The notes beneath the pieces were generated by a model. That model was given only the letters and a program-made list of their open reading frames with translations, made no database searches and was not told the DNA's origin. A stretch of 43,874 bases of DNA, counting the filler, from Catajapyx aquilonaris (lineage: Eukaryota): the NCBI GenBank assembly GCA_000934665.2. It is 2 parts of 2 records of this genome, joined end to end, with 100 filler letters (N's around TTAATTAATTAA, not from the genome) between each part and the next. Parts side by side here need not be neighbours in the genome. Positions count along the whole stretch, not along the records: positions 1 to 21,892 come from KZ539443.1; 1 more part is not named here. The stretch is one strand, 5' to 3'. A program made the position numbers and the translations under genes. Positions 1-43,874 of this stretch are shown piece after piece (positions within the stretch are counted from its first letter, which is position 1; each line of letters opens with the position of its first letter).

Positions 1-779
1 GCTCTAATGAGTGTCACTACCTTCAGGTGGAAGGACATCATTATCAGCCCGCGCCATCTACCTTAGGCTCAGAACTTATTGGACGACCCTCGTATGTTCA
101 TAGGGGTTTGACCACTTGCACTAACCGAAAGAAAATTCTCCAGAAAAGGCCTCATTCTCAGCCATTTCCAGGTGTTTGCGATTTTTCCCCTCATCATAGT
201 ATTGAGCAATATGGCTGAATTTTTATAGGCAGCATTAAGGAATAGAGGAGTACATCTGGGATTATTTTCACTAAGATCCGAGACGGTCTAGCAACATTAG
301 GCCCACTTGATTCGGAATGACCCCTAGTAAACCGTCCAAAGTTTTAAAACGGTATATCTCAAAAACTGTGGGTGATAGAGCAAATCTTTTGCCGGATTCG
401 GATTCAGCACCCTAAATTCCATAAAAAGCACATAAAAGTTTTCAAAAGAGCGAAAGAGAGTTTTTTTTTGCAGAGCCGTGTAATTTTTGAACCTGGGGTT
501 TTGGTCAATATCTCGTCAAAGGTGCAAGATATTGCAAAAATAACGACATTTCACCACCAACGGGCCACAACATCTCATGTTTAGGCCGGGTAAGTGTACT
601 CGCACACCAAAAAAACGAAAACCAGGAAGTTGCGTCACTTACGCCCCTGGTGGAGCTGTAGGATATTAACCCACATGACTCAGATTTTTTACCTGTCAAA
701 AGGATCGCCCAACACAAATTTTTTTCACTAGCGAACTACAACTTTCGAAAAAAAGTGTTTTTCGAGCCGCCCTACCATA

Positions 780-1062
780 CATGTATCTCCACAAAAAAGT
801 CCATCGGGGTAAAATCTGGGCTTCTGGAGGGGCTAGGCATGGAGAAATTTCTCATACGAGTCGTCTCACACTGGGAAGCTGAACAAATGAAGATTTTCTA
901 CGGCAGGTTTATTTCATGGATGAGGTGACTTTTTTCATTTGAATCATCAAGAACATTGTCTGTGGTGTAAATATCAGAGATATCCAGCACCTACGGGATA
1001 GGATTGCAACGGTTACTCCAGATGTGATTGATAGAGTTTGTCCCGACACCGAATACAGGCTT
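780..1062. pseudogene. Degraded, rearranged Tc1/mariner (Tc3-like) transposase relic
   Basis: + strand about 886-944 NEDFLRQVYFMDEVTF (FSDEATF-like); about 946-1062 IKNIVCGVNIRDIQHLRDRIATVTPDVIDRVCPDTEYRL; - strand about 780-835 PSRSPDFTPMDF (WPPRSPDLTPLDF-like). Confidence 0.75.
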
Positions 1063-1106
1063 TTTAATCTGCCTAGCGATAAATGAAGCTCGCATTAAAA
1101 TAAATA

Positions 1107-1165
<59 letters not shown>
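1107..1165. repeat. (AAT)n microsatellite
   Basis: About 19 perfect AAT units; explains the poly-Y and poly-L ORFs. Confidence 0.97.
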
Positions 1166-1166
<1 letters not shown>

Positions 1167-2556
1167 CTGAAACCAAAGCTGTAGACCTTACTTAGTATTT
1201 CAAAACTTAAATCATTCATATATATATCTGCAAGTTTTCGAGTTATAGGGTTTTTTGAATGGGAAATTCTATTTCGATGACCCTGTATTTCATGCCGCGA
1301 GGTAAGGGCAGTTGACCACCTTGGATTGTGCAATTAGTGAAGGAAATTAATATCGAAGACTTTATATCTGTGAGGCCTATGCGCCTATCCCGCCTATTTG
1401 GGATGCATCAGTTGCCAAAAATACCAGGGGAAAAAAACCTTTTCATCATCTTGCCTCAGATCTTGGAAAAGTATATGGTACAGTCTTTTCGATGATGACC
1501 TTTCCAGGCAAGGATGAACATGAATTTTCCTGTTTTGCCTGCACTTTTTATTCCTTGTCAATAGAAGGTTTAGCAATAATGCATTTAAAGCCACTGGTTG
1601 CCATACTGAATCTGGCCCACCTGCTGTGGCGAGCGCCTGCCCCAGTGCAGTTGCCGACTTGAGCGCTTGCAGTGCCGGAAGCCAGCGACTGCAGTAGGCT
1701 GTGGCTGTGGTGTGTGACTAAAGTGGCCACTGGAACAGGCCCTAAGAAAGCCAAGAAAATTCTATATGGTTGCCCAGTCTCTCTGATGAATTATGAAAAC
1801 ATTAAGTGTCAGTTTAAAAAATTTTAAAGGTCCGGTTTAAAATGAAGTAATGTGATCCGCCAGGTGCAAAAAAAGGCAGCTCAGGTGGCGAGCGGGCAAT
1901 GCCCAGAGCTCCGAGCAGTCCACCCGGCCAATTAGGTGCAAGGATGCTTTTTACGACCAAAATGGCATGGGGGGGAGATTGCGTACCCTTCACAGATCGT
2001 TCTGATTTTTCCCCCTGCGAAAAGTAAGTCCCAGAATTTAGGGATTTTTTAAAATGGGTTTCAGCTGGACGTCCACACACCGGGAAATAAGCGGCAGTTT
2101 AATTCGTGCAGTAAGTGTTTGTTTCGGGTTGTTTAAATGAATGACACCTTTGGCCTATGACGTTGTGCCATTAAAAATATCACACAAGTGGTGTAAATAC
2201 TCCTGAACATAGAAACTATGTACATTTCCTAAGGCTATGGTGAAAGAAATTTCCATCAGGGTTATACCAGTGAATAAAAAAAACAAAAAAAACAAATTGT
2301 TTGCCACAACCAAATCAGTCCACGGGAGACAGGGTTAAAGGGTTATAATAATTATTCGTCTATATTGTAACTACACTGTAGCGTACTCCCAATTATCCTG
2401 GCTAATGACTGCACGAGTGTTGCCAGATAATCAGAAAACACGGATAATCAGAAAATGGTCCTAGACATCGGAAAAAATTAGCTATTCACACGTTTTTAAT
2501 GTAATACTGTATAGAGAGTATGATGCTTGGTTGAGTCAAAATAATAAAACTTACCA

Positions 2557-2851
2557 CCGAAGCAGCAGTAGGTGAGGGGATACAGTATCTGGCTGCTAAT
2601 CGGGAGGTCCGGGGATCAAATCCCGGGACCGGCAACTCTGACCGTGGTTTTCTGTGGTTTCCCACGGTCCCTCCAGGAAAATTCCGGAGTTGTTTCCGTA
2701 ATTAACAGGCCACAGCCGCTTCCTTCCATCCCTATCCCTTCCCAAAAAAAGTGAAGCAAAAAGTAAAAAAGCAAAGAGTTCCTGACAAAAAAATTGCGAT
2801 GAACTCCCCCCCTAAGGGAGCCAATGGCTCTATCACAGGGTAAATTATTAT
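2557..2851 (+). mobile_element. tRNA-derived SINE, family A, copy 1
   Basis: Flanked by direct repeat TAATAAAACTTACCA (2542-2556, 2852-2866); body near-identical to 3193-3485; Pol III boxes degenerate. Confidence 0.9.
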
Positions 2852-3019
2852 TAATAAAACTTACCAAAGATATTTACTTTGTCTTCTAGACAAAGTCTGT
2901 TTTATTTCTTCGTTGGCGAGACATATTAACAGTGGGTGGAAATTTCTTCTCGCTGCTAGTTACTGCTAACTTAGCAGTACTGGGGGGGTGTTGGCACTGG
3001 CACTGCTAAGTTAGCAGTA

Positions 3020-3584
3020 ATAAGTTAGCAGTGATAAGCCTCCTTGGGCTTTTTAGGGGATCATCTTTTATTGACCGACTTTAATCATTGCCTGCGCTGT
3101 GATGGATTTTGATTGTGGGAGGTAACGGGAGAACCCGAAGAAAACCCAAGTGATCACGGAGAGAACTCATATCATTGATACTCTAACCACAACCGAAGCA
3201 GGTTGGCATAGTGGATAAGGCGTCCGACTGCTAATCGGGAGGTCCTGGGTTCGAATCCCGGGGCCGGCAACTCTGACCGTGGTTTTCTGTGGTTTCCCAC
3301 GGTCCTTCCAGGAAAATTCCGGAGTTGTTTCCGTAATTAACAGGCCACAGCCGCTTCCTTCTGTCCCTATCCCATCCCAAAAAGTGCAGTAAAATGAAAG
3401 CAAAGAGTTCCAGGCAAAAGAAAACTTCCCCCCTAAAGAGCCGAAAAAGGCTGATAACGGGGTATGAATTAATTAATTATTATTTTACTCTAACCACAAG
3501 CATCCTCTCTCCAATCCGGGGATAAAACTCAGCACCTTAGAGGTGGAAGGCTGTGGCACTAACCACTACACCACTGTGCTGCCC
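3020..3584 (-). mobile_element. tRNA-derived SINE with V/Meta-domain-like core, split by SINE A copy 2
   Basis: Minus-strand head GGGCAGCACAGTGGTGTAGTGGTTAG (A box); core GTTCTCTCCGTGATCACTTGGGTTTTCTTCGGGTTCTCCCGTTACCTCCCACA; flanking 16-bp direct repeat TGCTAAGTTAGCAGTA (3004-3019, 3586-3601). Confidence 0.75.
3193..3485 (+). mobile_element. tRNA-derived SINE, family A, copy 2
   Basis: A box TGGCATAGTGG 3204-3214, B box GGTTCGAATCCC 3248-3259, anticodon-like arm CCGA-CTGCTAA-TCGG, AT-rich tail, TSD TACTCTAACCACAA (3179-3192, 3486-3499). Confidence 0.92.
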
Positions 3585-3793
3585 TTGCTAAGTTAGCAGT
3601 ATCTAGCAGTGGAACTAAAATTCCACACATTTTTTAAGACTTCAATTTTAAATGTTAAAAAAAAAAAGAAATGGCGATGCACAGATAATCTGCAACACTG
3701 ATAATTTGCACCCGGATAATCGGGAGTACAGTGTATTTAAATTATTCATACTCATATATGGGTTTTGTATATATTGTTTCTCCTTCCTCTCAG

Positions 3794-3975
3794 TTGCTGC
3801 AATATATAGGATTTACGAGCCCTGAGTGCCTAGAGCGCTTGGAGGAACCCTTGAACCTCCCAGCAACTGCTCCAGCATCTCTACCTCAGGAAGTAGAAGA
3901 GGACACAATCACCATGCTTCTCAACCAGCGTAACTATGAGTTGGACTACATAAACAAACATGAGCGTGACCCAAG
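3794..3975 (+). CDS. RALGAPA: Ral GTPase-activating protein alpha subunit, internal exon (first in window; gene is 5'-partial)
   Basis: Pyrimidine tract and CAG acceptor at 3791-3793; GTAATG donor at 3976; encodes LLQYIGFTSPECLE...HERDP, resembling RALGAPA LLQYLGVTSPECL; phase 0 to 2. Confidence 0.92.
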
Positions 3976-4059
3976 GTAATGCCATTATTCCATCCTTTAG
4001 CCTTCATTCAGGAAAAGTGCAACATAGCATTTGATGCATAACAATGTGCTTCGTTTTAG

Positions 4060-4234
4060 CCTGGTAGCCCAGTCGCAAAAGCCTATTTGCTCTACAGCAC
4101 CACAATCTCCATTCCAACACTGTCGTCTGCTATTCAACCAACTGGGTCTTGCCAGTTGGGAGCGAAGGAGGCATGTTGATCTACTTTCCAAGAATGAGAA
4201 GCTCCTCAGGGAGCTCAAAAATTTAGACAATCAA
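4060..4234 (+). CDS. RALGAPA: RalGAP alpha internal exon
   Basis: TTTTAG acceptor, GTAAGT donor at 4235; phase 2 to 0 fits both neighbours; encodes ...[12 protein letters not shown]...[15 protein letters not shown]. Confidence 0.93.
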
Positions 4235-4767
4235 GTAAGTTATGACTGCTCCTTTTTTGAAGTCACATGAGAATTCATTGATGTCAAAAGCATGCCTAAC
4301 TTGGCATTACTTCACCTCTCACATGACCCCAGGGTGCAATTATAAGACCATATCACCTCGATTGCAAGTGAGAATGAGATAATTGAAATTTACAATTTAT
4401 TTTAAGAAATGGCTGCAAGAATATTGATTGCAGATTACAGTAACTATTTATGAATCTAGAAACTCAATGAAAATCCCTCCATTGGCTGTGGGTAGAACTC
4501 AGAACAGATAATCTTTTGTTCTTTTGGCACCATGGGCTTTCTTTTCTTACGGACTGGTTGTATGAATACACATTCAGGGGCTTGTCTTGGTTTGCAATTT
4601 TTTTGGAGAGCTGACTGGAGATTGGGAAACCAACATGGTGGAAGACTTGCCATGAGCAGAGCAGATCCAGACTGTCCAACAGTTAGTGCTGCAATTGACA
4701 GATAAGACATGTTCGAAGCAGCAGTTGTGGCCTGAGACTGGATGCCAAGTTGTTTACATTGTGACTT

Positions 4768-5112
4768 TGTGGCGTTACCCCGTGATAAGGCTGAGCCTTT
4801 TTAGGGGGGTGGAATACCACCATTTCACTCCATTTTCCTATATTAACTTCATCACCGGTGCAACTGCAAGGAGTCAAGGATGTAGGGTAGGGATAGGGAT
4901 TTTTGGGGAGGGAACATTGGTGCAAGGTGCAATGTCGTAGCTATGGGTCATGTGCTGTTCCCCAGGAGGTTAGGTTGCCAGACACCTCCTTGGTGCAGGT
5001 CAGAGACCCTCCTGACGCAGGTGAAAGGAAAGTTACCCAGGCGGGGATCGAACCTGGGGCCTTTCACTCAGCAAGCCGAGACGTTACCATCACGGCCATC
5101 TACACTTCCCCA
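4768..5112 (-). mobile_element. tRNA-derived SINE, family B, copy 1
   Basis: Minus-strand A box TGGCCGTGATGG and B box GGTTCGATCCC; 15-bp TSD TTTACATTGTGACTT (4753-4767, 5113-5127). Confidence 0.9.
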
Positions 5113-5411
5113 TTTACATTGTGACTTGAATTCCCCTCCAGTTTTTTGATGAGCAAAAAAATAATGCCTCCTGTTTGGAGGCTGGAAGAGTATTAAAGTT
5201 TGGGGAGGCAAAAGAGGGAGTTCCCATTCTGTCAAGTTAGACTGCTGATGACTATATTGTAATGTGGCTTATCCTTCGATCATATTGGTGAGCATAATTT
5301 ATTGGAACAGCAATAAGTCAAGCCATGGTGTGCCCCAAAATGAAACTTTGTTTGACCTGCAACTACAATTTAAATTTTTGTTCCCAATTTCTTCCTGCTC
5401 AAACCCTGAAG

Positions 5412-5903
5412 AAATGCCGTGAGACTCACAAGATGGCAGTAATCTATGTGGCAGAAGGGCAGGAAGACCGCAATTCCATCTTATGCAACTCTGGAGGGAG
5501 TCAGGCCTATGAAGAATTTGTGGCTGGCTTGGCTTGGGAAGTGGAGTTGGAAACCCACACAGGCTTCATGGGTGGCCTGCACAAGAACAAGAGCACTGGA
5601 GAGACTGCTCCATACTATGCCACCTCTTTCTTGGAAGTGGTCTTCCATGTGGCTACCCGCATGTCGTCTGGAAGTGAGGATGCCATGCTTCAGAAGATGC
5701 GTCACTTGGGTAATGATGAAGTGCATATTGTGTGGTCTGAGCACTCCAGGGATTATCGGAGAGGGGTCATCCCTACCGAGTTCTGTGATGTGTTGCTTGC
5801 CATCTACCCAATGAAGAATGGGCTTTGTCGTGTGCAGGTGTCCAGAAAAGGAGAGGTTCCCTTTTTTGGACCACTCTTTGATGGGGCCATAGTTGACCAG
5901 AAG
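5412..5903 (+). CDS. RALGAPA: RalGAP alpha exon encoding the Rap/Ran-GAP catalytic domain
   Basis: AAG acceptor, GTGGGT donor at 5904; [19 protein letters not shown]...FHVATRM...[17 protein letters not shown]...[11 protein letters not shown]; the HLGND asparagine-thumb motif is typical of Rap1GAP/TSC2/RalGAP. Confidence 0.96.
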
Positions 5904-5989
5904 GTGGGTGCATTGCTTTTGTCGTATTTTGTTCTTCATGGGAAAATTATGTTATTCTGACTTAGTCAAGAATCTCTGGCTTCCTGTAG

Positions 5990-6206
5990 GTGCTTCCAGG
6001 CCTTGTTAGGGCAACAGCTGTAAATGCATCTAGAACCAAGAGAGGAATGCTTCCCTTTTATCAGAACTATTATGAGGAGAGGGCCAAGGCATTGGCAACT
6101 ATTGTGGCCAACCACAGAGAACCCACATCTTTTGAGGATTTTGCTGCTAGTGTTTATGCACCTGTGCAGCCACTTGCCTTTCGGCAAGGACCTACGAGGG
6201 CTTCAG
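5990..6206 (+). CDS. RALGAPA: RalGAP alpha exon, end of GAP domain
   Basis: TGTAG acceptor, GTATGT donor at 6207; [15 protein letters not shown]...YQNYYEERA...[15 protein letters not shown]; phase 0 to 1. Confidence 0.93.
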
Positions 6207-6500
6207 GTATGTAGTGCTCTGGAAGAGTCGCTCTGTTATCAGTAGCAGGTTGTTTCTTACCTAACAATACTCACAGTATGATTTATAGCTTTATTGCAAG
6301 GGAATTTTAGCCTTCCTGTTGTTTTTAAGTGTGATGTGAAATTCAGCATAACATCCTCTTAAGTGTGTGGACATTGCGTGTCGTAATGTGTAATTACATA
6401 TTGAATATGCCAATAAGTTAATCCAATTCATACTTGACAATTTTCCATTATCATTCCATTTAAAAATATTCTCTCTTTATGATCAGGAAGTCGAGATATA

Positions 6501-6728
6501 CATGATGTTCGAAATTCGTGGGTCAGTTTTTATAACTGATATTGCCCAATAGTTATTTTTTGTAGCTTGTGCCCCTAACCCGATGCCCCATTCTATAGCA
6601 ACTGCTATATTCAACCCCCTGGGAGTAATGGGGCACCTGGTTAGGGGCACAACAAGCTACAAAAAATAACTAATATTATCGGTAACATCAGTTATTTAAA
6701 AACCTACCCACGAATTTGGAACACCCTG
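6501..6728. mobile_element. Tc1/mariner-type MITE (CAGGGTGTTCC family), copy 1
   Basis: TA flanks, long imperfect inverted arms; homologous to 12439-12664. Confidence 0.85.
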
Positions 6729-7295
6729 TAGCGAATAGGAATTTGGAAAAAATCAATACAAGATAGGTTTTGGCATGGATCCCAAAAAAATTTCTAAGGT
6801 TGTTAACCCCTTCGAACTCTTCAGCCATATTGCCATCGCCTATGCATGTAGGCAGTGGCAATATGGCTAACATGGCTCATATAGGTGGAGTAAAACATGG
6901 TGGGATATTCCCGTCTGCAAAACTTGACCATCTGGAATCTACAGATGCTACGGGAGCAAAAAAAAAATCCTCCAACATGAATGAGGTGTCAGATAATAAT
7001 ATAGTAAAACCTCGATAACTGGCTTCAGGGGAAGGACACAAAGTAGGATTATAAGCGGGAATTCGTTATATGCAGGAAATGCGATTTAATTCACCCCTTA
7101 CTCAGGAAATGAATATCTGTTGCGATGTAGATGGATGCCTATAAACCATATTTACCAGACGTGACCTGACATAACCTGCCCCCATACCTTGTAGGCCCCC
7201 AAAATATCCCCTGAAGAACTGAAAACTACAATGACTAATCAGGGTCATAGGTCACAAAAACCACCTCTCCATAACTTTCACATGTGCAACTCTTA

Positions 7296-7969
7296 CAAGG
7301 GAACGGTCAGGGTCGAGGACCTCCGATTTGGTTGAAACTGGCTTGAGGGGTCATTCATGTGCGATAGACACAGTGGTGAAAGTGTTAGCTCGCACTATCC
7401 AGCCGTTTCCGAGATATGAACGACAGTAACATCCGAATTTTGGCCACGCGCATTTGCTGGGAGCCGCTCTGCCAGCTCCAAATCCCTTCTACCTTGATTC
7501 CCCCCACTTTTTTCGATCCCACACCACCATCCCCCACTCCCCCACCAAAATTTTGGTTTTCCATAGTTTCTTTGCCCCGGTATTTATTATGAGACCATCA
7601 AGCTGCTTTCTTTCGCTTCTGTCAACTGTGAATAAAGAGCTTCTATACCTAAAATTGGGTAATGGGGAAAACTCATAATAAACACCGGAGCAAAGAAACT
7701 ATGGAAAACGGAAATGTTGGTGGGGGAGTGGGGGATGGTGGTGTGGGATCGAAAAAAGTGGGGGGAATCAAGGTAGAAGGGATTTGGAGCTGGCAGAGCG
7801 GCTCCCAGCAAATGCGCGTGGCCAAAATTCGGATGTTACTGTCACTCATATCTCGGAAACGGCTGGATAGTGCGAGCTAACACTTTCACCACTGTGTCTA
7901 TCGCACATGAATGACCCCTCAAGCCAGTTTCAACCAAATCGGAGGTCCTCGACCCTGACCGTTCCCTTG
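7296..7969. mobile_element. Foldback MITE with 298-bp arms and 78-bp spacer
   Basis: 7296-7593 is a near-perfect inverted copy of 7672-7969; termini CAAGGGAACGG...CCGTTCCCTTG; TTA on both sides. Confidence 0.92.
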
Positions 7970-8351
7970 TTAGTGACAAGGCCCACCGCCTTACACCATC
8001 CCACATGGAAATCCAAAGTGTTTGGAAAAAAATGCCATGTTATTCATCACTTGTTGTTAATTGCTCATGGCTCCCATGCTCCAGACTCCCAATCTGAACG
8101 TCCCCACACCCTTGGCTCTTAGGTCATACTCCGCCAGCACGCAGAAAGCCTATCAGCTCAGCAGTGCTTCCCCGATGTTGCGAGATCACTCGCCAGGCCC
8201 CCTCTTCTCCATCAGTCCGCCCCAGATGGCTTCTCTCTCCCCAAACCTAACATCAAGACCATGTTATGATGCTCCTTTTGATGATATATGCAGGATAAGT
8301 GTCTCTGGGGACTTGGGAAACCGAGCGGGGTATATACAAGAAAGCGTTATA

Positions 8352-10034
8352 CAGGGTGATCAAACTTTTTTGTCATTTTAGTTATTGACAAATTCGGCCT
8401 TAGCTGCTTATATTGTAGCCGTGGCTAGCAACCAGTTGTTGAAATCAGAAATCCGAAGTAACAACAGTTGATATTAGGGATTAAACAACACGAAACAAAT
8501 GAAGATCGATTCCACGGAGTAGTAAGATGGAGGGGAAAGCTCCGTAAGCCGAACGCCAGCTTCCTGGCATTTTTTGTGTCCGGGGCTTAGCAGTTCGCCG
8601 GAAGGCCGCCAGTTGTCGCAACGGTCGCTATTGCTCTAGGATCTGGGAATTTGCGCGTGATTTGAATGGCGAAGCACTGACTGAACCGCTGATTTTGGTG
8701 ATTTAACGGAAATGGCTCGTCCTGAGTTGGACATTTTCGATGTGGATGACAACAGTAGTTATGCGAGCATATTGCCCTGCCGGTCAAGTAGTGGTGACAT
8801 TCCGCACGGAGCATTACACTTCTGGTCAACAGTTTAGCATCACTCCCAAGGAGAGTGTTTTAAATTTATCAAGTTTAAACTTACAGTGCAAATTGAAAGT
8901 GTGCGGTACCGTTGAAAGCGTCGTGAATAACTCTACAAAGCAAAAAAGGAACGGTCACCCTAGGTTCAACAAAGGCGCAGATATTTGCCTATTTTGTTTA
9001 AAAAACATTCTCGAACACCTACAATTTCAACTATGAATATTAATAAATAAAGGTAATCGTCACGAATTGATGCTTTATAATTTTTATTTATGGCAAGAAG
9101 CAAACGCCGAACACAAAAAAATTGCCACAATAATTTTAGAAAGTCATCACTCGAACTGTAATTTTTTAATTTTCGGCATTTCTTCATATATGCACGGTGC
9201 CGAAAATTTTGAAAAATTACAGTTCGCGTGATGAGTTTTTAAAGTTTTTGTGGCAATTTTTTTTGTGTTCGGCGTTTGCTTCTTGCCATAAATAAAAATT
9301 ATAAAGCATCAATTCGTGATGATTACCTTTATTTATTAATATTCATAGTTGAAATTGTAGGTGTTCGAGAATGTTTTTTAAACAAAATAGGCAATATCTG
9401 CGCCTCTGTTGAACCTAGGGTGACCGTTCCTTTTTTGCTTTGTAGAGTTATTCACGACGCTTTCAACGGTACCGCACACTTTCAATTTGCACTGTAAGTT
9501 TAAACTTGCTAAATTTAAAACACTCTCCTTGGGAGTGATGCTAAACTTTTGACCAGTAGTGTAATGCTCCGTGCGTAATGTCACCACTACTTGACCGGCA
9601 GGGCAATATACTCGCATAACTACTGTTGTCATCCACATCGAAAATGTCCAACTCAGGACGAGCCATTTCCGTTAAATCACCAAAATCAGCGGTTCAGTCA
9701 GTACTTCGCCATTCAAATCACGCGCAAATTCCCAGATCCTAGAGCAATAGCGACCGTCGCGACAACTGGCGGCCTTCCGGCGAACTGCTAAGCCCCGGAC
9801 ACAAAAAATGCCAGGCGGCTGAGGCAGGTTTCCCCTCCATCTTACTACTCCGTGTCGATTCGAACAAATTCGACTGCCATTCTTCATTTGTTTCGTGTTG
9901 TTTAATCCCTAATATCAACTGTTGCTATTTCCGATTTCTGATTTCAACAACTGGTTGCTAGCCATGGCTACAATATAAGCAGCTAAGGCCGAATTTGTCA
10001 ATAACTAAAACGACAAAAAAGTTTGATCACCCTG
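8352..10034. mobile_element. Giant foldback Tc1/mariner-type MITE (1683 bp)
   Basis: TA|CAGGGTGATCAAAC ... GTTTGATCACCCTG|TA; arms 8352-9178 and 9198-10034, 19-nt spacer; mirrored ORFs in the ORF track confirm the symmetry. Confidence 0.95.
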
Positions 10035-10638
10035 TATGTGGGAGCATTATATGGAGATTTTACTATATTAAAGATTATATCTACATAGCTGGTATACAGA
10101 GGTCACCTGGGAAAAGAACCCTGGGATTGAAGGGGTTAATACGTATATGCTGCAAAAGGAGTATTTTTCTATTGATTATTGCAATTATGATACTGTAAAA
10201 GTTGTGAAATCCCATTTTATGAAACAATTTTTGCTCAATCATGTTTGTCACGTGGTGAAGGTATTCTTTCAGGTATCTCATCTAATGCCAGTTACGAAAT
10301 GTACTGCTTAACAGGCTTATGGTTGCTGCTGGTAAAAATGCACTGCATCACATCAAACTTGTCTGTTACTGCCTTGAGGAGAGAGAGGCATATGAAGGTC
10401 AGTCATTATGACCAACCACCCTACTTGCCCCATTAATTCTGCTCAGTCATGCTTATGTTCCCTCAAGGAGGTAATAGAGAGACCCAATGTGATGCAGACA
10501 ATTATTTTACCAGTAGCAACTATCCATGTGTCATGCGGCATGTGACAGTAAGGTCTCTTTTTGGCACCCTGTGTGTTTTCCCACTGTTTTGTGTGGAGTG
10601 TGAGAGTTTGTGCATCTCCTGTCTGTTGACCATGGCAG

Positions 10639-10830
10639 GCACGTCATTCTCGTCCCGCTCTGGGGCATCGGAGCAGGCAGGGCTTCTCTTTCACCACACA
10701 TCCAACGTGGCAGCTGCTCTTATTGACCCCCATCCTCTCCCCCCACATTCCCATTCTGCCATGAGGCCAACCATGAGCAGGCTGCTCAGCCTCACCTCCA
10801 CTTCTGCTTCTGCAGAGCCCAAACCCAAAG
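10639..10830 (+). CDS. RALGAPA: RalGAP alpha C-terminal tail exon (Ser/Pro/His-rich)
   Basis: CAG acceptor at 10636-10638, strong AAG|GTAAGT donor; 192 nt, phase 1 to 1, open in the required frame (GTSFSSRSG...AEPKPK). Confidence 0.75.
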
Positions 10831-11432
10831 GTAAGTTTTGTACCCATCACTTGGCATCTAGTTCACAAACCTACAAAACTACCCACACTGTTGCCCAAGA
10901 TCTTTCAATAAGTTATGGTGTAGGATCTAGTAATTAGATATTTTATGAGGAATGGTTATGGTGTGTGCATCAAAAATATTGTGCATGATATTTGGGAAGG
11001 CTAGATTCCCTTTCTAGCTCCTTCATTCCTCTCTACAGAAATGGTTGTAATGGTGTGCTGACTTTCTTTTCCTTTCTTTCTTTTCTTTCTTTTTTCAAAG
11101 GCCAACTAGGTTGAATACCTTATTTCCTTAAGCGCTCTGTGACATTCCCTGGTAAACCCTGAACTAGTAATTAATCCTATATGAATTATGGGGTATCAGC
11201 CACTTGTTCTGGGTTTCTCTCATGCAACCAGCCATAATTGTTGTAGAATTAATTGATATTATGCAGCTAAGGCTGATATGGTTTTTTGATAACCAAGTCT
11301 CAAAGAGATACAGGGTAATCAGTCTTAGTTGCTGCTCTGGCTCCCCCAATGGACCAGGGTGATCAGTTTATTCAACTTGCATATGGGGGCAGTAAATTGA
11401 AGATAATAAAGGCAGGATTTGGTATTGAACTA

Positions 11433-11850
11433 CAGGGTGAATACTGTAACTTTGGCAAAAATCACAGGGTGGGTAGTGTGGACCAAGACAAGTATTTTTG
11501 ACATAGGAACCCATGTCCGGAAATGCCCCCGTACGGGGGTACTGCCGTTTCCCGCACAATATTTGGATGCAGCCAAAGGCCTGAACAACAATCGTTGTTT
11601 GGCTGTTTACATAGCAATTCAAGATCCCAACACAATGACGCATGGTAATAAAATTGTGTCATCCATTAGTTCCATCTTTCATGAATCCTGTAAAATCTGT
11701 GTAACAGAGTTGGCTGACCTTGATCTAATAAAATCCTCCGTTCGGCACTTGACACTAGCAATAATTGTCCACCTTCGTCTCCTCCACACGCGACACACCT
11801 GATGAACGCAAGTTTCGAGTACGGTGGGTTGCCTACCCACCAGGCTCAAC
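11433..11850. mobile_element. Partial, rearranged copy of the 18162-18585 MITE family
   Basis: 11433-11552 matches the left arm; about 11745-11850 matches the spacer and inner right arm of 18162-18585. Confidence 0.8.
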
Positions 11851-12274
11851 CAACTTGTTATGTAAGGTCGTCTCTGATTCGTTGGAGTCATTCTTACTCC
11901 AGCGAATCAGAGACGACATTTTTTGGAGTGATGACGTGTTTTAAGCGGGTTGGGATCTTGAAATGAAAATGGACTGGTCAATCAAAACTCATAGCAGCAC
12001 AGGCAATGATTGAAGTTTGTCATTGAAAAGGAGATTCCCAGGGGGGTGGTTTGCAAATAAATTGAAGGATGAAATATCCAAGACTTCGGTATAATGTCCG
12101 CTTTACCCAGGGACCAAATGGTTAATATCAGAGCAACAGTGAAGTAAGTAGAAATGCAAACATTGCACCTGCCCATTTTTGCATCCAACCACAGCTACAG
12201 GAAGCTGTAGGAATGAGATTCGAGGTGGGGAAGAGGTGGAAATATAAGGGACGCAATCTGGTAGGCCCTCTGTA

Positions 12275-12436
12275 CAGTGTTGGATATTAATTGCGTCGTA
12301 CTGCTTGCAACATTTTCTGAAGCGGCAGAAGAATGAATCTTGCTCGTACGGCTCGTACTATCCATTGCTTAAATTCATTCTTCTGCCGCTACGGAAAATG
12401 TTGCTAGCAGTACGACGAGATTAATGGCCAACACTG
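12275..12436. mobile_element. Palindromic MITE (CAGTGTTGG termini)
   Basis: TA|CAGTGTTGG...CCAACACTG|TA with inverted arms of about 65 bp. Confidence 0.85.
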
Positions 12437-12438
12437 TA

Positions 12439-12664
12439 CAGGGTGTTCCAAATTAGAGGGTCGGTTTTTTCATAACTCTTATCAACTGATAGTAGCTATT
12501 TTTTGTAGCTGCTTGTGCCCCTAACCAGGTGCCCTATTCTATAGCAACTGCCCCTGGGAGTAATGGGGAACCTGGATCTGGGCACAACAAGCTACAAAAA
12601 ATAACTACTTTTGGGTGATTGATATCAGTTTAAAAAAAAATACCCACAAATTTGCAACACCCTG
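12439..12664. mobile_element. Tc1/mariner-type MITE (CAGGGTGTTCC family), copy 2
   Basis: TA|CAGGGTGTTCCAAATT...AATTTGCAACACCCTG|TA; homologous to 6501-6728. Confidence 0.87.
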
Positions 12665-12956
12665 TATATGCAGGGGATTGGTTCCAGGACCTCTGCAGAT
12701 ACCAAAATTTGCAGATGCTCAAGTACCTGATATAAAATAGCATAGTGTATGCACATCCTTCTATATATCATGTCTGGATTACTTATCTACGGATAGGGAG
12801 GGCCCACTGTACCTTAATCCTCTGGCACCCAAATAATTTGCACACATGTAAGAAATTTTTGTGAGAACAGATCACCTTGGTATAGAACTTAATTAGTTTG
12901 TTTTTTAGCAAATGTAAGACAAATGACCAAAGACAAATTTGGAGATGGAATTCATA

Positions 12957-13147
12957 CACTGCTTGAAAAAAAAAAAAGGTCTTGTCCCCCAGCAAGCAGT
13001 GCCAATGCTGGGCAAAGAGTAGATAAGAAGCTTGGTGAATCAACTTGTGCTCATGGAATCAGGTTGCTAGGTTAAGTCACGCACGCTTCCACCTATGCCA
13101 GCATTGGCACTGCTTATAGGGGAACAAAGTAGGTTTTTACAGCACTG
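12957..13147. mobile_element. TA-flanked MITE
   Basis: Inverted AAGCAGTGCCAATGCTGG / CCAGCATTGGCACTGCTT; degenerate CA(C/G)TGCT termini with TA flanks. Confidence 0.7.
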
Positions 13148-13269
13148 TACTGTACTGTACCAGCAACCTACTTGCGTATTTTCAAACTTTTAGTGCAAGG
13201 ACAATTTTATAAACTGAATTACCATAAATATTTGACCATGATAGTTGGCAGTACCCTGAATAAGTTTTA

Positions 13270-13385
13270 GGCCTGATGACCCGGGGTAAGCTATCCCGGG
13301 GGCAATCACCATGGCAGCATATGTAAAAGGATAGCAGTCAACAACCAGTTACCCCAGGGGGCAAGCTACCCCGGGTCACCAGACT
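13270..13385. mobile_element. Short MITE
   Basis: Inverted CTGATGACCCGGGGTA / TACCCCGGGTCACCAG. Confidence 0.65.
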
Positions 13386-13789
13386 ATATACCTTAATGAT
13401 AGTTATTGCATTTTTATTGCCTGTTATTATGAAAACTGGCATCTGCAGAGTTGCTTAGAAATTGATGAGTAGGAGAGGGTAGTTGGAGTAAATCTGGTAA
13501 CATGGCAAGTGATTTAAACGAAATAATTTCTATGCCCATGTTACTATACACTTTGTGGAACATGCGAATGGATAATGTACTGTACATGAAAGCATGAAAC
13601 GAGGTATTTAAACCTCTTTACAAGCTCTGACGGCCCAAGTGAAAACCCAGTATCTTCGAAAATCACGTAAATAGAGATAAATGCACCAATACACTCCTCT
13701 TTGCAAGCCACACCTTTTGGTACAAAACCCATAACTGTAGGAACAACCCTTGCAAAGTTTTGACCAATTGAAATCATCCACTGCCATAT

Positions 13790-14685
13790 CCTCCTGAGAC
13801 CTGGTGTCGACATATGTCGACATCAGCAAAAGATTTTTTTGGCGCCAACCACTGATGCCAACAGAACTGTAATAGGCTGGTACCCCATGGTTACAATCTG
13901 GCCTCAATAGCTGTAGCCACCTAGCGTCGAATATCTGGCTTGGGCCGCGAAAATTAAATCGCGGACAAAATGGCGGATTCCGCTGCTGAAGCTAGGCGCT
14001 CATCTGATCAGTTTTATTTTTTTACTCATATTTAGAATGCGATTTTCGCAATGCAGTGAATGTCCTGGGATTCGCAAGGAATGTGTCTTAGGAACTGCGA
14101 AAAGATGATTCTGTGACAATCTTTGTTGCTGTAGAGAACTGGTCATTTTCTTTTCTTCCTGAGACCAAATGCCCATTTAAATGGACATCCGAAAAATGGC
14201 ATTTTTAGCTGAATGGGTGTGACTTTTCTTTACGTGCCTGTACCTATACACCCATAAGGAAGTGCGCTTTGCACTGTGCACTTCAGTTTTAAAATCTAGA
14301 ATAGCGAAGTACCACTCTAGCGGGTAAGAAGGGAAGGAGCAAGCCCCATCCTTGGAGTGGTTGCGTTCAAAAATAATTTCATTTATCTTTAATTGTCTTC
14401 TGAGAGGAATTGCTACCACGAATACCACAAATAAATTTTAAAAACATTGTTTGGAGGATAGAGCACTATGTGAGTGACCCATTAAGTGGTATTTCAATTT
14501 TCAGCTTTCATCCATTCTGCTTTTGTAGCACCAATTGGGTGCTAATGTTCTCATTGGTTGTTTGTCGCCATTTTTGTCGATATTTTAAAACTAAAATTTT
14601 TTTCTCGTTTCTTATTGGGAACATGTTCAGAAAATGCAATAGGAACTGACATTGCGTTAAAAAATTCGTCTCAGGTCTCAGGAGG
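13790..14685. mobile_element. Non-autonomous DNA transposon with 14-bp perfect TIR and ATAT TSD (piggyBac-like variant)
   Basis: ATAT|CCTCCTGAGACCTG ... CAGGTCTCAGGAGG|ATAT; lies inside an older inverted repeat (about 13622-13655 versus 14746-14781). Confidence 0.85.
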
Positions 14686-16130
14686 ATATACGATAATGGA
14701 AACAAAAAACTTCACAGGTGAATATCTCGAAATGACAAAAAGCGGAGATACAGGGTTTTTTCACTTGGGCCATCAGAGCTACAGCCAAATGTGGGGGTTT
14801 CTTTTTAGGAAGAGTGCAGTCATTTAGGAAGTTGGGCTTCAAATATCACAAAAAAAAATCACTGATTCCAAATGTGATCTCAGGTTTAGTAATGTAGCAA
14901 TAGTAAAATTTTAAGTCAAAGGGAATTTTTTTAAGAAGGTCAGCACCAACCCTTAGCCCCCTAGCAATGAATGAAATAGGCAGCCATGATTCAAGAGAGA
15001 GAAAATTGAACAAAGTAATGCCAAAAGACCAAATATGCTACCGTAGTTCTTCCTCCACGCCAGGCAAATGAGCCATTACACTGACACTGCACTTGATACG
15101 TTCCTGAGGGCTGCAGTAGGTGTTGTAGGAGAGGTGATGCTGTGTTGCTGATACTATCATGGTTTACAACTTAAACATTTGGTCATGCATTACAAACTTT
15201 AAAAACAGACCCATGTTTGGAATCAGTGTTTTTTTCTTATATTCTAGGTCCAACTTGCTGAATAACTTTAAAATGGATCCCCCTTCACATTATCCACTAG
15301 TAAGAAAAAGTCCTTTAGTCCTCAACTGTTTGACTAAGAAAAATGTGATGTTTTTGCAGCACTCTGAAGGGGGTGTTGCTCCACACCCCTCCCTGTGGCG
15401 TAGAGGAGGCATGGGCAGGGGGGAGGGGAAAGAAAGCTATTAATCCCTATGTGTACTGTACCACCTCCTCTGTGGTACAGAGAGAGAGAGAGAGGATCAT
15501 GTGCTCACCTTCATGGTTGTAATGTGATCTTATCATGGCATCTTTCAATGGTCAATCAGTAGCTTGATGTTTTGAAACACACTGTGGTGTAAGGTTAGTG
15601 TAGGTTGTAGCGTAAGTGGAATTAGATGTGAAATATAAGTGGAATAGTAATTCATTGTTTCTGTCTCCCCCCTCAATGAATCTCCCATTTCCCTTTTCTG
15701 TACCCTCCTCAACTTTTTGTTGACCTATCATTCAAGCCACATACATCCAAGACCTGATAATCCTGATGCGTCACGGTAGGTGAGCCCTTCGCTGCCTTGC
15801 GTAGTTGGTGTGTTTAGTGTGGCTGCCATGTATGGAGAGGTACTGTATGGTGCAAGAGGTGTGTTTACCTGTAGCTCAATGGCTTGGCTTTTCAATTTAT
15901 TTATTTTTTGTACTTTTTAACAGTATAGCATGGAGAGCTAAAGTGCAATATGTGATGATCCACCTACAAAGGTTATTTCATCAAATAACTTAGTTATTTT
16001 AAGCTTGGTAAAAGTTTTCCAAATCTAAATTGACATAGGGAAAGGGACCTACATGATTCCAAGCTTTTTCTTGTGACATCCAGTTACAAGCCTTTATGAT
16101 TACAATGTAGGCTACTCCATGTTCCACGTA

Positions 16131-16338
16131 CCCATGTCCTTTTCGTCATCGCAAATTTCCCCTAAAGTTTTTATTTTTTAAAAGCTATTTTTTGCCCAAA
16201 TTAAGGTGTCAAATTATATAGCAGCATGCTGCTACATTCGACCACGTCTGTGAATAATTGGGCACCCCAATTGGGGTGTAAAAAGTTACACAAAAATAAC
16301 ACCTTTGGGAGAAATTTGCAATAACTAAAAGGACTTGA
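16131..16338. mobile_element. TA-flanked palindromic MITE
   Basis: GTCCTTTTCGTCATCGCAAATTTCCCCTAAAG inverted against CTTTGGGAGAAATTTGCAATAACTAAAAGGAC. Confidence 0.75.
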
Positions 16339-16458
16339 TACTTAGAACTTATTGTGCAATCAAAATACATGATGTGGATTATCACTAAGTTGACTTGAAG
16401 CTCTTAATACATTTCTCTCTCTCTCTCTCCCTCCCCCCCCCCCTCCCTCCCCCCCCCC

Positions 16459-16543
16459 NNNNNNNNNNNNNNNNNNNNNNNNNNNNNNNNNNNNNNNNNN
16501 NNNNNNNNNNNNNNNNNNNNNNNNNNNNNNNNNNNNNNNNNNN
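16459..16543. other. Assembly gap in a poly-C tract
   Basis: 85 N between C runs. Confidence 0.98.
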
Positions 16544-17156
16544 CCCCCCACCCACCCATATCAAGTCCTTACATCTTTGGCTGCAGCTGATGTCCACTCT
16601 GCTGCCATAACACTCCACTTTGCATGATCTTCTTGACTTCACCTTTACTCCGAAGCACTTCAGTTTGCATTACTAGCCCAGCCATTAAGTACGTTCTTGT
16701 AGAGACAAGTAGAATGTGAATCCTAAGTATGTTTAATATTGGTAGTGTTAATGTAGATGTCATTTGCTTTAGCCCCTGTGTTGGAATGTTTTTTTTACAA
16801 ATAAAAGCTGATCATACATAAAGCTCTTCTTGATTTGAGGCATTGCTTTAGCTTAACAAAGCAGTAATATTTTTAGACTTCAAAGGACCCCTCCAAGTGT
16901 AATGTTATGAGTTATGAAATACTGGATGGGTACTGTGACAAGTAATGTAAATGGCAACAATTTCAAGTCAATACAGATCTAAGAACATTGAAATTTGAGA
17001 GCCAAAGTTAAGTAATTTTACAACATTAGCTGCATGGCATAAAAGACAATCATGATTTTAACACATTTCTCACTGCAAATCAAAACTAACATTTATAAAA
17101 ACAACAAGGTGCTAGGAGGTCACAGCTGTCTCCTAGAATAACATCATGCTGACTAA

Positions 17157-17262
17157 GGCTGGGTTACATGATTGATGGCTTATCAGAATAAGTTATTAAT
17201 CCTAGGTGAATAACAGGGATCAACCACTTGTTCCGGGTTTACCCCTGATCATGGCACCAGCC
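17157..17262. mobile_element. PIF/Harbinger-like (Tourist-type) MITE
   Basis: TAA|GGCTGGGTTACATGAT ... ATCATGGCACCAGCC|TAA; GGC termini and 3-bp TAA duplication. Confidence 0.6.
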
Positions 17263-17507
17263 TAATTCATGCAATTCACAGTACCTGAGTACCTCTATGT
17301 TTTATGGACAATTAGCAAAATTTTTGTAGAAACGAAGGCCAAAATGTTCTGCAGAAATTTCTAGATTTGATCAAAGAAGCAATATTTTTGTAATGTTACA
17401 CCTGGATATGCAAAATTACGTGATGACTGGAGTATCATGTATTCAGCCATGGAATATTTTACAGGTGCCACAAGACTTGAATTGTTAAAGAAGGTGAAAT
17501 GTTGCTA

Positions 17508-17891
17508 CAGTGAAATCTTGATCTACTGTTCCTGGATGAACCATTTTCTCAGATCCATCAATCAATACATTTATTAATTAATGTATTTAATTATGTTACC
17601 CCATGCTAGGGCAGGGCCCTTTTAGGGGGACAGCGCTGGGGACAGACGTAAATTGAATAGTAAAGCACACAAACGTCAACCAAATATTATTTACAAATAC
17701 AATACACTTATGGGTGATTTTAATGAAGCTCAGTTTTACATTATGAGGTTTGCGTGCCCATCATTCAATACATAGGGTCCCAAAACAATTCCTATTTAAT
17801 ATAGGCTCCTGCATTTATGGTTTTTCCTTATATATTGGTTCCCCCCCCCCCCCNCCTCAAGGATTGTGACAAAATTGCCAAGGATTCACAG
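17508..17891. mobile_element. Old Tigger-like MITE
   Basis: TA|CAGTGAAATCTTG ... CAAGGATTCACAG|TA, degenerate. Confidence 0.4.
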
Positions 17892-18161
17892 TATTCCATA
17901 AACTTTTCTTGATAGTTTAACTTTCAGGGGTTACTGCCAGTGACACTGGGTGTGACAAGTATGTTGCTTTGTAAAATATGTTCAACGTAGATGTCAATGA
18001 AGCTATTACATCCCCTCCTGTTTTTATATGTACTCCCGCGAGCATAAAGATGGACTCGGCAGGCCCTTTTTTGACCATTCTTTATCCGACTCAAATTAAT
18101 GAACTCTTTTTGGACTGAGTTAGCTGCTTCAGGCGTGTGTTCGTGTATTTATGACAGTATA

Positions 18162-18585
18162 CAGTGTGGTCACTGTAACTTTGGCGAAAGTCACAGGGTG
18201 GGTAGGGCCCCATAGGCAAGTATTTTGAGCTGAGGTACCCATGTCCGGAAATGCCCCCGTACGGGGGTACGGCCGTTTCCACCTTTGGTCTGTTGCGCCT
18301 GGTGGGTAGGCAACTCATTGTACTCGAAACTTGCGTTCATCAGGTTTTGCACTTGACACTCGCAATTGTTTTCACCTTCGTCTTCTCCACACGCGACACA
18401 CCTAATGAACGCAAGTTTCGAGTACGGTGGGTTGCCTACCCACCAGGCGCAACAGAACAAAGGTGGAAACGGCCGTACCCCTGTACGGGGGCATTTCCGG
18501 ACATGGGTACCGAAGCTCAAAATACTTGCCAATGGGGGCCTCTACCCACCCTGTGATTTTTGCCAGAGTTACCGTGACCACCCTG
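18162..18585. mobile_element. Foldback Tc1/mariner-type MITE, 424 bp
   Basis: TA|CAGTGTGGTCAC ... GTGACCACCCTG|TA; arms about 18162-18345 and 18400-18585. Confidence 0.92.
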
Positions 18586-18825
18586 TATTTGATACTGTAA
18601 TAGCTGAAGTTGGCAGAGCAGCCTGCCGAAGGTGAGGGCCTGCCGTGTCCATATTTATGCTCGCAGGTGTACATTTATCACTGTCATTCACATACACTGG
18701 GCCATAATTGAGGGGGAAATGTTTCTACAACTTCATTCACTACAGTTGATATTATTAACATCCTATCATGAGAGTTCTAATCTCAGGCTGAATGCGTAAC
18801 AGGAAGGCACCCTGTTAGGAAGCAG

Positions 18826-19097
18826 TTTATTTAATTATTTATTTTACGTTTCCCTGTGATAGGGCCAGAGGGGGGTGGACTACCACCAATTTCCATCCAA
18901 TTTTCTATGATTTTTTCTTCAGACACCGTGCAAGGATGAAAGGATATAGGGTAGGGATGGGGATTTCTGGGGAGGAGACACAGGTGCAGGTGCAATGTCT
19001 CTGCACGAGATGAAGGGGGTGTCCCCGGGTTGGGATCGAACCCGGGACCTTAACATCCGTGGGCGCATACGTTACCGCAGTGCCACTCCACCTCCCC
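18826..19097 (-). mobile_element. tRNA-derived SINE related to family B, shorter copy
   Basis: Minus-strand A box TGGCACTGCGG, B box GGTTCGATCCC; body homologous to 4800-4940; AT-rich tail; no clear TSD. Confidence 0.8.
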
Positions 19098-19930
19098 TCT
19101 GGAAAAAATAACTTTGAGTCAGAGGGTGGGGGAATAGCAAAAGGTTTCGTTAATGTTTACAGGAACAGTGGGGAAGAAGCCATAATAAATCTGGCAACAG
19201 TTACTGCAATAGCAGAACCATGCTTGAAAGCAGTTTTTGTTGCAAATTGATCATAAGTCATTGGATCCCCTGAATTATCACCTTGTTAGTTCCTTGTGTA
19301 GGATCACTGGAGAAGGGTGGGGAGATGTCCACACCTATTAAGCAGTGATTTGAATTTTTCTCACTTGTAGAGAGAGGGAGGGAGGGAGGGAGAGAGAGTG
19401 GAAAAAGCCTTAGTCAGAGTGGCGACTGCTGTGATCCAGGCAGCAGTACTAAAAACTTGTAGGAAAAAAAAGTCTCTATCTGACCTCTCAGATTGTAAAC
19501 TTACACACATAAACACAAACATAAACTTACAACATAGGCTCTAGGAAACCGTAAGAATATCATAGCCCAAGGGCTTCTGGAACAGGAGTAGCCAACAATG
19601 GTTTTAATTCTAGTGAACAGCATATTATCAAGCAGTAATTTTTTGTTCATTGATAAAAGCAGTTAGTTTCTGCCTAACCAATTCCTATATGGCCCGTGAT
19701 CTGTTAGGTTTTTCTGATTTGTCTAAGTTGTAAGGAATGTAAAGGACATTTTTGCCTTACGTTCACATCAGGATGCTACTGTTGGGTGGATTTTAAGTGC
19801 CCCCTAGAGAGATGAAAGGTAATAATTTTAAAACCTCAGGAGAGAACAAATTTTGCTATGAAACTTGGAGTAGTCCTTCACTCTTGAGAGAGAAAAATCA
19901 TTTGACCTTCTCCCACTTTCTTTGCAACAG

Positions 19931-20112
19931 TGTCCGAATCGAGTGGCAGCAACTTGGAGAACCAAGCAGCTCCTCTTCAGCCTCCTCCCAGTGTGTCATC
20001 TCCAAAAGCCCCAAAGCGTCTGTCATTCAAGTCAAGCAGTCGGAGCAAGGCTAGTGTGGCTGCACCTACTTCTCCTCCAGACAGCCCTTCAGTTGTGCAC
20101 AGGCACAAATGA
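19931..20112 (+). CDS. RALGAPA: RalGAP alpha terminal coding exon
   Basis: Pyrimidine tract and CAG acceptor at 19928-19930; phase 1 entry gives VSESSGS...SPKAPKRLSFK...SPPDSPSVVHRHK then TGA at 20110-20112; followed by AT/GT-rich UTR-like DNA. Confidence 0.75.
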
Positions 20113-21330
20113 TCCGTCCACCATCTCATTGTTAATGATGATGATGTTGGTGTTGTTTATTGCCCTTCACCAGGTATACAATCAATTACATTCCCAACAT
20201 CTGTGACCAGTACAACCACTCTACAATCTACATGGTAGAAAGAAAGAGCATAATAATTATAAAGGTTGATTTTTGTCACGACTTGTTTCTCATGCAATGA
20301 CATGTATCTATGTCTCTTTCAAGAGTTTGTATTGTTTCTGTAATTCTTTTTGTTTTGTTTTTATCAGGCAGGTGTTATATGGGGGCTGTCATAAGTCCCA
20401 GTGATGACCATTGGCAATATTGTTGGATGTGCTTAAGTAACAGAATGTACTTGTGAAGGTTGAGGAAGTGAAATGGGAACACCAGTGTAAGTAGCCAAGC
20501 CAGGGCATATCAATTTACAAGATGTAAACTGTTTTTGGGGGGAGGGGGAACTACTGTATGTGAACACCCACACCAGTTGTGGATACCTGAAAACTTATTG
20601 ATACGCATGTGTATCAGCTGACAGTGAGCTGTCTTACAGCTTGTTTTGATATATACCCAATGACATCCTGCCAGGGTGGGGCTAACTTTGGGGTATATCC
20701 TGTGTGCTTAAGTTAAATATATTGATTACATTTTCGCCCACCCGACCTGGTGCAAGTGCCAATATGGCGGGCATGATGGCAAGCTTTTTTTTTATATAAA
20801 AAATTGGGACCCAATTGAATTATTTTCCTGACATTCCAAAGCAAGACTTAGAGATTTTGTGCAATATGGGAATTCTTATCAACCAGCTTAATCTGCCAAT
20901 AATGATAACTCCAACTCACTCCAGCCCTGGCTAAGCTACTTGAGCTGGAAACTTATGAACTGTTATGTACTTAGAAGAAACTGCACTTAATAAGTAGTTC
21001 ATCAGATTGTTAAAAGGAGAATGCACCACTTCCACTTCAAGTTTTCATGATGGAGACTTGCCTTATTTTATTGGAACCGGTGCTATATATATAAGAAAAT
21101 GTTTCAAATTCTATGCATTAGTGGAGGTGATTTATTAATTGAACTGATGAGTGATGTTTCTCACTGTTGAAAAAGTTGTATAAATGAAGGCATGCTTACT
21201 TGATTCTATGTAAGTACTGAGTGGGTATTAGAGCATAACTAATATATTGATGATGAATCACTTGCATATATTTTCTTACCTTTTTCTCCAGTGTGATTGA
21301 TGAACATAATACCACACACTTTCCTTTAAA
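20113..21330 (+). other. Probable 3' UTR of RalGAP alpha (end approximate)
   Basis: ORF-free, AT-rich, CpG-poor stretch with no recognisable transposon after the stop; no unambiguous poly(A) signal located. Confidence 0.45.
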
Positions 21331-21892
21331 ATCACAGGTTTCTCATTGGTGTTTACATGGGCAAATCTGTCCATCGCCTCAATTGCCCATCAAATATTAT
21401 TTAGGGTAAGTAAATGTTCACGACGACTTCTGCCTACTGGTCTAAAAGTAGCACGATCTACTCTCTTTCATCATATTGATAAATAGTGGAAGCGGTACAA
21501 CAGGAAAAACGGTCATATGCTGCAAAATCTTGCAGAAAGCAAGCCACTTTGCACAGACGTTCCATAGACCAAGACGATCAATTTGACCCGCAGCACCCTG
21601 TCCCCTGACCTTGTGGGGTCAAATGGCGGCCATTTTTGAAAAAAAGGTCATTTATTTTTTGTAAATTCCAAATTGCCTCTCCATGGCAATGTTGGTGTCA
21701 TTTCCGCATATTTCGAGGTCGGTAACATGCAGGAGGTCATAAGGTCACTAGTTTGTGACCTATGACCTCTGTTTTGAAATTATCCTACTGGGCTGTGTCG
21801 AATGGTATTTGCGACTAAAAGGTGGCATGTGAGGTATCGTTTAGATATAATTTGATGTCACTGAAACCGAAAACGACAATAAAAATTCGGAA

Positions 21893-21992
21893 NNNNNNNN
21901 NNNNNNNNNNNNNNNNNNNNNNNNNNNNNNNNNNNNTTAATTAATTAANNNNNNNNNNNNNNNNNNNNNNNNNNNNNNNNNNNNNNNNNNNN
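21893..21992. other. Artificial contig-joining spacer
   Basis: 44 N + TTAATTAATTAA (21937-21948, stops in all six frames) + 44 N = exactly 100 nt. Confidence 0.95.
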
Positions 21993-24900
21993 CCCCTCAA
22001 CTGCCGTACTGTATCCCTCCCGCTTATCTTATCGCCAACTCTGTTTCCATTAATTAACACGCGGCCTCACCGAAATCCATTCAAGAGCAGGCATTAATCC
22101 TGCGTTTTCCCCGCGCAGAATCCCCCCTATATACCATCTCATCTCCCCCTCTCCTCCCCAGCAGCCACTAAATCCCTGTGTGTTTGCCCTTCCAAGATGG
22201 CAGACCCCTCTTTTTTTATGCCATTTGACTTTTCCCCCCCAGCGGCATGACCGCTTTCATCCTGAGAGCCAGGCAACCAAGCCTGCACGACATTTCCTAG
22301 CAGTTATGCAGTAAGGGTGCTCGTGCCTGTTGCTGTAACAATAAAGGATGCAACTTCTTGATATACTCCATTGTTCCCCCCCTTTCGGATGAATAATTTC
22401 GCATATCCCCGAGCGACATAATCACCACACAATGTGTACTCGCCATCATTCTTTTTTCCTGCTGAATAGGCTCACTCAGTGGTGCAAACACTATCAAGAG
22501 AGGAGCCATTCTCGATTCAAAGTACTGAAAAGATGAGCAGGCAGGTTTTTGAAACGAATGTCCCTTGGAGGAGCACATGCTGTGTGCACAGGGTGAGCCA
22601 GAACAGCATTTCATCCAGTTGCCATATAGAGGATTGGCTGTATAAAGTGGGTCGATTTATTAACTGACTCTCCCTGTAGTGTGGTCACAGGAGGAAGAGC
22701 CAGGGAATGACGAGTGGGCAGGGTGCTGCTGTCATTTGGGAATATAACCCCACCCCCTCTCTGGAATTATTAAAAAAAAAGAGAGTGAAACCAAACAAAA
22801 GGGTGCTGAGGGAGCTTTTGATATGGCTGGGGCATCATGGGCGAGGGAGAGAGAGATGAAGGAGGATGGTGATGGTGGTCCATTGTCTTGTGAAGGCCCC
22901 GGCAGAGAGCCAGTCTTATCTCGGATCCTGTTGCTGTCCGAATCCGGGGAGAACACGGACACACTCCACTTCCGATGCTGCCGGTATTATATATGTACAC
23001 CTACATGTGGACATCGCGACACTTCCGGTCCATGACAACAACCCTTTTCCCTCCACCCTTCGGTTTTTTTAGGAATTGATTTTTTTTCCGAGCGAATTCA
23101 CGTCTAATCCAAGCCTCATTTCCCTCCCATTTACCTCGCGGGGATGTGCAGGGTGAGCCAAATTCATTCGGCATATCAAAAATATTGCCATACGAACATT
23201 ATCAGCTTACTAGTCACCCAGTTAGAGCTAAAATTTACGACAATAAATTTCCAATAGAAATAAAAATTTTAAATATGTTCTAAAAATTGGCGAATTAAAC
23301 GGACCATGACTTTCAATCAATGTGTATACTACGGGCGATAAAAAGTTGTGGCAACAGGCCATAATTGGCCGAATTTGCTCGTTACATTTGGCCCCTGTGT
23401 TTGGGCGCACGCGACGCATCATTAGCTTCCAATTTGTGGCTATGTGTGTGTGTGTGGGTGTGGGTGTGCTGTGTATAATATGGCGTGTCGATGCCAAATC
23501 CTAGTTTTTACCCCTGAAGCTTCACAACCAAACCCCACGCCAGCACGATTATTATTCGCATATAAAATCAACAACTATAAACGCCAAACATACGTGATTA
23601 CACAATCATATTATCTGATACATAACCGCGATAATTCGCATACAAACGACCCAAATTAAATTTATATTATAGTTTGGGGAGCATTGGGACGCATGGCGGG
23701 GGAGCCAATGATGCACGACAATGCTCTGCAGCATCTATAGGTCTATATACATGCATAACTGCATTGCAGTCATATACCCCCTCCCAATAACAATATTAAA
23801 TTAATCGTATGTTATAATTATTCTCATATTGGTTGTCAGCCATAATGGGAAACTTTTTTTTACAATGCTGTTAATAATTATTATTATAACTCGAATTACA
23901 TGTACTTATTGTGTGAGCTGCATTAATAATGATGATATTGCTGCCGACAGTACTACCAGCAGAGTGATCTCCGTACGATTAAAAAATATTGTACGATATT
24001 AAATGTGTGTGTAATTGCATTCGACTAATTCAAATGGTTCCTATTGTGCAGGGGAAATTCAGGCCGTGGATTGAGAGTGATCTTTGTCGGGTCTGTCCTT
24101 TTCTGCCTTTACAATAATGCGACGTCGTCGTCCGTTTGCAGCAGCAGATCGACAAGACAAGATGGCGGCCCAGCTTCCCTCCGGATCAATAGGCTCCTGC
24201 TGCTGGGAAGTAGTAGCTGCTACTGACTGTGCTTCCTTTATACCTGAGACCTGACACCACCACTCACACCTCCAACTCAAGCAAACCGCGTTTCGTTGGG
24301 GGGTTGGTCAAAACGCCGCACATCACGCATCACTCCACATATCATCAGTCGCACAGAGAGACTCGTCGAATCGTCGCCGCATGATGGGTAAACAATATCC
24401 CTTTCTGACTTGCTCACCATCTCATTTTGAATCGGAACAGTATAGCCTGTATGCACCTTCATTTTTGTTATTGCAGAGAGACGTGTGCTGTGCTGGAGGT
24501 ACAGGTGACACCCACTTCGCAACGTGAGTACAAACTATAATTAATTCGCATGAGATTATTGGGTCGAGAAATCAGGGCATAGTCTTACATCCGCAAAACA
24601 GACTGGGAAGTCGCTGATAATAAAATAGTTGAAACGGTTTTATTATATTTTGAAGACTAAAAAATGGCATCACGCTGCAGGTTTGCCAATGAAAACTCGC
24701 TTATTTGGTTTGTATATAGGAATGGCCGGGAAATTGCATTGAATGGGTGCGATGCCGAACCAATTTCGCATTGGACGCTGGCGAAATTAGACCCGACGTT
24801 GCTCATGAACAATGCCGTTCAAAAAAAACAAGTAACAATATATAGGCCTGCCGAATTTTGCCGACGAAATTTGATCATCCATACACTTGTAACATACATA

Positions 24901-26820
24901 GCATACGGCACTGTGTATATTTTCTCTGTGTTGCTTTGCTTATGTGGAAAGGTGTGTTTGGTTTCGTGATCAACAGTTTACAAATTTAAATAATTGCCGA
25001 CAATAACTAATCAGGGCTGATGCTCTCCGCTCACTTAATTGCCTCGAATAAGCTGCAGATTATTGCGGATGCAGCTCCTCCCGAAGATCAGCATCTCATC
25101 CCTATGGGCATGTTGTTAACAAGTTAACGCTAACGCTCCAACTGAGCCAGCTGATTTCCAGTTTCGGAAAAAACCACATACCCAGCATAATTTTTTAGTT
25201 GTAAGTAACATCTTTCACAGGATCCTTTCCAACTACGACATGATGAGTGGTTGTTAAAAAGCCACGTAGGGGATAACCGAGATTTGTTATCAAGCATCCG
25301 AGATGAAACATACTCTGCCAGAGACATCGAGGGGAGCAATTTTACTCGATTCAACAACCGATTAGAGGGAATGAAGCTGCGGGCAGTCCCATTGTTGTGC
25401 ACACCCTCGAAGCTGCCAATAACTCTCTGGTCCAGACAGCATCACAGACTTTCGCTGCTCTTCTTAAATGAACTCCAGCGTGATNNNNNNNNNNNNCCCC
25501 CCCCCCCCCCAATTCCTTTCTAAATTGAGTTGACCCCATCTCCCTTCCTATCTCCATAACAGTGCCCATCGCTGTCTGTTATCGCTGAAAGAGGGATGAG
25601 CCATACAGCATAATACACGGCATAATAGCTGTTGCCGGATGTGACAAGCGCTGTGCATTTTGGGCGTCGGAGGGAGGGTTCGGTTTGGTCCAGGCCACGC
25701 AGCATCCTCGGGGACCAATTTGGTGGCAATAACCCACTGAAATCTTCCCTGGAGACCCACCCCCTATATACCGCTCTTCCTGCACCTCCACCATACACAG
25801 CACAGCAGTGTCATGATGGTTTTTGGGGAGCTCCAAATCTGGCTGCTCCTTTGACACGGAATAATATTCATGGCTCTCCAGGCGCATTTAGGCCCCGGGA
25901 TGAACCCACGTGCCCTATATTTAATCACATGCTCGGATGAACTCGGCTGCTGATTGGTCGCCAGTCCAACATTGTTTATGGCCGCCACCTCAACACTTGG
26001 CCTTCCCCCTACCCGGCACTCAAAAACCACAAAAACAAAAAAGAGAGAGAGAGAGAAAAAAAAAATATCAAATCTGCTGGCCATTGTTGTCCTTATATAC
26101 CCGATCGTAAAAAGCTTGGCGGAGTGGTCGTTGGGAGAGCAGTCACGATCCAGGTTTACTGCCGGCAAATGAAATCTAAAAATGTACTTGTCAGATGTCG
26201 AGTGCTGGGGCCCCCGATCTGTGACTTGTTGCCCCCGATGTATAACTTATACGAGGGCGGTATATATCTCCGCACCGCTGGGCACAAACAAAATTTACAG
26301 CTGGTATACAACACTATACGGCTCCGACATGTGCTGGTTAGTAGATCAGGCCGATTGCTATCACCCTCGGCATGTGCATTTTACAGTAGCCTACATTCGC
26401 CTCCAGCTTGTAAATCACGGCTTGTCGCAACTCCAGAAAAAAAAACAGTCGGAGTTGTGCATATTTTACCCGAACTATTTGCGGCTTGATGTAAGCCTCC
26501 AGCATCATCTTGATCCAGACCATGGCTGGAGAAATGTTAGGCCGAACTGATTTGTCCGTTTCGACTTCTGTGGCTTTTGGTTTTGGTCAGATTTCTTGCG
26601 AAGGTGTCCAACTACCTTTCCAGGCAACACCCTTCCTATAGTAGGTAATCCAATAAGCAGTAACTGGTGGCACGAGTGTTTTTTGCGTGCGGAAAATCTG
26701 TACGTTTAGGATGCAGAGTTGAGAGAGGGTGGGGCTGAGCATCAGAGAGATAGTTGGCTCCGTGCAGCTGAGTGGCTGTTGGCGCAGTGCTCTGGCGCCA
26801 CCTCTCTCCCTCTCTCTCCC

Positions 26821-26822
<2 letters not shown>

Positions 26823-26852
<30 letters not shown>
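26823..26852. repeat. (CT)15 microsatellite / GAGA tract
   Basis: Perfect dinucleotide run. Confidence 0.95.
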
Positions 26853-26854
<2 letters not shown>

Positions 26855-27599
26855 CCTTAATTTGGCCTATTATAGATTAGTAATTACGCCGGGTGGGCTC
26901 AGATAAACTGAGGGAGCGGGGAACGCGATAAACAAAATCCTATAATAAAAAGTCTTCTCCGGGCGTTGGGAACCAAACATGGTGGGAGTCGATAAGGGGA
27001 ACAAACGAGTTGGACCTCGGCAGCCCGGGCGAAGAAGAAGCTGATAAAACAGGGATGCCGTCGCACTTGGAGCCCTGATAAAAGCCTGCAGCCGCCCCCC
27101 CGAAAACTAGCTCTATATAAACCGGAAAGAAGCGGGAAAGTCACACACACCCCGCCGCTCGACTACCAGGGAAGGGACGACTCTGCTGCATTGCTGCCAG
27201 GCCCAAGCACCCAACAGTGTGCACGAAATAAGAAGGAAAGGAAGACACGGCAGTGCACAGTGTGGATCAGTAGTGCTGTGTGTGTGTGCGTGTGATTCCT
27301 CGACATCTTTCTTCATTTCGAGCCGACCGCCTCCCAACTCGTTCTCTCTCTCGTTGCCGAAAAATATGGGGAGAGGGCAGCATCATCGCCAGGGCCATTC
27401 GTCTGATGCACGTCATTCGCCGGCCATGTTTGAGGGCGGGGGACAGCAGGTTATATATACGTGGACAGAGAGACAGACCAGTTGGACGGGAAGAGGGGGA
27501 GGGGGGGAAAAGAAGGGGAGGAAAATAATAGTTGGAGAGAAAAATATGTATAGATAAAAATGAAGTGTGGTTGACTTTTCGTAGTTTCGGGATAGGGAG

Positions 27600-27710
27600 T
27601 GACGTCACGGGTGTCGATGTGCGCAACCGGGTCTGCGTTGCCGATCACTGAATCACCGGACGGTTGTTATATGTCTCTATATAAACCCTGCAATGTACAG
27701 ACACAGTGCG
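27600..27710 (+). promoter_or_regulatory. Candidate Pol II promoter (CRE, AP-1-like site, TATA)
   Basis: TGACGTCA 27600-27607, TGAATCA 27649-27655, TATATAAA 27678-27685, ACAGT initiator-like motif near 27705. Confidence 0.35.
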
Positions 27711-29899
27711 GTTTGCTGGATATAACTGTTTTCGCGGGAAGAAAAGCGAACTTGGTTAACGAGGAAAAGATTGATGTTGCGAAAAGTTGTGTATAGGCCT
27801 AAAGTTTTTATAAAGAATTTTTAACCGAAATTTATTTTGCAGTTTTCCCATTCCCTTTTCACGACCACAAGCTTCCCTTAGAACGGATCAGAACGTAGCA
27901 GGCATTCCAACCGTTAATTTTTAATTAGCCTACCTAGTGTTTCTCTAATCGCTGACTTAATCTTTCGTGTGTAAAAATGCTGCGACGTTGTTTATTTGCC
28001 GCTTCCGTTTATTTCACACATGTTGAAGTTTTTTCCAACAGGGACCGACATGAGAGCTATATGCCAAACTATCCCATTATTATAATTGAAATAATTGAAC
28101 GGGTAACAATTCAAGAACAAACCGCTGTTCTTGTTCTCAAAATGTTCGACGTATAGTGACGAGATGATTCTTGCTGCAATTATAAATTTTCGAGACTACC
28201 AACGGCCGTCCTTATTGTTAAGATAAACAATCACAAGTTTATCTAGTTCTTCTTCGACCAACGATCTGCCTTCCTCAATGTATGTACCAGGACTTATATT
28301 GACAGGTATCACATACAAATTAAATAATGCCAGTAATGGAGTTTTTGTTGGCCAAATTTTTGCACACAATCATATAGGCCTATACATAATAATATGAAGC
28401 CGCCATTCCTCTGGCGGAAAACTCTCAGGGGATGAACATATCTGAAATGGTTGCATATTCGAGGGCTGTTTGAGGTGCAGGGAATTGAGGCAGGTACACC
28501 TTGTATGCGGGGGCGTGCATTTCGGGCTTGAGCCGTTGTATAATAGAAAGACTAAAGTACTGGGGGGAGGGAACGTATATACCGCCGAGAGGTTTTGCGG
28601 ACCTGGGAATCGGCATGCTAAGCAGGCGGAAGCCATCATCTCAGTATATAGGCTTCGGGGGAATATTACAAGTCTACATGTATCTAGGCGCATACCTCAT
28701 GGGGGCGGGCGGTGTGGTGGTGGTGAGGGTGGATGGTTGGTTGGGAGGATCCGGAAAAGCAAAAGGCCATAAGTCAGGCACTTTATCGGCCCGGAACTGC
28801 GTCTCGTCGTCCTGGGCAAAGGCTGCTTATTTCTACAATATCCCCGGATTTAAAACCGGGCTCACTCTCAGGGGAACGATATTTTGTGCCAGGGCTTCCA
28901 GCAGGGGATCTATGCTTATTGTATGATGGGCGGTTTGCGAGTCAGTTTTTCGGCTCACATTTCCATTGTTAAGATTCGCCTCGATGCTTTTTGTTCGCAC
29001 ATTTTTGTACCGCGTACGAATAAATTTTTTTGAATTATTTATAAAAGTATATGCGCATGAAATCGTACCAACTTCTTTTGCATGCTGTCACTCATGCATC
29101 AACTGACCATTTGCAGCAAGAGATTTCTTAAAGCATTCTTCAGACATTGTATTATTGTGCGGTTACATGAGAAATTATTCAGATTGGAGAAGTGAAAATT
29201 CGGTTCTTAATGTACGTAAAGAACACCTTAAGGAATGTTTAGTGAAAATTTAATTAAGCATCGGTGAGCTGTGGATGTTAAAACCCAGTTTGATGTGAGT
29301 GGAAGTGAGCGCAGTCATATAGCTGGAGGCTAGATGGCTTATGTTGCCGTTTCTATGTGTATGCAGGCAGCATGACAATAAGTGATGCTGCTGATTGGTG
29401 CTGTGTGCTGTGTGCATGCGGCAGCAACCATCATCCCCAGCACGCTGGCTGGCTGCTGTTTCATGTTCAGTCCGTAGAGATGGGCCACTTATGGGTCCCC
29501 AGGGAAGCGTAACTGCTGCGGTGGTAACAAAGCTGGCCTGCTGCCTCCCAGCACTGCCGCTGGATGCTGCAATATACATCGAGAGAGAGAGAGAGATAGA
29601 CAATACCATCGGAGTGTATATATATGGGGCCTGAGTCGGGGTGGTGCTGGTTATATGAGCAAAGTATAAGGGGAAGGCTTGCTCGGTGGCCAATTCCCTG
29701 CGACAAAGGCTGGCCAGCACTCAGACCTCGATTTGAATCTGAATGGCCGCGTCGACATTCGATGGAAGATAATGGCGCCTCCCGCTCCTTCCCCCTACAA
29801 TCCTGGCCAAGGATGAGACCTTGCTTGCTATGTCCTATATAAGACCACCAGAAGGAATTGTTTATCTGTTGTGTATATAGACCGGGTTCAATATTGGAT

Positions 29900-29940
29900 T
29901 AATTTTAGATTAATTTAGATTAATTTAGATTAATTTAGAT
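29900..29940. repeat. 10-bp tandem repeat (TAATTTAGAT) x4
   Basis: Directly visible; first unit carries an extra T. Confidence 0.9.
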
Positions 29941-32145
29941 CGAGTAACAAGGGCGGTGTAACAATTATTATATAAAATCCCCCTGCATTAGAAGCATCCG
30001 AAGGTGACAGTTGGGTGACGACGCAATGTGAGTCAGAGACGCTTATCAGTGGTCTGAGGAAAGAGGAGGAGGGAATATTGTAATTGCGGTTGTAACGGGG
30101 CTCGGGGACACGGATGGCAGCAGTGGATGCCGGACAAAAGGCGGGGCCCAGGCAGTGCACAAACGGAGTGTTTCCTTTTGATTTGACACGAGTCTGCACT
30201 AGGGGTCCTCTCTCTTTCTACTCCCAACCCACCTCGCACCCGCAACCACCCTGACACATTCTCTTTCCCGTCCCCCCATCATCATCCTGTGCCTTATCTG
30301 TCGATTGCACCCTGACACACAAGCAGCATCGGTCCAAATGAACGCGGTACCAGTCCTTTTCAGTTCTCCCCCGACCCACTCACTCGGATGCTGCTGCATG
30401 CTCTCTGTAGTATAGGAATAAACACACACGCATTCGATCATTGCTTGACGACATGATAACGTCCAGTGTATAAGTGGGAGTGGTTTGGGTGCTGGAATCC
30501 ACACTTTCTCTTTACTGTCTGCGGAAGAAAATAGGTTGGAAGGATGGAGGGGGGATTTATGTCCAGCACAAGTCGAAAAGGGGGGGTTGTGTGCTATGTG
30601 TCCCTCCCTCCCATCCTTCTGGCCATATAACTGTAGGAGTTTGGACCCATTTGAGCTGGCGGCCGAGCATTGCCAAGATTCCTCCCGATTGCTTCCCATC
30701 TCCCTTATCTCCCGTCTAAGTAACTACCACGGGAAAGAGCCGGCCATCAACCGAGCAAAGCAAAGGAGCCAACTCTATTCCAGCCGGCTAAGGAAGGAAG
30801 GAAGGAAGGAAACGGGAATATAGGGAAGGAAAGGAAGAGGGCCAGAGAAAGGGGACACGCAAGATGTGCTAACCTGTTATTAAATATTTCAATCGCATTC
30901 AAAGTGGCATCCTATACGGGATTATGCCTCTTCTCCTGCATTTTAAGCAACTATCAGCATTGAAATCACCCTGTCTGTGTACTACACCCATATGGCCATA
31001 TCCTCCTTATAAGATGATTCATAATATTAACTTACAGTATAAGATATGAAAATGGTTTCTTTTTCAACACATAAGAGTGGTTACCAGAAGAAAGTGAGCC
31101 TGGTTCTGTCTACCGAAAGAGCGAATTATCAGCGATTTGTCACTCCAGTATTTCATAAAATAGTAGCTTACCTAGCATTTTAAAGAACATAATTACTGAC
31201 TAAATGTACAGCATTCCAATATAGGCTGCTCTGTGATGTATATATTGAGAAAAATAACAGAGTGAAATAGAGAACATAACATTCGAGCCTCACGAAAATC
31301 CAACGCAATTCTTCGAACTGAATTATATATGCAAGACCTTACCAGTATATACGAGTAAACCAATAGCCATCTTCCACGAGTTAAAATGAGAAAGATTATT
31401 ATTTGTTCATGTGCTTCCAAAACGTAGGCCTATCGCAGCATTAATAATTTCCAAATATCTAGCGCCAGATTTCACAATGCTGAGCGCAATTTAGCACCAA
31501 ACACGCGACAATAATGGATTTAACAATGATGATTGCTTGTGTATGTGCCTGGCCATCACGGAAATAACTGTTGATTTTGTGGCACATAAATGCACTATTT
31601 TTATCACACGTACAGTATTAAGTAAAGGAATTTATCCAGGTAGTTTTAACTTGGGTTTTACTCTCACAGTATATGTCATTCAGAGCCATGCATGTTTTGT
31701 TGCTTCTTGCACTTTGTTAATAATTTGCAGCTATAGAGTTTTTTGCTGCTTGTGTGAAAAGTGAGTTGTATGTGCACTTCACCGCATACATTTTGAACCA
31801 CCTTTGAAATGCCTGGTGGTGCAGTGCCAGGGGAGTCACGGGTGGGCCGTCAATTAGCATTTGTGTCGTTGCAGCAGGATTTTCTGGCTCCCCCAGCACG
31901 TTTCCAGCAGCAAACCCAAAAGTCGCCGAAATATTATCCGCGCGATTTATTGCAATAACCACGCCAGGGACAGGAACGCGTTTATCGGCCAATAACTCCG
32001 GAGACAATAACCGTGAATTATTCCTCGACCGTTGACAATGACGCATTGTTGTCGAGGCAAGAAAAGCAACTGCGAAACACGAGCTCTCAACTTTTATTAT
32101 TCGCGACAGCTTGTTTATATAAAAAAAGAAAGATACGTTTTTATA

Positions 32146-32370
32146 TAGTGGTGTTGGTGGTATGTGTGTAGTGAATGGCCCTTGTGGTGCGTGGGCCCCC
32201 CCGTGCCCTGATTTATGTGGCTGGAAACTGGTGGCCCCGGCTACTGTCCCGCCCCCCCCTTGGGCCCCCCCTCGGAGAAGGGCCAGGAAATAATTTTCCC
32301 CCCGGTGAGGGCCCCCCCTCTGAGGAGGCAGGGGCCCGGCCTTTGCCACCTACTCCAGCAGCACAAAGTA
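32146..32370. mobile_element. GC-rich insert with GGGCCC repeats, possible hAT-type MITE
   Basis: Multiple GGGCCCC motifs in an AT-richer background; only weak terminal symmetry; flanked by short inverted repeat 32127-32145 / 32401-32417. Confidence 0.35.
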
Positions 32371-35300
32371 CTTCGAGGCACCTACCGTGTGTGTTATATT
32401 TATAAAAACGTCTTTCTCAACCGCGTGTGTACGCACAACATGCTCGGAAGGTGGCGCCATCTCCAAGTCTGCTGATGGCTGTAAAATACCTCAGAGTTGG
32501 AAATTTGCGTTGGTAATTTTTGGAGACTACAGCATGGAGGAAGAGCCGTTTTGAGGGCACAAAGGGGTGCGGGACAAGTGCGCACAATCGTCCAAAATTA
32601 TTCCCAATCGGCTTGGCCCGGGCCATCTTATTCCCACAGCCAGAAAAGAGGAAGCCGCAGAACACAGAACGGGAAATGAACAAGTTGCCTCCAGAGACAG
32701 GCACCGGCAAGAAGGGGGTTTTGGAAAGGGAAAAAACAAGCGGCATTGTTGGACCCTAATTTACTCCTAGCTCTTTGAAGGAACTGGACAAAAATTGTCA
32801 ATATGCAAAAAAAAAAAAAGAAGTTGGCTCATCATTTTTTTGGGGCGATGACAAGTGTCGGCAGAAATTATGAAACGGTGGACCTTGTCGTCGGCATCTG
32901 ATGGGCGGCGACTCTGGTTTGTTTACATATCATGCCAGTTAGCAATTTCAGCAACTCATTCCGAGTAGGGGGAAGACCTCATGCGGACAGTGAATTGCAG
33001 ATTTTTTTTATTCCGCAGGACAAGCTGATTTATCGCTTCAAGATGTGTGGTGTTTTTGTGTTTCCCATTGAGCAGACGGCCGCTTTTGTTATGAAAATAA
33101 GCGCGAGTGTGAATGGCGCCTGTGTGTCTATGGAAGGGAGAGCATTAAGAGTGTTATTGCGTGTAACTGATATGCCAATAAGGCGTCGCATTAATTTGTA
33201 ATGACTCCTGAAATTAACTGCAAAGGTCGTAGTAATTACCAATTAAATTCCTGTTCTTCATTGCGTCGCCTTAGATAAAAAAAAGTGTAATGACACTGTT
33301 GGATAATACTTGTCATCCAAAGTTGTGAACACTCCTATAATTAACTGATAATATTACATTGCACGCATAAAAATAATAAACCGGAAACTTAAGCCGGCAC
33401 GGTTGTATGGACACGTCATGTCGAGACAATAATTATTTCCGATTACGTATTAAGGACACCCACATAATAATATTTTATGCCCATACACAACATGTGTGAT
33501 GACATAATGTGCTTACACAAATTAAGAATTTCTTAAATTATACGTATAGGAGTGTCTACATAATCAGAGTATGTCTCACAATCTGAGTTACAGTAATACA
33601 GCCAGATGTCTCATTCTATTTTTGAGGATGAGAAAAATAATATCGTCATATATACGGTTCAAGAATTACGGATGGATCAAATACCTGAAATTTACTTGTG
33701 ATGTGGTAGAAGGTGGACGATTGCGAATGTCAACAATGTGTAATTACGTGTGCTATATAACTTGGCTCAACTTGGCATAAATATTTGTTTGGCCCAGTAT
33801 AGGCAGCTTATTGTTGGCCACTTGTTGGAACACCCTGTGCATTTACTACATTACTACCGAGTTTGTGCGAAGATTTAAGGGCGGAGTGAAACGAAAAGGT
33901 GGAGCGTATACGAATAATCCTATAGGTGTTTCGATAGTAGTCCTCCTGCGCATGAGAGTTCTATGGAAAGGGGGGGGGGGAAAGGGGGGGGGAAGGATAT
34001 AGGCCTAGAGGGGGTTTGGCCCCCCCTAATCTAACGCCCGACCTAATAACTATATCGTATAACTTTATGACNGGGGGGAAAGGGGGGGAAGGATATAGGC
34101 CTAGAGGGGGTTTGGCCCCCCCTAATCTAACGCCCGACCTAATAACTATATCGTATAACTTTATGACGCTTTTGAAAAATGTAGCGCTGCCATTTCAGGG
34201 CAATTCAGCGAGGAACAATGGCCCATAGCCCGGCATCAAAAAGACCTGATAAGCTGATATCGAATTAGAATAACGATCTAATTTCCATACAAAAGGCACA
34301 CTTAAAGCGAAGCGGGGCGATGGAATGGCAGCACCACCACCAGCAGCATCCAAAAAATCGGGCTTCAACCATCCCTCCCCCTTTCCTCTCCCGTCATCCC
34401 TTTTTTTTAAGAGGAAGAAGGGAGATGCGTCCAGATGATGATGATGCTTGAGGAGGTAAATGGGAAAAAGGAATCGAGGAAGAAAACACACCTTTTAGTC
34501 CATGATTCTTCTCTCTCACCCCGGTAATTTTTTGCGCCATATTTCCTTCTGGCTCAGATAATTGGTTTCCACATGTCGACTCTAGGAATCAGATAGACGT
34601 CATGCTGCTTGTCAGGGTCCTCTGACCAACAACCCCCCCACCCCCTCAACCCTTCCAACCCAACAACCTCTCCTGCTTCCTGCATCTGCACTGCAATTTG
34701 GCGCAATCATTATCATATTACTTTCACACCTTGCTACCGGCTAACGTTATATGTGATGGGATTACAGCAAGATGCGTCTAAAGGCTGACGTACAAAACTT
34801 GTAAAAAAATGAATGTCCATTGCATTTGCATAACATAAGGCATTGCTGGCAGCTTATTTCTGACATCACGTGTCGAGTACACTTGAGAACTAAGAGAAGT
34901 GCACCGGCATCTGAGACGTGAAGTGACCGCAGCAGCAGCATCAAACAGACCCTTTGGCTTTGTGGTCGACACGGGCATGAAAAGAGCGGCCAGTGAAGTG
35001 TTAATTAGTCGGAAAAAGCGGAACAACCAACCGTTTGGATATGGGAGGGACCCAGTGGGGGGGTTTGGGTTGTATGATCATAATATACAGATGCTGATCT
35101 TTATAGTGGTGTGTACAAAGCCCCAAACGCGACCTGTTTAACACTGCAAATGGCAGCAGGATCTGATGATCGGAACAGGTTCGGCATCGGGTCCAGCCAG
35201 CATCACCCATGCAGTGTGGGACAAGCGAATAATAATCAGCGGCGTATATACAGTGTAAAAATTGGTGGGCCAAATGATGGGTGTTTTTGAAGCCCCCCTC

Positions 35301-36560
35301 ACTCCCCCCTCATGCCCTCCCTCCCATGGCATCAGCAGGGGTTGATGCTAATTGGCAGCTTGACACGTCAATTGAGGAGAACAAGTGCGGCCGGGAATTG
35401 GTTTCTCTCTCCGCTTTTGTGTGTGTGTGCCGCATCATGCTGCTTTTGCTATGTTGTTGCATGCACAGCAGCATATGAAGCTGCATCGGCAAATAGGCCT
35501 CAGCTGCTGCCATGTGCAACCAACAGTCTACAAAAACGGGCTGATTTTTGGCACCCTCCTCGTCTGCTGGATGATGATGGTTGATGTGCCGAAAACAACA
35601 TGTGGGGGCTTATGTATACCCCACCATCCACAGCAGAACGACGATGCTTCTTTCGCTGCTTCCCTGACGACCAATTCCTGGCTTTTTCCGCTCGCCCGAC
35701 TTCAGAATGACAGCTGTCAAGAGACACCCTGCAGATCTCGGACCCCCCACCGACCACCTACACGGGGTCCCACAAACCCAATACCAAAAAAAGGGAGAGA
35801 GACGCGGAGGACCAGATCAGCTGCTATATAGGAAGGGTCCAAAAGGTATAGCCCATTTGACCACCAATTTGTACCTGCGACTTGTTTCCCAGCGAGGGGT
35901 TGGTCCTTATTCGGTCAACAGGAGGAAGAATCACATTGACATGTAGTTCCCAATTTTGTGCCCCTGAAACTGCCGGTACTGAATGTTATTTATTCAGGCC
36001 AATCTACCAAAAGGCAGATCTTTGATTTTTGATCCTAAAGGGATTAGGCAGCAAACTTTGCTCCTAAAATTTGTTCGAAAGTACAATCACAGTTTAATAA
36101 TATTATCAGCTGCAAAATATCGGAGCAAAAAGTCACCGGTCATGATAACCACTAACCATTTCAGTTGATAGGACATAATATGGGAAGTAAAGTAACGAAT
36201 ACCTGAATAATAAATAATTAAAAATAAATTTTTACCTACAATGCAAATTTGCTGGATTATTCGGATTGAAAGTTCAAATCAGTATTATTATTAACAAATG
36301 CGAGGAAGTTATTTCAATATGATTGGTGATAGAATTTTTATCATAATTTAAAAAACACTCTTCAAGTCTATCATTCTGTGTGCATATTGAGGCCACTGCA
36401 TTTGGCTGCATCATAAATGGACCTGATGCCATGCTCAGATTGTTGTCATATATTCTCATTATTATCTTCAAACACTTCTGGAATGATGTACAGATATTTC
36501 AGCCGTAAATTAACCTTATGTACATGTTCATTTTGCATAAAATGAATAATGATCGCCACA

Positions 36561-36733
36561 GTTGCATCCCTGACAGTAAGTGTATACATGTATGCCTTTC
36601 TTCTCTTACACATTCGGTTGCCAATAACAATGTAAGCACAATGATCAATACTATATAGTACAAGAGAGGATAAGGGCTGACCCAACCTACAGGTCCTGCA
36701 GCCCAATGATGAATATACTGTCAGTGATGCAAC
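36561..36733. mobile_element. Old short MITE
   Basis: GTTGCATCCCTGACAGTA versus TACTGTCAGTGATGCAAC, 17 of 18 inverted match. Confidence 0.5.
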
Positions 36734-39700
36734 CATATCTAAAATAATGACTTCAAATGCAATTATTCCAACTACAAAAGAAGTATCCAACTCAAAAATA
36801 CAGTGACACGTGATGTACCGTAACAAGGATGAGAAAGTAACTATACTGATATGATCCCTATTCACCTTCAGAGGTGACATGTGGTTTGCTATAGGTCCGG
36901 ATGCGTCCGTGGCTGGACGTGACAAATGGTCCAACTGTACAGGAGGCGCTATTGAGTCGCCCAATTTCAACCGCAACCTATTATAAGTGAATCGTGGTGA
37001 AAGGGAGCATCCATTCCAGACAGAATGTTCAATGGTTTTTCCATCGCATCCAATCCATTCCCCTCTCCAGTCTCCCTCTGTATATAGTACAACACACACC
37101 CTGCTGCTGCACTGTCCGCGGGGGCCATCCTAAATGGGACGCGCCTCGCCAACCATCACTAAAAGTGTCCAGAAACGCAGAATTACGACCCCGCAAGGAG
37201 CCATCCTCTGCCAGCCGACTCTCAACTGATGCGATGGGGGAGGCGTGGTCCAACCCCGCATCACACAATATGATCTATTGTCCTCCGCATCAAAACTGTC
37301 CTTTTAGCTCCGGCATCCCCCCCCCCTCTCCTTTGCTTTCCCCCCAACAATGGGAGGAACAACCCCCCCAATTGTTGCGGGATGGATCCGCGGCATAATT
37401 GCGCAGTTTGGAGTCTAATGAGAGGAGAGTTATGCTGTACATCATTCTGGGGACATTTTTATGGTCGGAAGCTGGTGTGCCCTGGGATATCTCCGTATAC
37501 GCCGGAGTGTGTCGCCTTTCGACACGGCAGCGCATCCACCGTCGACGATGCCCATTCCCCGGTTCGACATGCCACGCGCATATAAACACAAATGTGTGTG
37601 CAAATGTCAACTAGGGGTCACCGGAGCAAGTCGCATCGATTTGTTTGCTGATGGCTTTGAGTGGGAATAAGCCAGCAAAGCACCTGCGACCACCATCTGG
37701 TTGTAAGATATATATGCAGATTGCAATCCCATGGCTGCAACTTGCTCCAGCCAGAGCCGATGAATCCGTCGCTTATACTAACCGGATAGTTTGGAGCTGA
37801 CTAGAATTCCTCGGGGCCATTGTGTGCAAACGTCGCGTCGGTGGGACTGGGAGAGGAGGGGTAGGGCGTGCTGCGTTTTTCCTTCCTGAAAATCAGAGCC
37901 ATTTGCCCCGACGGCACTTCTGCTGGCACTTTTATCAGCCTGATGAATCGCCGATGCAAGCGCTTTTTCTCCCCCCCCCTCCCCCAACCGACTGCTCGGG
38001 GTCCAAACCCCCCTTCCCCGAAAAATAAACGAGAGAAAGGGGGGGGGGGGGGGGANGGGGGAGAAGCGAGGCAGCCGTCACAGCATATACACATTTCTCT
38101 CCTGCATCCTCTGGAGCCACACAATCGCGTACAAATTGAGAGTAACGCGAGAGTGCTGGATATGGTTACAGCAGGAAGGAAGTTTGACGCACCCTGTACC
38201 GGGTCTATCATCATGATGTAGTCGTGATGTCAACCGCTCTGAAAATTCGTATACGGGTGTGAGTATTAATGGCCGTGATTTGTGTGTGTATATGGAACGT
38301 GCTGGCCTTTCTCATTCGACATATTATATGGGTATCGTAAAGCATTCTTGGCTCGAGAACGACTTGGGGAATCCTTATCTGTTTTGCTGTTGTCGAGTCG
38401 CACACAGGTGTATATAGAGGAAAAGTGTGAGCGAGAGAGCGCGGTTTTCTAGCCCCTCACGTGCTTCAGGCTTGCAGGGGGTGCAACATGCGACCATATA
38501 TTTAACTCGCTCGAGGTCGCACCTTTATTGGCATTCCTGGCTGGCCACACGGGGAGAAGAAGGAAATAAAAGGGGGGGGGGGGGACANCACCTTGGAAAC
38601 TGTCAACGTCGCCAAAACTTGACCGCAGCACTTGCCGCACCCACACACTGCCAAATCACATGTTTGAATCCCTGGCTCCCATGTCGCCCTTGTAATTACG
38701 CCATTTAATACAGGGTGAGATTGAAAGGCGGTAGCATCCACAAAAAATCAGTGTTTTTGTATACAAGGAAGCGGGGCCTGGCTGTCGGCCGCCCTCATTG
38801 TGTACAGGGTGCTCGGGTTCTGCACCGTCTTCAAATTAGAGCCACTGAGGCTGTCAAGTGAATCTGGCAGCTGTCCGATCATTAATGAGCTCAAAACAGG
38901 GAGCTGCTCTCTAAAGGTGTGAAGCCTCCCCCCACCCCTTTAAAAAAAAAGGTTCCAACCCCTCCCCAAATGAAAGGGAGGGTACGGGTTGAATTGTCCC
39001 AGAATTTGTTTCTATTAACCCGCACAAAAAAGGCGTGTTTTGAACCATTCCTTTCTGATTGTGCTGGCCGAACATTTGATGTGGTCCGATTGAAACTTTA
39101 TCGGAGCAGTGATCAGCAGCTTTGTGCCGCTGCCACGTATAAACTTTAGCGCACACGCATGTGTATACTGGCAGCGATGCTTCTTGTCCTCTCTCGCATG
39201 TGAATGGACCCTTACTCCTCTCGGCAAAATAATAATTCCCTTGGCTGTGCCGCGATTTCCTTAGCTGATACTGCTGAATGCGAGCAGCTGCTTTGTAAAT
39301 CATCTCCGCGGATGCAAACAGCCCCCTCTCTTATATGCGCGCTGATGTATGTGCGTCCATGTCCGACCAAGCACTATGTAATTTAGGTTCCATATTTCCA
39401 TGCGTGTACACTATCGGCGACAAACGTTGTGCCTGGGTCCAAATACTCCAATTATATAGGAACCGAAGGGCTGACCGGGTCCAGTTTCCCGGTTGCTGTG
39501 TAAACCTGTATCGGTTGAAAAATCTGGAATGAGGTGGCGGACAAATTGGTGGCCCCCAAAATCTATAATGGAGGTTGAGGCCCATCAGCGCAGGCTATAT
39601 CCAGCAGTGGGTGCATAGACTTCTTCCCAAGCCAAAGTTTTGAGCCGAAAGCAAAGTGAGTGGAGGAGGAGGAAGAAGAAGCCTCAATGACCATTCATCA

Positions 39701-41253
39701 CCCTCAATTTTATGCTCTGTTTGGTTTCGTGCCGATTGCTCGATAACCCCCTCGCCTCCTTCCTTCTCCCTCCCAACTATATAATATACGGGCTTGGGCC
39801 ATTTTCGGACTCCATTTTTTCTCTTTTTCTTCGCGATGCTGCCCTCCCAGCTCCTTTTTTTCCTCTCTTTTCTTGGTTTTTCAACAACAAAAAGAATGGA
39901 AGGTAGCAGGATGGCAGGATGGGAAGGGGAGGAAGCCAAAAAGGGAAAAGTTGGTGGACCATCTTCCTGGCCGTAAATAATAGAGTTATCAGGCTTAATT
40001 AGTGTAGTGATAAATGCGAGGCGAGCAGTGCGATAAGGAGTGATATATGGAGCGTCTGCGAAAGGGAGAAAGAGCCCCTGCTCTATACAGCCCCAGCGCC
40101 ATGGAAAAGTGGGGGATGGCGGGGGAACGGGAGGGAGGGCTCCATATATATATAGTCTCTCGCTTTCTCTCTCTATATAGCATCACTGGATGGATGAAAT
40201 GGAATGGATGAGATGGCTGTGCAGCACACGATGGATGAGCAAAGAGGCCCCTCTGATATTAAGACATTTTCGCAATCGCTCATCTGCTCAAATCTCCAGC
40301 TATATTCGAGCTTTAGAAATTATTAAGAGCGGACTATATATAGGCGGTTTGAATAGACAACCCGGGCTGACCTTTTGATCCGGCGGGGTCAGTGCATCGC
40401 CCTGTGTGTGTATATATAGGTCAAAGGATTAGTTGTAAAACTTATTAGTGTCGTCGACGCAGGCAGGAGGAGCAGCAAATATTCTGGTCGGCCGAGAATG
40501 GCTCCCTTCCCTTGTGCAGTATATATACACGCATACGGCACACAATGGCCGAGGCCATAGCTGCTGAATATTATCCGGGGCCGATCCGAATATTCCCCAT
40601 AGAGCCCCCGCCTGCCAATGAAAAGAGTCTGAAATGGGAGTTGGAGATAACCGGATTTTTTTTTGTAGGTCCACTGTATATGCTCCTGTGCAGTATATGA
40701 GTGGGAATTGTGAGGGGGGGACAGCAGCATGTGGGTGTAGCATTTGTTGGGTGTGGTGGAGGAAGAGGAGAGGGACACACACACACACACACATCCATCA
40801 AAAAAAAAAGAAGAGAGAAGGAATAGGAGGAGGGAGGGTTATATAGGGTTGAGTGGAGGGTCCCCATCAGATGGAAGCGATTGGCTCCGATGCCTGCCTC
40901 CATTTATTGAGGCTTAGCAGCGCCGCCCATTCTCTGCCTTGATGACCATTCACTCTGACAGCACCAGTCGTGACCAGACTTTACAACCCTTACTCTCTTT
41001 CCCTCCTCTCTCCCTCTCCATCTCCACTGTCTCACCTACGCGCATGCCGGACTACTATACATCACTCGGTATTTACAAGTGGCATAATTATGCGAAATCA
41101 ATTATTATGCAACATGTCCATCGTCATTTGCGAAACATTTTAGAAAACTGCAAGCATTCTCCAACAGTGTTTATGATGATTTTGTCGAGCTTCTTTGGCT
41201 TCTTGCAGTTACAGTAAAGGTGGGTGTTTAAAATGACATATCCTTATATATAG

Positions 41254-41374
41254 CCTCCTGAGACCCCTGGTACAGTATACTGTACCTTTGTTTTTTCCAG
41301 CACCTTGTGACTAACTCAAGCGCGTAAAAAAACAAAGATGATTGAAAGGTGTATACTAGGGATCTCAGTATAGG
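41254..41374. mobile_element. Miniature relative of the 13790-14685 element, ATAG TSD
   Basis: ATAG|CCTCCTGAGACCC ... GGGATCTCAGTATAGG|ATAG; right terminus degenerate. Confidence 0.62.
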
Positions 41375-43874
41375 ATAGAGAGGCCAAATTATTTTCATTA
41401 TGCTCAATCGATGGAAAAAAAATCGTATAAATTCGGATTAAAGTCAGTAAATAGAAAGATTCCCCACCCAACAGTGTATACTCACTGCAAGATTGGAGAA
41501 GGAGTGAAAATCGTTCAACATTATTTTGATACCACGACAGACCTAACCAGCGTCATGAGTGATAAGCAAAAATGCTTAACCTTGCCAATAAATAAATTTA
41601 TCACTCACTTCATACGTACTTGCAAAAGTGGTGTGCAATAGTTGAACTTTGGCGAAGGTTTACTTTTTTTACATAAATAAGAGCCGATAGGACCACCTAT
41701 CATTTTACCTCAGTTTGTCCGCAATGTTCAATTTTAGCGGCCATTTTCCTCCATGAAAACTGTAAAACTATGGCTGATTCATCTCCCTGACGTTTCCGTC
41801 ATAATTGAGTCGTTTGTTTCGTTTCGATTATTGTCATGCAGGCAACAAAGTGGCATGCTAATATTCTTCCCGGCAGGCAGGCGTGTAAACCTCAACGAAT
41901 CTCGGAAGTGTCTCCAGCAGCTGCGGAAGAGATTGTTTTGGGCAATTAACCCCAGAGCAGAGTTCTTGTATATGAGAGAGACCCTTCTCCTCATAAGAGA
42001 GACATGCATGGCTAAAAGGAGGAGGGTTAGGGAAGGGGGGGTCGGCGTCGTCGGGCCTATCCTAATTTGATGCGAAGCGGGGCGGGAAAAGAAGAAGAAG
42101 TGTCGTGTTTCATGTGGCACCACTCTGTCGATTATATTCTGTTTTTGTAGTTGCGTTAGTGGCGCCAGGAGGATGAGTTGGGTTGTCTGTCATGCGTCCG
42201 ACTCCTTTCAGGCTTGGGTGGCAACCAAGAGGGGGTTTCTCCTGCAGGTCTCTACGTTGGAGGCTGGATTATACTTTCTTTTTTTCTTCTTCTTCCTTCT
42301 TTCCACTTCTTTTTCCCCCCCTTCCCACACCATCCCTCCAGCACACTCACTGTCGCTCATTCTGTCTCTGCTGCTTACTTTGGATCCCAGCCCATAGCAT
42401 TGCTGGGCCAGCAGGTAACTGCTACCTTCTTGTTGCCAAAATGTGTCGGCAGTCATACTTCGCATCAGGTGTGTGTGTGTGTTGCAGAGTCGTTAGGATG
42501 AAGACGCCTGAGCGTCCCGGCGCCGAATATTCTCACGGTATGGTAGTATATGCCACAAAAAGATGAGCTGAGGGATGGTATAGGGGGAGAACACACACAT
42601 AGCCACAGAGGGTGCCCCTGTTATAATATACCCTTGCTGGTTGGCTCGGCTTGGTTTTTCCACACTAGTTATTTTCCACGGAAGGCAAGCAGGGCGGGAT
42701 GGTGCGGATGGCGCCAGAGACCAGCATCCATGCACCAGGGACCAGACACTACACACACACCCACACACAAGTGTATATGGATGGGGCCCAGGATGTTCTT
42801 CATGCCTGGCTTGCCGCATTACGGATCGGGTTCCCCGGCAGCTCAACTACATCAGAGGAGCATCCACCCTTCTCCAGAAAAAAAATGTTTCCAAGAGAGG
42901 CGTACGTGTAAGGAAAACGATAATATTTCTCTGAATTCACAGCTCTTGTAGGCTGAAAGTTCCGCATAAAAGTAATTGACAAAGAAGAGGTACAGATACG
43001 AATAAAACCTTTTAAATGTTATGATGACAAGTAGGATAGAAGATTTCACCTGCATTCTGGTAAATTTTTGGAGGGTGAGAAAGAACAGCAGTGTTTCTGA
43101 TGACATACATTCGCCATTCATATCTCTCTGCTGCAGGAAGCTGGCACACTTGCATTTCAGATATGGAAACCTATACCATTGTACTTATTATATTGCGTGT
43201 GTATGCAACTGACAATAAATAATCAGGCCTCACACCATCACTGTATTATTTCAGGCACTTGTTACTTTTTCCCTGCTGCGCAATTTTGACTGGTCCAGTT
43301 GAGAGTCGGGAGGGCCTAAAGGACCACCCTGTCCGGGCATGAAAGGAGCCATTTTTGTGTGAATATTGTTGGCTGTGTGCTACGAAAATGGAAGGCTCGG
43401 GCTTTAAGTCAGTCTCTTGAGCCTTCAAAGGAAGCCGACTGTTGTGGCAGCAGAGAAAGAAGGGCCCTTGCTTGGCTTGCTCTCAGGTATACACACGGCG
43501 AATGGAAGGAGGGGGGCGGGGGGATAATCCGCGAAAGGCAAAATCCCTGCCATCCAAGGCAGAGAGAGAGAGACACTGCGAAATCCCTCCCATCACTCTA
43601 GGTCGGCTTGACTCAAAGTGGGGAAAAAAAGGCAAAGGGACGTGATGGCCCACCAAAAGCCCTCCCAAAACCAGGGCCCGTCGAAATGACTTCTTGCCAA
43701 TCCGCCAATCACGCTAAACCCCGCGCAGTTGGGATCAGAACCTACAGGGACAAGCATTTTACTAAAAACACTGCTGTTTTTTTTTTTCCTGATGGGTTGC
43801 TGTAGTGGCTCTCTTGACATGAAGGATCAAGAAGGAGGGTGGAAAAAATACTTCTTTTCAGACACATAGCGAGT

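Follow-up and report, generated by a model that had tools for sequence, protein, structure and literature searches.

We identified a dead, non-autonomous relic of a Tigger-type transposon in an intron of the RalGAP-alpha gene of Catajapyx aquilonaris. The element is 159 bp long once the two MITEs inserted into it are removed, and for genome annotation the stretch is three nested dead MITEs in one intron. On the strength of a putative likeness to MER2, the element probably belongs to the Tigger2/MER2 lineage, which would have come to arthropods and to mammals through horizontal transfer, whether direct or not. We put the probability of this reading at about 55%. The stretch of DNA that was analysed (the window) is 43,874 nt long and was taken from assembly GCA_000934665.2. 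It consists of two records joined by 100 Ns, and positions 1-21,892 come from KZ539443.1.

The region 11900-13200 was re-read, and the letters of the window quoted in an earlier note on this DNA are present exactly as given. The same note had described two inserted MITEs, and both were seen, with TA on either side of each. On the plus strand, the outer element begins with a decayed 5' terminus of 14 bp (12259-12272), followed by the TA of its own that served as the target for insertion (12273-12274). The first nested MITE (12275-12436, 162 bp) has the ends CAGTGTTGG.../...CCAACACTG and arms of 69 nt that are 90% complementary; when its first 60 positions are set against the reverse complement of its last 60, 53 pair. 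A second copy of this MITE was not found within the window. A TA at 12437-12438 separates it from the second nested MITE (12439-12664, 226 bp), the ends of which are CAGGGTGTT.../...AACACCCTG. Its arms are shorter and less well preserved (34 nt, 82%), with 34 of 60 terminal positions pairing in an ungapped comparison and 9-nt perfect ends. A second, TA-flanked copy of this MITE lies in a different intron of RalGAP-alpha (6499-6730; 77% identity, E 2.9e-46). The third TA (12665-12666) adjoins the 3' part of the element (12667-12809, 143 bp, plus strand), which carries short repeats near the 5' end, together with the 3' terminal repeat. A further TA, the target-site duplication at the 3' edge, occupies 12810-12811. 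Three TAs around two inserts are the pattern expected when TA-targeting elements insert twice, one after the other, into a single TA. The restored outer element reads 12259-12272 + TA + 12667-12809. No second copy of the outer element is present in the window, where the sole other match is 20 nt long (E 0.70).

The two ends of the element are unequally preserved. Reverse-complemented, the 3' end begins CAGTGGGCCCTC, a CAGTG... terminus; it is followed by TA. At the 5' edge, the expected target-site duplication (12257-12258) reads TC rather than TA, the flank ending in ...caatc before the element; one substitution would explain the TC. When the 5' terminus is compared with the reverse-complemented 3' end, 12 of 15 positions pair in the best local alignment, a score that was reached by 58 of 2000 shuffles; by this measure the inverted repeat of the element is weak. 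This weakness and the missing 5' TA are what could be said for the view that there is no transposon at all, and that ordinary intron DNA was struck by two MITEs and resembles a Tigger terminus and MER2 by chance. The interior of the element speaks against that view. The restored element contains 32 8-mer repeats (at most one mismatch), while shuffled versions have a mean of 8.4 and none of 300 reached 32. Related 8-mers are found at 12665-12673, 12692-12702 and 12707-12718, adjoining the 5' end of the element, and an inverted pair lies within it at 12725-12737 and 12759-12773. Next to the ends is the usual place for extra transposase-binding sites in cut-and-paste transposons. In addition, the 3' end fits the published terminal-repeat type of Tiggers and is followed by TA, and the match to MER2 described below, provided that the quoted strings are correct, would greatly exceed what chance can give. 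We consider a chance origin highly improbable. The Tigger-type assignment made previously is supported: the element is a TA-inserting, CAGT-ended, non-coding relic of the pogo/Tigger kind.

The element is short and non-coding, and the window holds no transposase gene: none of its 210 open reading frames of at least 70 aa matches any Pfam transposase family. A search of 12200-12900 against Rfam at E values up to 10 gave eight weak matches, none at the gathering score and none that explains the element; among the Rfam models, the CPEB3 ribozyme scored 18.4 bits in this region against the 35 needed. In viral contigs, a 17-mer of the element was found at seven loci, each matching over 17-19 nt only, in a collection that is poor in animal DNA. 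A 21-nt pattern of the 3' end (with two Ns) was found at three loci of 21-23 nt in metagenome contigs, which look bacterial, and at one locus of 23 nt in prokaryote genomes, in a Pirellula MAG; both collections hold little animal DNA. The matches in these three collections are chance hits, and the blanks are weak evidence against relatives of the element. Full-text search for strings of the element found no paper that contains them.

Exons of RalGAP-alpha lie in order on both sides of the element, which therefore sits between two exons of this gene. Only one of the 210 open reading frames matches Pfam, namely to Rap_GAP (E 3.4e-43, at 5298-5957). In a protein search with the Rap_GAP exon, the best 39 of the 120 homologues listed were all arthropod RalGAP-alpha proteins with 72-80% identity, and the first non-arthropod in the list was a scallop at rank 40. 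By tblastn with four arthropod homologues, three collinear exons were placed on the plus strand at 3794-4234, 5409-5906 and 5990-6226, the middle one with 75-79% identity. The C-terminal tails of ten homologues, which are less conserved, match two more sites, again in the order expected for the gene. Upstream of the element, a probable further exon (10635-10835, plus strand) is matched by the tails of four homologues (P0011, P0020, P0027 and P0033; E 0.002 to 0.13). Downstream of it, the probable last coding exon (19921-20094, plus strand) is matched by the tails of six (P0007, P0009, P0018, P0019, P0028 and P0033; E 8e-4 to 0.1), with a common SPKxxKRLSFK...PPDSP motif. No RNA run is among the sequencing runs listed as containing 11800-13300.

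The introns of this gene are rich in other foldback elements. Three long, almost perfect palindromes were observed in them, at 7292-7973, 8349-10037 and 18159-18588 (90%, 92.6% and 84% self-complementary). They are foldback or long-TIR elements, one family being present in two copies, and a relative lies at 11428-11850. Elsewhere in the window, a sequence resembling tRNA-Ser(GCT) was detected at 3198-3269 by ARAGORN and by the Rfam tRNA model (39.7 bits), the only Rfam match at the gathering score. It lies inside a 290-bp repeat (3189-3477) of which a second copy is found at 2553-2855 (81.6% identity), and this repeat looks like a tRNA-derived SINE family and not a tRNA gene. Two 97-bp copies of 98% identity (33975-34071 and 34073-34167) directly flank a single N and are probably an assembly artefact at the gap.

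Resemblance to a mammalian repeat raises the question of whether mammalian DNA entered the assembly through contamination or misjoining. The sole basis for this suspicion is the putative likeness itself. The earlier note had argued against it from the nested host MITEs and from the intronic position, and both arguments hold: two MITEs lie inside the element, one of them from a family with another copy beside arthropod exons, and RalGAP-alpha exons with arthropod best matches flank the element collinearly on both sides. Nor is there an assembly gap nearby, since no run of Ns occurs between 10.6 kb and 16.4 kb and the first is at 16459. Four DNA sequencing runs contain 86-92% of the words sampled from 11800-13300, an interval that takes in the flanks. 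All four belong to a single sample and a single study, which may be those behind the assembly itself, and they are not independent. Contamination is therefore very unlikely, given the arthropod exons on both sides, the absence of a nearby gap and a nested MITE with a copy in another intron. The nested MITEs, the collinear exons and the loss of CpG sites all count for a long residence of the Tigger-type element in its host.

This loss of CpG is pronounced. The element has one CpG only (observed/expected 0.13), compared with ratios of 0.42 in the surrounding 10001-15000 and 0.62 in the whole window. The latter two values are themselves low for many arthropods, and the low CpG around the element would fit germline DNA methylation of the gene body.

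The MER2 strings to which the element was compared in the earlier note are taken here as an assumption. Counted by eye and without gaps, the element agrees with these strings over 32 of 41, 41 of 47 and 17 of 19 bases, a total of 90 of 107, and this agreement serves as a lead only. The element presumably tracks MER2 across its first ~150 bases, apart from a small deletion, and resumes at the last ~20. Its length of 159 bp is roughly half that of MER2, which implies an internal deletion. It was also proposed that many of the differences are due to CpG decay. This holds only in part: counted by eye, ~3 to 5 of the 17 mismatches fit that type, although the element is very poor in CpG. MER2 and MER2B share with the element a short, non-coding body, a TA target and CAGT-type ends, together with ~84% identity over the strings assumed for MER2. 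They differ from it in host, being non-autonomous Tigger2 derivatives of placental mammals, whereas the element described here is in an arthropod.

The "Tigger2" in the tree of Dupeyron et al. 2020 carries the label NP_663761.1_Tigger2_Homo_sapiens, a human protein accession (PMC7325037). This accession presumably stands for a Tigger-derived host gene and not for the transposon, so that clade 40 of that tree would have no bearing on MER2. MER2, MER2B and TIGGER2 are listed by Kojima 2018 under Mariner/Tc1, the Repbase class (PMC5753468). Tigger2 in mammals has been dated to more than 100 Ma by Hellen and Brookfield (PMC3525145).

The main rival to membership in the Tigger2/MER2 lineage is that the element is a native arthropod MITE of the Tigger family, with a resemblance to MER2 made up of features common to all Tiggers (CAGT...CCCTC...TAT ends and a TA target), so that no transfer would be needed. 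Published data give this explanation some footing. Diaby et al. 2022 report Tigger elements from 155 species of arthropods in 19 orders (PMC9219625). Table S1 of that paper prints CAGT[CG]..CCCTC..TAT.. terminal repeats with TA duplications for Tiggers of spiders, ants, bees, a prawn and a sponge (PMC9219625). The Tiggers of Stegodyphus, Cataglyphis, Tetragonula and Amphimedon listed there have the same terminal-repeat type and TA duplication as the element, as Pandalus has the terminal-repeat type, and the Amphimedon motif agrees with the 3' repeat of the element at 18 of 23 positions by eye, with one gap (PMC9219625). Since the same type of terminal repeat occurs in Tiggers of arthropods and of a sponge, the terminal repeat alone would not tie the element to mammals. 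The internal likeness to MER2, for its part, is putative. Two observations weigh on the other side. The first is the 41/47 match to the assumed MER2 strings, which lies well inside the element, beginning ~40 bases in from its tip. The second, which counts equally against the Tigger2/MER2 reading itself, is that the core of the element's terminal repeat, GGCCCTC[CT] or CAGTGGGC, was not found in any motif of Table S1, and in the supplement of 383 elements all matches were in coding-sequence files (PMC9219625). The four Tiggers named above, unlike the element, are coding and 2-3.5 kb long, and none has the GGCCCTC core in its printed motif (PMC9219625). We regard a purely native origin as possible but doubtful, and favour membership in the Tigger2/MER2 lineage. 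Also against that membership are the weak inverted repeat and the missing 5' TA.

Pandalus platyceros is a prawn. In row 167 of Table S1 it is filed under Insecta, Lepidoptera (PMC9219625). It corresponds to "Papl" in the tree of the same paper, the text of which lists human TIGGER2 and the carnivore Tigger2f next to this prawn entry, along with nematodes that are parasitic and a turtle, in an order taken from the text of the PDF and not from the figure (PMC9219625). Table S1 gives the Pandalus element, which lies in SKFP01000064.1, a length of 2750 bp, a protein of 522 aa, a 22-bp terminal repeat and a TA target-site duplication, and in the trimmed alignment rows TIGGER2 and Papl share 111 of 152 residues by eye (PMC9219625). 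Like the element in C. aquilonaris, the Pandalus Tigger has an arthropod host and ends that start with CAGT and contain CCCT...TAT; it differs in being autonomous, in having 17 times the length and in a printed terminal repeat that departs at many positions (PMC9219625). Diaby et al. report a single inter-phylum case, namely Tigger transfers between Eutheria and arthropods (PMC9219625). Because such transfers have already been claimed in print, the surprise of the present observation is tempered (PMC9219625).

The following history would account for the nested locus. The element may have been moved in trans by an enzyme that we infer to be a Tigger transposase, with a CENP-B-type DNA-binding domain and a DDE catalytic domain, which would recognise the terminal inverted repeats together with the adjoining short repeats and insert at TA. 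A copy would then have landed in the intron of the host RalGAP-alpha gene and decayed there, at its 5' tip and its CpG sites. Later, two unrelated host MITEs probably struck one internal TA, one after the other, and the element is now presumably without function in the host. If the likeness to MER2 extends over the whole length, as is probable, the two would belong to a single transposon lineage that reached distantly related animals through horizontal transfer, with no need for a direct passage from mammal to this arthropod or back. It is a more far-reaching proposal, and an unlikely one, that this arthropod lineage has a close relative, with a near-identical non-coding consensus, of the same Tigger2/MER2 family that entered early placental mammals more than 100 million years ago, and that arthropods, or parasites moving between them and vertebrates, were the source or vector of what is among the commonest DNA transposon families in humans.

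The phenomenon itself is in print, as Tigger is widespread in arthropods and transfers involving Eutheria have been claimed, so that the present element would refine the known picture and not change it. If its likeness to MER2 holds at the level of the consensus, the element would add a dated, non-coding case to the transposon lineages that arthropods have in common with mammals, and it may aid in tracing the origin of the mammalian Tigger2/MER2 burst.
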